A stretch of 64,000 bases of DNA, taken from NCBI GenBank assembly GCA_964397855.1, contig CAYNKQ010000002.1:3884-67883 (forward strand). Direction: 5' to 3'. This stretch comes from an uncultured Candidatus Saccharibacteria bacterium. Lineage in GTDB: Bacteria > Patescibacteriota > Saccharimonadia > Saccharimonadales > UBA7683. Each line of letters opens with the position of its first letter. Positions within the stretch are counted from its first letter, which is position 1. Positions 1 through 64,000 of the stretch are shown here, one piece after another. The position numbers and the translations under genes were made by a program. The notes beneath the pieces were generated by a model. It made no database searches, had not been told where the DNA came from, and was given only the letters and a program-made list of their open reading frames with translations.

Positions 1-1667
<1,667 letters not shown>

Positions 1668-1785
1668 TTACTTCATCATATATTATACCAACATTAAAAA
1701 ATGTATTCAACCACTTGCACTTTAAATATGCTTGTGGTTCAATCAGAGTTAACAAGTTAGTATTAAAAAACAAAAAAGGTCAAAA

Positions 1786-3903
1786 ATGTTTCGAAAACTC
1801 GTTTCAAACCTTCCGTTCAGCCCATCACTGATAAATCAGCTCGGATTTTATACTAATCGCCTCAAGAAAGAACAGTTCACCCGTAAACTCGGCTTTATCT
1901 TTATGATACTTGCAATACTGACTCAGACGATGACTGTCGCGATGCCTACACAGGCATCGGTCAAAGCGAGTGACAATGACATTGTGTACGGAGGTAACGG
2001 AAAAACAAAAGCGGGTATCGTGCAAGCGTACGCGAATAACAGAGATAACTTTGGTCACACTGATATACGTGCGATATTTAACTACTACCACATCACAGCC
2101 GCCAACCTTAACTCCAGCAAAGTAGTAGAGATTCGATCCACAACCGCAAACAATTACATGTCCATTGGTAGAGAAAAACGCGGATATGGGGTAGAAAGCA
2201 AGATACCGGTACCTGTCGTTTCGCCTATTTACTCACGCGGACTCCACGAATGGCCAGGCGCGAGCGGCAAGAGATGGCAAGCACTTGAAATCCAAACTGA
2301 TCAGGGAGTACGTTGGATCTTACTAGAGTGCGGAAATATTGTCACCGGAGGCCCAACTCCAGAAAAACCAAAAAATCCCAACCTAAAACTTGAGAAGTCA
2401 GTTGATAAGCCGAATGCCAAAAAAGGTGAAAAAGTTACCTTCAAGATCAAAGTTACTAATATTGGTAACGGCGTAGCCACTAATGCATACGTGTACGACG
2501 ATGCGCCAGTAGGAATGGATCTCGTGAATGATGGTCTTGATGCGAAACATCACATAAAGAGCCCTCGACGTTGGGAGACTCCTCGATTCAACCTCGCACC
2601 AGGCCAAAGCTTTACCTATGCACTAAAGGCAGTAATTACTAGATGGGGTCCGGTCACTCTCATAAACCGAGCCTGTGTTGACTTCTTCGACGTGAATATC
2701 TATGACAACTGCGATACCGCAACAGTAACAGTGCCGAACGGCTGCCCTATCCCTGGAAAGGAAGAGCTCCCTAAGGACGATCCAAGCTGCAAGACAAACC
2801 CAAACCTTGTTATCACCAAAACAGCTGACAAAAAGAACTTAAAACTGGGCGATACCTTCGAATATACTTTAAAAGTTACAAACAAAGGTGATGTCAACCT
2901 GCCGAAGGCGGTTGTAAGAGACCTGGCACCCGAACAACTTGAGTTTCTTGAGGTAAAAGAAGTTGGCTCAACGGTATTTAAAAAAGTTACCAACCCGAGG
3001 GACTATGTAAGCACGCTATTCCCTATCAAAAAAGGTGCGACAGTCACGATAGTTTTAAAAGCTAAAGTTATAAAAAATAGTAGTGAAGCCGTCAAGAACA
3101 CCGCGTGTGTACTCTCGACTGGAGCCGAAACTACGGCTGGCGGCTGTGACGACGAGACGATCGTCATAAAAGAAACCTGTCCCACAAACCCTACGCTGCC
3201 AAAAGACGACACAAAATGCCAGCAACCCTGCCCTATTGAAGGTAAGCAGAACCTTCCAGCCGGCGACCCAGGCTGCAAGCCGTGCGAAGAATCTAAACAG
3301 AGTCAAGACGGCAAAGATCTCAGCTGCCTAGAACTTCATAAAAAAGCTCGCAATATTACCCAGCAAATTGAAAATGCCAACGGAACCAAGGCAAATGCAG
3401 GTGACACTATCGAATACACCCTTTCAGTAACAAACAAGAGCAAAGAAACTCGAAACGCTTTTGTTGTGGAAGAAGCTATCGGCGACGTGATGGAGTATGC
3501 AGACGTAATTGACGCAAGTGGCGCTACATATGCAACAAATCCAGTTAAAATGCTCACCTGGAAACCGGTAGATATAAAGCCGAACGAAACAATAAATCGT
3601 ACCGTACTCGTTAAGATTAAAAGCACCATTCCAACGACCCCAGCATCTACCTCAGACTCGTCATCGTACGACATGAAAATGTTCAATGTATACGGAGACA
3701 GTGTAACGATAGATCTACCTCAGAATCCAGTAAAAGTCGCCGAACAAACTATTACTTCTCTTCCGAGTACAGGTCTTGGCGCAAATGTGGTAATTAGCAC
3801 CATACTTATTATGGTTGTCACGTACTTCTACTTCAGGAGTAGAACAATGGTAAAAGAACTTGGACTAGTGCGACAACAATTTAACTACGGGGCAGGACTA
3901 TAG
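1786..3903 (+). CDS. Cell-surface protein with three DUF11-type repeat domains and a C-terminal LPXTG-type sorting signal
   Basis: 705 aa. N-terminal signal anchor (LGFIFMILAILTQTMTVAMP). Three segments resemble KGEKVTFKIKVTNIGNG / LGDTFEYTLKVTNKGDV / AGDTIEYTLSVTNKSKE. Cys-bracketed linkers have the form CP..LP..DP.CK. C-terminus is LPSTG, then a hydrophobic stretch, then RSR. Confidence 0.8.
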   Translation: MFRKLVSNLPFSPSLINQLGFYTNRLKKEQFTRKLGFIFMILAILTQTMTVAMPTQASVKASDNDIVYGGNGKTKAGIVQAYANNRDNFGHTDIRAIFNYYHITAANLNSSKVVEIRSTTANNYMSIGREKRGYGVESKIPVPVVSPIYSRGLHEWPGASGKRWQALEIQTDQGVRWILLECGNIVTGGPTPEKPKNPNLKLEKSVDKPNAKKGEKVTFKIKVTNIGNGVATNAYVYDDAPVGMDLVNDGLDAKHHIKSPRRWETPRFNLAPGQSFTYALKAVITRWGPVTLINRACVDFFDVNIYDNCDTATVTVPNGCPIPGKEELPKDDPSCKTNPNLVITKTADKKNLKLGDTFEYTLKVTNKGDVNLPKAVVRDLAPEQLEFLEVKEVGSTVFKKVTNPRDYVSTLFPIKKGATVTIVLKAKVIKNSSEAVKNTACVLSTGAETTAGGCDDETIVIKETCPTNPTLPKDDTKCQQPCPIEGKQNLPAGDPGCKPCEESKQSQDGKDLSCLELHKKARNITQQIENANGTKANAGDTIEYTLSVTNKSKETRNAFVVEEAIGDVMEYADVIDASGATYATNPVKMLTWKPVDIKPNETINRTVLVKIKSTIPTTPASTSDSSSYDMKMFNVYGDSVTIDLPQNPVKVAEQTITSLPSTGLGANVVISTILIMVVTYFYFRSRTMVKELGLVRQQFNYGAGL

Positions 3904-3905
3904 TC

Positions 3906-4475
3906 ATGGGTGAACACTTAAAAAGTAGCGAAAATGCTGGTGAACAAATTCCAAATAAAGAAATCGAGAAGCACCAAGAACGCCTCAATGAACTCCACGA
4001 GAAAGCTGAAAAAAAGGCTCATAAAAGTGGTCACGAAAAAGAGACTATCCGTCACGAAATAAAAGAAAAAGCAATCTCAGGTGCAGAATACCGAAAGCCC
4101 GCTTCAGAAGGCAAGCAACAAAAAGCCCCTACTACCAAGAAAGAAAAAGATCATGTTTTCGATACTGTTATGCACCATGTTCACCAGAATATGTCTAAGC
4201 CCGAACGTGCGTTTAGCTCATTTATACATAGGCCTGTAATCGAAAGAACAAGTGAAGTTGCTGGTAAGACCATTGCAAGACCTTCAGGGATAGCCGGTGC
4301 AGCAATCGCAGCCTTTGTTGGCCTCCTTTCAGTATACGGTGTCGCCAAGTTTGCGGGATTTGAACTTTCGGGATCAGAGATGCCACTACTACTTGCAGGA
4401 GGCTTTCTGATTGGTCTAGTTGCGGAATGGGTATTTAAGTCAGTGCGCGTACTATTTAGCCCAAATAAGAACTAA
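3906..4475 (+). CDS. Hypothetical membrane protein (Lys/Glu-rich N-terminus, two C-terminal TM helices)
   Basis: 189 aa. Starts 3 nt after the upstream stop. C-terminal hydrophobic helices IAGAAIAAFVGLLSVYGV and LLLAGGFLIGLVAEWVF. No family recognised. Confidence 0.6.
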   Translation: MGEHLKSSENAGEQIPNKEIEKHQERLNELHEKAEKKAHKSGHEKETIRHEIKEKAISGAEYRKPASEGKQQKAPTTKKEKDHVFDTVMHHVHQNMSKPERAFSSFIHRPVIERTSEVAGKTIARPSGIAGAAIAAFVGLLSVYGVAKFAGFELSGSEMPLLLAGGFLIGLVAEWVFKSVRVLFSPNKN

Positions 4476-4550
4476 TTTCGCTGATCACCCGAATATCGTC
4501 CAATAGGACATGGATGAAAACACCCCTAAAAAACAGAGGCAACGCAAGTC

Positions 4551-7499
4551 TTAGACTTCATCATCTTTTGAATGATGAATCAGGCCCTGCCTGTCTATGG
4601 CAATCTCACCTGCACCCAAATCACCTTCCTGTATAGCATTGTTAACCGCCGCTGACTGCTCCCCGCTCGTGACTTGCTGATTGTTGCCATCTCTCTGCAC
4701 TACAAGCTCTTCAACCGGCTTCTGGCTGGGATCCGTCTGTAAGTTTACTGGTGGAGTAAAAGACTGTACAGGGCGCGCTTGTGGCTGCTGAAGCGACTGC
4801 GGAATGGGCGTAGCTGTGTGTGTATTCGCCTGACTCAAGCTGCCAAACTCTGGCTTCTGAAGTGCCTGTGGTGAAGAAGTCCCAAGACCCGGGCTAGCGA
4901 CTGGCTTTGTAGCCATCTCTTGTTTCCGCTTAGCGAGCCACTCGTCAAGGAACGAAGAGCTTCCAGGCTTTGGTACAGCCGATGGCTGGGCGGAAGTCGA
5001 TCCCGCTACAGGATTCGTTGCACCAAGCCCTGGCCGAGCACCAGCTCCAAACGCAGGTCGCGGAGCTTCTTGTGTTTTAAGCCTTGCAAATATTTCTTTC
5101 TCAATAACTGCCTTTGGACGGCCATACTTAGCTGCAGAAAGTCGTTTCAGCGCATCCCCTAGTTCTGAGTTAGGACTACCTAGAGGTGGAACTGTTTCCA
5201 TGCTAAACGGTTGTGTCGGAACCCCATTCATGAGCATCTGAACCGCCCAGTTGTAGTTTGGCATCTTAGTAATGTCTTCCGCATCAAATGTTGGAGAAAA
5301 GTATTTAACCAAAAAGTCCGCATCGTTGGCACCAGTACGTGAGCCAACTACGGTCCCCACGTTTCCGAACACCGCGTCACGAATTTCATCAGTAAGCTGG
5401 CCTACAAACTGATTCGCCACGATCAGACTTAACCTATACTTACGGGCTTCAGAGAGGATATCTGAGAACGTTTCAGTTGAGAAGTTTTGAAATTCATCAA
5501 CGTATAACGCAAAATCCCTACGCTCTGATTCGTGAATGTTTGCACGGCCCATTGCAGCAGCGTAGAACTTCATAACAAATATCATGCCCAGAAGCTTAGC
5601 GTTGAGTTCACCCGTCTTTCCTTTACTGAGGTTGACCAGAAGAATTTTGCCCTCATCCATCACCTGACGAATATCAAAACCACTTTTTGTTTGCCCAATA
5701 ATATTGCGCATCATCTGATTCGACAGGAACGCGCCGAATTTACTTACAAACCAACCCTTCACCTCTCCAAATTCATTAGACCGCTCAGATGCTGGCATTT
5801 CTTTAAGCCAGAAGTCGAGCACAGGCTGATCTGTTACATATTTAAGTTTTTGATTTAGGTATGCCTTGTCGTTAAACAACTTTGGGATATCAATAAACGT
5901 TCCCCCATCTGGTCCAGCCATAACAACCAGCGCAGCGTTACGGAATATATTTTCATATCTTGGCCCAATGATTCCTTGTCGTTGTGGATCATACAACCTG
6001 TAAAGCATGTTTATGGCCTCTTGAATAAGGAAATCTTGTTGTTCTTTATATTGAAACTCGAAAAGGTTAAGACCAACGGGATTATCCATATCGCCAGGGG
6101 CAAAGTAGATCACGTCCTCAGTTCTCTCTTTGGGTACCATACTCATAAGCGTTTCGGCGGTGTCACCATGCGGGTCAATAAAGGCAAACCCTTTACCGTC
6201 TAACATATCTTGTAGCGCCAGGTTCTCTAATAGTACCGACTTACCTGTACCGGTTTGTCCGATGATGTACATGTGCCTTCTTCTGTCGCTATCAGTTAGA
6301 CGAATCTCTTTCTTTGTGCCCCTAAACACGTTGTAACCTAACAATAAGCCTTTTTCGGGTACATTATTTGGTCCGTCAACCTGCTTTGAGGCCTGTCGTT
6401 GTAATTGCGACGTCGGTGTATTCTTTTGATCGGGAAAGTGAAAGATCGAAGCAAGTTCAACACTGTTAAGAATACTTTGATTTACCTCTTGGGGGAAAAA
6501 TCGAAAAATAAATGCTGTGACAAAATTTTCTATCACCTTGGCAGGAACAAATTTGAAACCATTTCTGCCAGGAGAATCAAAAAGCGAGAACGAAGCTACA
6601 ATGTTACTAAGTATTGTTTGCGAACGTGCAGCCGTATTAGACGACGCAGCAACACGTATCAGAACTTCGTAACCCGGATAACGAGTTTTCTCTTCAATTG
6701 CATCCAACTCAGCCTGCTCCAATGAAGAGAGTTGCTTTTCTTCCTGCTTAATCTCACCTTCAGGGGGCTTCCATAGTGCACTCCCGACATCCTTCCAGAC
6801 GTGCCCACCAAGACCTTTTTTATAACGATCTTTTTTAAACTTAACGGTGGTTTGCTTTGATTTTTTAACCCAATCAGGGTTTGCAGGACGTAGCAATATC
6901 TGGATACCGGCACCATCGTCTTTGGTAAGCGTTGACATTGAATTGAGTAGTGACTGCATTGCATCACGCTTAGAATCCTGGTATGTGGCGATTGGATTGG
7001 CAAATCCCTTTTTCAGAACAAGCTCTCCACCAATGGTTCCGCTAATCTTGCCGACAGAACTAAAGATGTTATGCTCTTCAACTTCTTCGAGACGAGCAGT
7101 TGGATACGCGCTTGTGATAGCTTGCTCAACCACAGAGACCAACGCAACTGGAACTGCAGTGTAATAATTAATCCTCCCCTTTGCGGCCACAACTTCAAAT
7201 GCAATGTGACGCTGACCATAAAATTTGTTCTTAAAACCTTTCGGAGTAGCAGTACTCGCTAGAATGTTGTACAAAACCTGTGCCTTAGAAATTGTTTCTT
7301 CGGTGATATCTCTTGCATCCCTGCTGCCAGTCTCAATATCATCACTAATAGGTGGAAGATGAATCAAAAGTGGGACCATTTTAAGACCACGTTCATAGTT
7401 TTTGGCTTCACGCAGTACTTTTCGGTAATACGCAAATATAACAAACCCAGCAATTATACCTACGCCCGCCATGACACTTAGAATGATTAATGCTTGCAT
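4551..7499 (-). CDS. VirD4/TraG/TraD-like (type IV secretion coupling-protein family) P-loop ATPase with an N-terminal TM anchor and a ~190-aa Pro/Gln/Ser-rich tail
   Basis: 982 aa. N-terminal TM MQALIILSVMAGVGIIAGFVIFAYY. Walker A IIGQTGTGKS followed by FAFIDPHGD. Walker B-like ALYVDEFQNF. Also ARKYRLSLIVANQ. The last ~190 aa are low complexity. Confidence 0.75.
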   Translation of the reverse strand: MQALIILSVMAGVGIIAGFVIFAYYRKVLREAKNYERGLKMVPLLIHLPPISDDIETGSRDARDITEETISKAQVLYNILASTATPKGFKNKFYGQRHIAFEVVAAKGRINYYTAVPVALVSVVEQAITSAYPTARLEEVEEHNIFSSVGKISGTIGGELVLKKGFANPIATYQDSKRDAMQSLLNSMSTLTKDDGAGIQILLRPANPDWVKKSKQTTVKFKKDRYKKGLGGHVWKDVGSALWKPPEGEIKQEEKQLSSLEQAELDAIEEKTRYPGYEVLIRVAASSNTAARSQTILSNIVASFSLFDSPGRNGFKFVPAKVIENFVTAFIFRFFPQEVNQSILNSVELASIFHFPDQKNTPTSQLQRQASKQVDGPNNVPEKGLLLGYNVFRGTKKEIRLTDSDRRRHMYIIGQTGTGKSVLLENLALQDMLDGKGFAFIDPHGDTAETLMSMVPKERTEDVIYFAPGDMDNPVGLNLFEFQYKEQQDFLIQEAINMLYRLYDPQRQGIIGPRYENIFRNAALVVMAGPDGGTFIDIPKLFNDKAYLNQKLKYVTDQPVLDFWLKEMPASERSNEFGEVKGWFVSKFGAFLSNQMMRNIIGQTKSGFDIRQVMDEGKILLVNLSKGKTGELNAKLLGMIFVMKFYAAAMGRANIHESERRDFALYVDEFQNFSTETFSDILSEARKYRLSLIVANQFVGQLTDEIRDAVFGNVGTVVGSRTGANDADFLVKYFSPTFDAEDITKMPNYNWAVQMLMNGVPTQPFSMETVPPLGSPNSELGDALKRLSAAKYGRPKAVIEKEIFARLKTQEAPRPAFGAGARPGLGATNPVAGSTSAQPSAVPKPGSSSFLDEWLAKRKQEMATKPVASPGLGTSSPQALQKPEFGSLSQANTHTATPIPQSLQQPQARPVQSFTPPVNLQTDPSQKPVEELVVQRDGNNQQVTSGEQSAAVNNAIQEGDLGAGEIAIDRQGLIHHSKDDEV

Positions 7500-7508
7500 G
7501 ATCGTCGC

Positions 7509-7925
7509 CTACTCGGCTAGCTTTATTGTTTTATTATACCGTTTCTGCAAGTAGTCAGCCTGCAGTTTGCTGACTTCTTGCTCCTGTTGATACGGATCAG
7601 TCTTGGTAGAGTTAACAATATGTTTTGCTTTATCTACCCACTCTTTTTCAATAACATCAACGTCGTCAGCCATCATCGGGTCAGCCACCGGAGACACCTG
7701 GCTAACAACTTGGGGCGCAGGGTTGGCGGGCGGGCTGGTTGGCTGAACCGCCAGCACTGGCTGAATAGTCGGTGAACCCGGAGCCGAAGGAGTCTCAAAT
7801 GACCGCTCTTGACTTGTGCTGGGGGCGGTCTCAGGAGATATCGGCATCAAGTTAGCAGCAGTTTGCTGCTCTTGAAAATTCTGACTGCCCTCTTGAGCAA
7901 TTGGCTCAGGTAAAATTGGTTCCAT
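7509..7925 (-). CDS. Hypothetical protein (Pro/Gln/Ser-rich N-half, helical C-half)
   Basis: 138 aa. Ends 10 nt upstream of the ATPase start, on the same strand. C-terminal DVDVIEKEWVDKAKHIVNSTKTDPYQQEQEVSKLQADYLQKRY looks like a folded segment. Confidence 0.55.
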   Translation of the reverse strand: MEPILPEPIAQEGSQNFQEQQTAANLMPISPETAPSTSQERSFETPSAPGSPTIQPVLAVQPTSPPANPAPQVVSQVSPVADPMMADDVDVIEKEWVDKAKHIVNSTKTDPYQQEQEVSKLQADYLQKRYNKTIKLAE

Positions 7926-7967
7926 ATCTGCTTAGAAGTATAGCAAAAAACAGGTGGCTTTGGCAGT

Positions 7968-8351
7968 CTAAAAACGCCGAAGCAAATAAAAATTGAGTAG
8001 CAACTCAAAGACTAAAATTAACACCAGATCAACTACCTGAAGTTGCCTCAGCGTCTGCAACCCCACCAGGAATACTGCGCCAGCTGCTATCGCTACAGAT
8101 GTGTAGAGAATTCTTACACCCGACATCCCGAGCTTGCGACCAATAAATCGCAGCATTGACACCGTAAACGACAGTGTGCACATAAAAATAAACAAAAGAA
8201 ACAACATGACAACTATCGGCCCACCTTGACCTGGGCTTTTTGTCGTAATAATGATCAACAATCCCATGATCGAGCCGACAACTGAAGCCGCCAGTAGCTT
8301 TGTAACAGTTGTAGATTCTGATTCTTTTAGTATTTCTATATCTTTTTCCAT
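7968..8351 (-). CDS. Small integral membrane protein (about 4 TM helices)
   Basis: 127 aa. SD GGAG lies 4-5 nt upstream of the ATG (minus strand ...caatGGAGttATG). Strongly hydrophobic frame. The overlapping 8029..8382 frame was rejected. Confidence 0.6.
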   Translation of the reverse strand: MEKDIEILKESESTTVTKLLAASVVGSIMGLLIIITTKSPGQGGPIVVMLFLLFIFMCTLSFTVSMLRFIGRKLGMSGVRILYTSVAIAAGAVFLVGLQTLRQLQVVDLVLILVFELLLNFYLLRRF

Positions 8352-8374
8352 AACTCCATTGAACCAAATTTCTT

Positions 8375-8442
8375 AAAAACAAAAAAGCTAGAGTAACAAA
8401 TCCGCCAACTTAATTACTTTTGTAGCGCTTGAATACTCTAGC
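8375..8442 (-). terminator. Terminator-like hairpin in the 5' region of the 127-aa membrane protein gene
   Basis: Minus strand: GCUAGAGUA (8442-8434), 38-nt loop, UACUCUAGC (8395-8387), then UUUUUUGUUUUU. It ends ~25 nt before the start codon at 8351. The loop is large for a simple intrinsic terminator. Confidence 0.3.
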
Positions 8443-9289
8443 AGTGACTGACCGCTCTCAATAAAGAGAGCGCTAGCGCCATCAACTGATGGCTATACTG
8501 TGGTGAAAGGTGCTGCTCTTTCGAGCTGATAGAATCATAGCACTGGATCTTCATTAACACAAGCATTTTATTATTGTAATAATAACAATGTACATCTATT
8601 ACAGGTGAAGTAATGTTGTTGTAAATAATGCTATTTGCCTTAATTTAATCTGTACCTAGGCCCTCTTTTAGCGCATAAACCCTTCTTAAAATCTCTGAGC
8701 CAAGCACAGACTGATGTCTAAATTCCTGTAGTTTTTATGACCCGATTAACGATGAGTTGAGGACTGAACACAAAATATCCAGCAATCAGCCTTCACGGCC
8801 AACTCGATAACCAACTAAACATTCCCCAAAAATGTCACGTACACACGCAATCAAATTAATTGCCGACCGACTTAAAAAAATTCAAGAACACGGATCGAAC
8901 ACAATCCCTCCAACTTTACCTTAGAAAATAGAAATAGAATTTGAGTTATATTAACACTACCAATTAATTGATCCCGGGGCGCAGACAACACAGCCATCAA
9001 CGTGCAGCTGAAGCGGCAAACATGCGGCCTAGACTAGACTCCACCATGGACTAAGGCAGTCTTCTCCGACCTACGGCTGAGCACAAAAATAATTAACTGA
9101 ATACAAATTAAAATGCAGGAGAAAAGCACATCGCGTTCCAGCGTTCTAGCAGAATGCCAGTAGGCCAACTTCCTAATAAAGCATTCGACTGTGACTATGT
9201 TGATGTCAATAAATAGTCATCAATTTTGTAGCCTATCAGTATCATGTCATGCTGTGGATAACTTCATTACATTTTGTGCTTATTATATG

Positions 9290-9318
9290 TTGACATAAGC
9301 TTTTAGAGCGCCTATTAT
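9290..9318 (+). promoter_or_regulatory. Sigma-70-type promoter
   Basis: TTGACA (9290-9295), 17 nt spacer, TATTAT (9313-9318). Confidence 0.5.
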
Positions 9319-9324
9319 GATAGT

Positions 9325-9410
9325 GGCACTTGAATAAAAAAAGTGCTCAAAACAAAAAGATAAACCCTTGAAACAACGGCTACTCGCAGGCCGTTGTTTT
9401 CTTTTGTTTT
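9325..9410 (+). ncRNA. Candidate ~85-nt two-hairpin transcript (sRNA or comM leader/attenuator)
   Basis: Lies between the promoter at 9290-9318 and the terminator. 5' hairpin GCACUU/AAGUGC (9326-9347). 3' hairpin GAAACAACGGC - 9 nt loop - GCCGUUGUUUU. The comM SD and ATG follow at 9443-9460. Confidence 0.3.
9370..9410 (+). terminator. Rho-independent terminator (plus-strand specific)
   Basis: AAACAACGGC (9371-9380) and GCCGTTGTTT (9390-9399), 9-nt loop, then TCTTTTGTTTT. The reverse complement has no U-tract. Confidence 0.7.
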
Positions 9411-9457
9411 ACATTTACCAATCTGTTAATACCGTCAAATACAAGGAGGTCTTCTCT

Positions 9458-10963
9458 ATGACAACAGCAAAAGTATACTCTGCCGCACATATAGGTTTCG
9501 ATGGCAGACTAATCGAGATTGAGTGCGACACAAGCAATGGACTACCTGGAATAATTATAGTCGGGCTGGCTAACAAAGCTATCGACGAAGCAAAAGAACG
9601 TATGCGCAGCAGTATCAAGAATAGCCGTCTCAGTACTCCACGAAAGCGTGTAACTTTGAACTTAGCTCCTGCCGACATACCGAAAGATGGATCGTGCTAC
9701 GACCTCCCCATGGCCGTGGCAATATTGGCTGCGAGTCAACAAATACGCCCAGACTTTTTGGCGGACTCATTGTTTGTAGGAGAGTTATCGTTGGACGGAA
9801 GCCTTCGGCCAGTAAAAGGAGCTGTGTCGTACGCAGAAGTTGCAAGAGCAAGCGGCTTCAAGCGGATATTTGTTCCCGCCAAAAACGCGGATCAAGCAGC
9901 GCTTGTGAACGAGATTAGCGTGGTGCCGATCAAAACGCTGCACGAACTTTGCGAATACCTAAACAAGTCGAAGCCCTTTACCCTTCATCCAAAAACAAAC
10001 ATTACAGCAACTCCAGCAAAGGGCTCTGTTGACTTCGGTGACATCTACGGACAGCAGCACGCCAAGCGTGCACTTGAGATTGCTGCAGCCGGACACCACA
10101 ATATACTGCTTTCAGGTTCCCCGGGAGCGGGAAAAACTATGATGGCACGCGCACTTCTGTCGATTATGCCCCTCCCCTCCACTCAGGAGATAATCGCAAT
10201 CACCAAGCTACATAGCCTAGCCGGTGAAGTAGTTAACGATATTGTTACAAACCGTCCCTTTCGTACGCCTCATCATACATCAAGCAGCGTTGCGCTTATT
10301 GGTGGCGGCAAAAGCCCGAAACCAGGTGAGATTAGTCTAGCCAACAAGGGCGTGCTGTTCCTGGACGAGTTTCCAGAGTACACAAGATCCTGCCTAGAGG
10401 CCTTAAGGCAGCCCCTGGAAGACAGGACCGTGACGGTCGCCAGAGCTGAAAGTACCGTCACATTCCCTGCCGACTTTATGTTAGTGGCAACCCAAAACCC
10501 CTGTCCATGTGGCTATTATATGGATCAAGACCATGATTGCAGCTGTACGGCCAACCAGATTAGTCAGTATGGTAAAAAAATATCTGGGCCACTACTTGAC
10601 CGGATCGACTTGGTCGTACCCGTCCAAAAAGTTGCACATAAGCACCTCTTGCCGAGTGTAAACACCGCCACTCAGAGCAAACAGATACTCAGGCAGGTCA
10701 TGTTAGCCAGAAAGATGCAGGCCGAACGCTTCAAGAATACCGAGAAGACAAATGCACACATGAGCAATCGTGATATAACGACCAAAGCTCAGCTAACAGA
10801 AGAGGCTCGGGAGCTTCTGGAAATTGCAGCCACAAAGCTTTCACTGTCAGCTCGTAGTTACATGAAAGTTATTCGAGTGTCCAGGACTATCGCCGATCTT
10901 GAAGCGAGTCAAAAAATCGAAAAAATTCACATGAGCGAAGCCTTGCAATATCGCCCCCGTTGA
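9458..10963 (+). CDS. comM: Mg-chelatase-like AAA+ ATPase ComM/YifB
   Basis: I place the start at ATG 9458 (SD AAGGAGG at 9443-9449) rather than the track start 9368. Lon-protease-like N-domain, Walker A LSGSPGAGKT, VLFLDEFPEY, and a Cys-rich insert NPCPCGYY. Confidence 0.9.
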   Translation: MTTAKVYSAAHIGFDGRLIEIECDTSNGLPGIIIVGLANKAIDEAKERMRSSIKNSRLSTPRKRVTLNLAPADIPKDGSCYDLPMAVAILAASQQIRPDFLADSLFVGELSLDGSLRPVKGAVSYAEVARASGFKRIFVPAKNADQAALVNEISVVPIKTLHELCEYLNKSKPFTLHPKTNITATPAKGSVDFGDIYGQQHAKRALEIAAAGHHNILLSGSPGAGKTMMARALLSIMPLPSTQEIIAITKLHSLAGEVVNDIVTNRPFRTPHHTSSSVALIGGGKSPKPGEISLANKGVLFLDEFPEYTRSCLEALRQPLEDRTVTVARAESTVTFPADFMLVATQNPCPCGYYMDQDHDCSCTANQISQYGKKISGPLLDRIDLVVPVQKVAHKHLLPSVNTATQSKQILRQVMLARKMQAERFKNTEKTNAHMSNRDITTKAQLTEEARELLEIAATKLSLSARSYMKVIRVSRTIADLEASQKIEKIHMSEALQYRPR

Positions 10964-11041
10964 CCCCTGTGAAACCATATGCTACACTTGAATCATATTA
11001 AAAGATATTAGTTAACCATAACAACATAACGGAGCATAGCT

Positions 11042-11569
11042 ATCGCTAGACAACCCCAAACACGCCTGAATCACGCAATTCGAGCACCAGAACTTAGAAT
11101 CATTGACGAGAACGGCGACCAAGCTGGCGTAATGACACGCAGCGAGGCAATGCAACGAGCAGAACTTGCTGGATTAGATCTTGTAGAAGTTTCGCCCAAT
11201 GCCAACCCTCCCGTTGCACGTATCGTTGACTGGGGTAAATACAACTATCAAAAGACCAAAGCGGCCCAAAAACAAAAGAAACTAACAAAAAGTGTTGATC
11301 TAAAACAGATACGACTCGGCATGAGAATCGGTGACAATGATCTTGAGATCAAACTTAATCGTGCTCGCAAGTTCCTAGAGGCTGGCCATAAGGTTAAAGT
11401 TATGTTACTCTATAGGGGTAGAGAAAATGCTCATAAAGAGCTTGGATTCACTTTATTTGAGCGAATCACTCAAAAACTCGAAGACGTTGCGGCAGTGGAT
11501 CAACCAGCTCAACTCAACGGGAGAAATTTAACCATTACTTACAGGAGAGCTACCAATGCCAAAACTTAA
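11042..11569 (+). CDS. infC: Translation initiation factor IF-3 (non-AUG start)
   Basis: The frame is open from 11030. In-frame upstream sequence [37 protein letters not shown] is the conserved IF-3 N-terminus. I take ATC at 11042, 7 nt after GGAG (11031-11034); ATA at 11036 is possible. The track ATG at 11132 would truncate the N-domain. Confidence 0.85.
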
Positions 11570-11750
11570 AACCCATAAAGGGACAGCCAAACGTGTGAAA
11601 AAGTCTGCCACGGGTAAACTTATTCGTGAACGAGCGTTTAAGAATCACCTACTTTCAGGCAAATCAGCTAGCCGAAAGCGAAATAACACAGGCGCCCAGA
11701 GTGTTAGTGCTGGTGATACTAAAAGTGTAAAAAGAGCTCTTGGAATATAA
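11556..11750 (+). CDS. rpmI: 50S ribosomal protein L35
   Basis: [33 protein letters not shown]. Overlaps the infC stop by 14 nt. Canonical infC-rpmI-rplT order. Confidence 0.95.
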
Positions 11751-11784
11751 GAGCATCTGAAATTTAGGAATTAAGGAGTAAACT

Positions 11785-12126
11785 ATGCGAGTTAAACGAG
11801 GTGTTACAAGCCACCACAGACACAAGAAAGTTATCAAAGCTGCCAAAGGTATGCAGCATAATCGTCGAACCTCTATCAAGATGGCTCGCCAGGGTGTTAT
11901 TCGGGCGCTACAATATGCATACCGAGACCGCCGCAACAAGAAACGAGACTTTCGTGGTCTTTGGATAACAAGAATTAACGCAGCAGTTCGTGAACACGGT
12001 GTTAGCTATAGCGTTTTCATGAACAATCTTAAGAAAAATGACGTGCAAATAGACCGTAAAATCCTCAGCGAACTTGCGGTAAACCACCCAACTGCAATCA
12101 CTGAACTTGTGAAACTTACAAAGTAA
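11785..12126 (+). CDS. rplT: 50S ribosomal protein L20
   Basis: MRVKRGVTSHHRHKKVIKAAKGMQHNRRTSIKMARQGVIRALQYAYRDRRNKKRDFRGLWITRINAA. Confidence 0.95.
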   Translation: MRVKRGVTSHHRHKKVIKAAKGMQHNRRTSIKMARQGVIRALQYAYRDRRNKKRDFRGLWITRINAAVREHGVSYSVFMNNLKKNDVQIDRKILSELAVNHPTAITELVKLTK

Positions 12127-12150
12127 CATCTGTGTCTGCACCCAAGCACT

Positions 12151-12180
12151 AAAAAATCTCCGCGAAACGGAGATTTTTTA
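12151..12180. terminator. Bidirectional rho-independent terminator shared by rplT (+) and rnpB (-)
   Basis: AAAAAATCTCCG-cgaaa-CGGAGATTTTTT. A-run and T-run flank a 7-bp GC-containing stem. Confidence 0.8.
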
Positions 12181-12528
12181 GTGTCAGATCATCTGTAAGC
12201 CGGGTTCTGTCGAGGATAATCATCTATCTAGACTTGTTGTTGCCAATAAGTTCAAGCGGTTCTTGCGGCACGATCACGGCGGACCGCCTATTGTGACCAC
12301 GCCTCCTTGCAGCAGACAGGGTTTACCTCTCTTCCATGTCACCATGGCCGACTGTGGGCTTTTACCCCACTCGTTTCACCTTTTCCCTTCAACAAGTTCA
12401 GGGTAGTTTCGTTTCTGTGGCACTTTCCCTAGGGTCACCCCCGGTTGCCGTTAGCAACTGTCTCGTCCTGTGCTGCCCGGACTTTCCTCTCCCAATAAAT
12501 TGGGGGCGATCATCCAATGATCTGACAC
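12181..12528 (-). ncRNA. rnpB: RNase P RNA, bacterial type A
   Basis: The minus strand contains GAGAGGAAAGUCCGGGC (rc of 12475-12491), GGGAAAGUGCCACAGAAA, GGUAAACCC and ACAGAACCCGGCUUAC (rc of 12195-12210). The P1 helix is formed by GUGUCAGAUCAU and AUGAUCUGACAC at the two ends. Confidence 0.9.
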
Positions 12529-12543
12529 ACTCAGTATACCAGA

Positions 12544-13398
12544 TCAGTTGACAGGAACATGCGCATCAAGAATTTCATTCACTTTTGAATCTGCAACAAC
12601 ATTCAGCTCTCTCGGGATATGATTGAAACGAACCTGCTTAAAGCGCTGGGTTAATTCTCGTATCTGCTGATTTAGCGGCCACAAGTCTCGATTCTTTATC
12701 TTGTACAACCCATTCATCTGGTTAACGACCATCAGACTATCAATATTACACAAAATTGTGTCACTCGAGCCAGCAAATTTTGTAACAGCCTCTAGCGCCA
12801 ACAATAAACCCCTGTATTCAGCCTGATTATTACTCGTAATACCTATGTACGAGCCGCCTGATTCGACTATTTCGTTGAAACTGTTGTAAATAACATAGCC
12901 CGAAGCCGATGGACCCGGATTGCCCCTGGAGCCTCCATCAGAATGTATAGTAAACGTTGTGTTTTTCTCTTCAATCGAATACGATCTGCTTTGGCCGAGA
13001 TATTGGTCTAAAATTATCCTGGCATCAGGTAATACAACGTCATCCATATCTGATAATAAATCTACCCACTGATAGTCGCTATGCGATGGGGCGAGTTCTA
13101 CAGACTTTGTCTCGTCGTATGACAGTTCGAATACAATGCGCAGATATCGACCCTGCCTATTTTTTGATGCAAAGCTTGCATAGTACATAGGAATCACTCT
13201 TTTTAACGAAAGCTCCTCAGACAGCTTACGAATCAGACTATCCTCAAGATTCAAGCCTTCCGCAACCTTGCCACCCGGTAGCTCAAGATACCCCGGTAAG
13301 TAACTGTCGGATTGCGAACGACGCATTAATAGCACCTGACCCTTGCCATTATGGATAACGGCGTTAACGAAAACCGCCTGTCGATTCAACTCACTCAT
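12544..13398 (-). CDS. Nudix-fold domain fused to an RNase H (type 1) domain
   Basis: 284 aa. N-half carries a Nudix-like box GGKVAEGLNLEDSLIRKLSEELSL, degenerate relative to GX5EX7REUXEEXGU. C-half reads FTIHSDGGSRGNPGPSASGYVIY...NNQAEYRGLLLALE...DSLMVVNQMNG...HIPRELNVVADSKVNE (DEDD RNase H pattern). Confidence 0.8.
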   Translation of the reverse strand: MSELNRQAVFVNAVIHNGKGQVLLMRRSQSDSYLPGYLELPGGKVAEGLNLEDSLIRKLSEELSLKRVIPMYYASFASKNRQGRYLRIVFELSYDETKSVELAPSHSDYQWVDLLSDMDDVVLPDARIILDQYLGQSRSYSIEEKNTTFTIHSDGGSRGNPGPSASGYVIYNSFNEIVESGGSYIGITSNNQAEYRGLLLALEAVTKFAGSSDTILCNIDSLMVVNQMNGLYKIKNRDLWPLNQQIRELTQRFKQVRFNHIPRELNVVADSKVNEILDAHVPVN

Positions 13399-13415
13399 GC
13401 TTAAAGTCTACTACA

Positions 13416-13934
13416 CTAAAGTATGATACACCTAGGCCACGCTGCGGTTCGGTAACCGAGGCAGAAGATATGCCAGTTCTCACAGTATTCACCGATCTTG
13501 GAGAAAGCCTTATCCTGGCTAAAATGGTGCTGTCCTTGCAGTATATTCGTGAGATTAAAGAGTGAACCGCCCATTTTTGCAACGACAGCTAGCGGATTTG
13601 CCCCAACTGTGAGCCTGTAATCTTCGAGACAGCTACACTGGGATTTGTCTAAAATAAACGCAGCCTCAGCCACCTCTGGGGGTGTACCCCTACCAACTAA
13701 GTGGTCGCGGGTGAGTTCTTTATTGTCTTCTGGGCCGTCGTGAAGCAGAGCCGTCGCCTGGTAAAGCTCGCCGTGCCCCATTGCAGCTACAATCTGAGCC
13801 ACGGGTATAAGATGTGCGTCCACATAATTCTCACCCCCGTAAAGTTGATTCATATGTATTTCCCTTGCCATATTCTCAATAACCAAGAGTAGCGTGTTGC
13901 CCGTCAGTTCCTGACGCAAGGCCGTACTACTCAA
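13416..13934 (-). CDS. HD-domain phosphohydrolase-like protein
   Basis: 172 aa. YGGENYVDAHLIPVAQIV...ATALLHDGPED (H...HD motif). The track start is TTG at 13934; ATG at 13871 is an alternative. Confidence 0.7.
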   Translation of the reverse strand: MSSTALRQELTGNTLLLVIENMAREIHMNQLYGGENYVDAHLIPVAQIVAAMGHGELYQATALLHDGPEDNKELTRDHLVGRGTPPEVAEAAFILDKSQCSCLEDYRLTVGANPLAVVAKMGGSLFNLTNILQGQHHFSQDKAFSKIGEYCENWHIFCLGYRTAAWPRCIIL

Positions 13935-13982
13935 CCTATTAAAGTTGCCCGTATGCCTCCTTCTTCAGGAAACTTTAAGTAT

Positions 13983-14037
13983 ATAAAAAGCGGCTGTACA
14001 CAAAGCTTCCAAATCTAGCAATTTGACTTTGTGTAGC
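13983..14037 (-). terminator. Hairpin plus U-tract downstream of tRNA-Pro
   Basis: Minus strand: GCUACACAAAG (14037-14027), 21-nt loop, CUUUGUGUACAGC (14005-13993), then CGCUUUUUAU. Confidence 0.5.
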
Positions 14038-14121
14038 AACCGCAATGGACGAGAATAGTTCTCCGCTGACCTACTACAGTATATATTGTAAATTCTCTAC
14101 ATAAACTATGCAACAATCCGG

Positions 14122-14197
14122 TGGTCGGGATGACAGGACTTGAACCTGCGACCTCACGGCCCCCAGCCGTGCGCGCTACCAGCTGCGCCACACCCCG
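14122..14197 (-). tRNA. tRNA-Pro (anticodon GGG), CCA encoded
   Basis: Minus strand CGGGGUG-UG-GCGC-AGCUGGUA-GCGC-G-CACGG-CUGGGGG-CCGUG-AGGUC-GCAGG-UUCAAGU-CCUGU-CAUCCCG-ACCA. Full cloverleaf folded by hand. Confidence 0.9.
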
Positions 14198-14261
14198 TTA
14201 GCTCCTATGTACATCTGTTTGATCCAGTTTTCCCTTTTCAGCTTGGGTACAGCCATTAAAC

Positions 14262-14394
14262 ACCCTCGACGATGTAGCTGATTTGACCTGATGTAATACC
14301 AGGTGGGCACTCTCAACTGCAACCCACGGGTAGCAGTCATATTAAGCTCCCATTCAAAATGTATTCAGTAAATCAGCTACATACATCCGAAGGT
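14262..14394 (-). ncRNA. Candidate 133-nt long-hairpin ncRNA upstream of tRNA-Pro (class unknown; 6S-like or atypical SRP-like architecture)
   Basis: 5' ACCUUCGG and AUGUAGCUGAUUU pair with 3' AAAUCAGCUACAU and UCGAGGGU (8 + 13 bp). Further helices follow: ACUGA/UCAG-GU, AUAC/GUAU, UGGG/CCCA, GCUU/GAGU, ACUGC/GCAGU, with apex CC-CGUG-GG. Four G-U pairs exist only in the minus-strand reading. Confidence 0.35.
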
Positions 14395-14400
14395 ACTTCC

Positions 14401-14409
14401 ATTATATCA
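14401..14409 (-). promoter_or_regulatory. Extended -10 promoter (TGaTATAAT) for the hairpin RNA / tRNA-Pro transcript
   Basis: The rc of 14401-14409 is TGATATAAT. The 7th nt downstream is A at 14394, the first paired base of the hairpin. Confidence 0.5.
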
Positions 14410-14499
14410 GGCATCCACAGACTATCACCCCTTGACCTGCAGCCAAAAAAACAGTAGTATGTATCATTGAAACCATTAACAAATGTATAAGGTAATAAT

Positions 14500-14691
14500 A
14501 TGTCACAAATATGTGAATTAACGGGCAAAGGAAAGCAGTACGGCAGCAATGTCAGCTTTTCAATGCGTCACACCAAAAAGGTATGGAAACCAAACCTTCA
14601 GAAGAAGACATTCATGCTTGATGGCAAAAAAGTAACTATGAAAATTAGTACTCAAGCTATTCGTACACTGAAGAAAAACGGCATCCTCTAG
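14500..14691 (+). CDS. rpmB: 50S ribosomal protein L28
   Basis: MSQICELTGKGKQYGSNVSFSMRHTKKVWKPNLQKKTF. SD-like sequence taaGGTaataatATG. Confidence 0.93.
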   Translation: MSQICELTGKGKQYGSNVSFSMRHTKKVWKPNLQKKTFMLDGKKVTMKISTQAIRTLKKNGIL

Positions 14692-14708
14692 AACAGAGCG
14701 CCAATATT

Positions 14709-14737
14709 AAAAAAACGAGCAAGTAGCTCGTTTTTTT
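14709..14737. terminator. Bidirectional terminator between convergent rpmB and the MBL-fold gene
   Basis: AAAAAAACGAGC-aagta-GCTCGTTTTTTT. Confidence 0.75.
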
Positions 14738-14753
14738 AATATTGATAATCGCG

Positions 14754-15380
14754 TTACTGCCGTTTGAGTACCTGGACAGTGAGTTGGTCAGGAAGTGCCT
14801 TAAATTTGTACTTATCCAATTGCTCTTCGGCAACCGGAGCACTGAGCTCTTTAACAAACAGTTCAATCTCTTGCTGGGGTACTTCATATGTCAAACCATC
14901 ATCAGCAGCGTGAACGGGTATGACTAACTTGGGTTCAATGTCACGCACTACTAAAGCAGCGCCTACGGCATCAAGCGTGTAACCCGAACCACCTACCGGC
15001 ACAATAACTACGTCAATCATACCGATTGCCTCAAGCTGTTCCTCGGTTAGCTTAGGGGCTATGTGACCAGTAAATAACATGGTGATATCGTTAGAGGTGA
15101 CTCTGTACACAGTAGCGCTCTTATCACCTGTCGCGCCCATGTGCGGCTGAGCAGAGATACCCTTAACCGAGTAGTCTTCAAATTCATATTCACCAGGACC
15201 ATCTACAACAAATACAGCCTCTGTGCCTTTGGGAATAAATGCAGGCTGTGTAGCAAGAACTGTGCTAACTTTCTTAAGATCAGCTTTAATATTTGTAATA
15301 TCACTAACCGGGTCAATCAATATTGATGACTTCTTTGTTGTAATTTTAATGCTATTTGCACCGTAATACTGTAGTTCCAT
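14754..15380 (-). CDS. MBL-fold (beta-lactamase-like) hydrolase family protein
   Basis: 208 aa. MELQYYGANSIKITTKKSSILIDP ... VVIVPVGGSGYTLD ... KLVIPVH. Resembles the UlaG/UPF0173-like subgroup. Confidence 0.7.
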   Translation of the reverse strand: MELQYYGANSIKITTKKSSILIDPVSDITNIKADLKKVSTVLATQPAFIPKGTEAVFVVDGPGEYEFEDYSVKGISAQPHMGATGDKSATVYRVTSNDITMLFTGHIAPKLTEEQLEAIGMIDVVIVPVGGSGYTLDAVGAALVVRDIEPKLVIPVHAADDGLTYEVPQQEIELFVKELSAPVAEEQLDKYKFKALPDQLTVQVLKRQ

Positions 15381-15391
15381 TGGTGTGTCTC

Positions 15392-15994
15392 CTATTTAGT
15401 CTCTAGAAATTTTTTAACAAGCCCACTGTTGTCCGTGAGCACTGAATGTTTGGTCGTAAGTGCAGTAATAATAAACCGATCCTTGATATCAAGGCGATAC
15501 TTGAACTCGCTCTCTGGCATAATAGTGTACCGAACAGCATTGCCCTCTTCAAGCTCAACCGTCTTCATAAGTTTCTCAAGCTTCTGTTTGTTACTTGAAC
15601 CTACTAATATGAGATCTATCTCTGTACCCTGCTGGCCCACAAGTGCCCCGCACGCAATTATTACATCGAAAGCACCCACGGCCTGGAGCCGCTTAAGGAG
15701 ATCTCCTTGCGAAGCAGTAGAAACGTCTTGCTGAGGAACTTCTACTGAAAATATTGATTGCAGCGCCTTGAAGTGTTTGTACCCCTGATTAACCTCGTAG
15801 TACAACTTATTGTTTGCGCTATCGGACTTAATAATACCGATACCCATTAGGTTGGATAGCTCTCGACGAACCGAGTTAATTTGTTCGTCGATTTTACGAG
15901 TAAGCTCACGAACGTAAAAAGATCTACCTGGGTTAGCCAGGAAAAGTTGGAGTAGCTTCACCCTCGTTTTCGAACCAAATAACTGCTCAATCAT
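15392..15994 (-). CDS. Winged-helix (ArsR/MarR-like) transcriptional regulator-like protein
   Basis: 200 aa. The N-terminus SKTRVKLLQLFLANPGRSFYVRELTRKIDEQINSVRRELSNL is a typical wHTH segment. Confidence 0.6.
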   Translation of the reverse strand: MIEQLFGSKTRVKLLQLFLANPGRSFYVRELTRKIDEQINSVRRELSNLMGIGIIKSDSANNKLYYEVNQGYKHFKALQSIFSVEVPQQDVSTASQGDLLKRLQAVGAFDVIIACGALVGQQGTEIDLILVGSSNKQKLEKLMKTVELEEGNAVRYTIMPESEFKYRLDIKDRFIITALTTKHSVLTDNSGLVKKFLETK

Positions 15995-16064
15995 TGTAGG
16001 GCTATTGTATCAGAACTTGGTATGCACTACTAGATTGTTCAGTATATTCAATTAGTAGATTCGT

Positions 16065-16790
16065 CTAACGGGGGCGTTTTGCGGCAACTGCAGCAGCCTG
16101 CAACTCTAGAAAATCGTCCAGAGGCTTTAATTCTGTGTTCAAGCCATACTTTCTCAGGAGTGCTCTGCGTATGAGTTCGTCTGCAAAAATAGGATTCTTT
16201 GCAAGCACTGGACCATGCAGGTACGTTGCGAACACATTATCGACCACAGCGCCTTCTTCACCTGATATACCATTATTGCCCGCACCTTTCACTACCTCCC
16301 CCAGAGATTTCACCCCAGAACCTAAGAATGTACGTCCGGAATGATTTTCAAATCCTACAAGGCTGCCGAACTCACTTTTAATGAGAGTATTTCCGATCAA
16401 ACGCTCCTCGCTCGCTTTTGTTTCGAGGTTAATAATCCCGATACCAGCAATTTCGCTTTCGTCACTTAAGATAAACCGATTACCAAATAGCTGGTACATC
16501 CCGCAGATCATAAGTGAAACGAGTCCGTCAGAACACTGAGCCCGCAGCTCATTAGCGTACTTCTGTAAATCAGCCTGTACGAGTGTTTGGTTAGAATCTT
16601 GACCACCACCGCCAATCATAATATCAACAGCTGTGTCTGTAATCGACTTCAAACTGTCTATAGGCACATAGGCAACTGTGTACCCACGCTGTTCAAGTCG
16701 GTAGCGCAGCGTAATAAAATTACCCATGTCTCCGTACACATTCATCTGTTTTGGATACAGATGTCCGATTGTAATCTTTTGCTTTACCAT
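16065..16790 (-). CDS. gatD: Lipid II isoglutaminyl synthase, glutaminase subunit GatD
   Basis: 241 aa. LYPKQMNVYGDMGNFITLRYR, MICGMYQLFGNRF (nucleophile Cys), GFENHSGRT, ATYLHGPVLAKNP. Overlaps murT by 7 nt. Confidence 0.85.
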   Translation of the reverse strand: MVKQKITIGHLYPKQMNVYGDMGNFITLRYRLEQRGYTVAYVPIDSLKSITDTAVDIMIGGGGQDSNQTLVQADLQKYANELRAQCSDGLVSLMICGMYQLFGNRFILSDESEIAGIGIINLETKASEERLIGNTLIKSEFGSLVGFENHSGRTFLGSGVKSLGEVVKGAGNNGISGEEGAVVDNVFATYLHGPVLAKNPIFADELIRRALLRKYGLNTELKPLDDFLELQAAAVAAKRPR

Positions 16791-18088
16791 ATGCGAGGAA
16801 CCTCTCCGTACTTTGACAGTGCTGACCTGACCTCAAATAAAGCGGTATATGTAGGTATTATTACAACATTATTGTAATCGCTCTTCATCAACATTTGAAT
16901 CATAGCTGGCACCGAACTATCAGTCTCAGTCGCAAATCCATCTTGTTTCAATCTTAAGGCCATATCATAAGCACGTACGCCACTCGTGAACAATTTCATG
17001 TCATCCGTGATCTTGGAAGTGAAGTCAACATCCCAGAGCCAAGACACGTCCCTACCGTCTGCAAGCTTATCGTTTACGACAAAAAGCACCGCGTCCGGCT
17101 TTGACCGACTCACGAAAGTGTCGAGATTTGTAGTAAATCCACTTGGATTCTTTACCAAGGCAACTGTTATAACCTTACCCCCAAAGTGCAGTTGTTCACC
17201 TCGACCAAATGGGATTGGCATCTTGCCTATTGCATCAAGTTGCCGCGCTACGTTATCTGAATCAAGTGAGATCATTGCAGCCGCAGCGGCAGTAACATTG
17301 AGCGCATTATGGAAACCCTGAACAGGAATTGTGAATTGATACCTATCATCTTCTCCACCCCCACCCCATTCAATCGTAAGAGATTGGTTATTGCCGGAGA
17401 CCCCGACGTCTAGGAGCACCACGTCCGGTCTTACGGGTTCTACCTCAAGGCCAACGCCCTGAGTAGACTGTTCGTTCGACACCTTCTCGAGCAAATGCTG
17501 GACTGCTCCAAAAGAAGTAACCTGACCACCTTTCGCACGCAGCTCGTCGGCAGTGTTAACCATCAATGGATCGAGACTATTATAAACGAACAGATCACAG
17601 TTCATGGCAGCTTGCTTAATAAAATTTGCGGTGATATCAATCTCGCCATATCTGTCAAGTTGATCACGCAACACGTTTAAACCAATTAGTAGACGTGGCG
17701 ATATATTTTCCGTAAAGCGTGGCGCATAGGCCTCGTCCATTTCGAATACGAACCAATCGGTAGGCTTAATTGAGCCTAAATACGTCATATCCTCTATGAG
17801 TGCTGATATCAAACCCCTGGTCATATTACTGCCAGTTGTATTTGTGACAACTCGTGCGCCAGACCCACGAAGCCCATCTACAAGCATTTTTGTAGTTGTG
17901 GTCTTCCCGTTTGTTCCGGTCACTAAGATTATTTGTTTTTCTACCGAAGCTAGGCTTTTAGTTAAAAAACTTGGATACAGTCGCTCGATAACCAACCCGG
18001 GCAATGCCGAACCATTCTTGCCAGCAAGTCGCAAAACCTTAATCAACACTTTACATATAAATACGAGAAATCTTCGATACATTACCAC
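16784..18088 (-). CDS. murT: Lipid II isoglutaminyl synthase, Mur-ligase-like subunit MurT
   Basis: 434 aa. Mur ligase P-loop VTGTNGKTTTTKM. C-terminal DUF1727-like region DGRDVSWLWDVDF. Paired with gatD. Confidence 0.85.
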   Translation of the reverse strand: MVMYRRFLVFICKVLIKVLRLAGKNGSALPGLVIERLYPSFLTKSLASVEKQIILVTGTNGKTTTTKMLVDGLRGSGARVVTNTTGSNMTRGLISALIEDMTYLGSIKPTDWFVFEMDEAYAPRFTENISPRLLIGLNVLRDQLDRYGEIDITANFIKQAAMNCDLFVYNSLDPLMVNTADELRAKGGQVTSFGAVQHLLEKVSNEQSTQGVGLEVEPVRPDVVLLDVGVSGNNQSLTIEWGGGGEDDRYQFTIPVQGFHNALNVTAAAAAMISLDSDNVARQLDAIGKMPIPFGRGEQLHFGGKVITVALVKNPSGFTTNLDTFVSRSKPDAVLFVVNDKLADGRDVSWLWDVDFTSKITDDMKLFTSGVRAYDMALRLKQDGFATETDSSVPAMIQMLMKSDYNNVVIIPTYTALFEVRSALSKYGEVPRIW

Positions 18089-18091
18089 CTA

Positions 18092-18982
18092 CTATACTAG
18101 ATCTCCTCCTTGCTTCACAAACTCAACCGCGGCCTCAACAAGCTCTGATGAATCAGCAAACCAATCTATATCGTCACTTCGCTTAAACCAAGTTCTCTGG
18201 CGCTTTGCAAGTTTCATATCTGCTTGCACGAACGCACTTCTGAGTTCACTTTCACTAATTTCATCATTTAGATACCGAGTTACAGCACTGTAGCCAGGGG
18301 TCTTTAGAGACTCAACTGGTCCGTATACTTCGAGTAGTTGACAGGCTTCTTCTAGAAATCCATTGTCGAACATCAACTCAACTCGCTTGGTCACTCGGGA
18401 TCTAAGCTCGTCTCGGTCAAGAGTAATTCCTAGGACGACTGTTCTATCTCGAAGTTCTTGCTTAAACTTAGGGGCACCGTTACGCTCAATAGCTCGAATA
18501 ACATGCCGACGATTTTTTGTGTTCAAGAAATCAGTGTTGATATTTTTTGTGTTCAAAATCGTTGTTAATTCATCATCAGTCATCTGTTCTAGGGATAGCC
18601 TAGTTGTTGTATCAACTCTACCTAAGAATTGAAAATTATACAACAGTGCATCAATATATAGGCCGGTCCCACCCACAACAATCGGGGTTCTTCCCCTATT
18701 GGCAACTTCTTGAATACATTTGTTTGCAAGCTCCTGAAAGCGAGCGACGCTGAAAGTTTCATCAGGTTCGACAATGTTTATTAAGTGATGCGGAATATTC
18801 TGCTGCTCCTGCAAGCTTGGCTTAGCCGTACCTATATCCATTTTTTTGTATACAGTGCGTGAATCTGCACAAATAATTTCACCGTCTACCTTTTTTGCTA
18901 CTTGAATAGCGGCCGCAGTCTTGCCACTAGCAGTTTCCCCTACAATAACGACTAAAGGAGTCTGGGCTGGTTTGGATTCCAT
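18092..18982 (-). CDS. miaA: tRNA dimethylallyltransferase
   Basis: 296 aa. VVIVGETASGKTAAAIQVAKK...IICADSRTVYKKMDIGTAKP...IPHHLINIVEP...PIVVGGTGLYIDALL. Confidence 0.9.
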   Translation of the reverse strand: MESKPAQTPLVVIVGETASGKTAAAIQVAKKVDGEIICADSRTVYKKMDIGTAKPSLQEQQNIPHHLINIVEPDETFSVARFQELANKCIQEVANRGRTPIVVGGTGLYIDALLYNFQFLGRVDTTTRLSLEQMTDDELTTILNTKNINTDFLNTKNRRHVIRAIERNGAPKFKQELRDRTVVLGITLDRDELRSRVTKRVELMFDNGFLEEACQLLEVYGPVESLKTPGYSAVTRYLNDEISESELRSAFVQADMKLAKRQRTWFKRSDDIDWFADSSELVEAAVEFVKQGGDLV

Positions 18983-19290
18983 AACAGTTCGCCTACTCTT
19001 ACATAGTATTCGCCGTCTTCGCCTAAGACTTCGACGCCTTCTGACTCTAGGTGCTGCTTATGAGCCCTTCTTCCGCCAGGGTACCCGGCCGCAAGGCCAC
19101 CCTTTTTGTTGACAACTCGCTGCCAGGGCAAATCAGGATCGCCAAAGTGAGCGATACCACCCACTATACGAGCGGCTCTTGCGTTACCAGTTAGTGCAGC
19201 AAGTTGCCCATAGGTCATAACTCTTCCTTTGGGTATCTGTGCAACAAGCGCATATACCCGGTCTTTAAAGTTGTTATCGACTTCGTTCAT
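18952..19290 (-). CDS. Alkyltransferase-like (ATL) protein of the MGMT/Ogt DNA-binding-domain family, lacking the acceptor Cys
   Basis: 112 aa. IPKGRVMTYGQLAALTGNARAARIVGGIA...LPWQRVVN. Active MGMTs have PCHRV at that position. Overlaps the miaA start by 31 nt. Confidence 0.8.
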   Translation of the reverse strand: MNEVDNNFKDRVYALVAQIPKGRVMTYGQLAALTGNARAARIVGGIAHFGDPDLPWQRVVNKKGGLAAGYPGGRRAHKQHLESEGVEVLGEDGEYYVRVGELLWNPNQPRLL

Positions 19291-19295
19291 AAACT

Positions 19296-21143
19296 CTATA
19301 GGGATGATTTCTGAACACGCCCTTTAGTTTCGTGAACAATGCTCTGCATAAAGTTTTCGAGCGGATACGCTTTTTCTTTGCGACCATCTACAGCCAGATC
19401 TCCTCGAACACGAGGTGAAAGCTCTTTGGTTTCAAGTTCTTTCTCGCCAATTACAACAGTATAAGGAATCTTCATCAGCTCAGAATTGCGGATCTTTTTA
19501 CCGACGGATTCATTGGAACGATCAATCTGACATCTGATACCATTCTCTTTTGCAAATGTTGCAATTTCATCAACGAAACTATCAAGTTCAGGAGAGTCCT
19601 TTACTTGAATGATTCGTAGCTGTTCTGGCGCAAGCCAAACCGGGAACCTTCCGGCAGTATGCTCTATGTAGACACTGAGAAACCTTTCAAAAGAACCAAG
19701 CAACGCTTTATGGATCATGACCGGACGCCGCTTTGTGCCATCGTCAGCAATATATTCAAGTTCAAATCGTTCGGGCTGCAAAAAGTCCAACTGCTCGGTA
19801 GCAAGTTGCCATTCTCTACCCAGTGCATCTTTTGCCATGATATCGATCTTAGGACCGTAAAAGGCAGCTTCGCCTTCTTCAACTGTATAATCGAGCTCCA
19901 GTTTTTTGGCTACATCTTCAATTGTAGACTGAGCACTTTCCCAAAGTTTTTTGTCCCCAAGATACTTATCAGTCTCATCCCTAAAACTCAGTACCGCACG
20001 CCACTCCAGCTGGAACTTTGAATACATTTCTTTGATCATTCCCATAATTGATGTGAATTCTTCTTCGATTTGATCAACTCTACAAAATACGTGAGCATCG
20101 TCTTGCGTAGCACCACGAACCCTTGAAAGACCATGAAGCTCTCCGGCCTTTTCGTCGCGATACACAATCGTATTTTCCATGTATCGAATCGGGAGGTCAC
20201 GATAACTACGTGGTTTTGCGGCATATATTTGGGTGTGGTGAGGGCAGTTCATCGGCTTCATCATAAACTCATCACTCGATTCAGTACTTGTAACACTAAA
20301 GCGTTCTGGGTATTTGTCGTAGTGTCCAGATTTCTGGTACAGCGCGATCTTGGCAATGTGAGGTATTGAGACCCTTTCGTAACCAGCATTGGCTTGAAGT
20401 TCCTGGGAAAATTTGCCGATTTCTTCTCTGAGGATTGTGCCCCTCGGGGTGAATAGCGGTAAACCGGACCCAACCAGTTCAGAGAACACAAACAGATCAA
20501 GCTCTTGGCCAAGTTTTCGGTGATCGCGCTTCTTAGCCTCTTCGAGCATTTGCAAGTAGGTGTGCAACTCTTCCTTAGTCTCAAACGCCACCCCATAGAG
20601 ACGCTGCATCTGAGGATTACCTTCTTTGCCACGCCAATATGCGCCAGCTACGCGCATTAATTTAAATGCCCCCGTTTTGCCAGTATTTTCAACATGTGGA
20701 CCACGACAAAGATCGGTGAACTCGCCGTTACTGTAAAAAGATACATTTTCGACGGCAGCATCACCTTCGGTAATAGTGCCCAGCTCACCAGCGTCTAGGT
20801 CTTTTGCAATCGTAGTACCAGCACGCTTAAGATCATTTAGTAGCTCTTCTTTATAGGGCTGTTTCGATGCCTGAGCCCACTCGAGTGCATCATCGATAGA
20901 TTTTTCTGAACGTTCAAATTCCTGCTTTTGATTTACAACTTTACGCATCTGCTCTTCAATTTTTTTAAAGTCTTCTGTTGAGATAGTTACATTTGGAATG
21001 TCGATATCGTAGTAAAAACCATTTTCCACTACAGGGCCGACACCGAGCTTTGCCTCTGGCCATAAGGTCGTTACGGCAGTTGCCATAATGTGCGCTAAAC
21101 TGTGGCGCATTGCATGAAGTTGGTCGGTTTGTTGATCTGCCAT
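19296..21143 (-). CDS. thrS: Threonyl-tRNA synthetase
   Basis: 615 aa. Editing-domain motif HAMRHSLAHIMA. Class II motifs FMMKPMNCPHH and GLSRVRGATQDDAHVF. Anticodon-binding C-terminus. Confidence 0.95.
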   Translation of the reverse strand: MADQQTDQLHAMRHSLAHIMATAVTTLWPEAKLGVGPVVENGFYYDIDIPNVTISTEDFKKIEEQMRKVVNQKQEFERSEKSIDDALEWAQASKQPYKEELLNDLKRAGTTIAKDLDAGELGTITEGDAAVENVSFYSNGEFTDLCRGPHVENTGKTGAFKLMRVAGAYWRGKEGNPQMQRLYGVAFETKEELHTYLQMLEEAKKRDHRKLGQELDLFVFSELVGSGLPLFTPRGTILREEIGKFSQELQANAGYERVSIPHIAKIALYQKSGHYDKYPERFSVTSTESSDEFMMKPMNCPHHTQIYAAKPRSYRDLPIRYMENTIVYRDEKAGELHGLSRVRGATQDDAHVFCRVDQIEEEFTSIMGMIKEMYSKFQLEWRAVLSFRDETDKYLGDKKLWESAQSTIEDVAKKLELDYTVEEGEAAFYGPKIDIMAKDALGREWQLATEQLDFLQPERFELEYIADDGTKRRPVMIHKALLGSFERFLSVYIEHTAGRFPVWLAPEQLRIIQVKDSPELDSFVDEIATFAKENGIRCQIDRSNESVGKKIRNSELMKIPYTVVIGEKELETKELSPRVRGDLAVDGRKEKAYPLENFMQSIVHETKGRVQKSSL

Positions 21144-21401
21144 ACTGTTCCTTTCTGGCTTAATAATTACAAAAACACGCTACTAGACGAATTATTTTCA
21201 TCTGTTAGCGTGTTTCGGGCCCGTTACCAGGCTGTTCCACCGAAATCTTTCACTCTTACCAGCACTAGTTACAGGTGTTCTGGTCTTGCCCCTGGAGCTC
21301 CACAGTTCGTTACACTGCTTCTATGCTTAATCTTATTGTACCACTTTGGTTCTTCGACTTACTCAGAATCATTCATTTTGATTAACCATGAGTTTGTCGA
21401 A
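21144..21401 (-). promoter_or_regulatory. Candidate T-box riboswitch leader of thrS (antiterminator/terminator)
   Basis: Minus strand GAUUUCGGUGGAACAGCC (rc of 21230-21247) matches T-box AAUUAGGGUGGUACCGCG at 13/18 positions, including the GGUGGNAC core. Antiterminator: UUUCGG/CCGAAA, a 7-nt bulge UGGAACA, and GCCU/GGGC. Competing terminator: ACACGCUA (21182-21175) / UAGCGUGU (21213-21206), then a U-run. I did not fold Stem I convincingly. Confidence 0.5.
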
Positions 21402-21478
21402 TGGTGGGCGATGGAGGATTTGAACCTCCCACCTCCTCAACGTCAATGAGGCGCTCTAGCCAAATGAGCTAATCGCCC
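21402..21478 (-). tRNA. tRNA-Val (anticodon GAC), CCA encoded
   Basis: Minus strand GGGCGAU-UA-GCUC-AUUUGGCUA-GAGC-G-CCUCA-UUGACGU-UGAGG-AGGUG-GGAGG-UUCAAAU-CCUCC-AUCGCCC-ACCA. Confidence 0.9.
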
Positions 21479-21553
21479 TAGTACCAAGTGAACGTAATTA
21501 TAGTACTAAAAACAGGGGTAAAGTGCAATAACCCAAGCGATTTGTAGCATTAT

Positions 21554-22177
21554 TCAAGAGAGCCTCCTAACGACACTCCCAAGCCAAAGTGACTGAGGCA
21601 CGTTAACTAAAGATCTCGTTGCAATACACCGCTGCTTTGATCCAAAATTTACATCAACCAAAACAGGAGCATCTGTAACTTGACCAGGCAGGGTGCCAAC
21701 TAACAAGTTGTGTGAAGCCGCTGGCCTAGGTAGGCCACCAGGCCTCCCCCATAAATCGGGCATGTGCCCCGTTTCACGCCTCATTTGCCTGCTCCGTTGA
21801 TACACTTCAGTAATCTCATCTATCACAGTATCATCTACCTCAGCGGAAGCTAGATAGCATTCCACGCTCACACCCTCCATGAATGGCTGCTGCTGCTCGA
21901 CCACCCATAGCCCGCTTCCAATTGAGAGCATGTCAATCTCGGTACTTATAGCAATACCACCCAAGTGGGTCTCTATCAACTCTAGCTCTTGTCGTAAAAT
22001 ATCCCTAAACCGTCTTGCTTCGCTACGACTAAAAGTATCGTGGGAGACCTTCACTACTCGAGGCTCATCAACATCACGATATGCCTGAAACCCTTTTCCA
22101 GACCCAATTTTTACAAAGCTATCACCTGGGTATTCGGCAGCCTCGTGCGCAGCACTCAAGAAGTGTACTCCTCGCAA
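21554..22177 (-). CDS. Hypothetical protein with protein-kinase-like motif spacing
   Basis: 207 aa. VVKVSH (candidate beta3 Lys), ELELIE, HMPDLWGRPG...NLLV, VLVDVNFG (DFG-like). Overlaps the tgt 3' end by 22 nt. By eye it looks more G+C-rich than its neighbours. Confidence 0.5.
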   Translation of the reverse strand: MRGVHFLSAAHEAAEYPGDSFVKIGSGKGFQAYRDVDEPRVVKVSHDTFSRSEARRFRDILRQELELIETHLGGIAISTEIDMLSIGSGLWVVEQQQPFMEGVSVECYLASAEVDDTVIDEITEVYQRSRQMRRETGHMPDLWGRPGGLPRPAASHNLLVGTLPGQVTDAPVLVDVNFGSKQRCIATRSLVNVPQSLWLGSVVRRLS

Positions 22178-23229
22178 ATCCGCTGGAGATAACGAATATT
22201 ATGTATTGAAGCCAGAGTCCCAGCTAGCGGCTCCCCTACTTTAAACTGGTGTCGCAAGAATCCACGTGAGAATTTGTTCACGCAAGTATAGCAGTCACAT
22301 ATATCATCTATGACGTTCGTACTTAGCTTATGTATCTCAGATTTGAGATTAAGACGTTCATCACCAGATGACCACACGCTACCATGCCGAGCGTTCCTGG
22401 TTGGAATAACACAGTCAAGCATGTCAAAACCGCACTCAATAGCCTTTCTAAGATCTCGCGGATCACCCACCCCAAGTAAGAATCGTGGTCGATTAGAATC
22501 ATCAAATAGCGGGGCAAGAAATTCAAACATTTCATGCATCTCTTCCCTAGTCTCTCCAACCGAAAGCCCGCCAATTGCTATGCCACCAACAGGTAGACCC
22601 TGGACAATCTCTAAGCTTTTTCTTCTAAGTTCTTTGTCTAACCCACCTTGCACAACACCAAAAAGCAGCGGCTTCTCTTCGTCTGTCATATCCTGAGTGA
22701 GTCGATTATACTCAGCGATACTACGTTCTAACCAGCGATGAGTTCTTTCGAATGCCTCTTGAGTTCTACCGCGGGCCGCTTGTTCCAGCGAAACAACATC
22801 GTCAAAAGCGACAATCATATCCGCGCCAAGCTTCATTTGTATTTGAATCGAAATTTCAGGAGAAAGGAATACAATGTCACCAGACCGTGGATCTTTAAAT
22901 GTGACACCCTCTTCAGCGATCTTATTAATGTGGGCCAGCGAGAATACTTGAAAACCACCTGAGTCCGTAAGCATGGGTAAATCTTGACCGGTAAAAGTGT
23001 GGAGACCACCCAACGATGCTACGACACCTTCACCCGGTTGCATATGTAAGTGATACGTATTCGCAAGTACAACCTGTACGCCAGTAGATTTCACCATCTC
23101 GGGTGTCAACGACTTAACCGCACCCCGAGTACCATCGGGCATAAACGTCGGGGTAATAATATTCTTACCGCGGACAGTTAGTTCGCCAGTACGTGAATAC
23201 TCGCCTATCTTCTTTTTCTCTACATACAT
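22156..23229 (-). CDS. tgt: Queuine tRNA-ribosyltransferase (tRNA-guanine transglycosylase)
   Basis: 357 aa. TPTFMPDGTRGAVK, VLANTYHL, MLTDSGGFQVFSL, and the Zn site CDCYTC...H. Confidence 0.93.
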   Translation of the reverse strand: MYVEKKKIGEYSRTGELTVRGKNIITPTFMPDGTRGAVKSLTPEMVKSTGVQVVLANTYHLHMQPGEGVVASLGGLHTFTGQDLPMLTDSGGFQVFSLAHINKIAEEGVTFKDPRSGDIVFLSPEISIQIQMKLGADMIVAFDDVVSLEQAARGRTQEAFERTHRWLERSIAEYNRLTQDMTDEEKPLLFGVVQGGLDKELRRKSLEIVQGLPVGGIAIGGLSVGETREEMHEMFEFLAPLFDDSNRPRFLLGVGDPRDLRKAIECGFDMLDCVIPTRNARHGSVWSSGDERLNLKSEIHKLSTNVIDDICDCYTCVNKFSRGFLRHQFKVGEPLAGTLASIHNIRYLQRICEEYTS

Positions 23230-23237
23230 CTGGGTAG

Positions 23238-23246
23238 ATTATAGCA
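23238..23246 (-). promoter_or_regulatory. Extended -10 promoter (TGcTATAAT) 8 nt upstream of the tgt ATG (leaderless arrangement)
   Basis: The rc of 23229-23246 is TGCTATAATctacccagATG. There is no room for an SD. Confidence 0.45.
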
Positions 23247-23255
23247 GAGGCGGGG

Positions 23256-23313
23256 TTAGTTCTTAGTTCTTAGTTCTTAGTTCTTAGTTCTTAGTTCTTA
23301 GTTCTTAGTTCTG
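23256..23313. repeat. Heptanucleotide microsatellite (TTCTTAG) x7 plus partial units
   Basis: Perfect tandem copies at 23260-23308, flanked by partial units TTAG (23256-23259) and TTCTG (23309-23313). Lies 27-85 nt upstream of the tgt start. The unit proximal to tgt occupies the -35 position of the tgt promoter. Confidence 0.95.
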
Positions 23314-23321
23314 TTAATCAT

Positions 23322-23513
23322 AACCCTCGCCTAGCGAGACAACTAATCCACCCATTCAACCAAACCCGAACCCTGGAAGGCTCTGTGTGACGAGTCAAGG
23401 AGTGACTTGCCCGAATCAGTAACTAAAGAATATATGAGGGATGCTTGCATCGTCACGACGCGTCACACAGGGCCTGGAGGGGTATCGAGGCTTGGGTGTT
23501 ATGGGTGAGGGTT
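23322..23513. other. Long imperfect inverted repeat / candidate structured RNA
   Basis: CTGTGTGACG (23383-23392) vs CGTCACACAG (23461-23470). CACCCAT (23349-23355) vs ATGGGTG (23501-23507). AACCCTC (23322-23328) vs GAGGGTT (23507-23513). Internal hairpins CTCGC-cta-GCGAG and AGTCA-aggag-TGACT. No ORF of 60 aa or more on either strand. Confidence 0.25.
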
Positions 23514-23897
23514 TTGTATTCCTTTTGTGCAAAAGGAATAAGAGGAAAGAGGTGAGAAGAAGCTGGCTGGAAGAGATGGAGGGTTGGAGAAGCTTGGGGT
23601 GCTAAGACAGGAAGTTGATGTGTTGATGACTGGATCTTTCCACTGCGGTCAGGATGACACTGCTTTGCTAAAGCTGTGGAGTAGGGGCTGATTGTTTAGA
23701 CTGACTTCGCCTCAGCAAACAACGAGATAGGAAAAGTGGCCACTCCATTGTCACACTCTTAACAGATGTAAAGATTGTACTTATCCTCTACTATCGCTAA
23801 CTTATCCACAAATGATTTGCAATAAAAATGCAGCCTGTGATATGCTTGATCACTGTCGGGCAAGAATTAACGTAATATAGGTCGAAACTTGTCCATA

Positions 23898-23926
23898 TTG
23901 ACAAATCAATTAGCTTATGCTAATAT
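23898..23926 (+). promoter_or_regulatory. Near-consensus sigma-70 promoter with extended -10
   Basis: TTGACA (23898-23903), 17 nt spacer ending in TGc, TAATAT (23921-23926). Confidence 0.6.
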
Positions 23927-23934
23927 TGGAGTAC

Positions 23935-24057
23935 ATGAGTAACAAACCCATGAAACACCAGAAGTCGCAGCTCGAAAAATTCAAACTATTTTTTGAAGAA
24001 ATCCCAGCTGCAAACCCTATGGGTAAAAGACTTCGCCGCAACAAAGCTGTAGTGTAA
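23935..24057 (+). CDS. Candidate 40-aa small protein (below the ORF-track threshold)
   Basis: MSNKPMKHQKSQLEKFKLFFEEIPAANPMGKRLRRNKAVV. GGAG lies 5 nt upstream of the ATG. It has its own promoter (23898-23926) and terminator (24087-24121). No family recognised. Confidence 0.45.
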   Translation: MSNKPMKHQKSQLEKFKLFFEEIPAANPMGKRLRRNKAVV

Positions 24058-24086
24058 ACTACACCCTAAGCGTAAAAGTAGAACAT

Positions 24087-24121
24087 AAAAAAAGCTGCAT
24101 TCATTTGCGGCTTTTTATTTT
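24087..24121 (+). terminator. Rho-independent terminator after the 40-aa ORF
   Basis: AGCTGCA (24093-24099) and TGCGGCT (24106-24112) with one G-U pair, a 6-nt loop, then TTTTTATTTTT. Confidence 0.65.
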
Positions 24122-24213
24122 TACCAAATAACAGATGGAGGTTGCTCTATCCCCAGAACCACATATGTTTATCCACTAGCATTTTACTCAGAGGTATGAC
24201 AATATATAGTCAT

Positions 24214-24663
24214 ATGATATGCCCATTCTGTTACAACAATACCAAGATCTATAACTCCCGAAGCACCCAGAACGGAACCCAGACCTGGCGCCGACATCGG
24301 TGCACTGACTGCATGAAATCATTTACCACCCGAGAAAAGATCGATTGGACCGGCCGGGTGCAGATCCAGTCCAACGACGGTGTCACCCCTTATAGCAGAG
24401 ACAGGCTACTTCTAAGTATCGCGCGGGCAGCAGCTGAGTTAGACCTACCAGCTGGAGCGATAACAGATCTAACAGATTCAGTCGAGGCGGAGCTCCAGAG
24501 AAATTTCTTTTTTACCCCTGAAGTCCAGCAAGCGGCTAGTATTACCGCCCTGTCTACTACGGTTATTGCGCGCTACGACTCAAACCTGGCCCTACAATAC
24601 ATTAATCAGATTTATCGCAGCAAACCTCCTAAAGAACTCGTGAAAGCCCTCTTGGACGCCTAG
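24214..24663 (+). CDS. nrdR: Transcriptional repressor NrdR (Zn-ribbon plus ATP-cone)
   Basis: I place the start at ATG 24214 (MICPFCYNNTKIYNSRSTQNGTQTWRRHRCTDCMKSFTTREKI). The track start at 24142 adds 24 non-conserved residues. ATG 24196 is an alternative. Confidence 0.85.
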   Translation: MICPFCYNNTKIYNSRSTQNGTQTWRRHRCTDCMKSFTTREKIDWTGRVQIQSNDGVTPYSRDRLLLSIARAAAELDLPAGAITDLTDSVEAELQRNFFFTPEVQQAASITALSTTVIARYDSNLALQYINQIYRSKPPKELVKALLDA

Positions 24664-24669
24664 AAGGGC

Positions 24670-26346
24670 TTAGGAAGCAAGTTCTTTTGGTGTCTTTGGC
24701 TTGGATCGCACGCCCTTGTGCGTCAACGCAAATTTATCAAGGTATTTCCCGAACATGAGCCGTGTCTGAGAATATAGACCCGCAAACGAACCGTAGATAA
24801 TGCTAGTAAATGGCAACAAGACCCACTGCACCAGCATTAAGATGCTTCTGTGCCGCTTGTATCTCTCTGGGCGTGGAGGTAAAAGCTTCATAGAAAGGAA
24901 TACTGCAATCATAAGACCTAACAGAGCCAAAGTTTGCGCATAACTTGCAATCACGGGTAACTGGTGAGCAACTATACTCTTGTTTGACTGTGGACCTATT
25001 AATAACGGGATGCGGGCTGCCAGCAATAGGAGTAACGAAGCAGTAGCCCAGCTTACATGTGTATCTAGTAGCCTGAAAAACTTTGGTATAAACATTCTGA
25101 GCGGAACAATCCGATTTTTTTTACGTCTGAAACCAAGATTAGCTATATACGGAATATCAGAAGTACCGTAGGCCCATCGGCTCACCTGTACAAACTGGTC
25201 TTTAAAGGTTTCTTTGTACGTATCAGAGAGAACCGCATCTTGGTAAGTTGGCGAATAGATAGGTATAACATGGTGATTTCCGCCAAACGTAAAATAGCTC
25301 CGCCAGAATTGGTGACCGTCTTCCACTACTGTTCGCACGCTCCACCAGTCAGTCTCCACCAATGCGTCAAGACTTTGGGCGTGACTCGAGAAGTTTCGAA
25401 GTAGATGCGGCCGAACGGACTGTGTAATGGTAAAGAAAGAGTTTCCTACAGCGAGCACACGCATAGCCGCAGGTACGTCCCAGATGTTATTGGTATATAG
25501 AGCAAGTGGCTGGTAAGAATGATGTTTGCGATCTTTAGTTAAAACGTATGAATAGCTCAGGTGAGCAAAATAGTCAGCATGCGGTCGGTTGTCTGCATCG
25601 AGAGTGGTGACCAGCACCTTGTTGTAGTCGATATCATGCTCTTTAAAGTACGGTAGAATCTGACGAGCAGCCCAGGTGATATTTCCTCCCTTACCTACTA
25701 CTTCATTTTCGAGTACAGTGTGTTTAGTGGTTGTTGCATATTGAAACTTACTACCAAATTCTTTAATAAGCCGCTTTGCTGTGGCCTCAGGCACCGCACC
25801 ACCCCGCTCTTCATATGCAATTACTAACATCAGCTGCTTGGCATTATATTTAGAATCAATCAGTGACTGAATTGTTGGCGCAACCACTTCATACGACTCC
25901 TTCCACATTGGAACAATTACAAGATGTAAGAGATCTTTTGGCGCAATATCATGAAGCTCTGTATCTGAAACATACTCTAGTAGATTTTCAAGGTGGACCT
26001 TTTCTCTGCGGTTAAGTGTTTTCTTAGCATCAGATAGTTTTTTTATTGCCTGACTGGGTGAGTCAAGATCATCTAGCCACAGTTGCCATGGTGACTTTGC
26101 AGATTCCTGCATACGGTTGTAGCCCTGAAGTGTTCTGAAGGCGATGGCGACTGAACGGTAAAACCAACTCATCATGAAAAACAGTATGAATATCGCCGCC
26201 GCCCGAGAAGTGGTGTCAATAAGGGTCAATATAATAGGTAGGGATAGTATAAACCAGCTAAGGCTACCTGGCAGTATTTCAAATAGACGATACTTTAGCG
26301 CTCGCTTACCAACTGGAATTTCTAGATCTTGGGAGAATCCAGCCAT
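24670..26346 (-). CDS. Membrane-embedded processive family-2 glycosyltransferase (cellulose/chitin/PNAG-synthase-like)
   Basis: 558 aa. N- and C-terminal TM helices. VIVPMWKESYEV, TTLDADNRPHADYF (DxD), QVSRWAYG (QxxRW). Confidence 0.85.
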   Translation of the reverse strand: MAGFSQDLEIPVGKRALKYRLFEILPGSLSWFILSLPIILTLIDTTSRAAAIFILFFMMSWFYRSVAIAFRTLQGYNRMQESAKSPWQLWLDDLDSPSQAIKKLSDAKKTLNRREKVHLENLLEYVSDTELHDIAPKDLLHLVIVPMWKESYEVVAPTIQSLIDSKYNAKQLMLVIAYEERGGAVPEATAKRLIKEFGSKFQYATTTKHTVLENEVVGKGGNITWAARQILPYFKEHDIDYNKVLVTTLDADNRPHADYFAHLSYSYVLTKDRKHHSYQPLALYTNNIWDVPAAMRVLAVGNSFFTITQSVRPHLLRNFSSHAQSLDALVETDWWSVRTVVEDGHQFWRSYFTFGGNHHVIPIYSPTYQDAVLSDTYKETFKDQFVQVSRWAYGTSDIPYIANLGFRRKKNRIVPLRMFIPKFFRLLDTHVSWATASLLLLLAARIPLLIGPQSNKSIVAHQLPVIASYAQTLALLGLMIAVFLSMKLLPPRPERYKRHRSILMLVQWVLLPFTSIIYGSFAGLYSQTRLMFGKYLDKFALTHKGVRSKPKTPKELAS

Positions 26347-26715
26347 TTAGATCTTGCTCACCAACGTAAGTAGATCAAATGTCGTAATTAGCGTCACTAC
26401 AGATACGACCACGTAGACAGCCAATGCACCAATAGCAAACAAGCGGTTCCCTTTATGAAGTCGGTGAGCGATAAAAATCATTGCCCCAAGCCCAAGTAGC
26501 GAAAAAAGCGATAAACTATACAATGTGTACCAACTAGAGGTATGCAGCACGCTGCCATCGTTCTTTATGTACTGAACTGGTACCTTGAAGTCATGACTTT
26601 TGAGCAGCACAAACGTGGCTACAACAGTAATAAATGATACCGCTGCGTTGGCGACGATAAGCACTGTGACAGGTTTATCTTTTGTAAATTGTACGGGTTC
26701 AGTAGTTTTTTCCAT
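26347..26715 (-). CDS. Small 4-TM membrane protein abutting the GT2 synthase
   Basis: 122 aa. Its stop codon directly abuts the GT2 start codon (26347/26346). Confidence 0.6.
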   Translation of the reverse strand: MEKTTEPVQFTKDKPVTVLIVANAAVSFITVVATFVLLKSHDFKVPVQYIKNDGSVLHTSSWYTLYSLSLFSLLGLGAMIFIAHRLHKGNRLFAIGALAVYVVVSVVTLITTFDLLTLVSKI

Positions 26716-26773
26716 TATTGTACCTACGATTATACTCTATATTTATGCAATTCTATCTTGAAAACATAAGTTA

Positions 26774-26850
26774 TGGAGCCGCCTCGGGGATTCGAACCCC
26801 GGACCCCCACTTTACGAAAGTGGTGCTCTAGCCAACTGAGCTAAGGCGGC
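26774..26850 (-). tRNA. tRNA-Thr (anticodon CGU), discriminator U73, CCA encoded
   Basis: Minus strand GCCGCCU-UA-GCUC-AGUUGGCUA-GAGC-A-CCACU-UUCGUAA-AGUGG-GGGUC-CGGGG-UUCGAAU-CCCCG-AGGCGGC-U-CCA. Confidence 0.9.
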
Positions 26851-27057
26851 CCGTTAGAACCCCACCTAGCTCTCGCTTCCCTTTTGGGAAAAGCTTCGAT
26901 TTACGCTGGGTCCTCGTTCTCAATCCAAAAACTGTGCTACTCCTTTTTTTGAATTGGGCTGAGACAATTGTAGCAGATCAACTATGCACGTCGAACCGTT
27001 GCATTCCAGATGAAAAATTGCTACTATACTCTAGTCTTTCTCAGTAATTGCTGACGA

Positions 27058-27133
27058 GGGCCCGTAGTGTAGTGGTTATCACGCCTCCCTGTCACGGAGG
27101 AGATCGCCGGTTCAAGTCCGGTCGGGCCCGCCA
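27058..27133 (+). tRNA. tRNA-Asp (anticodon GUC), CCA encoded
   Basis: GGGCCCG-UA-GUGU-AGUGGUUAUCAC-G-CCUCC-CUGUCAC-GGAGG-AGAUC-GCCGG-UUCAAGU-CCGGU-CGGGCCC-G-CCA. Confidence 0.92.
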
Positions 27134-27188
27134 AGTTGACTTACTATCATTTTTATGGTAGTATTTTTATGTAAAGAATTAAAACAAA

Positions 27189-27641
27189 ATGTCTCATCAA
27201 GCTGAACAATTAGATATTCACACTGTCGGGGGCCCACGCGAAGTCGATATGGCAGCCAGGCTCATAGTCAGTGAACTCTGGCACAACCCTACACCCAAAC
27301 CAGCAACGGTGGAATATGCCAAAAAACGCCTTGTTGGGATGGATCAACTCCAAATCGGAGCCTTTGATAGCAACGGCCAGATGGTGGGAGTAGCTGGTCT
27401 GGCTAACGGAAGTACCCTGGAAGAGCAAAAGTGGGCGTTGGTTGTTGATGTGGCGACCATTAGTAATAAGCGGCGTTCAGGTATTGGGACCGCTGTTATG
27501 GGTGCAGTGCATGAGCTTGCCAGAAGCCAAGGGATCGAAGAGACTGTGATTGTCTCACCTACTAAGGCAGGGGGGGCTTTATATAGGAGGCTGGGCTATC
27601 AGTGGGATAATCATGCTGATGCTTACCGTAAAACTCTGTAG
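27189..27641 (+). CDS. GNAT-family N-acetyltransferase
   Basis: 150 aa. Acetyl-CoA-binding-type segment NKRRSGIGTAVMGAVHELARSQGI...ALYRRLGY. Confidence 0.8.
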   Translation: MSHQAEQLDIHTVGGPREVDMAARLIVSELWHNPTPKPATVEYAKKRLVGMDQLQIGAFDSNGQMVGVAGLANGSTLEEQKWALVVDVATISNKRRSGIGTAVMGAVHELARSQGIEETVIVSPTKAGGALYRRLGYQWDNHADAYRKTL

Positions 27642-27664
27642 AAGTTAATTCAACTACTATGAAA

Positions 27665-28720
27665 CTACTGCTGCGTTTCGCCGTCACTAGACAGTTTTAT
27701 GTATTCACTCACCTTATTTTGTGAGCGGTATTCTTTTAGGTACTGCCCCATGTCTTTCACCTTTATTCGAATAACAGAAGCCTTCACTCGCGTTTCGTCT
27801 ACTCTTTCCGAAACGGTAACAACAAAGTAGTCGCTTGAAGTTGCAATCACACCACTCACCTGTCCTGGCTGGAGCTTGAATAGTGCGTCTGAAACTTCTT
27901 GCGGTAAATTAGCTCGGCCTTTCTCTACTACACCAATATCACCACCGAGCTGCTTGGTCTCTAAATCTTCAGAGCTACTTTTTGCTACCTCAGCAAATGG
28001 CTTGCCGCCCATGACTTCACCAAGTGCCGCGGCCGCCCGCTTTGGAGCTTCTTTATCTAGTTGGTGAGCAACCTTCTGACGAAGAATGTTGTCTTTAATA
28101 TAACGACGTAGTTCTGGTTCGGTAAAGTTGAAGCTTTCACCAAGGATTTTACTTAAATCACCACCACTTAATTTTATACGTGCCACGACTGTATCAATTT
28201 CTTCATTTGAAACGGAGACTTTATTCTCTTTCGCTAGTGCGTGAGCAATAGTGTTGGTCATAGCCTTGTCTAGCGCAGAACGCTTTAGATAATCTATTTG
28301 GCGTTTACCATCAGGAGACTTAAGATCCGTGGTTCCGTATTTTTCTTGCCAATGCACAGACGAACCAAGTTCAAAAAGGTAGCTTTCGTAAGAAGTATGG
28401 TTTCCATTAACTTTAGCTATCGGATATGGAAGTACGCTAGTTACACTGTGAGTAAAGTCGCTAGTACTCTGCCACTTATAAAGTTGCAGCCCAGAAACTC
28501 CGCCTAGTAAGATCAGTGCAAGCGCCACTAGAACTAAAGAGGTCAGTGCAACACGGTGTTTTGAACGATGAAATGGATATTTGAATTGTCTACCTTTGCT
28601 CAGTACCTGGTCACGATGGTGCGAAACGGTATCATTAGTCACACGAGATTCTTGAGCAGTAGACTCTGCCCCGCTTGAGACAGGCTTTTTGAACTTACTC
28701 AACAATTTGGGCTTCTTCAT
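27665..28720 (-). CDS. Membrane-anchored parvulin-type peptidyl-prolyl isomerase (PrsA/SurA-like)
   Basis: 351 aa. TM LTSLVLVALALILLGGV. C-terminal PPIC domain GGDIGVVEKGRANLPQEVSDALFKLQPGQVSGVIATSSDYFVVTV. Confidence 0.8.
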   Translation of the reverse strand: MKKPKLLSKFKKPVSSGAESTAQESRVTNDTVSHHRDQVLSKGRQFKYPFHRSKHRVALTSLVLVALALILLGGVSGLQLYKWQSTSDFTHSVTSVLPYPIAKVNGNHTSYESYLFELGSSVHWQEKYGTTDLKSPDGKRQIDYLKRSALDKAMTNTIAHALAKENKVSVSNEEIDTVVARIKLSGGDLSKILGESFNFTEPELRRYIKDNILRQKVAHQLDKEAPKRAAAALGEVMGGKPFAEVAKSSSEDLETKQLGGDIGVVEKGRANLPQEVSDALFKLQPGQVSGVIATSSDYFVVTVSERVDETRVKASVIRIKVKDMGQYLKEYRSQNKVSEYIKLSSDGETQQ

Positions 28721-29237
28721 CTAGATCCACTCCGCTTTCTTTTATTGCCATTACGATCTTGCTCTGCGTTTCAGCTGGGTGCGGTACTTTTGTCAGTAAA
28801 AAATCCCCCACCAAGGTTTGTATAATTATTGTACCAAATCCAAGTAGGGTTTCTATCATTCCGTGTACTTCATAATTGACACTCAGGATGCGAGAAAGTG
28901 AGATATCATTAACGCTGCGACTTTTAAATACACCTTTCTGGGTAAACTGAATGAATCGCTGGTTAGTCACAATACAGACGCTGTAATTCCAACCAATCCA
29001 GTAGTAAAATAGCCCGATGCCCCCGATCAGTAAACCATAGCCTATAGGTGAAAGGAACTGAATGAAAAAGTCACCCATGGTGACCACATTTCTGCTCATA
29101 AACATACCGACGAGTGCGCCCCCCAAGATAGCCACCATAAGAATAATCAGGCCTTTTCGCATAACTATAGGGTGTTTTTTAAACACAAATAGCACTTCTT
29201 CGTCAGGGAACTGACCCTTAAATTCTGTCTTTGACAC
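28695..29237 (-). CDS. Bacterial PH-domain (YdbT/DUF304-like) membrane protein
   Basis: 180 aa. FPDEEVLFVFKKHPIVMRKG, two TM helices, then CIVTNQRFIQFTQKGVFKSRSVNDISLSRI. Overlaps the downstream gene by 26 nt. Confidence 0.65.
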   Translation of the reverse strand: MSKTEFKGQFPDEEVLFVFKKHPIVMRKGLIILMVAILGGALVGMFMSRNVVTMGDFFIQFLSPIGYGLLIGGIGLFYYWIGWNYSVCIVTNQRFIQFTQKGVFKSRSVNDISLSRILSVNYEVHGMIETLLGFGTIIIQTLVGDFLLTKVPHPAETQSKIVMAIKESGVDLDEEAQIVE

Positions 29238-29308
29238 TGCTGACTCCTGTTTTAGCGACTTGTTCGATACCCATATTATACGCTACCAAATGATATATTC
29301 GCATATGC

Positions 29309-29635
29309 TTATGATACAGCTTGTTGTTTTTGCCACACAGAAATAAGCCCGGGTTTATCCTCCGCATTTTTGAGCTCATCAGCTAGTGCTTCAGATATCT
29401 CTGCAACGGTGTCGGGATATTCGGGGTATACATTTTCAAGCCATTCTATTTGCGCATCTTCGGCTTCAATCGCTTCAAACTCATCTATCTGAGCCTCAGA
29501 AAGAAGCTCCGCGATTGAATACCCAACACGCATCTCCCATTCGGTGTTCACCACCTCTACAAGACTTTCAACGTCGGGATGATTCGCTTCAATACCGTTA
29601 TCTTGTAACCACTGCTTATCTATTGTTGCTGACAT
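29309..29635 (-). CDS. Small acidic hypothetical protein
   Basis: I place the start at ATG 29635 (SD AGGAGA 5 nt upstream) rather than 29692. Sequence MSATIDKQWLQDNGIEANHPDVESLVEVVNTEWEMRVGYSIAELLSEAQIDEFE. Confidence 0.55.
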   Translation of the reverse strand: MSATIDKQWLQDNGIEANHPDVESLVEVVNTEWEMRVGYSIAELLSEAQIDEFEAIEAEDAQIEWLENVYPEYPDTVAEISEALADELKNAEDKPGLISVWQKQQAVS

Positions 29636-29749
29636 ACTATTCTCCTGAAATAATTTTAACATCTGAAAAGAATATCTATGGCACGAGTACATTAAACTTA
29701 CACAAAATAACTCTCTGATTATTAAGTGCGGGGATCACTGGGCATGGCT

Positions 29750-30829
29750 CTAGGGTTCTGACAAAGGTACTGATTTGAGAGAGGAGAGAACCCTTATTAC
29801 GTCGCTGTTCTCAGTGCGGCTATTTACGGGCTCAAGTGTACTAAAAGTTATCAGCGTGTCTCCAATAGGTACATATCCAATCGTTCGGATCGAATGCCGA
29901 TTGTAGGCAATGTATATCGGCTCACCTCGAGAAGTCGCTCCAATCTGCGTACACGATTGCGTGATACCCCTAGGGTCGCCCAGTGGCCGCTCAATCCCAC
30001 AGTTAGTAGGTGGTTTAAAATACTTGGGCATCTTAAAACTTAACACTTCATAAGATGACACACGCTGGCCGGGCGTTTCGTTAGACTTAGTGCTATACCT
30101 AAACTCATAGGCTAGCTCGTCCTTCGTGAGAGAAAAAAGATCTAGACTTGATGGTTCTTGGCTATATCCATTCTTAATGTATGTGGGCTTATAAATAGTG
30201 AAATCAATGGCAGCTCGAGCCTGGTCTTCCATCTGAGCCAACTGCTGCTTGGACTCTCGCGTTTGAATACTGGCGATAACACCCGTAAATAAGATAGCTA
30301 CCAGGATTAGTGCTGTAATGATGCCAGCCTCTGCAAGCGTCGCAATATATTGCTTAGAGTAAAAGGATCTACTCAACTTGGTTATAAACAAAAAATGTAG
30401 CAGCGCAAACAGGCCAGTACCCAGTGGCAATACAAATAAAACTGGAATACGCCAGGGCGCCCACATAGTACTAACGCCAATTCTCGAAAAAAGTATATAG
30501 AAGATGGCAAACGTTGCCAAAGTACTCAGCGAAAGCAGTAACGGTCTTGGTATCCCACCGCGACGTAGTATGAAATACAGCATTACCAGTGATACAAGCA
30601 ATGCGACTGGCAATATGAAGACCACAAAAATTACGCTCGAAAAATTAATCCAACCGCGCTGGTCACCCCCCAAGAAGATACCACCACAGATCGCGGGTAT
30701 CAAGGAGACTAATACAGTGCCCACAAAAACACGGAGCACTGCATGCTTGTTTTCTGGTCCAGCCAACAAGGTCTCTGGAACCTTGCCTGGCGTTTCAGCA
30801 GATGATTGATGTGTATCGTTTTCTAACAT
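29750..30829 (-). CDS. Polytopic membrane protein with a C-terminal extracytoplasmic domain (hypothetical)
   Basis: About 359 aa from ATG 30829; the track start 30889 is TTG. About 6 TM helices, then a ~170-aa soluble domain. Confidence 0.6.
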   Translation of the reverse strand: MLENDTHQSSAETPGKVPETLLAGPENKHAVLRVFVGTVLVSLIPAICGGIFLGGDQRGWINFSSVIFVVFILPVALLVSLVMLYFILRRGGIPRPLLLSLSTLATFAIFYILFSRIGVSTMWAPWRIPVLFVLPLGTGLFALLHFLFITKLSRSFYSKQYIATLAEAGIITALILVAILFTGVIASIQTRESKQQLAQMEDQARAAIDFTIYKPTYIKNGYSQEPSSLDLFSLTKDELAYEFRYSTKSNETPGQRVSSYEVLSFKMPKYFKPPTNCGIERPLGDPRGITQSCTQIGATSRGEPIYIAYNRHSIRTIGYVPIGDTLITFSTLEPVNSRTENSDVIRVLSSLKSVPLSEP

Positions 30830-30860
30830 AGTGTTTCCAAAATTTAGAGCCTCACTAAAT

Positions 30861-31061
30861 CTATTTCTTAACAAAACATTTACGACCAATTATTTCACCG
30901 GGGCAATATCCGCAACCCGGGAGTAGTGCATCACATATACCATCTGGGTTGTAGTTTTTAATCTCACTTCTTTGCTCTTTAGTCCCCGTCCCATACTGTG
31001 ACATGAAAATACAAATTGTTGCCACAAGAAGCAGAACTAGAAGAAGATGTTTTTTCTTCAT
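30861..31061 (-). CDS. Small secreted Cys-rich peptide (66-aa precursor)
   Basis: Signal-like MKKKHLLLVLLLVATICIFMS. The mature part carries 4 Cys: ...DGICDALLPGCGYCPGEIIGRKCFVKK. Lies immediately upstream of the polytopic membrane protein. Confidence 0.5.
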   Translation of the reverse strand: MKKKHLLLVLLLVATICIFMSQYGTGTKEQRSEIKNYNPDGICDALLPGCGYCPGEIIGRKCFVKK

Positions 31062-31117
31062 GAATAAACTATATCAAAAAAAGTGCGTTTGCGTATTAAC
31101 TTAAGCGTAAGATCTGT

Positions 31118-31192
31118 TGGTACCCCCGAGAGGAATCGAACCTCTATTTTCTCCTTAGGACGGAGTAGTTCTATCCATTGAACTACAGGGGC
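31118..31192 (-). tRNA. tRNA-Arg (anticodon CCU), CCA encoded
   Basis: Minus strand GCCCCUG-UA-GUUC-AAUGGAUA-GAAC-U-ACUCC-GUCCUAA-GGAGA-AAAU-AGAGG-UUCGAUU-CCUCU-CGGGGGU-A-CCA. Has a G1-U72 wobble and one 27-43 mismatch. Confidence 0.85.
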
Positions 31193-31244
31193 ATGATGCA
31201 AGTATATCACCGTCCAAATGACATACTTGCCTAAAGGATGCTGA

Positions 31245-31784
31245 TTATTTTTTAGAAGCAGTTGGGCGAGGCTTGCCCACAACCCTGCCTCGGACTACTG
31301 GGCCCTGAGCAGTATCGTAATCACCATATACTTCGTCATCTTTAAACCAAAGCTTGATTTCTTGCTTGGCTTCTTCAGCGTTCCCTGAGGCGTGGACGAT
31401 ATTAGGCAAGGTTGCGCCTATAGGATTGGTGTACTCAAGGGTAATGTGCGTGTAGTCGCCCCTGATAGTTCCTGGCGCAGAGTCTTTAGGATCTGTTGTA
31501 CCAACCATTTTTCGAACATGAAAAACAGCTTCGACGCCTTCAAGTACAAAGACTATCACAGGCGTTTCCGTCATTTGCTTGAGTGTAACGTTATAGATGT
31601 CTTCACCCCAACGACTAATCAAGCCGCTGATGCCCTCGTAATGCTTATGAAAGTGAAGTTCATCTGGTGCGATCATCTTCATTGCAACAATTTTTAATCC
31701 AGCCTTCTCGAAACGAGAGATAACTTCCCCAATAATACCCCTTTGAATTGTGTCTGGCTTAAGAATGATAAGCGTACGTTCCAT
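31245..31784 (-). CDS. ndk: Nucleoside diphosphate kinase with a ~30-aa C-terminal extension
   Basis: MERTLIILKPDTIQRGIIGEVISRFEKAGLKIVAMKM ... NIVHASGNAEEAKQEIKLWF. Confidence 0.9.
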   Translation of the reverse strand: MERTLIILKPDTIQRGIIGEVISRFEKAGLKIVAMKMIAPDELHFHKHYEGISGLISRWGEDIYNVTLKQMTETPVIVFVLEGVEAVFHVRKMVGTTDPKDSAPGTIRGDYTHITLEYTNPIGATLPNIVHASGNAEEAKQEIKLWFKDDEVYGDYDTAQGPVVRGRVVGKPRPTASKK

Positions 31785-31826
31785 GAATCTCCTATGTAAT
31801 TATTTGTGATGAACTTTAGTATTATA

Positions 31827-32654
31827 TTAGATTATTTTAACAGATATGAGCGCAATCAACACTACTGCAAGCGCAATTCGATACCAACCAAACCAGACAA
31901 GACCTTTTTTCTCTAAGATCTTAAGAAGAATATGTATTGCTGCTACGCCTGTAACAAATGATATTACGTTAGCAACAACAAATGCCGTAGTTTGAGTTTG
32001 AACAAAATTCATACCTTCATCACTAACCAGAACCTTCAGTGAGGCACCGGCTATGACAGGGATGCTCATTAAAAAACTCCACTCGGCAGCTACTTTAGTC
32101 TTAAAGCCTAGTTTTGTTGCCATCAACATAGTTACGCCGGATCGAGATGAGCCAGATATTAACGAAACACACTGGGCCAGACCGATAAAAAGAGCTTGTC
32201 GGTAGCTAATCTTATGAAGATCATAATTTACTCCGAGTTTTTCCTGGGGTTTCCATCGTGAAGAAAATACCATAAGAGCTCCAATAAATAACAGCATAAA
32301 AACAGCTGTGACGGTATTATGTAAGTACTTCTGGATGAAATCTTGCAGCGTAAACCCAACAATCACCGCAGGTATGCTGGCGACTACGAGCTTAAGCGTC
32401 AGGCTGAGATCACGACGGCGTACTATATCCATAACTATCTCTAGGATCCTTTTACGGTAATAGATTAAGACCGCCAGTAGTGTCCCGAAACTCACCAGTA
32501 CGTCGAATTCAAAAGAACTTGGATTTTGTAGTACTCGACTCGCGATAAGAACATGTCCCGAGCTTGATACCGGCAGGAATTCAGTGACACCCTGAATGAC
32601 ACCCAATACTATGATTGTAATTATATTCATATACATTAGTGTACTCGCTTGCAC
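31827..32654 (-). CDS. uppP: Undecaprenyl-diphosphate phosphatase
   Basis: GVIQGVTEFLPVSSSGH and SGSSRSGVTM motifs. The start may be one of the downstream Met codons (M7/M9). Confidence 0.9.
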   Translation of the reverse strand: MQASTLMYMNIITIIVLGVIQGVTEFLPVSSSGHVLIASRVLQNPSSFEFDVLVSFGTLLAVLIYYRKRILEIVMDIVRRRDLSLTLKLVVASIPAVIVGFTLQDFIQKYLHNTVTAVFMLLFIGALMVFSSRWKPQEKLGVNYDLHKISYRQALFIGLAQCVSLISGSSRSGVTMLMATKLGFKTKVAAEWSFLMSIPVIAGASLKVLVSDEGMNFVQTQTTAFVVANVISFVTGVAAIHILLKILEKKGLVWFGWYRIALAVVLIALISVKII

Positions 32655-32773
32655 TAGTTAATGTGAATAGATATCGGCTAAATTAAAGATCTCTGAACAC
32701 ATATTGCCATCTAAAACATAGAGACTAGTCAATACCTCTGGTGTTTTGCTTATGGTTTGACTAGACTATAGTT

Positions 32774-33700
32774 ATGAGCCATTACCTTTCAGATACCATT
32801 ATCGAGTTTCTTGAGTACCTTGAAATTGAACAAAATCGCTCGCAAAAGACTATAGCTAACTACCACCATTACCTCATGCGATTAGTCGAATTTGCTGGTG
32901 ATGAGCCGGTGAACACAATAAATATAGAAACCGTTAGAAAGTGGCGACTCTGGCTCAACAGGTTACACGACTCTCACGGTGATGAGATCTCTATAACAAC
33001 TCAGAACTACCACCTTATTGCCCTTCGCAGTTTTTTAAAATTTTGTTCAAAACGAGAAATCACAACATTACCCCCTGAGAAAATAGAGCTCGCACGAATA
33101 AAACGAAAACGAGTAACATTTTTGAATCAGGAAGAGCTTGAAGCACTTTTTGCGCAGCCCGAAGTGAACACAAAAATTGGTCTCCGTGACAGAACTATCC
33201 TGGAACTCCTTTTTAGTGGCGGCCTGCGTGTCTCCGAGTTAGTTGCGTTAGACATTGGCCATGTGAGCACAAAAAGACGGGAGTTCACCGTCCGCGGGAA
33301 AGGTCAGAAAGACCGTCCAATATTCATGAGTGAATCAGCAGCGATTTGGATAGATACCTACCTAGAACAACGAGGTGACAGCTCCCCTGCTTTATTTATT
33401 CGCTATGGGGGCGCTAAAGAACAAGACACCACTGGCGACTTTCTTCGTCTTACCCCAAGAAGTATTCAAAGAATAATCGCCCGCTACGCAAAACTGGCTG
33501 GAATCACAAAAAAAGTTTCACCCCACACCCTCCGTCACAGCTTTGCTACAGATCTACTAATGAACGGGGCTGACATTCGAAGTGTTCAGACTATGCTCGG
33601 CCACAGTGACATCTCGACTACACAAATATACACCCACGTCACCGACCAGCATCTCAAAGATGTCCATAAAAAATTCCATCAAGATATCATCATAAAGTAA
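32774..33700 (+). CDS. XerC/XerD-family tyrosine recombinase
   Basis: 308 aa. SAM-like N-domain, LFSGGLRVSEL, HTLRHSFATDLLMNGADIRSVQTMLGHSDISTTQIYTHV (R..HxxR..Y). Confidence 0.88.
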   Translation: MSHYLSDTIIEFLEYLEIEQNRSQKTIANYHHYLMRLVEFAGDEPVNTINIETVRKWRLWLNRLHDSHGDEISITTQNYHLIALRSFLKFCSKREITTLPPEKIELARIKRKRVTFLNQEELEALFAQPEVNTKIGLRDRTILELLFSGGLRVSELVALDIGHVSTKRREFTVRGKGQKDRPIFMSESAAIWIDTYLEQRGDSSPALFIRYGGAKEQDTTGDFLRLTPRSIQRIIARYAKLAGITKKVSPHTLRHSFATDLLMNGADIRSVQTMLGHSDISTTQIYTHVTDQHLKDVHKKFHQDIIIK

Positions 33701-33708
33701 CTACCCGA

Positions 33709-34848
33709 CTAGGGAGTGCAGTTAGATTTAAACGAAAGTGGATTGACGCCAAGGGAGTAGTTTTTACAAATGCCCTCGCCAGCCACTATTGAAGCGTCTG
33801 GCGTACTATCATAAGCAAATTCACCGCCAATACTCACGTCTTGCTGAATGCGTCGAAAAATATTCCCTCCCGCTTTGCCGGTTACGTCAATTGTTATTAA
33901 CGAATCCTTTAGCGATACTTCTTGCTCGCTAGCTCCAGAACCACTGATGAGTTTTACACTAAAATCTGTGCCACTATAAAATGTACTGAGACGAAGGTAA
34001 ATGGCCTGCGCATTAAAGTCGTACCCACTCCCTAGATTTATATCTTGGTAACACGAGTAATCTCCTCCCTTAAAACCTGCCGGGATAGAGTCAGAGTTGT
34101 AGCACGAAGCATTAGTGAATAATTTTGCTTGCTGAGACTCCAGTGATTCAGACGTAGTAAATACTTGGGAACCGCCGTGAGCAACAACCGTTGGGTTAAG
34201 AAATGTAACCCGCTGTTGCGTCTGACTGCTATTTGCGCTCGCAATCGGTCTATTGACTAGCGTCGCCCTCAGTAGGGGGTGAATTGGACGATTATTATCA
34301 ATTACAGAACCACTTAGAGCGAACCATCTGTATTTTGGAGGAAATTCAGCGACAGCACCAGTGCGAGCAACACTGGTAACCGGATCGGTTGAGCCATCTT
34401 GCTTCTTTTTTGACCAACTTATTCGGATTGTGAATGGACCGGGCTGTGTGCTATCGGCGGGCAGAATGCGAGTAGTTGCGTTATTCGACCAATTTTCACC
34501 AAGCGAGCCATTGAGAGCCCTTGGATTTACAGTTATAAGTTGGCACGTGTAGCTTAGGCTGTACGCAGTGCCCGAAGCACCTAGTACACCTAGATCATTA
34601 AGCGGTGAGCATGTACTTTTGTTCACTCGCTTCGAAGGATCATTTTTTAGTATTCGAACAGCATCTTGTACCCCAGACTCTGCAGCATAATAAGCCCTGT
34701 TGCCAAGGTCATAGTTTATGGCGTTTTTCTGTTGTGAAACAACCGTACGCACATATACAGTAGCTACAATGGTGATAATAATTGAGAATAAAACGACACT
34801 CAAAAGTGAAACTGCACCAGATTGGTTTAGTTTTTTTGCTCTCTTCAT
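33709..34848 (-). CDS. PilX-like pilus-associated protein (N-terminal hydrophobic helix, large globular domain)
   Basis: 379 aa. GAVSLLSVVLFSIIITIVATVYVRTVVSQQKNAINYDLGNRAYYAAESGVQDAV. Last gene of the prepilin-like run; abuts the upstream stop. Confidence 0.6.
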   Translation of the reverse strand: MKRAKKLNQSGAVSLLSVVLFSIIITIVATVYVRTVVSQQKNAINYDLGNRAYYAAESGVQDAVRILKNDPSKRVNKSTCSPLNDLGVLGASGTAYSLSYTCQLITVNPRALNGSLGENWSNNATTRILPADSTQPGPFTIRISWSKKKQDGSTDPVTSVARTGAVAEFPPKYRWFALSGSVIDNNRPIHPLLRATLVNRPIASANSSQTQQRVTFLNPTVVAHGGSQVFTTSESLESQQAKLFTNASCYNSDSIPAGFKGGDYSCYQDINLGSGYDFNAQAIYLRLSTFYSGTDFSVKLISGSGASEQEVSLKDSLITIDVTGKAGGNIFRRIQQDVSIGGEFAYDSTPDASIVAGEGICKNYSLGVNPLSFKSNCTP

Positions 34849-35499
34849 TTACAGCCTCCTACTACTTGTTACATATCGAAAAGATTCAACGGAGCATGAG
34901 CGAACCGCAACAGTCTGACTCGAGCCTTTGCACGTAATGTTAAATGGATTGTCTTGTAGACCATTAAACGCGTCTGCCGCGCCAGCTGTTAAAACACCAG
35001 CTACTCGATACAATCCCTTAGTACTTTGGTCGCTCGGCGAGTCTACTTTTTCTACAGAAAATGTACGAACCTTGAACCGCTCATCAACAATAACAGTGCG
35101 GTTAGAAGGGTTGGGTGAATCCTTACATGAAGCCGCAGCATCTCTATACAAACCACCTGATACCGAATCTTGGTTTGGCTGAGAAGACACGCTCCAATAA
35201 TACCTAACTCCGTCCATGCATACAGCGCCAAGTCCTTGCTGGCACTTTCCATCACCAATTAGACCACTACAATTTATTACTTCCGTCTGCAAGCCACTAT
35301 TGCGTATATTGCGTGTAATCTCTTCTGTGGTTCGCTGAGAGCTTTCGGAAAGCTCTTTTCTAATAACACCTCGTGTGAATACTCGGTTCATACCGATAAA
35401 GCCGACCGTCGCTATTACCATAACAGAAGTGAACAGTGTCATTGCGAGCAGCAGCTCTATAAGTGTCGTTCCCCGTTCATCACTTAAAATACTTTTCAT
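34849..35499 (-). CDS. Prepilin-type minor pilin
   Basis: MKSILSDERG/TTLIELLLAMTLFTSVMVIA, a class III signal with Glu at +5. 4-nt overlap with the upstream gene. Confidence 0.7.
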   Translation of the reverse strand: MKSILSDERGTTLIELLLAMTLFTSVMVIATVGFIGMNRVFTRGVIRKELSESSQRTTEEITRNIRNSGLQTEVINCSGLIGDGKCQQGLGAVCMDGVRYYWSVSSQPNQDSVSGGLYRDAAASCKDSPNPSNRTVIVDERFKVRTFSVEKVDSPSDQSTKGLYRVAGVLTAGAADAFNGLQDNPFNITCKGSSQTVAVRSCSVESFRYVTSSRRL

Positions 35500-36020
35500 T
35501 TATTCAGCCTTAAAATAACTGTTGAATTTTCTTGTTTTTGGACACCCCCCGTCGAGGTCCAACATGAACGTATATAAAAATCCATGTACCCCGCAGAAGC
35601 TGGCTCCGATACTTCTTGCAACTGCACCCATGTCACAGCGCTATTATCATTAACTTTTAACCGTTTTACGCCATCTTGTGCGGCGACATTCGCATCAAAG
35701 TGAAAACTATTGGCTACAGCGCCATTCACACCTAAGTTATCACACGCATCCGCGGCGGGTGCCGAAGAAACTGAATTGAATACCGTTGAGCCCCCAAATT
35801 TTTTTGAAATAACTTGTGTAGCATCGTTGTTGTACATAGACTTAATAATTTCAGCTTGCTCCTTTATCTGGTTCACCATGACGACGCGCTGACGAGCCGC
35901 CAGACTAAGTTGAGTAGATCGGTTAACAATAGCCCATGAAGTAAATAAAATAGCAGAAAGTAGCGTCATGGAGAGCATGACTTCAATTATAGTGTCACCT
36001 TTAGTAGAGAGTCTGATCAT
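35496..36020 (-). CDS. Prepilin-type minor pilin
   Basis: MIRLSTKG/DTIIEVMLSMTLLSAILF. ATG at 36020 overlaps the upstream TGA (ATGA). Confidence 0.7.
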   Translation of the reverse strand: MIRLSTKGDTIIEVMLSMTLLSAILFTSWAIVNRSTQLSLAARQRVVMVNQIKEQAEIIKSMYNNDATQVISKKFGGSTVFNSVSSAPAADACDNLGVNGAVANSFHFDANVAAQDGVKRLKVNDNSAVTWVQLQEVSEPASAGYMDFYIRSCWTSTGGVQKQENSTVILRLNK

Positions 36021-36820
36021 ATGGTACAACTCTCATATGTTACAGTAGGTTTTGTAGAATCTACTGAAAAACTGATCTTCGCACTTCTTCCCGCCAACTT
36101 CACGCATACATATGGCTTAGAAACTACCCCAGCCGTGTTGCTGGAACTTAATTGGGGCTGCATGAAGCCAGCGTTTGCGCCGTCAAGATGAAAAAACTGA
36201 TATCTATCTGTACCATTTGGATTCTGTATTGATCCAAAAGCAAATGGTTTTCCATCATTCTGAATTGAACTTTCAGCTTTTACCCCGTTCTGATATGAAT
36301 ATACACGCCGTTCGGGCGGCTCAGTTAACACACTCTGAAATGGAACTGTACCCCTCGCTACACGGGCCTTGTAGCAGTCCCGAACTGTTTCAAACGTAGA
36401 GGCGGTAGCGCACACCACGCCTGTATTGACGGGTTCACGCAAGGAAACAATTGAATAGAACTCGAATGCGCTATCTCTGAAAAGAATCATTACACCGTTA
36501 ATAACGCAATCTTTAGATCCGCCGGGGACTGTTGTGTTGCCAGGAGTTGCTACTGCTATGAGCGGATATGATCCCGCACCGCCAGTTGCCGTACAAACAA
36601 AATTGTCTAGACGGGCATTCTGGCCCGATGCAGAAGACCCGAACTCAGAAACTATTGAACTTTCAATACCCCTAACAGACTGGGTGAACCGAACATTTCG
36701 TAAGCGAGGTCCAAGACCAACAAGAGCAATCACGGCCATACCAGATGATATGGCCAAGAATAGTGTTACTTCTAGTAGTGTGAAACCTTTTTTGTTCACG
36801 CCCGTTCTCCTTGCACTCAT
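36017..36820 (-). CDS. Prepilin-type minor pilin (FimT/GspH-like size)
   Basis: I place the start at ATG 36820: MSARRTGVNKKG/FTLLEVTLFLAISSGMAVIAL. Confidence 0.7.
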   Translation of the reverse strand: MSARRTGVNKKGFTLLEVTLFLAISSGMAVIALVGLGPRLRNVRFTQSVRGIESSIVSEFGSSASGQNARLDNFVCTATGGAGSYPLIAVATPGNTTVPGGSKDCVINGVMILFRDSAFEFYSIVSLREPVNTGVVCATASTFETVRDCYKARVARGTVPFQSVLTEPPERRVYSYQNGVKAESSIQNDGKPFAFGSIQNPNGTDRYQFFHLDGANAGFMQPQLSSSNTAGVVSKPYVCVKLAGRSAKISFSVDSTKPTVTYESCTI

Positions 36821-36839
36821 TTTAACATAAGCACTACGG

Positions 36840-37655
36840 TTATAGACCACTAATTCGCAGGTACCAGTCGATTAGTTGTTGACCCCAGAGCATCGTCAAG
36901 AACATTGCAGCAAGCAGAAACGGCCCAAACGGAAGCTTCATCTTACGATGATATTTTCCCATGAGATACAAGATACCGATAACCAGCGTCCCCAGATAGG
37001 CTGCCAAAGTTAGCCCAAGTATAGATTTCTGCCAACCAAGAATGATGCCAAGCACAAAGCCTAATCGAACGTCTCCACCACCTATCCATTTACCTCCCGA
37101 AATCTGATAAAGAATATAGAAGAATCCTCCATAACCTATACACCCTAATACCGAACTAAGCAGTACAGCGGCATCACGTGAGTGCACACTAACAAGTGTA
37201 AACAAAATACCGAAACCAGCAAGTGAGTACACAAGGCGATTCGGTAACAACATCCATCTTAAGTCGTATACTGCAAGCGCAACCGCGGTGATAACAATAG
37301 CCAACCAAACACCGAAGACCGACAGCGCCCCAAATCCAGCTAACTCGTATGGCCAAAAAATATACGAAACCACAAATAAAGCAGCACCTACTAATTCAAC
37401 TAGTGGATATTGCCAAGAAATCCTCTTTTTACAATACCTACAATGCCCCTTAAGAAGAAGCCAGCTAAAAACAGGCACGAGATCCAAGCTACTCAAAGTA
37501 TGATGACAGCTAGGGCACATAGATCGACCCTTGAGAATTGAGAAATCTTTGTTCTTTGCATTTTTCTTTTTTGATTGTTCATGTACACGCCAAACGAGCG
37601 CATTAGTAAAACTACCCAGCGCTAGCCCAATGAGCATCAATAAAGCTACATTCAT
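36840..37655 (-). CDS. pilD: Prepilin peptidase / N-methyltransferase (A24 family)
   Basis: 271 aa. CPSCHHTLSSLDLVPVFSWLLLKGHCRYCKKRISWQYPLVEL (Zn-binding CxxC...CxxC). Polytopic, with GGGDVRLG. Confidence 0.9.
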   Translation of the reverse strand: MNVALLMLIGLALGSFTNALVWRVHEQSKKKNAKNKDFSILKGRSMCPSCHHTLSSLDLVPVFSWLLLKGHCRYCKKRISWQYPLVELVGAALFVVSYIFWPYELAGFGALSVFGVWLAIVITAVALAVYDLRWMLLPNRLVYSLAGFGILFTLVSVHSRDAAVLLSSVLGCIGYGGFFYILYQISGGKWIGGGDVRLGFVLGIILGWQKSILGLTLAAYLGTLVIGILYLMGKYHRKMKLPFGPFLLAAMFLTMLWGQQLIDWYLRISGL

Positions 37656-37758
37656 CTCTAAAGCATAACCGTGATTCTTGCATAAATCAACTGCTGAAAC
37701 TAATATCTAAATTCAGGTAAATGTTAGGCAGCTGCATGCATTGACAGGTGGCCGCATT

Positions 37759-37800
37759 CGTAATAAAAAAGTAGCCCAACAGGACTACTCTTTTATTACG
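37759..37800. terminator. Strong hairpin terminator downstream of pilA
   Basis: CGTAATAAAAAAGTAGCCC-aaca-GGACTACTCTTTTATTACG. On the minus strand the stem AGUAGUCC/GGGCUACU is followed by UUUUUU. Confidence 0.75.
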
Positions 37801-37814
37801 AAACTTAGTAATTA

Positions 37815-38303
37815 CTACTTGGTATCTCTACAGGCAACACCCTTTTCAAGGCCAATTTGTACGCTTCTACCAGCAGTACCGTCACAGTTGAGTGTGTCGT
37901 TAAACCTTACGGCGTCTTCCGCAAGGGCGCCGTTCAAGATTGCCGTAGTAGTAGACCCAGCAGCAATGGCGTATGCAGTGTTCTTAGGGCCAAAGAAGGT
38001 ACCTGGAGCTGGAGTACCCTTACAGACGTATTTAGTCAAGAAGTAGCTGAATGTTGGGGCAGCAGCTGACGCATTACAGCCAGCACCAGCAACAGAAGCA
38101 GCTGGGTATGCATTCTTATCGCCATAGTAATTTTCTAGTTCTGCGAGTACACGAGCTGCATCAGAGCGACGCTGCGTGTCTCTTCTATTTACTGAAACTT
38201 GTTGGAACGCCAGGAATGCAAGCAGGAAGATTAGACCTCCAATTGCAAGCACCAAGACTACTTCAATAAGCGTGAAGCCTCTTTGATTACGTTTTATGTT
38301 CAT
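37815..38303 (-). CDS. pilA: Major type IV pilin
   Basis: I place the start at ATG 38303 (SD AAGGGTG 6 nt upstream): MNIKRNQRG/FTLIEVVLVLAIGGLIFLLAFLAFQQV. Has its own consensus promoter and terminator. Confidence 0.9.
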   Translation of the reverse strand: MNIKRNQRGFTLIEVVLVLAIGGLIFLLAFLAFQQVSVNRRDTQRRSDAARVLAELENYYGDKNAYPAASVAGAGCNASAAAPTFSYFLTKYVCKGTPAPGTFFGPKNTAYAIAAGSTTTAILNGALAEDAVRFNDTLNCDGTAGRSVQIGLEKGVACRDTK

Positions 38304-38350
38304 TTTCCGCACCCTTTCTATCTATTTGTTAGCTAATTATGCTAATGGTT

Positions 38351-38378
38351 ATTATATGCTTACTTAACAGATTGTCAA
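38351..38378 (-). promoter_or_regulatory. Consensus sigma-70 promoter for pilA
   Basis: Minus strand TTGACA (rc of 38373-38378), 16 nt spacer, TATAAT (rc of 38351-38356). Confidence 0.7.
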
Positions 38379-38388
38379 CAACTTTTAT

Positions 38389-39600
38389 CTAGCTGGCGAT
38401 GCTTTCGCTGGCCAGACTATAAACTGGTACCAGGATCGCCCCCACTATACCACCGACCACCACAGCCAAAACCACCATCAGAACTGGCTCAATTGTCGTA
38501 CTGATTGTTTTAATTTTATTATCAAGTTCGTCTTCATAATAAGTGGCCGCCTTATCCATCATCTTATCGATTGAACCAGACTGTTCGCCAATTTTTAACA
38601 TCTGAGGCACTAAAGCCAAGAAGACCTCTTCATCTTTGAGGGCAACAGAAAGTCCTTTGCCACCTTTTACTTTTTCGGCTGACCTCGCAATTGCCGACTC
38701 GACATGAATGTTATCAACTGCTTTCGCAGTAATTCTAAGCATTTCAAGCATTGGCACACCGCTCGCCATCAAGGTCTGTCCAGTGCGACAAAAACGTGCC
38801 ATATAGAGCTTTCTAAAAAGGTCTCCGAACAGGGGAATTTTAAGTTTGAGCTTATCTGCAAATACTTGTCCACTTCGCGTCTTAAACCATTTACCACCAA
38901 AAAAGATTGTGGCCACAAACACGATAATCATGAGCCACCAGAAATTAGTAATCAGCTTCGCAAACATAATTAATATGCCGGTCATAAACGGAAGTTCTTT
39001 GTTGAAGTCTTTGTAGATTAGTTCAATCTGCGGGACCACAGTCGTCAGTAGGAATATTACAACACCACCAATAACCAACAAAACAATGACCGGATATACG
39101 AGTGCACCCCTGACCTTGCTTAACATTTCGCTATCTTTTTCTTGTTGATTAGCGATTCGCTCCAACGCCTGGTCAAGAGTTCCGGAACTTTCACCCGCGG
39201 CAACCAACGCGATATATACATCACTGAATACTTTTGGGTGCTTAGCCATTGAATCCGCTAATGAAATACCACCTTCTACTGAGGCCACAACCTGATTTAT
39301 CACGACAGCCAGAGCCTTATTTGATGACTGTTCGGCAACAGTACGCAAGCTCTGTGTAAGAGGAAGGCCTGCATTTACGAGCGTAGACATCTGGCGAGTG
39401 AATATGATCCTGTCTTTGGTTGAGATACGATTTGTAAATCGAGAGAGGAAGTTACCGCCTTCACCTTTAGCATGAATCGAGAGTGGCGTAAGTCCTTGAG
39501 CAATAATCAGCTTGGCAGCCGTACCTTCAGTTTCGGCTTCAACAATACCCTTTGCAAGTTTGCCGGCGCTCGTTTTTGCTGTGTATTGAAAAGTTAACAC
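38389..39600 (-). CDS. pilC: Type IV pilus platform protein PilC (GspF family)
   Basis: I place the start at GTG 39600 (GGGGG 7 nt upstream); the track start 39639 is TTG inside a repeat element. Two GspF repeats and three TM segments. Confidence 0.9.
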   Translation of the reverse strand: MLTFQYTAKTSAGKLAKGIVEAETEGTAAKLIIAQGLTPLSIHAKGEGGNFLSRFTNRISTKDRIIFTRQMSTLVNAGLPLTQSLRTVAEQSSNKALAVVINQVVASVEGGISLADSMAKHPKVFSDVYIALVAAGESSGTLDQALERIANQQEKDSEMLSKVRGALVYPVIVLLVIGGVVIFLLTTVVPQIELIYKDFNKELPFMTGILIMFAKLITNFWWLMIIVFVATIFFGGKWFKTRSGQVFADKLKLKIPLFGDLFRKLYMARFCRTGQTLMASGVPMLEMLRITAKAVDNIHVESAIARSAEKVKGGKGLSVALKDEEVFLALVPQMLKIGEQSGSIDKMMDKAATYYEDELDNKIKTISTTIEPVLMVVLAVVVGGIVGAILVPVYSLASESIAS

Positions 39601-39627
39601 CTGATAACCCCCAAGACAGGAGACAGT

Positions 39628-39690
39628 AGCAAATAGCAAATAGAAGAAGCTTCACCCCTGTTATCTATTTGCTGATATCTATTTGCTGAT
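39628..39690. promoter_or_regulatory. Inverted/tandem GCAAATAG motif cluster between pilT and pilC
   Basis: GCAAATAG x2 (39629-39643), a ~20-nt spacer, then a perfect tandem 14-mer ATCTATTTGCTGAT x2 (39663-39690) that carries the complementary CTATTTGC. Confidence 0.4.
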
Positions 39691-39696
39691 TCCATA

Positions 39697-40767
39697 CTAA
39701 CCTCTCATTAGCCTTTCAAATTCCTCAAGATCAATTGCAAATGTTTTTGCATCGTCATAGGTAATAGTTCCACTGCGAATCAGTGCCACTAATGTTCTAT
39801 CCATGGACTGCATTCCCTTGTCGGCACCAGTTTGGATCACGGCGTCGAGCTGGTGACTCTTACCTTCTCGGATAATATTGCGAACAGCAGGTGTCGCAAC
39901 GAGCACTTCAGCGGCCGCAACTCTACCTCCACCAATAGTCGGCACAAGACGCTGCGAACAAATTGCCATCAATATGTTTGAAAGCTGAGCACGAATCTGT
40001 GGTTGCTGATGGGGAGGAAATACGTCGATCATACGATCAATTGACTGCGCAGCAGAGTTAGTGTGCAGGGTTGCAAACACAAGGTGACCAGTCTCTGCAA
40101 TAGTAATTGCAGCCGAAATTGTTTCAAGATCACGCATTTCTCCAATGAGCACTACATCTGGATCTTGGCGAAGACTCGAACGAAGCGCAGCTGAGAACGA
40201 ATAGGTATCGTAGTGGATTTCACGCTGAACGATGACAGACTTCTTAGACTTATGCGTAAATTCAATTGGATCTTCAATTGTAATAATGTGCTCAGAACGT
40301 TCATCGTTAATTTTGTCTATAAGTGCCGCTAAAGTTGTGGACTTGCCCGAACCAGTTGGTCCAGTTACCAAAACAAGACCTCTTGGGTAGTCAGCAAACC
40401 CATTGACTACTGCTGGCAAGCCTAGTTGCTCAGTAGTCAAAATGTCATTTGGAATAAGTCGAAGTGCGGCAGCGATGTTGCCTCGTTCGTGATATGCGTT
40501 AACACGGAAGCGTCCAAGGTCACCAAAGGCAAAGCTGAAGTCAAATTCTTTATCTTTTAAAAGAACTTGCTTTTGGTCATCATCTAAAATTGAAAACACT
40601 AGATTTTCAACCAGCTCTTCGGTTAGTTCTGGGGTTCCCGCTATCGGGGCAAGCTTGCCGTCAACACGAAGCATCGGCGAAAGCCCAACCTGAAGATGCA
40701 AATCAGAAGCCTTGTTCTTAATAACATGCTCTAGTAACGTCTCTATTCTTAAACTCGCTGCTGCCAT
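39697..40767 (-). CDS. pilT: Type IV pilus retraction ATPase PilT
   Basis: 356 aa. LVTGPTGSGKSTTLAALI, IITIEDPIEF, VVLIGEMRDLETI, TGHLVFATLHTNSAAQSIDR. Confidence 0.92.
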   Translation of the reverse strand: MAAASLRIETLLEHVIKNKASDLHLQVGLSPMLRVDGKLAPIAGTPELTEELVENLVFSILDDDQKQVLLKDKEFDFSFAFGDLGRFRVNAYHERGNIAAALRLIPNDILTTEQLGLPAVVNGFADYPRGLVLVTGPTGSGKSTTLAALIDKINDERSEHIITIEDPIEFTHKSKKSVIVQREIHYDTYSFSAALRSSLRQDPDVVLIGEMRDLETISAAITIAETGHLVFATLHTNSAAQSIDRMIDVFPPHQQPQIRAQLSNILMAICSQRLVPTIGGGRVAAAEVLVATPAVRNIIREGKSHQLDAVIQTGADKGMQSMDRTLVALIRSGTITYDDAKTFAIDLEEFERLMRG

Positions 40768-40785
40768 AGTATTCCCACCTCCTGT

Positions 40786-42609
40786 TTATACGCTCTCCGC
40801 CGCCGTGACACGATTGACTTCTTCGATAGTAGTTAAGCCGCTTAGTGCCTTTAAGTACCCGTCCTCACGCATCGTGACCATCCCTTGCTGCTTCGCTCGT
40901 TCTTGTATTTCACTAGAAGTTGCTCGCTTGAGGATCAAATCCTCAAGATCCGCATTCACATCTAGGACTTCATACAACCCCATTCGTCCCTTAAAACCTC
41001 CGGGAGTCAGCGTTGTATCTTTGCCTCTATATAAAGTATAAGCGGTTTGGGTGCGAAGGGGCAAGTCCCCATAACCAATATCTTTCGAAACAGCTACAAC
41101 ATCCGTTGCTTTTTCTGGCAGAATATCACCTAAGTTCTGATGAATAGACTCAACCTCGGCCTTATCAGCCTGGTAGCTTTCTTTTGTTTCAGAAATTCTA
41201 CGAACCAGACGCTGGCCTATGATTGTATTGACGGTTGACGCAATCAGGAACGGCTCTATACCCATATCGAGTAAACGAGGAAGGACCCCTGCAGCAGAGT
41301 TAGTGTGCAGAGTTGAGAACACTAAGTGACCCGTTAACGCTGCCTGAATAGCTAGGTTAGCTGTTTCTTTGTCTCGAATTTCTCCAACCAGAATAACATT
41401 TGGATCTTGGCGCAGAATCGAACGAAGTCCGGTAGCAAAAGTTAAGCCAACATCTGGGTTAACTTGGATCTGGTTTACGCCGTCCATCTTATATTCAACC
41501 GGATCTTCAAGTGTGACAATGTTGATAGTGTCATCTTTTATTTCCTGAATCAGTGCATAGAGGCTGGTTGACTTACCTGAACCAGTTGGACCAGAGGTCA
41601 AGATCATACCGTTTGGCTTTTCCAGGCCTTTCCGAATTGTTCGAAGCGCGCGGCCTGCGTATCCAAGATCTTCCAGCATAAAGCTGGTGTTTGATTTATC
41701 CAAAATTCGAATGATTACTTGTTCCCCCCAAACTACTGGAGAAATTGCGATACGCAGATCAGCGTTATTCTGCCCTATCCTAACCGTAAATTGGCCGTCT
41801 TGAGGTATGCGGTGTTCGTCTATCTTAAGGTTTGAAAGAATTTTTACACGTGAGATAAGTGCCGGTTCGATGGTTTTAGGCAGTTTCATAATTTCACGTA
41901 ACACACCGTCTATACGGCATCGTATACGAAGTGATGCTTCAAGTGGCTCAATGTGTATATCGGAAGCCCTCGAACGTACGGCATATTCCAAGATAGTACT
42001 AAGTGCTCTACTAATAGGTGAATCTTGAACGATTGTTTTAATCTCTTCGGCAGATTCTTTTTTATTGCTTTTTGTATTTTCGTTATTGAGAATTTCTTGC
42101 AAAGAATCTTCGCCTTCGATATCGCTATCAACAGAGGTAATAGCCTCACTTAAGCCCTTTTGTAAGTCAGTATTGTACTGTTCAAGTACGTGCCTAATAC
42201 CTTCTTCTGAAGCCATGTACACTTTAAGTGGCCGGCCAATCTTATTAGAAAGGAAGTCTACTGCTTGAACGTTATTAGGGTCGAGCATCGCAACAGCAAG
42301 TCGATGCTCCATCTCGCCGAGAGGAACCGCCATAAACCGTTCGGCAATATCGCGCGCCAAAAGATTCAAAATCGACATGTTTACTTTGGAAGCAACCAGG
42401 TTAACGTATGGTATGCCAAGCACTTGCGCGGTAATTTTAGTAAACTGCTCACTGGTAATATGTTTGTTCTGGAGCAGATAGCTCAGGAAAGGTATCTTCT
42501 GAGTAATTGCCTCTTTCTTGAAGTCGACAATTTGAGCATCAGTAAGAAGCTTGCCAGATACAAGCAGGTCCTCAAGTTTTTTCTGATTTTCTTCCGAAAG
42601 AACACTCAC
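40786..42609 (-). CDS. pilB: Type IV pilus assembly ATPase PilB (GspE family)
   Basis: 607 aa. N-terminal GspE_N-like domains, LTSGPTGSGKSTSLYALI, VILVGEIRDKETA, TGHLVFSTLHTNSAAG. GTG start with an upstream AGGGGTGG. Confidence 0.92.
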   Translation of the reverse strand: MSVLSEENQKKLEDLLVSGKLLTDAQIVDFKKEAITQKIPFLSYLLQNKHITSEQFTKITAQVLGIPYVNLVASKVNMSILNLLARDIAERFMAVPLGEMEHRLAVAMLDPNNVQAVDFLSNKIGRPLKVYMASEEGIRHVLEQYNTDLQKGLSEAITSVDSDIEGEDSLQEILNNENTKSNKKESAEEIKTIVQDSPISRALSTILEYAVRSRASDIHIEPLEASLRIRCRIDGVLREIMKLPKTIEPALISRVKILSNLKIDEHRIPQDGQFTVRIGQNNADLRIAISPVVWGEQVIIRILDKSNTSFMLEDLGYAGRALRTIRKGLEKPNGMILTSGPTGSGKSTSLYALIQEIKDDTINIVTLEDPVEYKMDGVNQIQVNPDVGLTFATGLRSILRQDPNVILVGEIRDKETANLAIQAALTGHLVFSTLHTNSAAGVLPRLLDMGIEPFLIASTVNTIIGQRLVRRISETKESYQADKAEVESIHQNLGDILPEKATDVVAVSKDIGYGDLPLRTQTAYTLYRGKDTTLTPGGFKGRMGLYEVLDVNADLEDLILKRATSSEIQERAKQQGMVTMREDGYLKALSGLTTIEEVNRVTAAESV

Positions 42610-42631
42610 GCCACCACCCCTTGAAATTTAA

Positions 42632-42874
42632 TTAGTTGCCGAAAGGCTGATTTGTCGACTGGCCGTCACCATTAATCTCAACTGTTGGGTCAACCGACTT
42701 GTCGTTGAAAACCCGAGAATCTGGTGTTGGAAAGGTTGGAGCTATTGGGGTTACAGATTCAACTTGAACAGGATCATTTTGCGGCTTGCCAATGATTGCG
42801 TTGGCAATAAAGTACGAAAATACACCGGCCATGGCGACGATCAATATTATTGCAGCTATGTCGTTCTTTTTCAT
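42632..42874 (-). CDS. Small single-TM protein in the pilMNO operon (hypothetical)
   Basis: 80 aa. TM IAAIILIVAMAGVFSYFIANAII, then a Pro-rich tail. 4-nt overlap with the upstream gene. Confidence 0.5.
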   Translation of the reverse strand: MKKNDIAAIILIVAMAGVFSYFIANAIIGKPQNDPVQVESVTPIAPTFPTPDSRVFNDKSVDPTVEINGDGQSTNQPFGN

Positions 42875-43500
42875 TGTATTGGACTCCTCAGTACATCAAG
42901 CGAACGACTTGGCTGGTAATACGTAACCGCCTGTAGCGTTAGGGTGATCGCGGCATTTGTTCCAGCATAGGAAACACCGGTCACATTGATTGGCCGAATA
43001 CTCCGCTCAAGGTTCTCGACATATTTACGGACAGAAGCGTAGTCTCCTTTCACTTCAAGTGAAATAGGAATCTCCACAGGTGTTGACGTGCTCGCTGCAT
43101 TCAATGCTGTAGCCGATAGATCTTGGCCGACACTCGTGTCTGAAGTAACGCCCGATATAACAGCAAGCGAATCTATTGAACTTGCAAGAGCGGCATAATC
43201 ATAGGCCGGTGGCAGCGCATGCAAGATTGTCTTTGAATTAGTAGAGGCACTCGCATCAAGGCCAGGAAACTGTTCTGCTAATTTATCGAGGTTGTTTAGA
43301 TTACTTTCTATATCGTTCCGTGCTCGAGTCTTGGCGGAAATGACACGGTCGTTATAACTCTTGCGTTCCCATAAAAACCGAATCGACATGAGACTAAACA
43401 TTACTATGACCGCAGCAGCTGCTACAACAATAAACACAGTTGAACCAGCCTTCTTAACCTGATCCCTGCGACTAACGACTTGCTTCATTTTCTGATTCAT
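42871..43500 (-). CDS. PilO-like pilus alignment protein
   Basis: 209 aa. Single TM, a predicted coiled-coil segment, then a globular C-domain. Assigned mainly from its position after pilM-pilN. Confidence 0.55.
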   Translation of the reverse strand: MNQKMKQVVSRRDQVKKAGSTVFIVVAAAAVIVMFSLMSIRFLWERKSYNDRVISAKTRARNDIESNLNNLDKLAEQFPGLDASASTNSKTILHALPPAYDYAALASSIDSLAVISGVTSDTSVGQDLSATALNAASTSTPVEIPISLEVKGDYASVRKYVENLERSIRPINVTGVSYAGTNAAITLTLQAVTYYQPSRSLDVLRSPIQ

Positions 43501-44198
43501 TGAGCCCCCCTTGCTGAACTTGAATCACCAAATGGTTGGGCGGTAGGAAGCAACAGATCTTCCGAAGAAGCGTTGACCGTTATTTGCTGCTCGGCTATAT
43601 CTTGCGCAAACATAACTGGGTTCAGAGTTAACGTAATTTGAAACGAGACGTTCTTGCCATCTTCTGCTTTGCCGGTCTTGCCAAGACTTGAGAATACCAC
43701 CCCATTAAATGGCTGGATTGTACTTTTAGAATCACCTTGTTTATAGGTAAACTTGGCGCTTTTTAAGTTATTTGCTAAAACATTAGCTCGTTCCAGGCTC
43801 GTAGTCTGCCCTGATAAAGTCAGGGTATTGGCGGCAAGATCAAGTGTAACTCCTGAATACGAAACATCACGAGGTGTAAATTTACCCAAGTAGTCAAATA
43901 AGTTAGAGGTGATCAACTTCTTATTTTGAAGCGCTGGTATTTGTTCCAACACACCTTGAACCGTTACAATTTTTACTGCGTCGCGTTTGCCCTTAAGTTC
44001 TGCTATTCCCGAATCAATATCTTTTTGTAGGTTAGCCCGATGACGCGGTTGCACAACTTGAACGTACGCAAATAAGAATATTAACGCACTCAGTGCCAAG
44101 AGTGTAACCAGAACAGACCCGACAACGAACAGGTGCTTCATTTGCTGCGCACGAAGATACTCACGTTTTACATCTGGCAGTAGGTTAATCTGAATCAT
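43497..44198 (-). CDS. pilN: PilN-like pilus alignment protein
   Basis: 233 aa. N-terminal MIQINLLPDVKREYLR (the INLLP motif that binds PilM), then a TM helix. Confidence 0.7.
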   Translation of the reverse strand: MIQINLLPDVKREYLRAQQMKHLFVVGSVLVTLLALSALIFLFAYVQVVQPRHRANLQKDIDSGIAELKGKRDAVKIVTVQGVLEQIPALQNKKLITSNLFDYLGKFTPRDVSYSGVTLDLAANTLTLSGQTTSLERANVLANNLKSAKFTYKQGDSKSTIQPFNGVVFSSLGKTGKAEDGKNVSFQITLTLNPVMFAQDIAEQQITVNASSEDLLLPTAQPFGDSSSARGAQ

Positions 44199-45247
44199 CG
44201 AGAACTCCTCTGGGCAAGTCCAGCCACCACACCAAACTGATGATTTACAGACGCAAGTTGGTCATGGGCACTGTTACTATAGCTAATATTCTGCCAACTA
44301 TCGCCTGCCTGAACTGGAGCATTGCCAGCAGATGTTGAAAGATACTGATGGAATCCAGGCAGCAGCATTGCCACACCAGTCGTGACTATTCCACTTAGTG
44401 GCGTGCTCTGGTAACGAGTCGAGTAGAACTTGATCGATTTTTGAACTTCAGTCGCAATCACCTCAACGGTACTTAGGAGTGCACGGTAGATCTGGCCTTC
44501 TAATTTAGTCTGGTCAAGACCAAATTTATAGACAAATTGCTTGGCTTGGTTCTCATCTATGTTCAAGTTCTGCATTGCAGCCTTTACGAGTGATTGACCC
44601 CCGGTTGGAATTGAACGAACGAGTCGAGGAGCTCCATTAACGTTAATCACGATATCAGTTGCATACTCGCCCATGTCTATAATCATCTGCGCGCCAACAC
44701 CGTTAATTGGCGTCATGGCTCGCGCAAGGGCCAACGTTTCAGGCTCAAGTGCAATCACATCAAACCCGATAGCTTCGAGCATCTCCATTCGTTGTTCACT
44801 AAACTTATTGCTCACACTCGCAAGGAGAACTTCCATCTTAGCGGGATCAGTTGGAGAATCACCGATAATCGCCGAGTCAATCTTTGCCTCGTCAACGCTC
44901 ATAGGAATGTACTGATCAGCCTGGTATTTAATGGTACTGCTCAGTTCCTGTGGAGTCATTTTGGGTAAATCAACAATTGTCACAAAAGTTTTATTTGAAG
45001 GTAAGCCAACCACCACATTCTTGGTTGTTATACCCACCTCCGCCACTAAGGCTGCTATAACATCACTGATCTTCTTTTGATCTGCCGGTGCATCAGAAAG
45101 AGAAATTTTCACATCTACCGGTGCGGCACCGTAACGCACCAGACTGTGGCCGTTACCAGAATTACGGAGCTGAACAACACGAATTGCTGAGCTTCCGATA
45201 TCAAGTGCGAAATAGTCGCCCACCACGTTAAAAATCGAACTTTTCAT
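44195..45247 (-). CDS. pilM: Type IV pilus assembly protein PilM (actin-like ATPase fold)
   Basis: 350 aa. FALDIGSSAIRVVQL ... MIIDMGEYATDIVI ... SGIVTTGVAMLLPG. Confidence 0.85.
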   Translation of the reverse strand: MKSSIFNVVGDYFALDIGSSAIRVVQLRNSGNGHSLVRYGAAPVDVKISLSDAPADQKKISDVIAALVAEVGITTKNVVVGLPSNKTFVTIVDLPKMTPQELSSTIKYQADQYIPMSVDEAKIDSAIIGDSPTDPAKMEVLLASVSNKFSEQRMEMLEAIGFDVIALEPETLALARAMTPINGVGAQMIIDMGEYATDIVINVNGAPRLVRSIPTGGQSLVKAAMQNLNIDENQAKQFVYKFGLDQTKLEGQIYRALLSTVEVIATEVQKSIKFYSTRYQSTPLSGIVTTGVAMLLPGFHQYLSTSAGNAPVQAGDSWQNISYSNSAHDQLASVNHQFGVVAGLAQRSSR

Positions 45248-45298
45248 ACTTACGTACAGTTTAGCATAAGCATAATACTCTGCAAAGATCTAAATTAC

Positions 45299-47635
45299 TC
45301 AGTAAATTGGCGAGAGTTCTCGTGTATTAGAAGGTAGCGTCATTTGCTGCTCTTTCAGATTGGTAATTATTAATTCGCCATTTCGCTCAATTAACTCAGC
45401 AGAACACTCTTGAGTTTTTGCTATTATAGAATCGACTGTTGCACCAGAGACAAATGCCTTAGTTGTGAACGCACACTCGGCATTGGCTGCAGTATCGTTT
45501 GACCCAAGCGTTCCCTTGTTTCGTTTCCAGAGAATATTTCGAGCAAACAGTGAGCCATTAACCACAAGCTTTGAGTTACATGAGTCTGTCGCCATTTGTC
45601 CATCAGCTGGCCATTGACCTGGTGCTGCAACATTGCCAATTGAAGCCGACTGCCACACCATAGTGCTGCAGGTGTCAATGATTCCAGCGTTCGCAACACG
45701 GTCATAAGCAATATACGTACCCCTAATGTTAGTTGCTGACTGTTGAATATAGATATTGTCGGCAATAATTTTGAGCGAAGGAATCGCATTAAGTGCATAG
45801 GGTTCTTGGTAAGTAATATTGCCACTAATTATCACCGTACCATTCACGACCAACGTTTTTTGACCACTTACAACCGTAGTTGCGCCGATACTTACGTTAC
45901 CCGCAACTTCCCTGTAGCCACTTCCCGCACTTAAGAATGCACCTAGAGGATCCGAAGACGTATTAGGGCTCCCCGAGGGCTTAACGTTTATGCAGGGTAG
46001 TGTTACGGCGATCGACTCATCTTCGGTGTCCCCGTAATAGTAACCAAATGATTTGTTAAGACGAATAACGTTGGCAAATAACGCGTCCTTCTTCTGGGGG
46101 TTACTTATGCCAGACCTGTTTGCATAACTATAATTACCCAGAAAAGTGTTCGGAATTGCACTTTCGTCTTCGTTACCACCAATAGCACCACTTGCAAATA
46201 CAGCATACTGCGTGGCAGATGAACCCATCGAAGCCGTTGGTGCTACGGCAGGATAACCATTCGTACGAACTGCGGCGTTACGAGCCGCCCCAGTCGGTAC
46301 GTTGCATATACCAGTATTTGTGAACATAGCCCCGCTAACCACATCGCCGCCAGAAGAAGTTATATATGGACGATTCTCTCTTATGTGAATTTTTTTCATA
46401 CAATCAGTACCGATCTTTGTAATTGCGCCTTCTCGTAAGATTCGCCACTTAAAGTCTTTGGGGCCAGATGAGACTGTCGGTGAAACAGTGAAGTTTCGGG
46501 TAAATTCACCCGTATCTCTGCCGGAACGCAGAACATTCCCGCCCACGGGATTACCGGGCATAACTATTCGTGCCGCATTTGGAGCTGGCGGAGATTCCGA
46601 GCCCCAATACCGAACATCACCCACTGTACCCAGTCGTACCGCATTTGCTCCATCAAGCGTCCAATCTACAGATCCAGTGTTCGCCACATTAAACGTCGCG
46701 TTAAATGATTCTCCCGGATTCATGTACACGACATCGTTTGCACCAATAGTAATTCCGTTGATTTTACGGACAGCACATTGCCCATTATACCTAGGATCAA
46801 CCTGTACTTTTATTCTCAATTTTATATTTTCTGTCTGGCATCTACCTGATGAACCGTTCATATCTCCGGCAGGAATGTATGTTTTCGCAACAGGATCATA
46901 TCCATTTGCAGTACACCAGAAATTCCCGCCACCAAATGGGAATTCATTGACACCTAGTATCGTGAGGTTTACCTCGAGGTTATAGGGATCTGCTTGCGCA
47001 GCCAACGTACTAAGACCGTTCACGGAAAACTCACGATAAATTGGGCTGCTAGCAGGATAGGCCCGGTTGTCACCTGGATTATAGCCCTTAACGTAGCGTT
47101 GATTAAAGAAGTATGCCTGATTAGTATTTAGCTCAAGTCCGTTGTCTGGGCCCACTATTTGATCTGTCACGACAGTGGGGGTAGCACCTGGGTTTATCGG
47201 GCTACCACTAGAATTCACAAATCTTGCCGTAGCAACAGTTGCATGGAACTTCGTCTTCTTTAAGGATTTGTCAGTTACTACCCCAGTAGTATTACTAATT
47301 ATCCTGTCACAGAAATTTGCAACAGTATTTAACCATAATCTAACAGAAGGGGTGCCCTGATTAATTGAAACTGTGTATTCGTCATTATCTCCTGCTACAG
47401 AGAGCCACTTGTGTCCAGCTGTATTGTACTTAATTGATCCCGTCCCGCATTGCTCAATACCACCCGTACCGCCACGAGTCTGACCCCAGTCACCTTCAAG
47501 TATATCTGTGAATGCCTTCGGGACATTTTCATCGTTTTCTATTACCGCCATAGCCGTTACACTAGTTGCAATAAATAAAATAAGTACCAGCATTAACGCT
47601 TGCGAGATTTTTTGCAAGAGATTTTTTTTGTTCAC
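45299..47635 (-). CDS. Large secreted/anchored protein of unknown function, upstream of and co-directional with pilM
   Basis: 778 aa. Signal anchor LMLVLILFIATSVTAMA. Mid-region resembles an Ig-like (NBR1-type) domain: NPGESFNATFNVANTGSVDWTL. C-terminal beta-helix-like repeats: LVVNGTVIISGNITY ... KLVVNGSLFARNI. 12 Cys. Confidence 0.65.
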   Translation of the reverse strand: MNKKNLLQKISQALMLVLILFIATSVTAMAVIENDENVPKAFTDILEGDWGQTRGGTGGIEQCGTGSIKYNTAGHKWLSVAGDNDEYTVSINQGTPSVRLWLNTVANFCDRIISNTTGVVTDKSLKKTKFHATVATARFVNSSGSPINPGATPTVVTDQIVGPDNGLELNTNQAYFFNQRYVKGYNPGDNRAYPASSPIYREFSVNGLSTLAAQADPYNLEVNLTILGVNEFPFGGGNFWCTANGYDPVAKTYIPAGDMNGSSGRCQTENIKLRIKVQVDPRYNGQCAVRKINGITIGANDVVYMNPGESFNATFNVANTGSVDWTLDGANAVRLGTVGDVRYWGSESPPAPNAARIVMPGNPVGGNVLRSGRDTGEFTRNFTVSPTVSSGPKDFKWRILREGAITKIGTDCMKKIHIRENRPYITSSGGDVVSGAMFTNTGICNVPTGAARNAAVRTNGYPAVAPTASMGSSATQYAVFASGAIGGNEDESAIPNTFLGNYSYANRSGISNPQKKDALFANVIRLNKSFGYYYGDTEDESIAVTLPCINVKPSGSPNTSSDPLGAFLSAGSGYREVAGNVSIGATTVVSGQKTLVVNGTVIISGNITYQEPYALNAIPSLKIIADNIYIQQSATNIRGTYIAYDRVANAGIIDTCSTMVWQSASIGNVAAPGQWPADGQMATDSCNSKLVVNGSLFARNILWKRNKGTLGSNDTAANAECAFTTKAFVSGATVDSIIAKTQECSAELIERNGELIITNLKEQQMTLPSNTRELSPIY

Positions 47636-48159
47636 CGAATGCCCCTTACGTCCCCGCCCGTGATGTTGATGGTCTCTTTAAGTTGTAGTGATCGCCCCAG
47701 CTGCTGCTTGGTTTCTGTGATGTTCTTAATGCCCGCCTCCCGGTAGACTGCGACAAACTCCTTCTTTTTTGCGAATGCCACCTCTAGCATTCTGTAGTGG
47801 CCTTGAGCTTCGTCAAAATTATTACCATAAATATCACTCTGCACAACTGCATACAAGCAGCTCGGATCTTCTTTATACTTCTGTTGTTTTATTTTTTCAG
47901 CGAGTACGTTTAAACCAGGCCCAGATCCTTCCTTCGTAACCGCTACTACGTCTGTATAAATCTGATTGTTTTTCCCGTCACAAATTGTTCTAGCAAATAG
48001 CTCTTCCTTGTTGAGATACAATGCTCCAGCGATGGCCAGTAACATCACAATAACGACTGGTATAACAGCCAGCTTCTTACGTTTGTCACCCACGCCACCA
48101 GAACCTATAACCACTCCAGCAAAATTAGACGATTTTGCACTGCTACTACGCTTATTCAT
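47632..48159 (-). CDS. Single-TM hypothetical protein, translationally coupled to the 778-aa gene
   Basis: 175 aa. TM LAVIPVVIVMLLAIAGALYL. 4-nt overlap with the downstream gene. Confidence 0.55.
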   Translation of the reverse strand: MNKRSSSAKSSNFAGVVIGSGGVGDKRKKLAVIPVVIVMLLAIAGALYLNKEELFARTICDGKNNQIYTDVVAVTKEGSGPGLNVLAEKIKQQKYKEDPSCLYAVVQSDIYGNNFDEAQGHYRMLEVAFAKKKEFVAVYREAGIKNITETKQQLGRSLQLKETINITGGDVRGIR

Positions 48160-48240
48160 ACCAACAGAGTATAAAGCACTTACGCTTATTATTGAAGTGG
48201 TTACATAAACTAAGGTAGATCGTCGTACAGTGACCTTCGG

Positions 48241-48813
48241 CTAAATAGCAGCTTTTATCGCAGCTACATATAACGGATTAGTGACATCATGTGCGACCCC
48301 ACTTACACAGACCAGACTACTGCCACTAATGTTATTGTGCGCGATCCTACTCCGCCTACCAATGAGCGGATATCTCCGAGCCTCAAGCGCGCCATACACT
48401 ATAAGTGTTTTACAGAGTATTTTTGAAGCAAGTTCATTAAAGTCCAGCTGTCTGAAATATTCTGTTCGGCGCTTGCCAATATAGTTGAGCCATGCTTGTT
48501 TCACCTCTGGGATGTCGTCTGAAAAGTATGGCGAAAGTGAAAACAACCAGAGCTCTGACGGGTTTCTTTTTGAAGCGGAGACAAAGGCAGTCATTGAGCC
48601 ATACGAAAAGCCGGCAAGAATAGTCTCTGCTGGATTATGTTCCGAATACACTTCGTCCAGCTGCTCTACCCAGTCACTCAAAATCGTGCGTTTCCAGTTA
48701 ATATCCACAAATACAACCTCATAGCCCTTGGCCTTAATGGCATCAACAGTGGATCTATAGTTACGAGACGTAAAACTCTCTTGAAAGCCCGGTACAAATA
48801 GAACTGTTTTCAT
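48241..48813 (-). CDS. Alpha/beta-hydrolase (YdeN/RBBP9-like serine hydrolase)
   Basis: 190 aa. MKTVLFVPGF, nucleophile elbow GFSYGS, C-terminal GVAHD. Confidence 0.7.
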   Translation of the reverse strand: MKTVLFVPGFQESFTSRNYRSTVDAIKAKGYEVVFVDINWKRTILSDWVEQLDEVYSEHNPAETILAGFSYGSMTAFVSASKRNPSELWLFSLSPYFSDDIPEVKQAWLNYIGKRRTEYFRQLDFNELASKILCKTLIVYGALEARRYPLIGRRSRIAHNNISGSSLVCVSGVAHDVTNPLYVAAIKAAI

Positions 48814-48900
48814 GGTTAAAGTTTACTCTGTTATCTGTTGGAATGCCAGATTCTAGCTTATCCACTGCCGCAAAATAAATCTACTCAAAATTGGCGGTTA

Positions 48901-49623
48901 CTAGCTCAGCTTAAAAACGAAAAGTGCATCAGGATAATTTGGCTGTGAATCTGGAAATTCAAATACCCCCGGACCAGGGCCGCTAGCTATATTGCCATCC
49001 TTTATATAGATAGTTGAGGGTAAAATTGCTATAGCTGTATCTGACACCTCTTTATCAGTCACATAATGCGAATTTTCATGTCCATAAGCAGGTAGAACCG
49101 CACCAACTAATGAAACGTCTTCTAAAGCAAATAGTTCCGCAGCCCAGTGGGTATAGTTGTTGGCGATAACGAATGCGCCCGGCTTTAGAACTTGTTCTAA
49201 CATAGCCGCTGTCGGTTCGCCATAACTATTTAACGCCACAATTACGTCGGCTTTTTCATCAGGGACATAGTCCTCAATCCGCATCTGCTCAACAAGATAA
49301 CCTGAGACTTCTAATGCTTCACACGCCTCTTCACTTGGATCAACGTGCACCACCCGTTCTTTACCAAAAACTCTCGCAACACCTACATGCGTAGAGCTAC
49401 CAGGGTAGACAACCTTTGATCCATCAGCTATACCAAGCCTCTCTTTTAAATCCCTGATGGTTTTAACAAAATCATCTTCTTTGTCGCCGAATGTTTCTAA
49501 CCCCGCACCCACTGATTTACGGACGAGTAACTCCAGTGCACGACCGGCAGCTGTCGTCTCATTACCGCCTTTAGTTTCAGGAGTACTCCCTGGCTCTTTT
49601 TTTGATACTTTTCTGAATCTCAT
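48901..49623 (-). CDS. Hypothetical protein with weak class-I methyltransferase-like topology
   Basis: 240 aa. VVYPGSSTHVGV ... VVHVDPS ... DVIVALNSYG ... LKPGAFVIANN. Confidence 0.5.
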   Translation of the reverse strand: MRFRKVSKKEPGSTPETKGGNETTAAGRALELLVRKSVGAGLETFGDKEDDFVKTIRDLKERLGIADGSKVVYPGSSTHVGVARVFGKERVVHVDPSEEACEALEVSGYLVEQMRIEDYVPDEKADVIVALNSYGEPTAAMLEQVLKPGAFVIANNYTHWAAELFALEDVSLVGAVLPAYGHENSHYVTDKEVSDTAIAILPSTIYIKDGNIASGPGPGVFEFPDSQPNYPDALFVFKLS

Positions 49624-49689
49624 ATTTTGATTCTATGTCTACTATTTATACGTTAGCAAAAAATTGCTATTTTGTCAATAGTTCTTATC

Positions 49690-49698
49690 TGTTATAAT
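49690..49698 (+). promoter_or_regulatory. Extended -10 promoter (TGtTATAAT) 7 nt upstream of the ychF ATG (leaderless arrangement)
   Basis: TGTTATAATgtagtttATG (49690-49708). TTGTCA at 49672-49677 is only 15 nt upstream. Confidence 0.45.
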
Positions 49699-49705
49699 GT
49701 AGTTT

Positions 49706-50809
49706 ATGAGTTCACTTCAAATAGGAATCGTAGGCCTACCAAACGTAGGCAAGTCAACACTGTTTAATGCGCTGACTAAAAATGATATTTTGGCGGCTAA
49801 TTATCCGTTTGCGACTATTGAGCCAAATACGGGCATTGTTCCAGTACCGGACGAAAGACTTAAGAAACTAAGTGATATGTATAATGGCGCACCTATCGTA
49901 CCCGCCACAGTCACCTTTCTTGATATTGCAGGGCTTGTGGCTGGCGCAAGTAAAGGCGAGGGTCTCGGAAATAAATTCTTGGCTAATATTCGTGAATCCG
50001 ACGCGATACTTCATATTGTTCGAGCTTTTGAAAACAACGATATTGTACATGTGCATGAGGCGGTTCACCCGAAGAATGATATTGAGATTATTAATACCGA
50101 ATTGATCTTGGCCGATCTTCAGACTATTGAAAAAACACTGCCGCGGTTTGCAAAAGAGGCCAAAGCTAATCCCAAGGCAAAGCCAACAGTTGAGTTACTT
50201 AGTCAGATACAATCAATCTTGGAATCTGGAAATTTAGCTGCTCTGACAGAGCTCGTTAATAGATTAGATCCCGGATCAGAGTCCGGGATGACGCTTCGCT
50301 CACTACAGTTGATTACAACAAAACCTGTAATTTATGTGTTCAACATTGATGAAGAAAATCTTACAAACACAGATAAAAAAGAAGAGCTCACCAAGCTTGT
50401 TGCACCAGCACGGGCGCTGTTTGTAAATGCGCAACTTGAGGCAGAGCTAAAAGATATGAACGACAACGAAGCACTAGAAATGCTAGAAAGCTACGGCCAA
50501 ACAGAATCAGGTCTTACTCAAATCATTCACGCAGCCTACAGCACACTGGGCCTACAAAGCTACCTCACCTCTGGAGGGAAAGAAGTTCGTGCCTGGACAA
50601 TTAAACAAGGGTACACTGCACCGCAAGCTGCGGGCGTCATTCATGGTGACTTTGAACGTGGTTTTATAGCGGCAGAAATAGTTCATTGTGATGATTTACT
50701 TGAAGCCGGCTCCCTTACCGCCGCAAAGTCTGCTGGCAAAGTTCGTACTGAAGGCAAGTCCTACGTTATGCAACCAGATGACGTTGTGGAGTTTCGTTTC
50801 AACGTGTAG
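49706..50809 (+). CDS. ychF: Ribosome-binding ATPase YchF
   Basis: 367 aa. IGIVGLPNVGKSTLFNALT, NYPFATIEPN, DIAGLVAGASKGEGLGN, C-terminal TGS-like domain. Confidence 0.93.
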   Translation: MSSLQIGIVGLPNVGKSTLFNALTKNDILAANYPFATIEPNTGIVPVPDERLKKLSDMYNGAPIVPATVTFLDIAGLVAGASKGEGLGNKFLANIRESDAILHIVRAFENNDIVHVHEAVHPKNDIEIINTELILADLQTIEKTLPRFAKEAKANPKAKPTVELLSQIQSILESGNLAALTELVNRLDPGSESGMTLRSLQLITTKPVIYVFNIDEENLTNTDKKEELTKLVAPARALFVNAQLEAELKDMNDNEALEMLESYGQTESGLTQIIHAAYSTLGLQSYLTSGGKEVRAWTIKQGYTAPQAAGVIHGDFERGFIAAEIVHCDDLLEAGSLTAAKSAGKVRTEGKSYVMQPDDVVEFRFNV

Positions 50810-50856
50810 ATATTGTGGATAGCGCAATGCGGGAGGGACTCGCCAACTGCGTGACT

Positions 50857-51489
50857 CTATCTTTCTTGAGTTTCAAGTTCAAGTACTTGACGGCCTGTTT
50901 TGCTCGACATTGTAAGTGTGTCAACAAATCGTATCGCCCGTCTCCAGCGATCAATCCGTTCGTTTAGGTAACGATCTAAATGCTGCGAATCCTGACCAGG
51001 CAGCCTCTGTTGGGTTCGGGGGATGGAGGAAGTTTGCCGCATGGAATCACCAGGATGTTCAAGTTCTAAGGGAACCCATTCCTCGCTAACACTTTTGGAG
51101 GGGCCATCTTGAGCCTCAAACATCTTTTGCTGCACAAACTGAGCAAGTGTTCGAAGTTCGTTCTTGTACCAGGAACGGAATTGAAGTTCGCGACCCGCAA
51201 AGAAGAATCGTACTGAAGAAGCAAACGCCTGCTGACTATACTTGACCTCTTTGATTGAATTAAATCGTATATCTTCAAATGAAAGTCTCATCCACTTTTT
51301 GTCTACAAGCAATAAGCGCTTCGAGGTAACGCAGAGGATAGCCGTTCCCGCTACGTAAAATCCGCTTATTACGCCGAGCACTTGTTCGTCTGGCATGAGT
51401 AACTTTGGCAATTCAGCCATTTCCCACCTACTAAAGAAATTGAGGCGCTTAATTTTCTTCGGCGAATTTCTAAAGTTATTTCGGACCAT
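50857..51489 (-). CDS. Bacterial PH-domain (YokE-like) protein
   Basis: 210 aa. LLMPDEQVLGVISGFYVAGTAILCVTSKRLLLVDKKWMRLSFEDIRFNSIKEV. SD GGGAG 6 nt upstream of the ATG. Confidence 0.6.
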   Translation of the reverse strand: MVRNNFRNSPKKIKRLNFFSRWEMAELPKLLMPDEQVLGVISGFYVAGTAILCVTSKRLLLVDKKWMRLSFEDIRFNSIKEVKYSQQAFASSVRFFFAGRELQFRSWYKNELRTLAQFVQQKMFEAQDGPSKSVSEEWVPLELEHPGDSMRQTSSIPRTQQRLPGQDSQHLDRYLNERIDRWRRAIRFVDTLTMSSKTGRQVLELETQER

Positions 51490-51574
51490 CTTGTACTCCC
51501 ATCCACCAAACTAACAGATGTTATATTCTATGTCTCTTGGTACTTTTAGTATAGATCGGCGAATATTTTGTAGC

Positions 51575-51613
51575 TGTGTTCAAGCGCACAGTTTCATAGT
51601 GATAATTGTCACA
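51575..51613. promoter_or_regulatory. Two CRP/FNR-type palindromes (TGTG-N8-CACA) upstream of the Crp-family gene
   Basis: TGTGttcaagcgCACA (51575-51590) and aGTGAtaattgTCACA (51598-51613). Centres are 23 bp apart, 13-75 bp upstream of the candidate starts. Confidence 0.45.
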
Positions 51614-51625
51614 GCAATTCCGTAA

Positions 51626-52318
51626 ATGCTCATGGTTGGTGAACTTATCTTAATATGTCATAATTACAGCATGCTAGCCGATAAAGCCGCGCAAGAACAG
51701 TTAGTTTCCTTTTTTCATACAGGCACCAAGCTCAGTTACAAAAAAGGAGAGTCTATTGTTCGCTCTGGCGACGAGCCCCACGGCATCTACTACATTACTG
51801 AAGGCTTCGTAAAAGCCTATGCGATTACAAAATATGGCGAAGAAAATGCATTGATTGTACGCCAAAAGAAGGATCTCTTCCCTCTTATTTGGGCCTTCAC
51901 CGGATTACACCGAGACATTACTTATGAGGCTATGAGCGACACAACCTTGTGGCGTGTTGCCCGTAGTGAGTTCTTGGAATACTTAAAAAAGAACGAGCAC
52001 GTTGTGCCAGTTCTGCTCGACATGGCAATAGAAGCCTACCGCCTACACTCAGAGCGTGTAAACACACTTGAATACCGCACAGTTCGTGAGCGATTAGCCA
52101 GCTTCTTGCTCACACACGTAGAGCGATTCGGTAGTATGGGCGAAAAAGGTATGTCACTGAGCGCACCAATTAGAAGGGCCGATATTGCTGCTTCAATCAA
52201 CGCGTCCAGAGAAAGTACCAGTCGTGAACTTTCCGCGCTTCAACGTGGTGGCTATATTGATCTGACAACTCCATTTATTGAAATTGTCGACACAGAAAAG
52301 CTCAAAGAACTACTTTGA
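51626..52318 (+). CDS. Crp/Fnr-family transcriptional regulator
   Basis: cNMP-binding-like barrel (GESIVRSGDEPHGIYYITEGFVKAY). C-terminal HTH RERLASFLL...RADIAASINASRESTSRELSALQRGGYI. ATG 51671 (MLADKAAQ) is an alternative start. Confidence 0.8.
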   Translation: MLMVGELILICHNYSMLADKAAQEQLVSFFHTGTKLSYKKGESIVRSGDEPHGIYYITEGFVKAYAITKYGEENALIVRQKKDLFPLIWAFTGLHRDITYEAMSDTTLWRVARSEFLEYLKKNEHVVPVLLDMAIEAYRLHSERVNTLEYRTVRERLASFLLTHVERFGSMGEKGMSLSAPIRRADIAASINASRESTSRELSALQRGGYIDLTTPFIEIVDTEKLKELL

Positions 52319-53029
52319 GGCCGTCAGTAAGTAGAATCGTTCGACATTACCGGTTTTACCAGCAATCGCACTGTCTGACTTCTTGGCAATAACAAATTTG
52401 TTCTGGCGACACCAGGCCTCAAAGCCTTGTAGAATATCTCTACGTTGAGCACTATTTTTAACCACACCTTTGTTTAACTGATCTTTACCAGCCTCAAATT
52501 GTGGCTTTAGCATTGCAACGATCTGACCGTTGGGCCTAACCAGATTGGCAACACTTGTAAGTACCATTGTCATCGAGATAAAACTAACATCAATCACGGC
52601 TATATCTGCTTTTTCTGCAGATATAAACTTACGAATATCAGTTTTTTCATGGAGCTCAACGCGTGGATCGGTTCGAAGGCGTGGATGCAGCTGATCTGTG
52701 CCTACATCAACTGCAATAACCTTCTTAGCTCCATGCTGCAATGCATAATCAGTAAATCCACCTGTGCTCGAACCAACGTCAAGCACCGTTTTCCCTTTAA
52801 ATGTGACCTTCAGCACGTCAGTAACCGAAGCCAACTTAAGTGCGGCTCGGCTAACGTACTGTTCTTTTGCGCCAAACTCGACTAAAGCAGCTTCACTCAC
52901 AAAATAGCCCGGCTTTGTAATAGCCTTGCCGTCCACCTTTACATGACCCATGCGAATATAGCTCTCAGCTTGAGAACGTGTTGGCACAAACTTCTTCTGA
53001 ACCAGAAGGTGGTCTAGTCGGTGCTTCAC
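52310..53029 (-). CDS. tlyA: TlyA-family rRNA 2'-O-methyltransferase (S4 plus FtsJ domains)
   Basis: 239 aa. RLDHLLVQKKFVPTRSQAESYIRMGHVKVDG, VLDVGSSTGGFTDYALQHGAKKVIAVDVG. Converges on and overlaps the crp-family stop by 9 nt. Confidence 0.88.
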   Translation of the reverse strand: MKHRLDHLLVQKKFVPTRSQAESYIRMGHVKVDGKAITKPGYFVSEAALVEFGAKEQYVSRAALKLASVTDVLKVTFKGKTVLDVGSSTGGFTDYALQHGAKKVIAVDVGTDQLHPRLRTDPRVELHEKTDIRKFISAEKADIAVIDVSFISMTMVLTSVANLVRPNGQIVAMLKPQFEAGKDQLNKGVVKNSAQRRDILQGFEAWCRQNKFVIAKKSDSAIAGKTGNVERFYLLTASK

Positions 53030-53032
53030 AGC

Positions 53033-53593
53033 TTAGTTCTTCTTGCGTTCTCTATAGGCGCCAGTTTCGGTATCAATACTGATAATATCGCCTTGTTTAA
53101 TAAAGGCTGGAACTTTGACCACCAATCCCGTCTCAACAGTTGCATCTTTAGTGATAGCGTTTGCGGTATCACCCTTAACAACATCTTCGGAGTAAGTTAC
53201 TTCCAGGTAAATATTCTTGGGGAGCTCTAGGTTGATGATCTGGCCATCAAACGACTGGAGGCCAATTGTATCACCCTCCTTAAGGTAAAACTTAGCATCT
53301 TCAGCAAGATCGAATGGCACAGAAAACTGTTCAAAGGATTCTGGATCCATAAAATGGTACTCGGTATCTGAATACAAATACTGTACATTCGCTGTGTTCA
53401 CGCTAGCTGGCTCAATTTTGTCTGCACCTTTAAAGGTTTTAGCAAGAACGCTGCCATCAATGAGATTTTTAATGCGAACGTTTACTATTGAGCCACCACG
53501 ACCCATCACCTTCTGGTTGTATTCAACAACCCGGAATGGCTTGCCGTCAATTTGAATTACGATACCTTTTTTAAGATCAGTTGGCTGATACAT
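53033..53593 (-). CDS. efp: Elongation factor P
   Basis: 186 aa. MYQPTDLKKGIVIQIDGKPFRVVEYNQKVMGRGGSIVNVRIKNL. Confidence 0.95.
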   Translation of the reverse strand: MYQPTDLKKGIVIQIDGKPFRVVEYNQKVMGRGGSIVNVRIKNLIDGSVLAKTFKGADKIEPASVNTANVQYLYSDTEYHFMDPESFEQFSVPFDLAEDAKFYLKEGDTIGLQSFDGQIINLELPKNIYLEVTYSEDVVKGDTANAITKDATVETGLVVKVPAFIKQGDIISIDTETGAYRERKKN

Positions 53594-53607
53594 GATGAGG
53601 TTTCTTT

Positions 53608-53802
53608 CTAGTTAGCTACAAATGGTAGTAACGCTAGGTGTCGAGCTCGCTTTACAGCTACCCCGAGTGCACGCTGCTGCTTAGCTGAAAGTCCTGTTTT
53701 AGTAGCGGGTTCGATTTGGCCAAACATGTTAACAAACTTCTGGATAGTTTTGATATCTTTGTAGTCGAAATATGTGATTTCTGGTTTTCTTTTTCCGTTC
53801 AT
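53608..53802 (-). CDS. rpsR: 30S ribosomal protein S18
   Basis: [50 protein letters not shown]. Confidence 0.93.
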
Positions 53803-53902
53803 ACTGCTTTCCTTTCGTATGTCACTCCTACAGAAGTAGGAGTTTCTATTATCTTATTGGATCTTGAATCTAGTTCAGAACGACAGCCTCAAGCTGGGTT
53901 AC

Positions 53903-54373
53903 TTAAAATGGGATTTCTGAAAGATCAATCGGCTTGTCGTCGATATCTTCAATAATAACGTCTTCTTTTTTAGAACTCTTAGCTGGTGCACTACTTGAGC
54001 CTGAGCTTGAAGATCCGCCGCTAAATCCTGCACTATCACCTGCTCCACCGCCAACAAAGTTAAAGTCCTCAACAACAACCTCTACCTTGCTCCGCTTGTT
54101 ACCGTCTTGCTCCCAGCTGCGCTGGTCAAGTCGTCCGGAAACAAGAATTGGTCGACCTTTTTGAATATACTGAGCGATGATTTCACCAGTTTTACCCCAG
54201 GCCACACAATCAAAGAAGCTAGCTTGCTCTTGGTTTGTGCCATCTTGGCCTTTCCATGTACGACTGACCGCGAGGCTGAAATTAGTAACGCTCTGACCGC
54301 TTGGTGTCTGACGAGTTTCTGGGTCACGCGTGAGGTTACCCATCAAAATTACTTTGTTGAAGCCCTTTGCCAT
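53903..54373 (-). CDS. ssb: Single-stranded DNA-binding protein
   Basis: MAKGFNKVILMGNLTRDPETRQTPSGQSVTNFSLAV. Gly/Ser-rich linker. Acidic tail ...DDKPIDLSEIPF. Confidence 0.93.
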   Translation of the reverse strand: MAKGFNKVILMGNLTRDPETRQTPSGQSVTNFSLAVSRTWKGQDGTNQEQASFFDCVAWGKTGEIIAQYIQKGRPILVSGRLDQRSWEQDGNKRSKVEVVVEDFNFVGGGAGDSAGFSGGSSSSGSSSAPAKSSKKEDVIIEDIDDKPIDLSEIPF

Positions 54374-54375
54374 AT

Positions 54376-54726
54376 CTATTCCTCCTCTGAGTTAGAAACA
54401 GTTTCTGATTCCGCAACTTTTTCATCTGCTGCTGGTGCTTTTGGATCTTTTTCTACCATCAAGTAACGAATCACTTCGTCAGTGATGTTAAGAAGTGCCT
54501 GAATCTTATTGGCGCTTGCAGGTGCAACAGAAACTTCAAACAATACATACACCGCAAAATCCTGCTTTACGATTTGGTACGCGAGCTTCTTTTTACCCCA
54601 GTTATCTTTTTTGACAATCGTACCACCGTTATCGGCGATAATCTTTTCCACTTTTGTAAGTGGTTTTTCTAGATCAATCTCTAGGTCTGGGTGAAACAGT
54701 ACTGTTAATTCGTACAATTTTTCCAT
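54376..54726 (-). CDS. rpsF: 30S ribosomal protein S6
   Basis: I place the start at ATG 54726 (AAGGGG 7 nt upstream): MEKLYELTVLFHPDLE. rpsF-ssb-rpsR order. Confidence 0.9.
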   Translation of the reverse strand: MEKLYELTVLFHPDLEIDLEKPLTKVEKIIADNGGTIVKKDNWGKKKLAYQIVKQDFAVYVLFEVSVAPASANKIQALLNITDEVIRYLMVEKDPKAPAADEKVAESETVSNSEEE

Positions 54727-54938
54727 TAGTGAACCCCTTTCGGTCATCCGCTCTCACGAATGGCGTAATCTCACAAACTACGCTTGAGTTAATATTGTGA
54801 TCAAATTATACCAAATCTACCTCTGTTGGTCAATATCACAACTGAGAGCCTAAAATGTCCACATTCAGTACGCGTATTAATAGACAGTTGTGGTTTAATA
54901 GACATAAGTGAATTCGTAAATATTAGAAGGGTCATGAT

Positions 54939-55904
54939 ATGGATCAACAGAATCAAGCATCAAATATAGAAGAAGCACCCCGTCCTCCCGTAGTAGAGGT
55001 TCCTGCGGTGAAGCACGAAGCAACAGCTGGCCAACTTATTCTGGGCTGGTTAACTTATGCTTTGTGGGGCTGGACGGTCCTAGCACTAAGCATATTGCTG
55101 ACTACTGTTATAGCGAACTTGGTTTCTGGCGCAGACACCAGTAGTTTTACTCCGTATGGTATTGCTGCAGTCATAGTGCTACTACCGATTGCTGCAGTCT
55201 GCGATTACTTCTATTCCAAACACGAACAGAACAAGAAAACTGGGGGCTCACTGATAATTATGGTGATCCACGCGGTTATTTTTGCGATCTTCTGCATCGG
55301 TTCTTTAATTGGAATGGTTTTTTCAATTGTGCAGTTATTTACTTCAGCCTCTAACACTTCAGCAACAATGACAGCTCTTTACAGTACATCAATCACAGCG
55401 ATTCTATACGGTGCAGCATTTGTTAGAACACTCAACCCCACAAAACCACGTTTCATCAAAAAAGCTTTTATGGTTTTTATGATCATCGTAACAATGGTGG
55501 TGGTAGTTCTGGCTATCATTGGACCAGTAAGTTACGAGCGTTCTACGAGAGACGACCGACTTATAAGCGAAAATATTTCGTACCTTCAGCAAGCTATTGA
55601 CACTTATGCCAGTGATAACGGTAACTTACCGGCTCAGCTGTCAGACCTACAAACCACTGGCGACGCAACTAAACTCATAAAGAATGGCTTGGTAAGATAT
55701 ACTGCACATACGCAGGCTGCTACCAGTCGTTCTTTAAGTTATAGTTCAGGTACAACAAAAACGTTTTATTACGAATTTTGTGTGGATTATAAAAAACGCA
55801 GTGGTACATCATATGACTCAAACGCCGACTACACCAGTTATATTTCAGCATATTCACACCCTGCTGGAGAGGTTTGCTACAAGCTTAAGACCTCAGCTTA
55901 CTAG
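54939..55904 (+). CDS. Polytopic membrane protein with a pilin-like C-terminal domain (hypothetical)
   Basis: 321 aa. About 6 TM helices, then ISENISYLQQAIDTYASDNGNLPAQLSDL, which resembles the region after the alpha-1 helix of pseudopilins. Weak. Confidence 0.55.
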   Translation: MDQQNQASNIEEAPRPPVVEVPAVKHEATAGQLILGWLTYALWGWTVLALSILLTTVIANLVSGADTSSFTPYGIAAVIVLLPIAAVCDYFYSKHEQNKKTGGSLIIMVIHAVIFAIFCIGSLIGMVFSIVQLFTSASNTSATMTALYSTSITAILYGAAFVRTLNPTKPRFIKKAFMVFMIIVTMVVVVLAIIGPVSYERSTRDDRLISENISYLQQAIDTYASDNGNLPAQLSDLQTTGDATKLIKNGLVRYTAHTQAATSRSLSYSSGTTKTFYYEFCVDYKKRSGTSYDSNADYTSYISAYSHPAGEVCYKLKTSAY

Positions 55905-56300
55905 GTTAATCTGGGTTGTAAAATCAGTATATTCTGGCATACCGTTGAAATAAGAATAGTCGACTACTCCTACAGCCGCAGCAGCTTTGACTGATGCTGT
56001 GATTCGATTTACAAGAGAACTGCGTATGATCTCCTAAATCTTCACTTGATATAGACAAAGCAGCCGATACCCCTAAGTTGATTGCTACCGAGCCAGACTT
56101 TGCCTCGCCGGCTTACAAGTTCATCCGCCCCAAGTATCGTGCCAGGATCAGCATGAATAACAGCCCGAAGAGTTTAATTCCAACTGGATAACCACCTACT
56201 ATTTACCGTGATGAATGGAACCGTGTGCCCCATCACCTGTTGCGTGGGTTCAAAGTGCTCCCTCTGTAGCGCTTCCTGCTATATCAATCGGTATAAACAT
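55893..56300 (-). pseudogene. Possible decayed gene downstream of ftsK (four frame-shifted fragments)
   Basis: Minus strand: MFIPIDIAGSATEGAL* / EHFEPTQQVMGHTVPFITVNSRWLSSWN* / TLRAVIHADPGTILGADELVSRRGKVWLGSNQLRGIGCFVYIK* / EIIRSSLVNRITASVKAAAAVGVVDYSYFNGMPEYTDFTTQINLVS*. The fragments look protein-like but are split across three frames. Confidence 0.3.
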
Positions 56301-56323
56301 ATGACGGCTAGTGGGTAAAGAGC

Positions 56324-58540
56324 CTACAGCTGCTCAGATTTTTCCTCATTTACAGCCTGTTCGCCACCGCCAAACACGTCGTCCATGCTAGAAACAAGCA
56401 CATCGCGCGGCCGAGCGCCATCGGCTGGGCCAATGATACCTTGTTCTTCCATGTCTTCAATCAAGCGAGCAGCACGAGCATAGCCAACACGTAGACGACG
56501 TTGGAGTAGGCTGGCCGAGGCTTTGCCACTTTCTATTACACAGTTAACGGCATCTTTAAACATTGCATCGTCTGAGCCACCATCCATGTCCATAACAAGT
56601 CCTCCCTTGGCACTAATCTGAACAGGCTGGGTAACAACTTCATCATTATAGTCTGGAGGGCTCTGCATTTTGATAAAGTCTGTCACCTTCATGATCTCAG
56701 GATCATCCAAGAACGCAGCTTGAACACGTCGAGGTTTTGGATGCGCCGCAGTAGTAATAAGTAAATCACCCTTGCCCAGCAACTTTTCGGCACCCATCTG
56801 GTCAATGATAGTCCGTGAATCAATTTGTGAAGCTACTGTGAAGGCGATACGAGCCGGGATGTTGGCCTTAATAAGACCGGTGATGACATCTACCGAAGGG
56901 CGCTGCGTGGCGAGTACAAGATGAATACCAACGGCACGTGCCTTCTGGGCGATACGTACAATCAACGCTTCAACATCTCGAGCTGCTAGCATCATCAGGT
57001 CAGCAAGCTCATCAATTACAATCACAATGTACGGCATGTGATCTTCTTTATTAGCTTCATTGAAACCTTGAATGTTGCGCTTTCCCTTTTCGGCGAGCAG
57101 AGTATAGCGTCGTTCCATCTCATTGACTGCCCACTTCAGTGCAGAAATACACTTTTCAGGTTCTGTAATAACAGGTGTTAGTAGGTGTGGGATATGGTTA
57201 TATGGCGTAAGTTCCACTTGCTTTGGATCAACCAGAATCAGTTTGAGGTCAGCCGGAGAATTTCGGTACAGCATGCTTGTAAGCAGGGTATTAATCATTA
57301 CAGATTTACCAGAACCAGTCTGACCGGCTACAAGAAGATGCGGCATAGTATCGAGCTCACCCACTACACCGTTACCTGATATGTCTTTGCCAATAGCAAA
57401 CCCGAGCGGTGAACCACTACCCTTCCAGGCATTGGTCTCGAGAATACTTCTAAGCGAAACCATGGCGGCCTTTTTGTTTGGCACTTCAATACCCACGGCT
57501 CGTTTTCCAGGAATTGGTGCTTCAATACGAATAGCTTCGGCACCAAGACTTAATGCTAAGTTACCGTCAAGTGAAGAAAGCTTTGAAAGACGCACACCAG
57601 CAGGTGGCTTGAGTGTGTACTGCGTGACTTTTGGCCCAACATTGGCTTCTTCCATCTCAACGTTGATCTTGAAGTCCTGCATTACATCTTTAATGACCTG
57701 GGCGTTGTGTTTAATGTCACCAGCGTCGGCTTTGCTCTGCTTGTTGCTTAGCAGATCAAGTCCTGGCAAGTTCCAGTTTGGATCGCTCGCCATAGTCAAC
57801 GCTTCTTTGCTTTCTTCAACTTTATCTTGCGCTACAGAATTACGTAGCGTTGAGAGTCTTGAAGATTTTGGCTCTTCTTTGTCTTCATCTTCTGCCAAGA
57901 GTCCACCTGTGTTGAGTTTTAGTTCTGGAGTCTCACGTTTAACGGTAGGGGTTTCTTTTGCCTGCTGCTGCAAACCGTCTTCAGGTTGATCTCGCTTAAA
58001 CGTGTCGAAGAACGCTTTAAATACGTCTCTGATTGGGATTTTAAATACAAATAATGCCGAGAGGAGTATCAGTGCAAACAACACAACTCCGGCAGCAATA
58101 TTACTCAAGAATCCTCTTAAAAATTGATCGAGCGCAGCACCAACCATACCCCCACCCTGCCCATTGCTTACGGCAACTGTAGAATTAACTGGATCAACAA
58201 ACAGATGTATGAAGCTACTTAGGCTAGCCATGAAAACAAAGGCTCCAATATACACGCCCATTGGCAATCTGTTCTTTTCAGAAATCATCTTTTGTACCGT
58301 CAAGACAAGTAGCACGAGCGGAAGAACGAATGCACTATAACCAAAAACGCTACGAGTAGCGTCAAACAAGCCTTTTGGCATTGGGCCAGCAAGATTAAAG
58401 ATAGCTAGCGTCAATAAGATCGCGGTTAAGCCGATAACAATACTAACGACCTGCTGCCACCACCCACTTGGCAAGATGTGTTGAGTTTTTGGTGGACTCT
58501 TTTTAACAGACTTCTTGGTGGATTTTTTCTTTTTTGCCAT
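56324..58540 (-). CDS. ftsK: DNA translocase FtsK/SpoIIIE
   Basis: 738 aa. 4-5 N-terminal TM helices. HLLVAGQTGSGKSVMINTLL, YIVIVIDELADLMM, C-terminal gamma wHTH ASASLLQRRLRVGYARAARLIEDME. Confidence 0.92.
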   Translation of the reverse strand: MAKKKKSTKKSVKKSPPKTQHILPSGWWQQVVSIVIGLTAILLTLAIFNLAGPMPKGLFDATRSVFGYSAFVLPLVLLVLTVQKMISEKNRLPMGVYIGAFVFMASLSSFIHLFVDPVNSTVAVSNGQGGGMVGAALDQFLRGFLSNIAAGVVLFALILLSALFVFKIPIRDVFKAFFDTFKRDQPEDGLQQQAKETPTVKRETPELKLNTGGLLAEDEDKEEPKSSRLSTLRNSVAQDKVEESKEALTMASDPNWNLPGLDLLSNKQSKADAGDIKHNAQVIKDVMQDFKINVEMEEANVGPKVTQYTLKPPAGVRLSKLSSLDGNLALSLGAEAIRIEAPIPGKRAVGIEVPNKKAAMVSLRSILETNAWKGSGSPLGFAIGKDISGNGVVGELDTMPHLLVAGQTGSGKSVMINTLLTSMLYRNSPADLKLILVDPKQVELTPYNHIPHLLTPVITEPEKCISALKWAVNEMERRYTLLAEKGKRNIQGFNEANKEDHMPYIVIVIDELADLMMLAARDVEALIVRIAQKARAVGIHLVLATQRPSVDVITGLIKANIPARIAFTVASQIDSRTIIDQMGAEKLLGKGDLLITTAAHPKPRRVQAAFLDDPEIMKVTDFIKMQSPPDYNDEVVTQPVQISAKGGLVMDMDGGSDDAMFKDAVNCVIESGKASASLLQRRLRVGYARAARLIEDMEEQGIIGPADGARPRDVLVSSMDDVFGGGEQAVNEEKSEQL

Positions 58541-58630
58541 TACAGGAGTAGTATACCATAAGCATTAACAATTTACAACATATTTATCGCAACTTTATCA
58601 AACACTTCGTGCCGTGCTTCTTGATTATAC

Positions 58631-59119
58631 TCAGAAGTTACATTCAGCCAGACTCTCTTTGGTCTCTGAGCTTACCACTGGCGCTTGTTTCGTTAACGGA
58701 ACGACAGCGTACGCTACTATCGGTGTAATCACTTGGGTTCTGGCACAGCCCTTCGCAGGCTGAGTAATAATCACGTTAGCCGCGTTGTCGTCGATACTTA
58801 CTTCTATCCGAAAACCGGGTGTTGGCGACTGATAAATGAACGCTAAAAGTGTTTGGGTCTCGTAGTCAACAGGCGGCACCGGCGTATCCACTTGGACATT
58901 GTGGGTCTTAAGTACTTCGGTGAGTTGCTGGGCGCTCTGGATAACATTGGTTGAAACTTTTGGTTGCTCTGGCGATACTTTTTCTTCAACCCTAGCCTCT
59001 GATTGTTTTTGCTCCAATTGAGAGTTGTCGGTACTGAAGTTAACCATGTATACCACACCCACTAAAGCCAGTAGAATTATCGCTAAAACGAGTGCAACTA
59101 GCTTATTTTGCCTGCTCAT
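58631..59119 (-). CDS. Membrane-anchored PrcB-like protein (putative protease partner)
   Basis: I place the start at ATG 59119 (MSRQNKLVALVLAIILLALVG). The C-terminal SPTPGFRIEVSIDDNAANVIITQPAKGCARTQVITPIVAYAVVPL resembles the PrcB C-terminal domain. Lies directly downstream of the S8 peptidase. Confidence 0.5.
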   Translation of the reverse strand: MSRQNKLVALVLAIILLALVGVVYMVNFSTDNSQLEQKQSEARVEEKVSPEQPKVSTNVIQSAQQLTEVLKTHNVQVDTPVPPVDYETQTLLAFIYQSPTPGFRIEVSIDDNAANVIITQPAKGCARTQVITPIVAYAVVPLTKQAPVVSSETKESLAECNF

Positions 59120-59126
59120 ATCTCTA

Positions 59127-60890
59127 TTATACGCGCCTATGGGCACGGCGAACAAATAGTGATCTATTGAGCAAGATAAGGAGCACCAGACTTAGCGTAA
59201 TGATAGCCATAGATCTGAGGGCCTTGACCATTCCGGTATTGGGCACACCTGGAATCCAAGCTGTGTCATCAGGCGTTTCATTGGTAGGCGGGGTCACCGG
59301 TGGCGTAACCGGAGTCTCAGGCTGCTCGGCAAACGTACCGGCTACGGCTAGAGCAGCGTCTATATCAACGCGCTTATGGTCAAGAGCGGTGTATCCAGCC
59401 CTATCCTCGGGCACTGTCACACCGGTAGACTTAAGACCGGCCAGAATACCATCAACAGAAGCATTCGGAGCTTTCTCACGAATTACCGCCCATGCACCTG
59501 CAACCACTGGAGATGCAAATGATGTACCAACATTTATAGTGTATTGGTCATTGAGCACAGCTCCCGGTGTAGCTAAAAAGAATCCGCCATCTTTATGAGG
59601 GGCCGATAGGCTCATATCACCCCCAGGTGCGACTAGGTCTGTAAGTGGTCCTGCGTTTGAGTAAGAAGCCAGGTGATCATCGGCAGTAGTTGCAGAAACT
59701 CCTACTACATTGCTCAGACACGCTGGTGAACTAATTTTGTTCTGGTTTCCCGATATGGCCCCAGAATTCCCCGCGGCAACAATAGTTGCGATATTTGCAG
59801 CCTTAAGGGTAGCGGCCGATGCGTTCATTGCAGCAAAAGTAGCACCACCGTGCGTATCACAACCCGATTGCGTCTCAGTGAAGAAGTTTGGGTCACCGAT
59901 ACTTACGTTAACTGCAGCAATCGGAATATTGATGGCATTAGTGTTATGAATCTCAATCACCCTGTTAAGTCCTGCCAGAACTAGAGAAAAGAGAGGTGCG
60001 TAACAAACTTGAGTTTGATTGCTGGGGTTACCACATTGATCTGGCTTGCCAGAAACCTCAGTAATTTTTGCCACACTTTGTATAGCAATGATCTTACTCC
60101 CCTTCGCAATTCCAGATGCATTGACAGGATCACCGCCAATAGTTAGTCCTGGATGAGGTTGCATTGCAATTACCCCAGAGACCATTGTGCCATGATCGCA
60201 TTCTGCCGCACAGGGTGGCACCGCGCTTCCGGTGGCCGTACTCTCTAGGGCACCCCCTGGACAAGTACTTGAGATAATCACACTTGGATCTATTGAGTCC
60301 GGTAGCGACTGCTCTACCCCATAACATGCCTCGCTGATCACAGACCCAGCAAGATCAGGATGTGTTTTATCTACGCCAGTATCGATTACAGCCACAGCAA
60401 AACCAGCACCAGTAAAATTACTCGTACCATCCGTAAAACCAGTCTGATAGCTACCCCCAGCAACGTCTGGCACTATCTGAAAGTCAATTGCCGAAGTTTT
60501 TAAGATCACATCGTCAACAACAGAAATAACATTTGGATTAGCTTTGAGAGAGGCTTCCCCCTCTGCATCCACCAAGAAGACAGCATAGGGCAATTGAGAA
60601 TATGAACGAGTTAGTTTCTTATAGCCAGCTGAGTATTCCATTGCGCCCGTTAGCCACTGTTGGCGCTGAGCAATCTCAGCAACTTGCAGCTGAACAGATT
60701 CAGGAGACTCGGGCTTAACTGGTTCGCCCCTAAACTGCACTATTACACTTTTAACAGCACCAGTTGGCGCCTCTGCTGCACGAACCTTTTTAAAACTTAA
60801 GACCACGTTAAACGACTGAAAAACTATGATACCCACTAGTAAAAGACTTACCGATCGTTTGGCGAGAGAATGCTTCGTTCGCTTTTTCAT
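59127..60890 (-). CDS. Subtilisin-family (S8) serine peptidase with a C-terminal sorting-signal-like anchor
   Basis: I place the start at ATG 60890 (AGGGGT upstream). Catalytic triad contexts AVIDTGVD, CDHGTMVSGVIA, GTSFASPVVAGAWA. C-terminus is VPNTG, then a hydrophobic stretch, then RRAHRRV. Confidence 0.88.
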   Translation of the reverse strand: MKKRTKHSLAKRSVSLLLVGIIVFQSFNVVLSFKKVRAAEAPTGAVKSVIVQFRGEPVKPESPESVQLQVAEIAQRQQWLTGAMEYSAGYKKLTRSYSQLPYAVFLVDAEGEASLKANPNVISVVDDVILKTSAIDFQIVPDVAGGSYQTGFTDGTSNFTGAGFAVAVIDTGVDKTHPDLAGSVISEACYGVEQSLPDSIDPSVIISSTCPGGALESTATGSAVPPCAAECDHGTMVSGVIAMQPHPGLTIGGDPVNASGIAKGSKIIAIQSVAKITEVSGKPDQCGNPSNQTQVCYAPLFSLVLAGLNRVIEIHNTNAINIPIAAVNVSIGDPNFFTETQSGCDTHGGATFAAMNASAATLKAANIATIVAAGNSGAISGNQNKISSPACLSNVVGVSATTADDHLASYSNAGPLTDLVAPGGDMSLSAPHKDGGFFLATPGAVLNDQYTINVGTSFASPVVAGAWAVIREKAPNASVDGILAGLKSTGVTVPEDRAGYTALDHKRVDIDAALAVAGTFAEQPETPVTPPVTPPTNETPDDTAWIPGVPNTGMVKALRSMAIITLSLVLLILLNRSLFVRRAHRRV

Positions 60891-60986
60891 TTTAATACCC
60901 CTATACCACACCAATAATATTGTCTTAATTAAACTATAAGCAGATTATTTTCACAAGTTTTACAAAGTCAGATTTTGTAGAATAGG

Positions 60987-61601
60987 CTATCGTTTACGAG
61001 CAATGATCCGGGCACTTTTAAAATTATAGATGTTCTCTTTTTCTTCGTAATACAATATCTCCCAGCCACTATACAGTCTCCTGAGTTCACCCTCCGGAAG
61101 AAGGTAGTTGAAGTAAGTTTGCATAGATTCGTCTTGATTAAGCGGAGCCAGGTCAACATAGGTGCTGATAACATTAAGACCATGACTTTTCGTTTTTGCC
61201 TGGATTCTTTTTATGGAGCTGAGGGTGTCTTTTTGGTTCAAAAAATGGAGCACCATTTCACATACTATAAGATCAAACGTCCCGATGGCACTGAGCGATG
61301 GGAGCGATTCTTCGATGACATCTAGCCCTAAGTGTTTTTTTGTAAGCTTGGTGAGATACGTGATGGCGTCTTTGTTATTGTCAGTTGCCACTACTTCAGC
61401 ACCTTGTCTCAAGAGAACCTTCACTTCGTTTCCAAATCCGGCACCGATATCAAGCGCCCTACCGCCACTAAAGTACTGCAGTGATTTTTCAAAAGTAACC
61501 CTGAGTCCACTTCTGTAAAAATAACCGTTTGATTCAAATTTGCTCTTTTGTGATTTTCTAAGTCCGCTAAGGACTATTAGTCTGTTGAATTTATTTTTCA
61601 T
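60987..61601 (-). CDS. Class I SAM-dependent methyltransferase (TehB-like)
   Basis: 204 aa. RALDIGAGFGNEVKVLLRQGAEVVATDNN, FDLIVCEMVLHFL. Confidence 0.8.
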   Translation of the reverse strand: MKNKFNRLIVLSGLRKSQKSKFESNGYFYRSGLRVTFEKSLQYFSGGRALDIGAGFGNEVKVLLRQGAEVVATDNNKDAITYLTKLTKKHLGLDVIEESLPSLSAIGTFDLIVCEMVLHFLNQKDTLSSIKRIQAKTKSHGLNVISTYVDLAPLNQDESMQTYFNYLLPEGELRRLYSGWEILYYEEKENIYNFKSARIIARKR

Positions 61602-61720
61602 GTTTTCTTTCTTAAAGTTTATTTTTAGACTTATGGCTTAAGTGCAGAGTCCTCAAAGAATTGGCCCGCAACGTCCAGCCCCACAATGGGGTTAAGCTTT
61701 TCTCGGATTCTAAGTAGTCG

Positions 61721-63715
61721 TTAACCTGCAGTATCAGGAATCGGTTTTGGTCGGAAGCTACTCTGGCCGTTAGCGCCAATAACATTCACTACTGGTATGA
61801 GTACTGGGCTACGGCGAGTATGTTCGTAAAGGTAATGACTTACATGATCTTTAAGTTCCACTTTGAAACGATCAAGATCTACACGAGTAAACCGCTGTGC
61901 AGCCGCACGCTTGAGTTCAGCACGGAGACCATCCATAAGCTCGGTGTTATCACGAATGTAGATAAACCCACGAGTGATAATGTCTGGGCTGGTTAGGAGA
62001 CGGCCAGTCTTCTTGTCGATAGTCAGCATCACAACCACCATACCCTCTTCAGACATAAGGAGGCGATCTTTTGCAACAAGCCCCGGTACGATTGCACCAG
62101 TTTGGTCAACAAGAACCGCACCAGCTGGAGCTTCGCCAACCTCAGCCATATTGCCGTCTTTATCAAACTCGAGAATTGAGCCGCTATGAGCCAAGATAGT
62201 TTTGTCTCTCGACATACCCGCTTCAACCGCAAGGTCGGCATGGTAACGACGATCAAGTGCGCCACCGTGGATTGGCAATAGCCAAGTCGGCTTTGTCATC
62301 TCAATCATTTCGCGGTGTTCATCACGATTAGCGTGGCCGGAAACGTGGAGCGGACCGCAGCCGTCAACCTCATGTGAAGGATGACGATATAGCGTTACCC
62401 CTAGGATTGCAAGGTCGTTACCAATTTGTTGGTAGCGGACTTCGTTACCAGGAATTGGAGAAGAGCTCACTACTACGGTATCGCCTTCTTTAAGCTTGAT
62501 ATGCTTGTGCTCACCAACACTCATACGCTGAAGTGCAGCGTTTGGTTCACCTTGGCCACCAGTACAAACAACCACTAATTGGTCATCTTTAACATTCGGT
62601 GCTTCGCGCATTGGCACAACAGTACCCTTTGGTATTTTAAGGTTACCCAGTCGAACAGCAAGTTCGGCTACCCACATCATAGAACGGCCATCAAAAGCCA
62701 CTTTCCTGCCGGCCTCGGCTGCAGAGTTGATGATCATCTGGATACGGTTCATATTGGTTGAGAAAATAGCTACAAATATACGACCATCAGTTTGCTGGAA
62801 TATATCATTAAAGCTTTTTTGGAGTGTGTGTTCGGTTGGGGTCCTGCCCGGGAAGCGGGCATTAGTACTTTCTGACATGAGCACGAGCACACCTTCTTCA
62901 CCGGCTTTTTTCAACCGTTCTACATCTGAAGGCTGCTGATCGAGTGGCTCTGGGTCAAGTCGGAAATCACCCGTGTTGAGTATTCGGCCAACTGGAGTGT
63001 CAATAATAAGTGAAGTTGCGTCAGGAATAGAGTGAGTAATTCTGAGTAACTCAATTGTGAATGGACCTATCACCAATCGTTCGTGGTTGTCCATATTCAT
63101 GTTGATGGTTTCAGGGACAAAATCAATACCGTTTTCAGCCACGTTTTCAAACTGTTTCAAGATCATACCAATCGTGAAGTGGCTACCATAAATTGGCGCT
63201 GGGTACTGGGGTACAATGTACGGCAATCCACCAGTGTGATCCATGTGGCCGTGCGTAATAACGTAGGCACGAATCTTATGCTTGATACTTTCAAGGTAAG
63301 TTGTGGCGGGAATTGCAAAGTTTACACCAGGAAGATCTACAGAAAGATCAAACCCACAGTCAACAATAATCGCGTCATCCGCGTATTCAATTACCATCAT
63401 GTTCTTTTCACCAATACCCGTAAGGCCACCGAGTGGAACTACACGAAGCACTTCGTTATTAGTGATTGGCGCAAAACTGGCCTCCTGCGCATGGTGCTTT
63501 TCAAACACATCCCATCGATCTACTGCTTTATCGGCGGTGTCAAAGTTTCGACGACCAGCACGGATAGCCTCACCGCGGTTTGTCTTCATTTCTGAAATCT
63601 GAACACGTTTTTGGGGTTGGCCATTCTGACCACCTTGCCTACCGTTGTTCTGATATTTATTAGCCTTCTCCCGACGTTCTTCGGGGTTTTTGGGCTGCAT
63701 TCTTGGTTTTACCAT
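61721..63715 (-). CDS. rnj: Ribonuclease J with a ~85-aa basic N-terminal extension
   Basis: 664 aa. VITHGHMDHTGGLPYI (MBL motif), beta-CASP region, VSGHANRDEHREMI. The N-terminus is Lys/Arg/Gly/Gln-rich. Confidence 0.9.
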   Translation of the reverse strand: MVKPRMQPKNPEERREKANKYQNNGRQGGQNGQPQKRVQISEMKTNRGEAIRAGRRNFDTADKAVDRWDVFEKHHAQEASFAPITNNEVLRVVPLGGLTGIGEKNMMVIEYADDAIIVDCGFDLSVDLPGVNFAIPATTYLESIKHKIRAYVITHGHMDHTGGLPYIVPQYPAPIYGSHFTIGMILKQFENVAENGIDFVPETINMNMDNHERLVIGPFTIELLRITHSIPDATSLIIDTPVGRILNTGDFRLDPEPLDQQPSDVERLKKAGEEGVLVLMSESTNARFPGRTPTEHTLQKSFNDIFQQTDGRIFVAIFSTNMNRIQMIINSAAEAGRKVAFDGRSMMWVAELAVRLGNLKIPKGTVVPMREAPNVKDDQLVVVCTGGQGEPNAALQRMSVGEHKHIKLKEGDTVVVSSSPIPGNEVRYQQIGNDLAILGVTLYRHPSHEVDGCGPLHVSGHANRDEHREMIEMTKPTWLLPIHGGALDRRYHADLAVEAGMSRDKTILAHSGSILEFDKDGNMAEVGEAPAGAVLVDQTGAIVPGLVAKDRLLMSEEGMVVVMLTIDKKTGRLLTSPDIITRGFIYIRDNTELMDGLRAELKRAAAQRFTRVDLDRFKVELKDHVSHYLYEHTRRSPVLIPVVNVIGANGQSSFRPKPIPDTAG

Positions 63716-63760
63716 TATATCTTCTCCTTTTTCTTATGAGAGATTTATATTTAATGTTCG

Positions 63761-64000
63761 TTAATTAATTTTGCTGATGATAGCTGGAATTTGACTGAAA
63801 TCATCAAGCAGTGTTTGACGGAGACCGCCGTTATATAGCGCAGCTGCAGGATGGAAAAGCGGCATAATCACCTGTTTTCTATTTCCAAACGTAATACGCT
63901 TCGGTTCACCATGTATGGCACTTATCTTCTGACTAGGAAGAAAGTATTCCATGCTGTGCCGACCCAATGTCACTACCAACTTTGGTTGTATGACATCAAG
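63761..64000 (-). CDS. Uracil-DNA glycosylase family 4-like protein, C-terminal part (gene continues beyond the window end)
   Basis: ...VVTLGRHSMEYFLPSQKISAIHGEPKRITFGNRKQVIMPLFHPAAALYNGGLRQTL. The frame stays open to position 64000. Confidence 0.7.
   Translation of the reverse strand, partial: LDVIQPKLVVTLGRHSMEYFLPSQKISAIHGEPKRITFGNRKQVIMPLFHPAAALYNGGLRQTLLDDFSQIPAIISKIN

Follow-up and report, generated by a model that had tools for sequence, protein, structure and literature searches.

What is encoded on the minus strand between tRNA-Pro and rpmB in the genome of an uncultured Saccharibacterium? Saccharibacteria are tiny bacteria with reduced genomes. In a stretch of 64,000 nt from one of them (the window), a preliminary description made from sequence alone had noted a long imperfect hairpin that begins exactly at a predicted transcription start, and had proposed a 133-nt RNA of the 6S or 4.5S/SRP class. 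We followed up this proposal computationally. The features that we describe are collected in Table 1.

Table 1. Features of the RNA locus and of the predicted RNA, in window coordinates (nt, numbering within the RNA)
Feature	Position	Strand	Basis or remark
Predicted 133-nt RNA (miniature 6S-like)	14262-14394	minus	predicted +1 = A14394; last paired base 14262
-35-like hexamer GTGATA	14423-14428	minus	promoter scan; weak match
Extended -10 element TGATATAAT	14401-14409	minus	sequence and promoter scan
Closing stem, 5′ arm, nt 1-25	14370-14394	minus	pairs with 14262-14284
5′ central bulge, 18 nt, nt 26-43, ACUGAAUACAUUUUGAAU	14352-14369	minus	unpaired in minimum-energy fold
Apical arm, nt 44-90	14305-14351	minus	GGG/CCC, AGCU/GAGU and a 9-bp-class stem; CGUG cap
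CGUG apical tetraloop, nt 67-70	14325-14328	minus	
3′ central-bubble hairpin, 7 bp, nt 91-109, ACCUGGU/AUCAGGU	14286-14304	minus	comes after the invariant CCCACCUGG block
Closing stem, 3′ arm, nt 111-133	14262-14284	minus	minimum-energy fold and covariation
Spacer between RNA and tRNA-Pro, 64 nt	14198-14261	minus	without terminator-like site
tRNA-Pro(GGG)	14122-14197	minus	64 nt downstream of the RNA, as first described
Bacterial RNase P RNA, class A	12180-12525	minus	249.8 bits
Ribosomal protein L28 (rpmB)	14500-14691	plus	divergent neighbour

The surroundings are those of a Saccharibacteria genome. Among species-representative genomes, the closest relatives of the window's L28 protein come nearly all from metagenome-assembled Saccharibacteria/Saccharimonadales. 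The window holds four further tRNAs besides tRNA-Pro. In most of the Saccharibacteria loci scanned, RNase P RNA lies 1-2.5 kb from the 6S-like RNA, and the combination of 6S-like RNA, tRNA-Pro, RNase P RNA and rpmB is a recurring neighbourhood. On the minus strand at 12544-13398, a 284-aa ORF encodes a fusion of two domains, NUDIX at the N terminus and RNase H / RVT_3 at the C terminus; for two other flanking minus-strand ORFs, at 13416-13934 (172 aa) and 15392-15994 (200 aa), a Pfam search gave nothing at E <= 0.001. The rpmB gene and a metallo-beta-lactamase-fold gene converge, and between them, at about 14700-14745, an A run, a CGAGC/GCUCG stem with a UACUU loop and a T run form an element that looks like a bidirectional terminator; it also drew several weak matches to sRNA families, probably as a terminator look-alike.

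As the preliminary description had proposed, minus-strand 14394-14262 forms a fold closed by its two ends (-53.7 kcal/mol). Dinucleotide shuffles (n = 200) averaged -33.5 +/- 3.8 kcal/mol and none folded as well (0/200; z = -5.36). The minimum-energy closing stem comprises 7 + 3 + 13 bp (23 bp) with two 1-nt bulges. The segments originally named as its strands do pair, and their original drawing as 8 + 13 bp (21 bp) is equivalent. The interior had been read as a series of five helices ending in a CGUG apex. The apex is as described, but what lies between is a bulge, an apical arm made of three short helices and a separate 3′ hairpin rather than one series of helices. A second arrangement lies close in energy. 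CUGA in the 5′ bulge (14365-14368, nt 27-30) can pair with UCAG (14288-14291, nt 104-107), and when this pairing is forced, the RNA becomes a true rod whose bubble measures about 12 x 12 nt; its energy, -52.0 kcal/mol, is 1.7 above that of the minimum-energy fold. The CUGA/UCAG helix and the 3′ hairpin are alternatives, as UCAGGU pairs either downward, in the rod, or inside the 3′ bubble strand.

With the window sequence as query, nhmmer detected homologues in 41 of 80 Saccharibacteria rpmB loci, on the opposite strand to rpmB. The covariance model R1, made from the nine closest sequences, matched exactly once in the window and once in each of 72 of the 80 loci (73 of 81 sources), at 31-136 bits. 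For a second model, R2, built from all 73 sequences, the window site was the sole match across 64 kb; R2 also recognised 47 of 80 metagenome contigs that had been fetched by a degenerate pattern. The window copy scored 116.8 bits with R1 and 80 bits with R2. Members of its close clade are 127-133 nt long, and those of other clades roughly 122-165 nt. Five deposits (L001, L002, L027, L057 and L067) carry a Saccharibacteria-type rpmB locus under the names Nomurabacteria, Limnocylindria, Limnocylindrales and Pristimantibacillus, which suggests that these are mislabelled or contaminated genome bins.

Covariation in related loci, on which the original proposal had hung the reality of the helices, is extensive. 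In an alignment of the 73 sequences fitted to the covariance model, 31 of 39 pairs have changed on both sides, 94.9% of cells hold standard pairs (72.3% after shuffling), and the covariation score of 0.515 compares with 0.045-0.083 when partners are slid by 1-3 columns. An independent MAFFT/RNAalifold run found compensatory changes in 14 of 21 pairs. All but three of the closing-stem pairs (helices 1-5) covary across the 73 sequences. The outer 8 bp differ in sequence in all nine close relatives (9/9) and are always paired, and each relative folds end to end. Double compensatory changes affect 14 of 16 pairs of the apical arm (helices 6-8), in agreement with a MAFFT-only alignment. The 3′ hairpin (helix 9), kept in 71 of the 73 aligned members, is 98% paired and mostly invariant; G-C has become G-U in 23 members, and both sides are altered, to CCUUG/CGAGG, in L064 and L078.

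The bubble evolves differently from the stems. CUGAAUA in the 5′ bulge is near-invariant across the 73 members, and both bubble strands (CUGAAUA and CACCCACCUGG) barely vary while the stems covary, as would be expected for a bubble that is contacted by protein. The apical tetraloop is also nearly invariant among the 73 members (CGUG, with the variants UGUG, UGCG, CUUG and CGAG), and the stem below it covaries freely. This loop may make a protein or tertiary contact. To our knowledge, 6S RNA has not been described as having a conserved terminal loop.

Could the hairpin exist without a functional RNA, as a DNA palindrome, a repeat element or part of a short ORF (14176-14340, 54 aa)? A mechanically called ORF does overlap the region, and the plus strand, too, has a stable fold (-43.4 kcal/mol, z = -4.3). 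The plus-strand fold is nevertheless about 10 kcal/mol worse than that of the minus strand. Moreover, G-U cells outnumber A-C cells by 272 to 43 across the family, and the window copy has six G-U pairs within the family structure. Since G-U exceeds A-C and the plus strand folds less well, the RNA is read from the minus strand, as first proposed, and a DNA palindrome or an opposite-strand RNA is excluded. The ORF runs into the tRNA gene, and its overlap is with stems that covary; it was rejected. With 31 of 39 pairs doubly compensated, a covariation score that falls to 0.05-0.08 once partners are slid, a single copy and a conserved promoter all standing against it, an explanation without a functional RNA is hardly credible.

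The promoter had been described as an extended -10 element, TGATATAAT (the reverse complement of 14401-14409), with a start 7 nt further on, at A14394; the sequence and a promoter scan both agree. The scan returned GTGATA-16 nt-TATAAT with an upstream TG (10 of 12 matches), and A14394, the seventh base past the -10 box, pairs with the final base, 14262. By itself the window promoter is not significant, as shuffled sequence contains 2.2 such sites per 1.1 kb. In the family, a -10 box is found in 72 of 72 homologues with enough upstream flank: 53 have a perfect TATAAT, 14 have TATACT, and 17 have an upstream TG. We took as the predicted start of each RNA a 7-mer beginning 6-9 nt past the -10 box; it was perfectly complementary to the 3′ flank in 58 of 72 homologues, compared to 14 of 71 for control 7-mers. 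The position of the predicted transcription start at the foot of the stem holds across the family. Together, these comparisons show that the putative RNA has an independently promoted, structurally constrained gene, single-copy per locus and conserved across the sampled Saccharibacteria genomes.

The proximity of tRNA-Pro(GGG) raises the question of whether the element is instead a cis-acting 5′ leader of the tRNA transcript that serves in processing, stability or regulation. We detected no terminator-like site within 13800-14900, and thus none between RNA and tRNA, and the two are probably co-transcribed in the window genome. Across the family, 41 of 73 loci have tRNA-Pro(GGG) as their nearest downstream gene, and in 24 of the 27 same-strand cases the distance is 2-64 nt. 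Against a leader role, the tRNA lies on the same strand in only these 27 loci; another 14 have it convergent and 32 lack it within 400 nt, and the RNA is equally conserved where no tRNA follows. Many relatives also have a downstream hairpin and T-run of their own. Because tRNA placement varies and many members have this stem-plus-T-run, the RNA is an autonomous gene, and tRNA linkage is no defining feature of the family. The synteny rules out an obligatory leader, and we regard a leader function of any kind as very improbable. Release by tRNA processing, as originally envisaged, is plausible in the window, where no terminator intervenes, but does not extend to the family.

In another locus, L012 (3697-3900), the RNA model match stops 2 nt short of tRNA-Pro(GGG). 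After RNase P cleavage at the 5′ end of this tRNA, the RNA would thus carry a 3′ excess of only about 2 nt.

What kind of RNA is it? 6S RNA imitates an open promoter and holds back RNA polymerase. In a local scan, 6S/SsrS (RF00013) was the sole Rfam family to match, at 14257-14398 on the minus strand and over model positions 1-187 (35.7 bits, E = 2.3e-5). The score is below the gathering threshold of 46.4 bits, which was reached neither in the window nor in any of the 28 relatives' loci scanned, so that nothing is reported at the site. A scan of 18 relatives at the gathering threshold listed none of them. At the homologous locus and strand, RF00013 matched in 5 of 10 relatives scanned (23-32 bits), four times over the full model, and no other family recurred. 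L048, from another clade, scored 31.6 bits (E = 8e-5). In both the window copy and L048, the conserved 6S blocks CuGA, GGGag, CCCACCUgg and CaGGu align in order around the bubble: the UGA/UCA helix lies just under the bubble, GGGAG opens the apical arm, and the 3′ bubble strand starts with CCCACCUGG and ends with CAGGU.

The 4.5S/SRP half of the original class assignment fell away. We obtained no match to the bacterial small SRP model (RF00169) at E <= 10 in 13800-14900, and the domain IV motifs are absent, in keeping with the doubt already voiced in the preliminary description. The 6S half is favoured by a full-length, if sub-threshold, match to the only Rfam family found.

6S RNAs, which are said to occur in nearly all bacteria, are described as RNAs of 160-200 nt with an outer closing stem, a large 5′ central bulge where product RNA (pRNA) starts, an apical stem and an opposing hairpin (PMC8414754). 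A closing stem, a large central bubble and an apical stem are present here in the minimum-energy fold, in the forced rod and by covariation; the 3′ bubble strand forms a hairpin; and the gene is independent, with its own promoter, one match per locus and one in the 64-kb window. By analogy, the closing stem would be the downstream duplex (P1/P2) of 6S. In length the RNA departs from the description, as its 133 nt are 30-60 nt fewer than the usual span of about 160-200 nt. Truncated 6S-1 variants of 78-82 nt retain both binding of sigma-A RNA polymerase, at about 10-fold lower affinity, and pRNA templating in vitro (PMC8876501). Since such truncations are functional, a natural 133-nt version is mechanistically feasible.

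Further comparisons yielded negative results. Neither R1 nor R2 matched E. coli ssrS (L081, 984-1166) with filters off, a weak test given the greatly different arm lengths. No 5-formyltetrahydrofolate cyclo-ligase gene lies near the window RNA. Eleven metagenome pattern matches with a spacing of about 91-105 nt were candidates for longer relatives of canonical length; none matched Rfam 6S at E <= 1, and by R2 ten were not family members and the eleventh (L157) was an ordinary one. The search for a competing canonical 6S RNA covered the 64-kb window and the 8-kb loci.

The family also contains a structural alternative. Outside the window's clade, the upper 5′ strand of the closing stem, AUGAUNA, is complementary both to the 3′ strand UNRUCAU, with which it forms the rod, and to a segment of the 5′ bubble, UNAUCAU, with which it forms a 5′ hairpin. 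This hairpin, AUGAUNA/UNAUCAU, can form in L044, L048, L020 and about 55 other loci (columns 27-37 with 51-60 of alignment A3). Its variable position covaries with both partners, as A-U in 33 and U-A in 25 sequences for pair 36-52 and as A-U in 12 and U-A in 12 for pair 37-206. In 44 members the calculated energies of hairpin and rod differ by a mean of -0.2 kcal/mol, the hairpin being the more stable in 23 and the rod in 20. It is the rod to which the Rfam 6S model aligns, and the 5′ hairpin is missing from the window's own clade. We could not match this balanced hairpin to any described 6S element.

These observations bear on whether the RNA could be a lineage-specific structured small RNA, such as a protein-binding scaffold or a two-fold riboregulator, that has nothing to do with RNA polymerase and resembles 6S by convergence or as a generic rod. 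A covarying 5′ hairpin isoenergetic with the rod in 44 members would be a switch not described for 6S. The conserved CGUG apical tetraloop, the failure of the family models to find E. coli 6S and RF00013 scores that are sub-threshold everywhere scanned point the same way, and where a model is rod-shaped, hairpin shape in general can account for part of a sub-threshold match. Against this explanation, four 6S consensus blocks are present in two divergent clades with their order and structural setting preserved, the architecture follows 6S point by point, including the 3′ bubble hairpin, and no other Rfam family recurs at the locus. We consider this explanation unlikely. On the sequence evidence, the RNA is probably a 6S-type RNA, the ssrS equivalent of Saccharibacteria, miniaturised to about 133 nt. 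As its score is below the gathering threshold, membership in the 6S family is probable rather than proven.

If the RNA is indeed of the 6S type, E. coli 6S and B. subtilis 6S-1 offer analogies from which a mechanism can be proposed. Three parts would make up the rod conformer: a closing (downstream) duplex of 23-27 bp, an apical (upstream) arm of about 19 bp and, between them, a bubble measuring about 12 x 12 nt. In this form the RNA would mimic an open promoter and sit in the active-site cleft of the sigma-A/sigma-70 housekeeping holoenzyme. A candidate template for a short pRNA is CUGAAUAC, the conserved strand on the 5′ side of the bubble; the pRNA would begin near U32/C34 and extend into the closing stem (for example 5′-GUAUUCAGUAAAUC). 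Its synthesis would open the CUGA/UCAG helix together with the upper end of the closing stem and free UCAGGU, which could then lock into the 3′ hairpin ACCUGGU/AUCAGGU, such that the RNA is released. In the window genome, the RNA would probably be made as a 6S-like-tRNA-Pro precursor, with RNase P cutting at the 5′ end of the tRNA and the leftover 3′ tail trimmed to the closing stem.

A bolder extension takes in the whole family. Saccharibacteria, and possibly other ultra-small bacteria with reduced genomes, might possess the shortest natural 6S RNAs known (about 115-165 nt), and in most lineages the pRNA template strand might be gated by the 5′ hairpin, as a two-state switch for capture and release of RNA polymerase. 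We put this forward tentatively and think it somewhat doubtful. If true, the switch would be built into the RNA itself in an organism with very few protein regulators.

As the window and all 28 relatives' loci score below the Rfam gathering threshold, pipelines that apply this threshold should leave the RNA unannotated; R1 and R2 provide a ready means to annotate the gene in Saccharibacteria genomes. Within the literature that we searched, nothing relevant links 6S RNA or ssrS to Saccharibacteria, TM7, Patescibacteria or the candidate phyla radiation; a prior description is possible. If the RNA is a 6S RNA, episymbionts with genomes of about 1 Mb have kept global sequestration of RNA polymerase while shedding much else. 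It would also be a natural counterpart of the in vitro truncations in which the long helical arms proved dispensable (PMC8876501), and a minimal scaffold for structural work.

Among known RNAs, bacterial small SRP RNA (4.5S) resembles the window RNA as an end-paired hairpin of about 100-130 nt, but the large asymmetric central bulge and 3′ side hairpin of the window RNA are foreign to SRP. With E. coli ssrS and RF00013, the window RNA shares the rod of closing stem, central bubble and apical stem, the conserved blocks around the bubble and a sigma-70-type promoter of its own. As in E. coli 6S, there is a UGA/UCA helix below the bubble whose 3′ strand can alternatively form a hairpin with the 3′ bubble strand, the rearrangement by which E. 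coli 6S is released after pRNA synthesis (PMC8876501). E. coli ssrS is longer (183 nt, compared to 133 nt), with both arms shorter in the window RNA, and it sits between zapA and the 5-formyltetrahydrofolate cyclo-ligase gene, while the window RNA lies by tRNA-Pro and rpmB.

B. subtilis 6S-1 is about 190-200 nt long. It too has a short hairpin in the 3′ strand of its central bubble (5-7 bp; 7 bp in the window RNA), which faces an open 5′ bulge and already exists in the free RNA (PMC8876501, PMC8414754). It differs in its "central bubble collapse helix", in which the distal part of the 5′ bubble strand joins the 3′ strand of P2. By eye, we saw no consistent equivalent of this helix in the family, the window copy offering only a possible 5-bp UUUGA/UCAAA pairing. 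In other Saccharibacteria clades, in contrast to 6S-1, the partner of the distal 5′ bubble strand is the 5′ strand of P2.

In size, 6S RNAs in general are about 200 nt long, and the engineered variants 6S78 and 6S82cp are the other point of comparison (PMC8876501). Like the window RNA, these variants hold a central bubble between short arms; binding of sigma-A RNA polymerase and synthesis of 14/15-nt pRNAs are properties of the variants. They are artificial, lack the -35-like region and have about 10-fold lower affinity, whereas in the window RNA about 19 bp of apical arm and about 23 bp of closing stem are retained.

Follow-up and report, generated by a model that had tools for sequence, protein, structure and literature searches.

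The leader of thrS in the DNA analysed here (a window of 64,000 nucleotides from an uncultured Candidatus Saccharibacteria bacterium) is most probably a reduced T-box riboswitch that senses tRNA-Thr and is transcribed from an extended -10 promoter of its own. Its anatomy is conserved and its helices covary among related species, its specifier position holds threonine codons only, the codon displayed in the window matches the local tRNA-Thr anticodon, and a terminator-like hairpin directly adjoins its antiterminator. T-box control of thrS is classical, and the regulatory idea is not in itself new. The original prediction, that thrS carries a T-box-type leader specific for tRNA-Thr, is supported by our analysis through covariation and conserved T-box features, which differ from the reasons first given. 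The genes and the promoter at this locus are as follows.

19296 to 21143, minus strand: thrS, threonine--tRNA ligase, the putatively regulated gene (TIGR00418 at 642 bits, cut-off 384); its start codon ATG lies at 21143-21141
21335 to 21343, minus strand: extended -10 promoter-like site TGGTACAAT, at a conserved position in the family
21402 to 21478, minus strand: tRNA-Val(GAC), bordering the 258-nt thrS leader region
26774 to 26850, minus strand: tRNA-Thr(CGU), the predicted ligand (ARAGORN and Rfam tRNA matches)

Of the 258 nt between tRNA-Val and thrS, only about 186 nt (about 21144-21329, minus strand) belong to the leader. Transcription is predicted to start at about 21328-21329, together with the first pairs of the riboswitch. 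A strong but non-conserved hairpin at 21353-21401 is situated upstream of the promoter and falls outside the leader. The leader folds much better than shuffled versions of itself (z = -5.1). A search of the window found no other aminoacyl-tRNA synthetase gene, and hence no second leader there to compare. The promoter assignment draws on the relatives as well: a TANNNT hexamer is present in 54 of 58 members of the family, in 44 it lies upstream of the start of our structural model by a fixed 5-6 nt, and in 39 it is preceded by TGn; by this fixed spacing the RNA's 5' end falls at the K-turn described below. A generic promoter and terminator scan returned no site in the leader; its sigma-70 search requires a -35 hexamer and so missed the promoter, and its terminator search requires a loop of 3-8 nt and so missed a hairpin that is two-tiered with an internal loop.

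Conservation and covariation of the thrS leader

We collected 80 Saccharibacteria thrS loci by a ThrRS protein search (one genome per species, 60-76% identity). In about 55 of the 80 loci the sequence GGUGGAAC recurs approximately 80-150 nt ahead of thrS, flanked by helices that vary in sequence. A structure drawn by hand on an 18-sequence MAFFT alignment yielded a covariance model, R1, with one match in the whole window, at 21208-21329 (107 bits, E=7.5e-25). Across the 80 loci it has 62 significant matches, every one of them upstream of thrS and on the thrS strand; scores outside the seed range from 93 to 110 bits. The element is absent from 18-20 of the 80 species, where thrS has a short leader behind a different conserved unit. 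All 65 members known to us, three of them from metagenomes, are thrS leaders, and the test of whether the specifier follows the gene is thus confined to threonine. When metagenomes were scanned with a specifier-free pattern, 77 of 80 loci were chance matches and the three real ones were thrS leaders with ACC. Two side motifs taken from the relatives showed no enrichment in the window.

Covariation was evaluated on a 28-sequence MAFFT alignment made independently of the proposed structure. In this alignment 86.9% of cells were paired, as compared with 28-38% in controls whose partners were slid by 1-3 columns, double-sided changes occurred in 24 of 27 pairs, and the covariation score was 0.54 (0.07-0.11 in the controls); none of 500 shuffles reached the observed values. 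Compensatory changes are present in all six helices, the pseudoknot included. Run without guidance, RNAalifold recovered the K-turn stem, upper Stem I, the IIB helix of the pseudoknot and A2. It also offered an alternative to A1, pairing the T-box G-U-G with the C-R-C after A1, which we rejected because it has no double-sided change and the wrong regulatory logic.

These comparisons bear directly on the reading in which the resemblance to a T-box is accidental, that is, in which the region is an ordinary structured 5' UTR or a tRNA-Val terminator that happens to carry GGUGGAAC. The stretch at 21231-21248 (minus strand), GAUUUCGGUGGAACAGCC, had been scored as matching the T-box consensus at 13 of 18 positions; we count 12, or 13 if the variable N is included. 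The motif core had been offered as evidence, and in this it fails: the window has 31 copies of GGTGGNACC with at most one mismatch (28.7 expected), so the bare GGUGGNAC motif is at chance frequency there and is unusable as evidence, which is what an accidental 9-mer would look like. The Rfam T-box model gives such a reading a second point in its favor, because Rfam cmscan found no match to RF00230 at the gathering threshold in the window or in 20 relatives, and at E<=10 found none in the window leader or in a Stem III-containing relative (L020), only tRNAs and noise. An accident of this kind would, however, have to produce an entire architecture common to 62 orthologous leaders, with compensatory changes in six helices, and a promoter that the element keeps as its own wherever tRNA-Val lies, be it next to the element, far away or on the opposite strand. 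We consider it scarcely credible; chance resemblance is already refuted by the R1 matches, by the conservation of specifier and UGGA, and by the covariation. By the same comparison, the failure of RF00230 is no valid refutation for this lineage, given family-specific evidence that is overwhelming. The conserved element in front of thrS in approximately 60 related species is therefore, in our judgement, likely to be a real, stripped-down T-box riboswitch.

Specifier, pseudoknot and purine string

The 5' part of the element consists of a very short Stem I and a pseudoknot, followed by a purine-rich linker.

21296 to 21327, minus strand: Stem I with a basal K-turn (covariation, RNAalifold)
21325-21327 with 21296-21298, minus strand: C-stem AGC / GCU (100% paired, 3 of 3 pairs compensated)
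21320-21321 with 21299-21300, minus strand: tandem G.A pairs GA / GA (both GA dinucleotides invariant)
21314-21318 with 21302-21306, minus strand: upper Stem I, GCAGU / ACUGU (84% paired, 4 of 5 compensated)
21307-21313, minus strand: 7-nt apical loop GUAACGA, which displays the specifier
21308-21310 plus 21307, minus strand: specifier ACG and 3' purine A; ACG is the complement of CGU, the anticodon of tRNA-Thr (26774-26850)
21258 to 21294, minus strand: compact H-type pseudoknot at the position of the Stem II domain (covariation of IIA and IIB)
21291-21294 with 21272-21275, minus strand: IIA, CAGG / CCUG (84% paired, 4 of 4 compensated)
21280-21284 with 21258-21262, minus strand: IIB, ACCAG / CUGGU (84% paired, 5 of 5 compensated)
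21269-21275, minus strand: F-box-like CCUGUAA, the IIA 3' strand and the next loop, whose position matches CCGUCA of N. farcinica
21246 to 21257, minus strand: purine linker AAGAG-UG-AAAGA (AAGAGUGAAAGA), the RRRxG...AA string

Stem I measures 32 nt in the window and lacks a distal platform; a 3-nt bulge between the C-stem and the tandem G.A pairs forms the K-turn at its base, and in all members the stem ends at the 7-nt specifier loop. The loop reads N-U-N-A-C-N-R in each of the 54 complete members, so that an ACN codon is displayed at the apex of Stem I throughout the family: ACC in 39, ACG in 8, ACU in 6 and ACA in 1. The wobble base alone varies, and the codon is always one for threonine; the base that follows it is A in 53 members and G in 1. 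The original prediction, which had found no convincing Stem I, had sought the specifier at ACC-A (21282-21284). This triplet belongs to the covarying 5' strand of IIB, and the true specifier is the ACG at 21308-21310.

The pseudoknot, 29-39 nt long, makes up the entire middle domain in both subgroups of the family described below; the pseudoknot of N. farcinica has 21 nt, and the two correspond in position and may be homologous. Its F-box-like segment appears in the variants CCUGUAA, CCCGUUA and UACGUUA. An S-turn Stem II would not fit, because the 29-39 nt from Stem I to RRRxG are all pseudoknot. The decoding module of the window thus amounts to approximately 70 nt, and the sensing core as a whole (21213-21327) to 115 nt, against 112-182 nt across the family.

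Between pseudoknot and A1 the family divides into two groups. About 20 relatives (Group B) carry the exact discriminator signature 5'-RRRxG-Stem III-AA-3', as defined in PMC7583486; in one example it reads AAGUG-CCUAAACAUUUUAGG-AA-GUCCGG, and the hairpin covaries and is highly divergent in sequence between species. In Group A, which has about 28 members and includes the window, the hairpin is replaced and AAGAG is followed by 1-2 nt and an A-run. In the window, the 12 nt of AAGAGUGAAAGA from pseudoknot to A1 can form no hairpin, and Stem III is absent. The 'textbook' architecture that had been implicitly assumed therefore does not apply to the window, where distal platform, S-turn Stem II and Stem III are all missing.

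Antiterminator, terminator-like hairpin and the proposed switching step

The 3' part of the leader comprises the antiterminator, the terminator-like hairpin and the ribosome-binding region.

21213 to 21245, minus strand: T-box antiterminator (A1, bulge and A2)
21240-21245 with 21213-21218, minus strand: A1, UUUCGG / CCGAAA (80% paired, 4 of 6 compensated)
21233-21239, minus strand: 7-nt bulge UGGAACA, its UGGA complementary to the tRNA 3' end UCCA
21229-21232 with 21219-21222, minus strand: A2, GCCU / GGGC, with loop GGUAAC (97% paired, 4 of 4 compensated)
21176-21212 plus 21171-21175, minus strand: terminator-like two-tier hairpin and U5 (about -17 kcal/mol)
21148 to 21155, minus strand: Shine-Dalgarno-like GAAAGGAA, unpaired and downstream of the U-run by direct reading

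Direct reading of the sequence bears out the predicted fold of A1, the bulge UGGAACA and A2, and the relatives retain both the bulge and the terminator. UGGA is found in 54 of 54 members; after it the bulge continues with ACC in 47 of 51 and with ACA in 4, of which the window is one. The tRNA-Thr at 26774-26850 has U73 and an encoded CCA at its 3' end, so that the discriminator base does match the bulge UGGA, as had been predicted; this match is a sample of one, with a single tRNA-Thr in the fetched loci and a UGGA that is invariant. The pair closing A2 is G-C in 23 of 51 members (also in the window), U-A in 11 and the canonical G.U in 11.

With the antiterminator in place we can weigh the proposal that the leader is instead an operator bound by ThrRS, which would regulate its own synthesis by tRNA mimicry as at E. 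coli thrS. The regulated gene is indeed thrS, and CUGGUAA, which resembles the anticodon loop of tRNA-Thr(GGU), occurs twice in the window leader. These two copies are, however, the 3' strand of the pseudoknot and the loop of A2, and the sequence is not conserved in relatives; the apical loop that is conserved presents a codon in the sense ACN and no anticodon NGU. The UGGA-ACC bulge, the RRRxG-Stem III-AA signature and the K-turn would have no role in an operator of the E. coli type, and the conserved structures lie away from the Shine-Dalgarno sequence. We regard such an operator as very improbable and return to the T-box reading. Leader-peptide attenuation was also rejected: the sole small open reading frame in the leader, MKIIRLVACFCNY, lies inside the terminator and has no Thr codon.

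The switching step is the least certain part of the T-box model. A hairpin followed by at least four U is present in 55 of 57 members, and in the window its U5 ends 27 nt before the thrS ATG; to this extent the terminator stands as first proposed. The accompanying claim, that the 3' strand of the antiterminator is exchanged between the two structures, is weakened by their geometry. Within the A1 3' strand, which is 6-7 nt long, the terminator stem of the 55 members begins between offsets 2 and 6 (at 6 in 33 members, at 4 in 17 and at 2 in 3), so that terminator and A1 overlap by 0-5 nt, in 33 of 55 by a single C, and A2 and terminator do not overlap. Antiterminator (-9.1 kcal/mol) and terminator core (-17.6 kcal/mol) are energetically compatible in the window, and the sole competitor of A1 is an extension of the terminator that pairs GAAA with the U-tract.

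An alternative that takes this geometry at face value is that the leader is derived from a T-box and binds tRNA and has an output other than the classical exchange of strands between terminator and antiterminator; the hairpin and U-run could then be a constitutive leaky attenuator or an element of RNA stability or processing, and tRNA binding would act, for example, on mRNA decay, polymerase pausing or translation. The slight overlap fits such an output, as does the coexistence of both folds in the window (-26.7 kcal/mol together), when set beside canonical terminators, whose 5' strand takes about 12 nt from the 3' strands of A1 and A2 (PMC7583486). On the other side, a spacer between A1 and the terminator is found in none of the 55 members, and the C directly 3' of A1, which is the first nucleotide of the terminator, is invariant and in most relatives closes A1 too. 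The Shine-Dalgarno sequence is never within the hairpin, in the window or in relatives, and an SD sequestrator is absent. Finally, thrS is essential, and the gap between U-run and ATG is too narrow for a further promoter; a constitutive terminator there is implausible, and for this reason the terminator must be conditional. We therefore think an output of that other kind unlikely, and continue with a T-box that controls termination.

On the T-box model, we infer tRNA binding, aminoacylation sensing and antitermination to proceed as follows. The apical loop of the ultrashort, K-turn-based Stem I would expose ACG and a stacking purine for pairing with the tRNA-Thr(CGU) anticodon, and the compact pseudoknot at the position of the Stem II domain would orient both halves of the element. 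The UGGA of the bulge would pair with the uncharged 3' end U73-C-C-A, and this pairing, together with the RRRxG/AA purine string, would stabilize A1 and A2. Stabilized A1, which abuts the terminator and shares its last nucleotide(s) with it, would block closure of the hairpin in RNA polymerase, so that the polymerase would run on into thrS whenever tRNA-Thr is undercharged; if the tRNA is charged or absent, A1 would be unlocked, the terminator would form and transcription would stop ahead of the start codon. Coupling might thus be achieved by abutment, the zero linker and the shared last base pair(s) hindering the bottom of the hairpin in the RNA exit channel.

Whether termination is decided co-transcriptionally by so small a T-box, whose sensing core would span 112-127 nt, with neither elbow platform nor S-turn Stem II and, in one subgroup, no Stem III, is a more demanding proposition, one that we entertain seriously and stop short of calling probable. 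The missing parts might be compensated by a pseudoknot that performs double duty, by an abutting terminator in place of a strand swap, or by an unknown protein cofactor.

Relation to known T-boxes and significance

According to the literature, T-boxes require, each in its context, the distal Stem I platform, an S-turn Stem II and a Stem III, the last being 'indispensable' for the discriminator (PMC7583486). The transcriptional T-boxes of Firmicutes (B. subtilis thrS; RF00230, 'class I' of TBDB) share with the Saccharibacteria element the gene thrS, a Thr codon with a purine after it, a UGGN bulge facing the tRNA 3' end, RRRxG/AA, A1/A2 and, ahead of the coding region, an intrinsic terminator. 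They differ in having a long Stem I, whose platform of interdigitated T-loops (AG bulge and distal loop) binds the tRNA elbow, and an S-turn Stem II, both lacking in the Saccharibacteria element, and a Stem III, lacking in the window subgroup; moreover, the G.U pair that closes A2, the main steric sensor of the aminoacyl group (PMC7583486), is not conserved in our family, and the terminator takes 0-5 nt of the antiterminator 3' strands as against about 12 in Firmicutes (PMC7583486).

A short Stem I with the specifier in its apical loop is typical of the translational ileS T-boxes of actinobacteria (PMC7583486), of which ultrashort examples come from Mycobacterium and Nocardia farcinica (Sherwood et al. 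2015, via PMC7583486 and PMC10651847). The likeness extends to the K-turn at the 5' end, the absence of a distal platform, a downstream F-box-like pseudoknot, the UGGN-ACC bulge and the A1/A2 discriminator, and even to the spacing of the codon, which occupies nt 16-18 with purine A19 in N. farcinica and, counted from the K-turn stem, nt 18-20 with the purine at 21 in the window. The ileS elements, however, act on translation through an SD sequestrator, whereas the Saccharibacteria leaders have a hairpin, a U-run and a free SD. Their Stem II is elongated, with an S-turn (a 5-purine string), and their Stem II domain of approximately 70 nt (S-turn Stem II and the 21-nt IIA/B pseudoknot) is essential where the platform is missing (PMC7583486); their decoding modules measure 99 nt in N. 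farcinica and 87 nt in M. tuberculosis (PMC10651847), with an S-turn Stem II of approximately 48 nt beside the 21-nt pseudoknot, as compared with approximately 70 nt and a single 29-39 nt pseudoknot in Saccharibacteria. They also keep Stem III, which the window subgroup lacks, and they serve ileS with AUC, as opposed to thrS with ACN, in another phylum.

A precedent for dispensing with the S-turn Stem II exists in the glyQS T-boxes, which manage without it owing to G-C-rich codon-anticodon pairing (PMC7583486); the Thr codons ACC and ACG likewise form two G-C pairs. The glyQS elements differ in having a long Stem I with an elbow-binding platform and in keeping Stem III, whereas the Saccharibacteria family lacks the platform and (in Group A) Stem III and keeps the pseudoknot. 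In known T-boxes the third specifier base is overwhelmingly C, a 'C rule' ascribed to contact of the S-turn with G34 of the tRNA (PMC7583486). The Saccharibacteria family is less strict, 28% of its specifiers ending in a base other than C, in keeping with its lack of an S-turn Stem II.

A full-text search, with subscription-only papers outside its scope, returned no literature on T-boxes together with Saccharibacteria, the Candidate Phyla Radiation (CPR) or Patescibacteria, and the papers that it found on riboswitches and Saccharibacteria describe no native ones. TBDB ran its short-Stem-I model on Actinobacteria only and otherwise used RF00230 (PMC7778990); since RF00230 misses these leaders, existing pipelines would overlook the Saccharibacteria elements. 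Within the scope of that search, we regard the element as a T-box variant so far undescribed.

Saccharibacteria (Patescibacteria/CPR) are obligate epibionts with reduced genomes, in which gene regulation is virtually unknown (PMC11665869). The element would extend the T-box mechanism to this lineage, and would do so in a new combination of features not expected together, joining an ultrashort Stem I (reported for translational T-boxes) to an intrinsic terminator in the absence of an S-turn Stem II. The natural 115-nt sequence and about 60 variants make it testable how small an RNA can be and still read both the identity and the charge of a tRNA, and Groups A and B provide a built-in comparison of the element without and with Stem III. 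If the model is true, a much smaller RNA suffices for fast tRNA capture and aminoacylation sensing, and the thrS leader is the first native sensor of amino-acid starvation to be described from the Candidate Phyla Radiation; pending biochemical proof, riboswitch research and CPR biology alike have reason to take an interest in it. The Saccharibacteria cell does not synthesize amino acids and is supplied with them by its actinobacterial host. For a cell that takes its amino acids from such a host, a sensor of tRNA-Thr charging would be a plausible read-out of host attachment versus starvation.

Surroundings of the thrS leader

Genes related to tRNA surround thrS (19296-21143) in the window, with five tRNA genes found within 20 kb. 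The intergenic stretch between tRNA-Val(GAC) and thrS carries a hairpin in addition to the T-box, and a listed open reading frame spans it on the opposite strand; the features discussed here are the following.

12180-12525, minus strand: RNase P RNA (250 bits)
18092-18982, minus strand: miaA, directly downstream of thrS
21102-21449, plus strand: 115-aa open reading frame with a GTG start, from the mechanical ORF list
21353-21401, minus strand: 49-nt near-perfect hairpin, UUCGAC...GUCGAA
22156-23229, minus strand: tgt, upstream of thrS

The hairpin immediately follows tRNA-Val and precedes the T-box promoter, and it lacks a U-run; a counterpart is missing in two of the related thrS loci (L019 and L062), where the promoter directly follows the tRNA. 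The 115-aa reading frame runs opposite the entire leader and extends into tRNA-Val; since it overlaps both a tRNA gene and the conserved RNA, it is almost certainly spurious.

Variation around the antiterminator helices

Comparison with the thrS loci of 80 Saccharibacteria (L001-L080, one genome per species) revealed insertions of 40-90 nt in the loop of antiterminator helix A2 in six of them (L004, L005, L013, L034, L063 and L064). A GAAGGGC...GCCCUUC hairpin recurs within these inserts, and similar copies are found past the terminator in L003 and L005; the insert could be a small mobile or lineage-specific element. Insertions in A2 are typical of T-boxes with a short Stem I (PMC7583486).

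The C directly 3' of helix A1 (21212, minus strand) is invariant across the relatives, and the C two positions beyond it is nearly so, giving a C-R-C motif whose conservation is unusual for the opening bases of a terminator stem. The first of these C residues forms the first terminator pair and, in most relatives, doubles as the closing partner of A1.

Recurrent elements near thrS in relatives

Many Saccharibacteria share a conserved unit, some 130 nt long, that adjoins thrS and lies either approximately 100-330 nt upstream of thrS (L002, L009, L010, L075 and L078) or upstream of the T-box (L035, L039, L052, L056, L061 and L069). It consists, in order, of a promoter-like TAGTACTAGCCTTATAATAC, the segment ..AGGUGA(A/G)UUUUGC.. 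and a terminator hairpin, an arrangement that looks like a small RNA gene without annotation. When 20 of the 80 loci were searched against Rfam, tRNAs alone were matched and the unit was unmatched; it was not detected in the 64-kb window.

The heptamer UGCGAGA is a repeated apical loop of hairpins across the 80 loci, with 102 copies in 514 kb (about 63 expected), 50 of them in loops with stems of at least 6 bp (U-run after 32 of the 50). It forms the terminator loop in L017, L020, L022, L029, L031, L038, L052, L055, L057, L060, L061, L067-L069 and L074, with more elsewhere in the set, and is a terminator loop typical of the lineage. No UGCGAGA enrichment was found in the 64-kb window.

Small genes between terminator and thrS

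At approximately 10 loci a small gene lies between the T-box terminator and thrS, overlapping the thrS start. These genes are not the same from locus to locus, as three examples (assigned by eye only) illustrate.

L033, 1963-2502: GNAT-like acetyltransferase, 179 aa
L047, 2190-2504: MazG-like protein, 104 aa
L028, 2031-2501: Nudix-box protein, 156 aa

Placed between the T-box terminator and thrS, such a gene would be co-regulated with thrS.

Follow-up and report, generated by a model that had tools for sequence, protein, structure and literature searches.

A lineage-specific non-coding insertion with a long foldback hairpin upstream of tgt in a Saccharibacteria-like genome

Introduction

Bacterial MITEs and foldback repeats include the ERIC/IRU elements, which are imperfect palindromes of 127 bp, as well as the Correia/NEMIS, RUP and Nezha elements. 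A further class of hairpin-forming extragenic sequences is that of the REPINs, which are doublets of REP sequences that fold into hairpins and are mobilised by the Y1 transposases known as RAYT or RayT (Bertels & Rainey; PMC3337134, PMC3116915). REPINs are present in multiple copies, contain two short REP palindromes and typically flank a RAYT gene (PMC3337134, PMC3116915).

The locus described here lies in a 64-kb stretch of DNA, hereafter the window. The first-pass annotation had described in it about 580 nt of structured-looking non-coding sequence between tgt and a small ORF, and had offered as possible explanations a large cis-regulatory leader, an independent ncRNA, or a relic of mobile or degraded DNA. 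We hold with moderate confidence that positions 23273-23757 are a young, lineage-specific non-coding insertion, which most probably represents mobile DNA of the hairpin/Y1-transposase type in the form of a non-autonomous fragment now in decay. Its closest comparisons would be the REPIN, PATE and MITE-like foldback elements, which HUH/Y1 (IS200/RayT-type) transposases mobilise in the form of single-stranded hairpins.

Results

Neighbouring genes and their promoters

The window has a G+C content of 44.5% and its genes are densely packed. On one side of the spacer, at 22156-23229 on the minus strand, lies tgt, which encodes a queuine tRNA-ribosyltransferase (Pfam TGT, E = 2.7e-111). The closest homologs of this protein, at 78-93% identity, are metagenomic, and those that carry a name belong to Patescibacteria or Candidatus Saccharibacteria, so that the window is taken to represent a Saccharibacteria-like CPR genome; CPR episymbionts have genomes of roughly 1 Mb. 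On the same ground we dropped the cyanobacterial STRR repeats and Nezha MITEs, which had been suggested by the heptamer repeats described below.

On the other side of the spacer, a small ORF of 40 aa (46 aa from the start at 23917) is found at 23935-24057 on the plus strand; gene calls in relatives include it with a length of 40 aa, and it has no Pfam match. The promoter/terminator scan places a terminator at 24089-24116, and weak Rfam matches to OrzO-P and STnc at 24032-24170 correspond to this same terminator. Beyond the small ORF and its terminator, on the far side from tgt, lies an NrdR-like zinc-ribbon gene. In the tgt neighbourhoods of relatives, which were retrieved by means of their exact TGT proteins, the genes upstream of tgt keep their order (glycosyltransferase, NrdR-like gene and small ORF, followed by tgt), and the gene content downstream of tgt differs from one relative to another.

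Both genes that bound the spacer have putative promoter sequences very close to their start codons. For tgt, an extended -10 box, TGCTATAAT, occupies 23246-23238 on the minus strand and is separated by 8 nt from the ATG at 23229. The same sequence is present in the related loci L002 and L014 and an equally spaced TATACT in other relatives; counting both forms, the window and eight relatives all have a TATAAT or TATACT hexamer at a distance of 6-10 nt upstream of the tgt ATG. For the small ORF, the promoter scan identified TTGACA at 23898-23903 and TAATAT at 23921-23926 on the plus strand, in the arrangement TTGACA-17-TAATAT with a TG, and this promoter too ends 8 nt before the ATG. On the strength of these consensus matches and of their conservation, tgt and the small ORF appear to be leaderless or nearly so. 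Given that the -10 boxes abut both ATGs, the insertion described below lies behind both divergent promoters and outside any 5' UTR.

The insertion and its boundaries

Homology of L002/L024 to the window ends at 23758 and restarts at 23272, and between these flanks the window has 485 nt versus 185 nt in L002, the two sequences being mutually unrelated. Seven relatives, with TGT identities of 84-93%, have 177-213 nt between the starts of the small ORF and of tgt, versus 704 nt in the window; in L024 (= L002), with a TGT identity of 92%, this spacer is 405 nt long. None of the orthologous loci examined contains the stretch from 23273 to 23757, and seven relatives have nothing there. The empty site is best seen in L014, in which the same flanks (ATCTGTTAA ... 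TGCTATAAT) are separated by only about 25 nt. Overall, the number of extra nucleotides at this site upstream of the tgt promoter varies from 25 to 485 (L014, L018, L002 and the window). From these comparisons, 23273-23757 is a lineage-specific insertion of about 485 nt, in a spot that has been repeatedly hit or remodelled. Its G+C content is 47-53%, versus 34-39% in the adjoining conserved intergenic DNA. The segment is not conserved at its own position in relatives, and its one homolog, of about 137 nt, is located elsewhere (see below).

The sequence that had been annotated as a single unit, from 23321 to 23897, is instead composite, with its far end falling in a conserved divergent promoter/operator region at 23800-23934, which has 80-87% identity to all relatives and long invariant runs. 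This region is outside the insertion and, as judged by sequence comparison, is of separate origin.

The left junction of the insertion, at 23758-23771, was defined by inverted-repeat search and by alignment with relatives. Here the sequence ACATCTGTTAAG (minus strand, 23769-23758) is common to the window, L002, L014 and L018, and TTAACAGATGTAA (23759-23771) is an 11/13 inverted repeat, 8 bp of which are perfect, of TTAGTTCTGTTAA (23305-23317) at the opposite edge of the insertion. Read in the orientation of tgt, the ends of the insertion are GAGTGTGACAATGG... and ...CGAGGGTTATGA, which are not inverted copies of each other. Neither terminal inverted repeats nor a convincing target-site duplication were found at these ends, a TTAA present at both edges being the only possible duplication. 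The insert of the window and the unrelated insert of L002 both begin directly after CTGTTAAG. Between the insertion and the core promoter of tgt there is a perfect tandem array of heptamers, (TTAGTTC) x 8.1, at 23256-23312 (TRF score 114, 100% matches); at the same position L002 has (GATCTAA) x 2 and L014 has no array.

Assembly support

Run SRR16797988 provides two independent Logan contigs that match the window. One of them, L019, corresponds to 27112-23627 with 100% identity, and the other, L001, to 23285-19156 with one mismatch (99.98%). Together they confirm the heptamer array and, at the outer end of the insertion, 131 nt (23627-23757), and leave 23286-23626, which includes the hairpin and the purine-rich tract, without independent support. 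The break at 23285 is accounted for by the perfect 57-nt heptamer array, which exceeds the k-mer length (assumed to be about 31). The break at 23627 has no explanation and does not coincide with inverted repeats.

Hairpin, palindrome and purine-rich tract

The long imperfect inverted repeat that the first-pass annotation had placed at 23322-23513 was recovered by repeat search and folding (z -5.9 to -7.0, for RNA of both strands and for DNA). This foldback hairpin consists of a left arm (about 23322-23396), an apex (23397-23456) and a right arm (23457-23513), and the pairings previously listed for it are all present in the sequence: a perfect 10-bp core, formed by CTGTGTGACG (23383-23392) and CGTCACACAG (23461-23470), an outer pair, CACCCAT (23349-23355) and ATGGGTG (23501-23507), and an outermost pair, AACCCTC (23322-23328) and GAGGGTT (23507-23513). 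The duplicated CGTCAC was likewise found, at 23451-23456 (shifted by one base from the 23450-23455 given earlier) and at 23461-23466; in the inverted-repeat search, GTGACG (23387-23392) can pair with either copy, so that the two are alternative partners. The left arm contains in addition a small hairpin, CTCGC-cta-GCGAG, at 23325-23339, and a second small hairpin, AGTGGCCACT, is located at 23735-23744.

When folded as RNA, the hairpin reaches an MFE of -91.8 kcal/mol on the plus strand (z -5.95) and of -90.2 kcal/mol on the minus strand (z -7.00), and as single-stranded DNA it reaches -51.1 kcal/mol (z -6.87); in each of the three cases none of 200 shuffles was as low (0/200). Whichever strand is considered, the 190-nt helix has 2 G-U pairs in about 61-66 pairs. 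Near-equal folding of both strands together with few G-U pairs is unusual for selection acting on one RNA strand, and these two properties suggest an inverted repeat at the DNA level, that is, a DNA palindrome rather than an RNA helix shaped by selection.

The palindrome that follows the hairpin had been described as near-perfect, with arms of 9 bp. Its presence was confirmed, and it proved to be perfect and of 11 bp, TATTCCTTTTG tg CAAAAGGAATA, with a 2-nt spacer, at 23517-23540 (inverted-repeat search); the inner 9 bp, TTCCTTTTG-tg-CAAAAGGAA, occupy 23519-23538, one base off the 23518-23537 given earlier. There is no T-run after it on either strand. A purine-rich tract, previously noted at about 23520-23620, has a purine content of 72% over that interval and a maximum of 76% at 23529-23629 on the plus strand, where it is G-rich and C-poor. 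It is the most extreme such stretch in the 64 kb, for which the mean purine fraction over 101-nt stretches is 0.486 (sd 0.058), and its structure is not significant. Apart from the 11-bp palindrome, the remaining spacer, 23514-23800, has no unusual structure (z +0.71 / -0.71); the structured part is therefore about 220 nt, versus the 580 nt first described. Aside from the hairpin arms, no significant internal repeats were found in the insert, the purine-rich tract included. The statement that the segment holds no ORF of 60 aa or more was correct, as the largest start-to-stop ORF is of 54 aa; the longest stop-free stretch is of 80 aa.

Searches for families, protein relics and further copies

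The segment had been left without a family, and so it stays after Rfam, Pfam, six-frame, BLAST and pattern searches. Rfam gave no match within 23230-23916, either at the gathering threshold over the whole window or at E<=10 on 23150-24200; among the named families, 6S, SRP, tmRNA, preQ1, group II intron and HEARO had no covariance-model match in 23230-23916. The homolog region of L024 gave nothing in Rfam either. Moreover, the promoter/terminator scan found no promoter/terminator pair bracketing the hairpin.

As for proteins, no Pfam match was obtained at E<=1 for the long open frames of the segment, and a chimeric six-frame query made of nine long stop-free translations had no match at E<=1e-3 among 5.8 billion proteins, which speaks against a degraded gene as well as against widespread copies that would have been translated by gene callers. 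With all ORF fragments of the related loci as queries, tblastn gave no match outside the block described below and the conserved promoter region. A degraded protein gene was thus rejected, as Pfam, six-frame and tblastn searches gave no protein relic. A conserved 54-aa peptide starting from a homologous ATG in the window and L024 was also rejected, since the two ORFs are mutually frame-shifted.

No second copy was found in the 64-kb window or in the related loci that were fetched, and blastn gave no match in phage and plasmid collections. Exact-pattern scans of 185,579 species genomes, of the JGI metagenomes and of IMG/VR, in which 19-24 specified bases must match exactly and whose collections exclude the source genome, returned only chance matches without flanking similarity. 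The pattern of the hairpin arms had one chance match in the species genomes, in a Castellaniella MAG with dissimilar flanks, and two in the viral collection, both unrelated hairpins; the 20-nt core of the palindrome and the conserved-block pattern had no match in the viral collection. In the metagenomes, the 22-nt left-arm pattern gave 0 matches and the pattern of the block shared by the window and L024 gave four chance matches, GC-rich and without similarity beyond the pattern. One of these four reads Cas1-like by eye.

A homolog of the apex and right arm beside a Y1 transposase gene

The sole part of the insertion for which a homolog was found elsewhere is a block of about 137 nt that comprises the apex and the right arm of the hairpin (23388-23525, plus strand). 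Its homolog, with about 68-70% identity, is located at L024 7897-8035 (= L002 7674-7812), which is a different locus of a related genome. The blastn score of the match is 36.5 bits, versus a mean of 25.7 (sd 2.1, maximum 33.7) for dinucleotide shuffles, none of which (0/200) reaches it, and the Smith-Waterman score is 42, versus a null of 20 +/- 2.1; MAFFT and nhmmer carry the match out to 23388. In L024 the block sits in an islet of 3.2 kb (7752-10929), with thrS on one side and a DNA_binding_1 (methyltransferase-type) gene on the other. In L003, as in the window (19290/19296), these two genes adjoin, so that the 3.2-kb stretch of L024 is a lineage-specific islet in its turn.

The islet codes for two proteins of 269 and 179 aa without family and for a 211-aa Y1_Tnp protein (Pfam 2.7e-10, above cutoff), whose best NCBIfam match is the REP-associated tyrosine transposase (46.5 bits, below the cutoff of 80). 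The transposase gene is enclosed by 28-nt inverted repeats (9323-9350 and 10010-10037) that are unrelated to the hairpin, and the block is about 1.3 kb away from the gene. Transposases of this type are common in Saccharibacteria, with 2902 proteins at E<=1e-15, some of which are named RayT or transposase. No Y1 transposase gene is present within the 64-kb window, and no viral relatives of the L024 transposase or of the 269-aa ORF were found.

The L024 copy has neither the left arm nor the long hairpin (z +0.39). A three-way alignment gave 13 derived states that the right arm of the window and the reverse complement of the left arm share against L024, 11 that the right arm and L024 share against the left arm, and only 2 that the left arm and L024 share against the right arm. 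The simplest reading of these counts would be that the left arm originated from the older right arm by a later inverted duplication and has diverged since. When the apical stem is predicted from the window sequence only, 4/4 of its doubly changed pairs stay paired in L024 (for example, GUGAC/GUCAC versus AUUAC/GUAAU), but six singly changed pairs are broken and the MFE structure of L024 itself is different. This covariation between two sequences is no more than a hint of a functional hairpin, and a single-stranded-DNA hairpin that a transposase recognises would be expected to show it just as well.

A further motif, GTCATCCT-N13-AGATC, is found within the insertion at 23633-23658 on the minus strand. 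In the form GTCATCCT-N12/13-RGATC it also occurs in lineage-specific intergenic inserts at L024 7796 and L005 3059, the insert of L005-L007 that carries it being 85 nt long and unrelated. These are three independent occurrences of GTCATCCT..RGATC versus about 0.26 expected by our own estimate for the approximately 340 kb scanned.

Comparison with described hairpin elements

The insertion resembles REPINs in that it forms a long imperfect hairpin outside genes, with equal folding of the two strands, as would be expected of a single-stranded-DNA substrate. In addition, the islet of its sole homolog has a RayT-like Y1 transposase gene flanked by inverted repeats, and RayT-like genes are common in the clade. 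The two inverted units that in REPINs form the long hairpin are present here, but they are not short REP palindromes of about 20-40 nt, as the arms are of about 50-70 nt and are themselves non-palindromic, with a small hairpin (23325-23339) in the left arm only. A cognate RAYT flanked by the same repeats is also lacking, the window being devoid of RAYT and the 28-nt repeats of L024 being unrelated. Dispersed copies were found neither in the 64 kb nor by the exact-pattern scans, whose collections do not contain the source genome.

With MITEs and foldback repeats the insertion shares a length in the range of 100-500 nt, an intergenic position, the lack of an ORF, a long imperfect palindrome and the occurrence in one lineage. 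Relatives offer an empty site (about 25 nt in L014, and seven relatives without insert), as expected for such elements, whereas terminal inverted repeats with a target-site duplication are missing and no TIRs match those of a known IS. An end fragment of an IS200/IS605 element, or a palindrome-associated transposable element (PATE), would equally have no TIRs or TSD; the small hairpins at 23325-23339 and 23735-23744, the start right after a short conserved TTAAG as in the L002 insert and the association with a Y1 transposase all recall such elements, but the end hairpins are dissimilar and no cognate IS is known. Overall, the insertion lacks defining features of REPINs (short REP units, a RAYT gene between copies of its own repeat) and of MITEs (terminal inverted repeats, target-site duplication), and it is here likened to such elements in its way of working and not filed as a member of either.

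Discussion

Of the explanations first proposed for the segment, the relic of mobile or degraded DNA has fared best, and only in its first half: a lineage-specific insertion whose homolog lies by a Y1 transposase gene speaks for mobile DNA, and no protein relic came to light that would speak for a degraded gene. The link to a mobile element, which is the most likely one on the sequences compared, rests on a single homolog. From the comparisons given above we infer mobility, the connection with a transposase and the absence of a function. The insertion may have landed in an indel-prone spot directly upstream of the tgt core promoter, and its 190-nt hairpin may have originated by inverted duplication of the older right-arm sequence. 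Being placed behind both putatively leaderless promoters, it would be tolerated there, probably without a dedicated function, and might at most alter the upstream context of the tgt promoter.

An alternative that we consider unlikely is that nothing moved into the site, and that replication slippage and template switching, in an indel-prone spacer, built the insert, the heptamer array and the foldback in place by one duplication or inverted duplication after another. This would agree with the variability of the same site in every clade, with 25 to 485 extra nucleotides, with the perfect heptamer array that abuts the insert, with the resemblance of the left arm to an inverted duplicate of the right arm and with the failure to find other copies. 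It is at odds, however, with the significant homolog that the 137-nt block has at another locus, which implies that this part at least was moved or transferred. Furthermore, beyond the hairpin arms the internal repeats of the insert are not significant, and its G+C content is like that of coding or foreign DNA, unlike that of the local intergenic DNA.

It is more doubtful still that the segment holds an independent small RNA gene, or a functional hairpin carried on horizontally moving DNA, with the apical stem-loop at about 23400-23458 as its core. An element-encoded regulatory or antisense RNA and a transposase-recognised hairpin are examples of what such a core could be, and the fold is indeed very stable. 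The block has been kept at about 68-70% identity in two genomes and in different contexts, and the 4/4 doubly changed pairs of the apical stem remain paired. These pairs, however, come from two sequences only, six singly changed pairs of the same stem are broken, the MFE structure of L024 differs and the long hairpin is absent from it. In addition, the two strands fold to a similar extent and G-U pairs are almost lacking, and exact-pattern scans of large collections gave no homologs. For the independent ncRNA of the first-pass annotation, no positive evidence emerged, as there is no Rfam match and no bracketing promoter/terminator pair, and the covariation is weak and limited to two sequences.

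A mis-joining of 23286-23626 into the metagenome-assembled contig is very improbable: the Logan contigs do stop at 23627 and 23285, bracketing the hairpin and the purine-rich tract, but one of them confirms 23627-23757 of the insertion, the break at 23285 is accounted for by the 57-nt heptamer array (for a k-mer of about 31, as assumed), the syntenic flanks on both sides would require two coordinated mis-joins, and a related genome contains a genuine homolog of the block. Hardly more credible is an invertible promoter segment, to which the 11/13 inverted repeat (8 bp perfect) at the insertion edges, 23305-23317 / 23759-23771, and the break of one Logan contig inside the insert might point, given that the segment is not conserved at orthologous loci, that no recombinase is found among the immediately neighbouring genes scanned and that the break at 23627 lies off the inverted repeats. 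The same low probability applies to a cis-regulatory leader or riboswitch for tgt or the small ORF. The position beside tgt, the stable structure and the alternative pairings of GTGACG with two partners do recall a leader, including the preQ1 riboswitches of the queuosine pathway. The segment, by contrast, lies upstream of the promoter, is absent at orthologous loci and gave nothing in Rfam at E<=10, and with -10 boxes that abut both ATGs it would not be transcribed as a leader from those promoters. For these reasons the large cis-regulatory leader finds no support.

To return to the reading that we prefer, namely a decaying fragment of mobile DNA, the locus is first of all a cautionary case, in which a very stable 190-nt hairpin next to a tRNA-modification gene mimics a riboregulator and the orthologous loci reveal a recent insertion placed behind putatively leaderless promoters. 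Strain typing or the study of promoter evolution might also profit from the heptamer array and from the hypervariability of the site upstream of the tgt promoter. More speculatively, the 137-nt block and the foldback could be the first sighting, in Saccharibacteria and the CPR, of a REPIN-like family of non-autonomous hairpins served by RayT-like Y1 transposases or, alternatively, the apical stem-loop could represent a small RNA borne by the element; we regard this as doubtful, and either would be notable in such small and tightly packed genomes. If the link to mobile DNA is true, the 137-nt block and the RayT-like genes would provide a handle on REPIN-like populations in Saccharibacteria, and episymbiotic CPR bacteria would still carry and exchange selfish DNA of the hairpin type.

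Sequence variation around tgt

Among close relatives, the surroundings of tgt (22156-23229, minus strand; queuine tRNA-ribosyltransferase) vary on both sides of the gene. Upstream of the tgt promoter, the L024 locus of a related genome carries an unrelated insert of ~185 nt (L024 3495-3679, corresponding to 3272-3456 of L002, the same locus), whose site and flanks (ACATCTGTTAAG ... CCnCCTCTGCTATAAT) are exactly those of the window insertion (23273-23757), while its sequence is different. Downstream of tgt, the window contains an ORF of 201-207 aa with no assigned family (21554-22177), whereas L024 has ~580 nt without a called gene (4795-5374) followed by a GNAT acetyltransferase gene, so that the gene content of the tgt neighbourhood differs between close relatives.

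The extended -10 box of tgt is adjoined on its upstream side by a perfect tandem array of the heptamer TTAGTTC, in 8.1 copies (23256-23312). At the equivalent position L002/L024 have (GATCTAA) x 2; upstream of tgt in the related locus L014 the array is absent from the equivalent place. The array could be a slipped-strand repeat of the contingency type with an effect on the tgt -35/UP region. It also interrupts the Logan assembly. A contig of an independent assembly of run SRR16797988 (Logan contig L019) ends within the insertion, at 23627, beside a short tandem GTTGATGT/GTTGATGA; this stop could be due to population heterogeneity, a drop in coverage or a repeat.

Other lineage-specific intergenic sequences

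The 3.2-kb islet of L024 (7752-10929), located between thrS and a DNA_binding_1 (methyltransferase-type) gene, contains ORF269, a RayT-like Y1 transposase gene and ORF179. The transposase gene has 28-nt inverted repeats on both sides (L024 9323-9350 and 10010-10037), and immediately after it a CCTTCTAAAA-like unit occurs three times in tandem. A gap of 100 N interrupts the scaffold at 8360-8459, and the sequence flanking this gap is duplicated. The motif GTGT(T)GTCATCCT-N12/13-RGATC, which may be a small dispersed repeat, was found in related genomes in three intergenic inserts, each of them lineage-specific and unrelated to the others (window 23633-23658, minus strand; L024 7796-7822 and L005 3059-3084, both plus strand). 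A second ORF-poor region of the window, of ~1 kb (8383-9367), is devoid of ORFs of at least 45 aa, gave no Rfam match at E<=1 and showed no similarity to the tgt-upstream insert.

Conserved putative promoters and the small ORF

A -10-like hexamer is found 6-10 nt ahead of the ATG of both tgt and the divergent 40-aa small ORF (23229-23246 and 23898-23937, respectively), and both genes appear to be leaderless. Upstream of tgt, this arrangement of hexamer and ATG is kept in all the relatives examined (L003, L005, L009, L012, L014, L017, L018 and L024).

The small ORF, which begins MSNKPMKHQKSQLEKFKLFFEE (within 23800-24000), is without a Pfam family. In the same interval, a palindrome, TTGTCcatattGACAA, lies over its -35 box, and nested CACAG..TGCA..TGCA..TGTGG repeats occupy ~23815-23850. 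Across the small ORF and its promoter, ~130 nt of DNA do not vary among six loci of relatives whose TGT identity is 86-93%, a closer conservation than an ordinary gene for a small protein would be expected to show.
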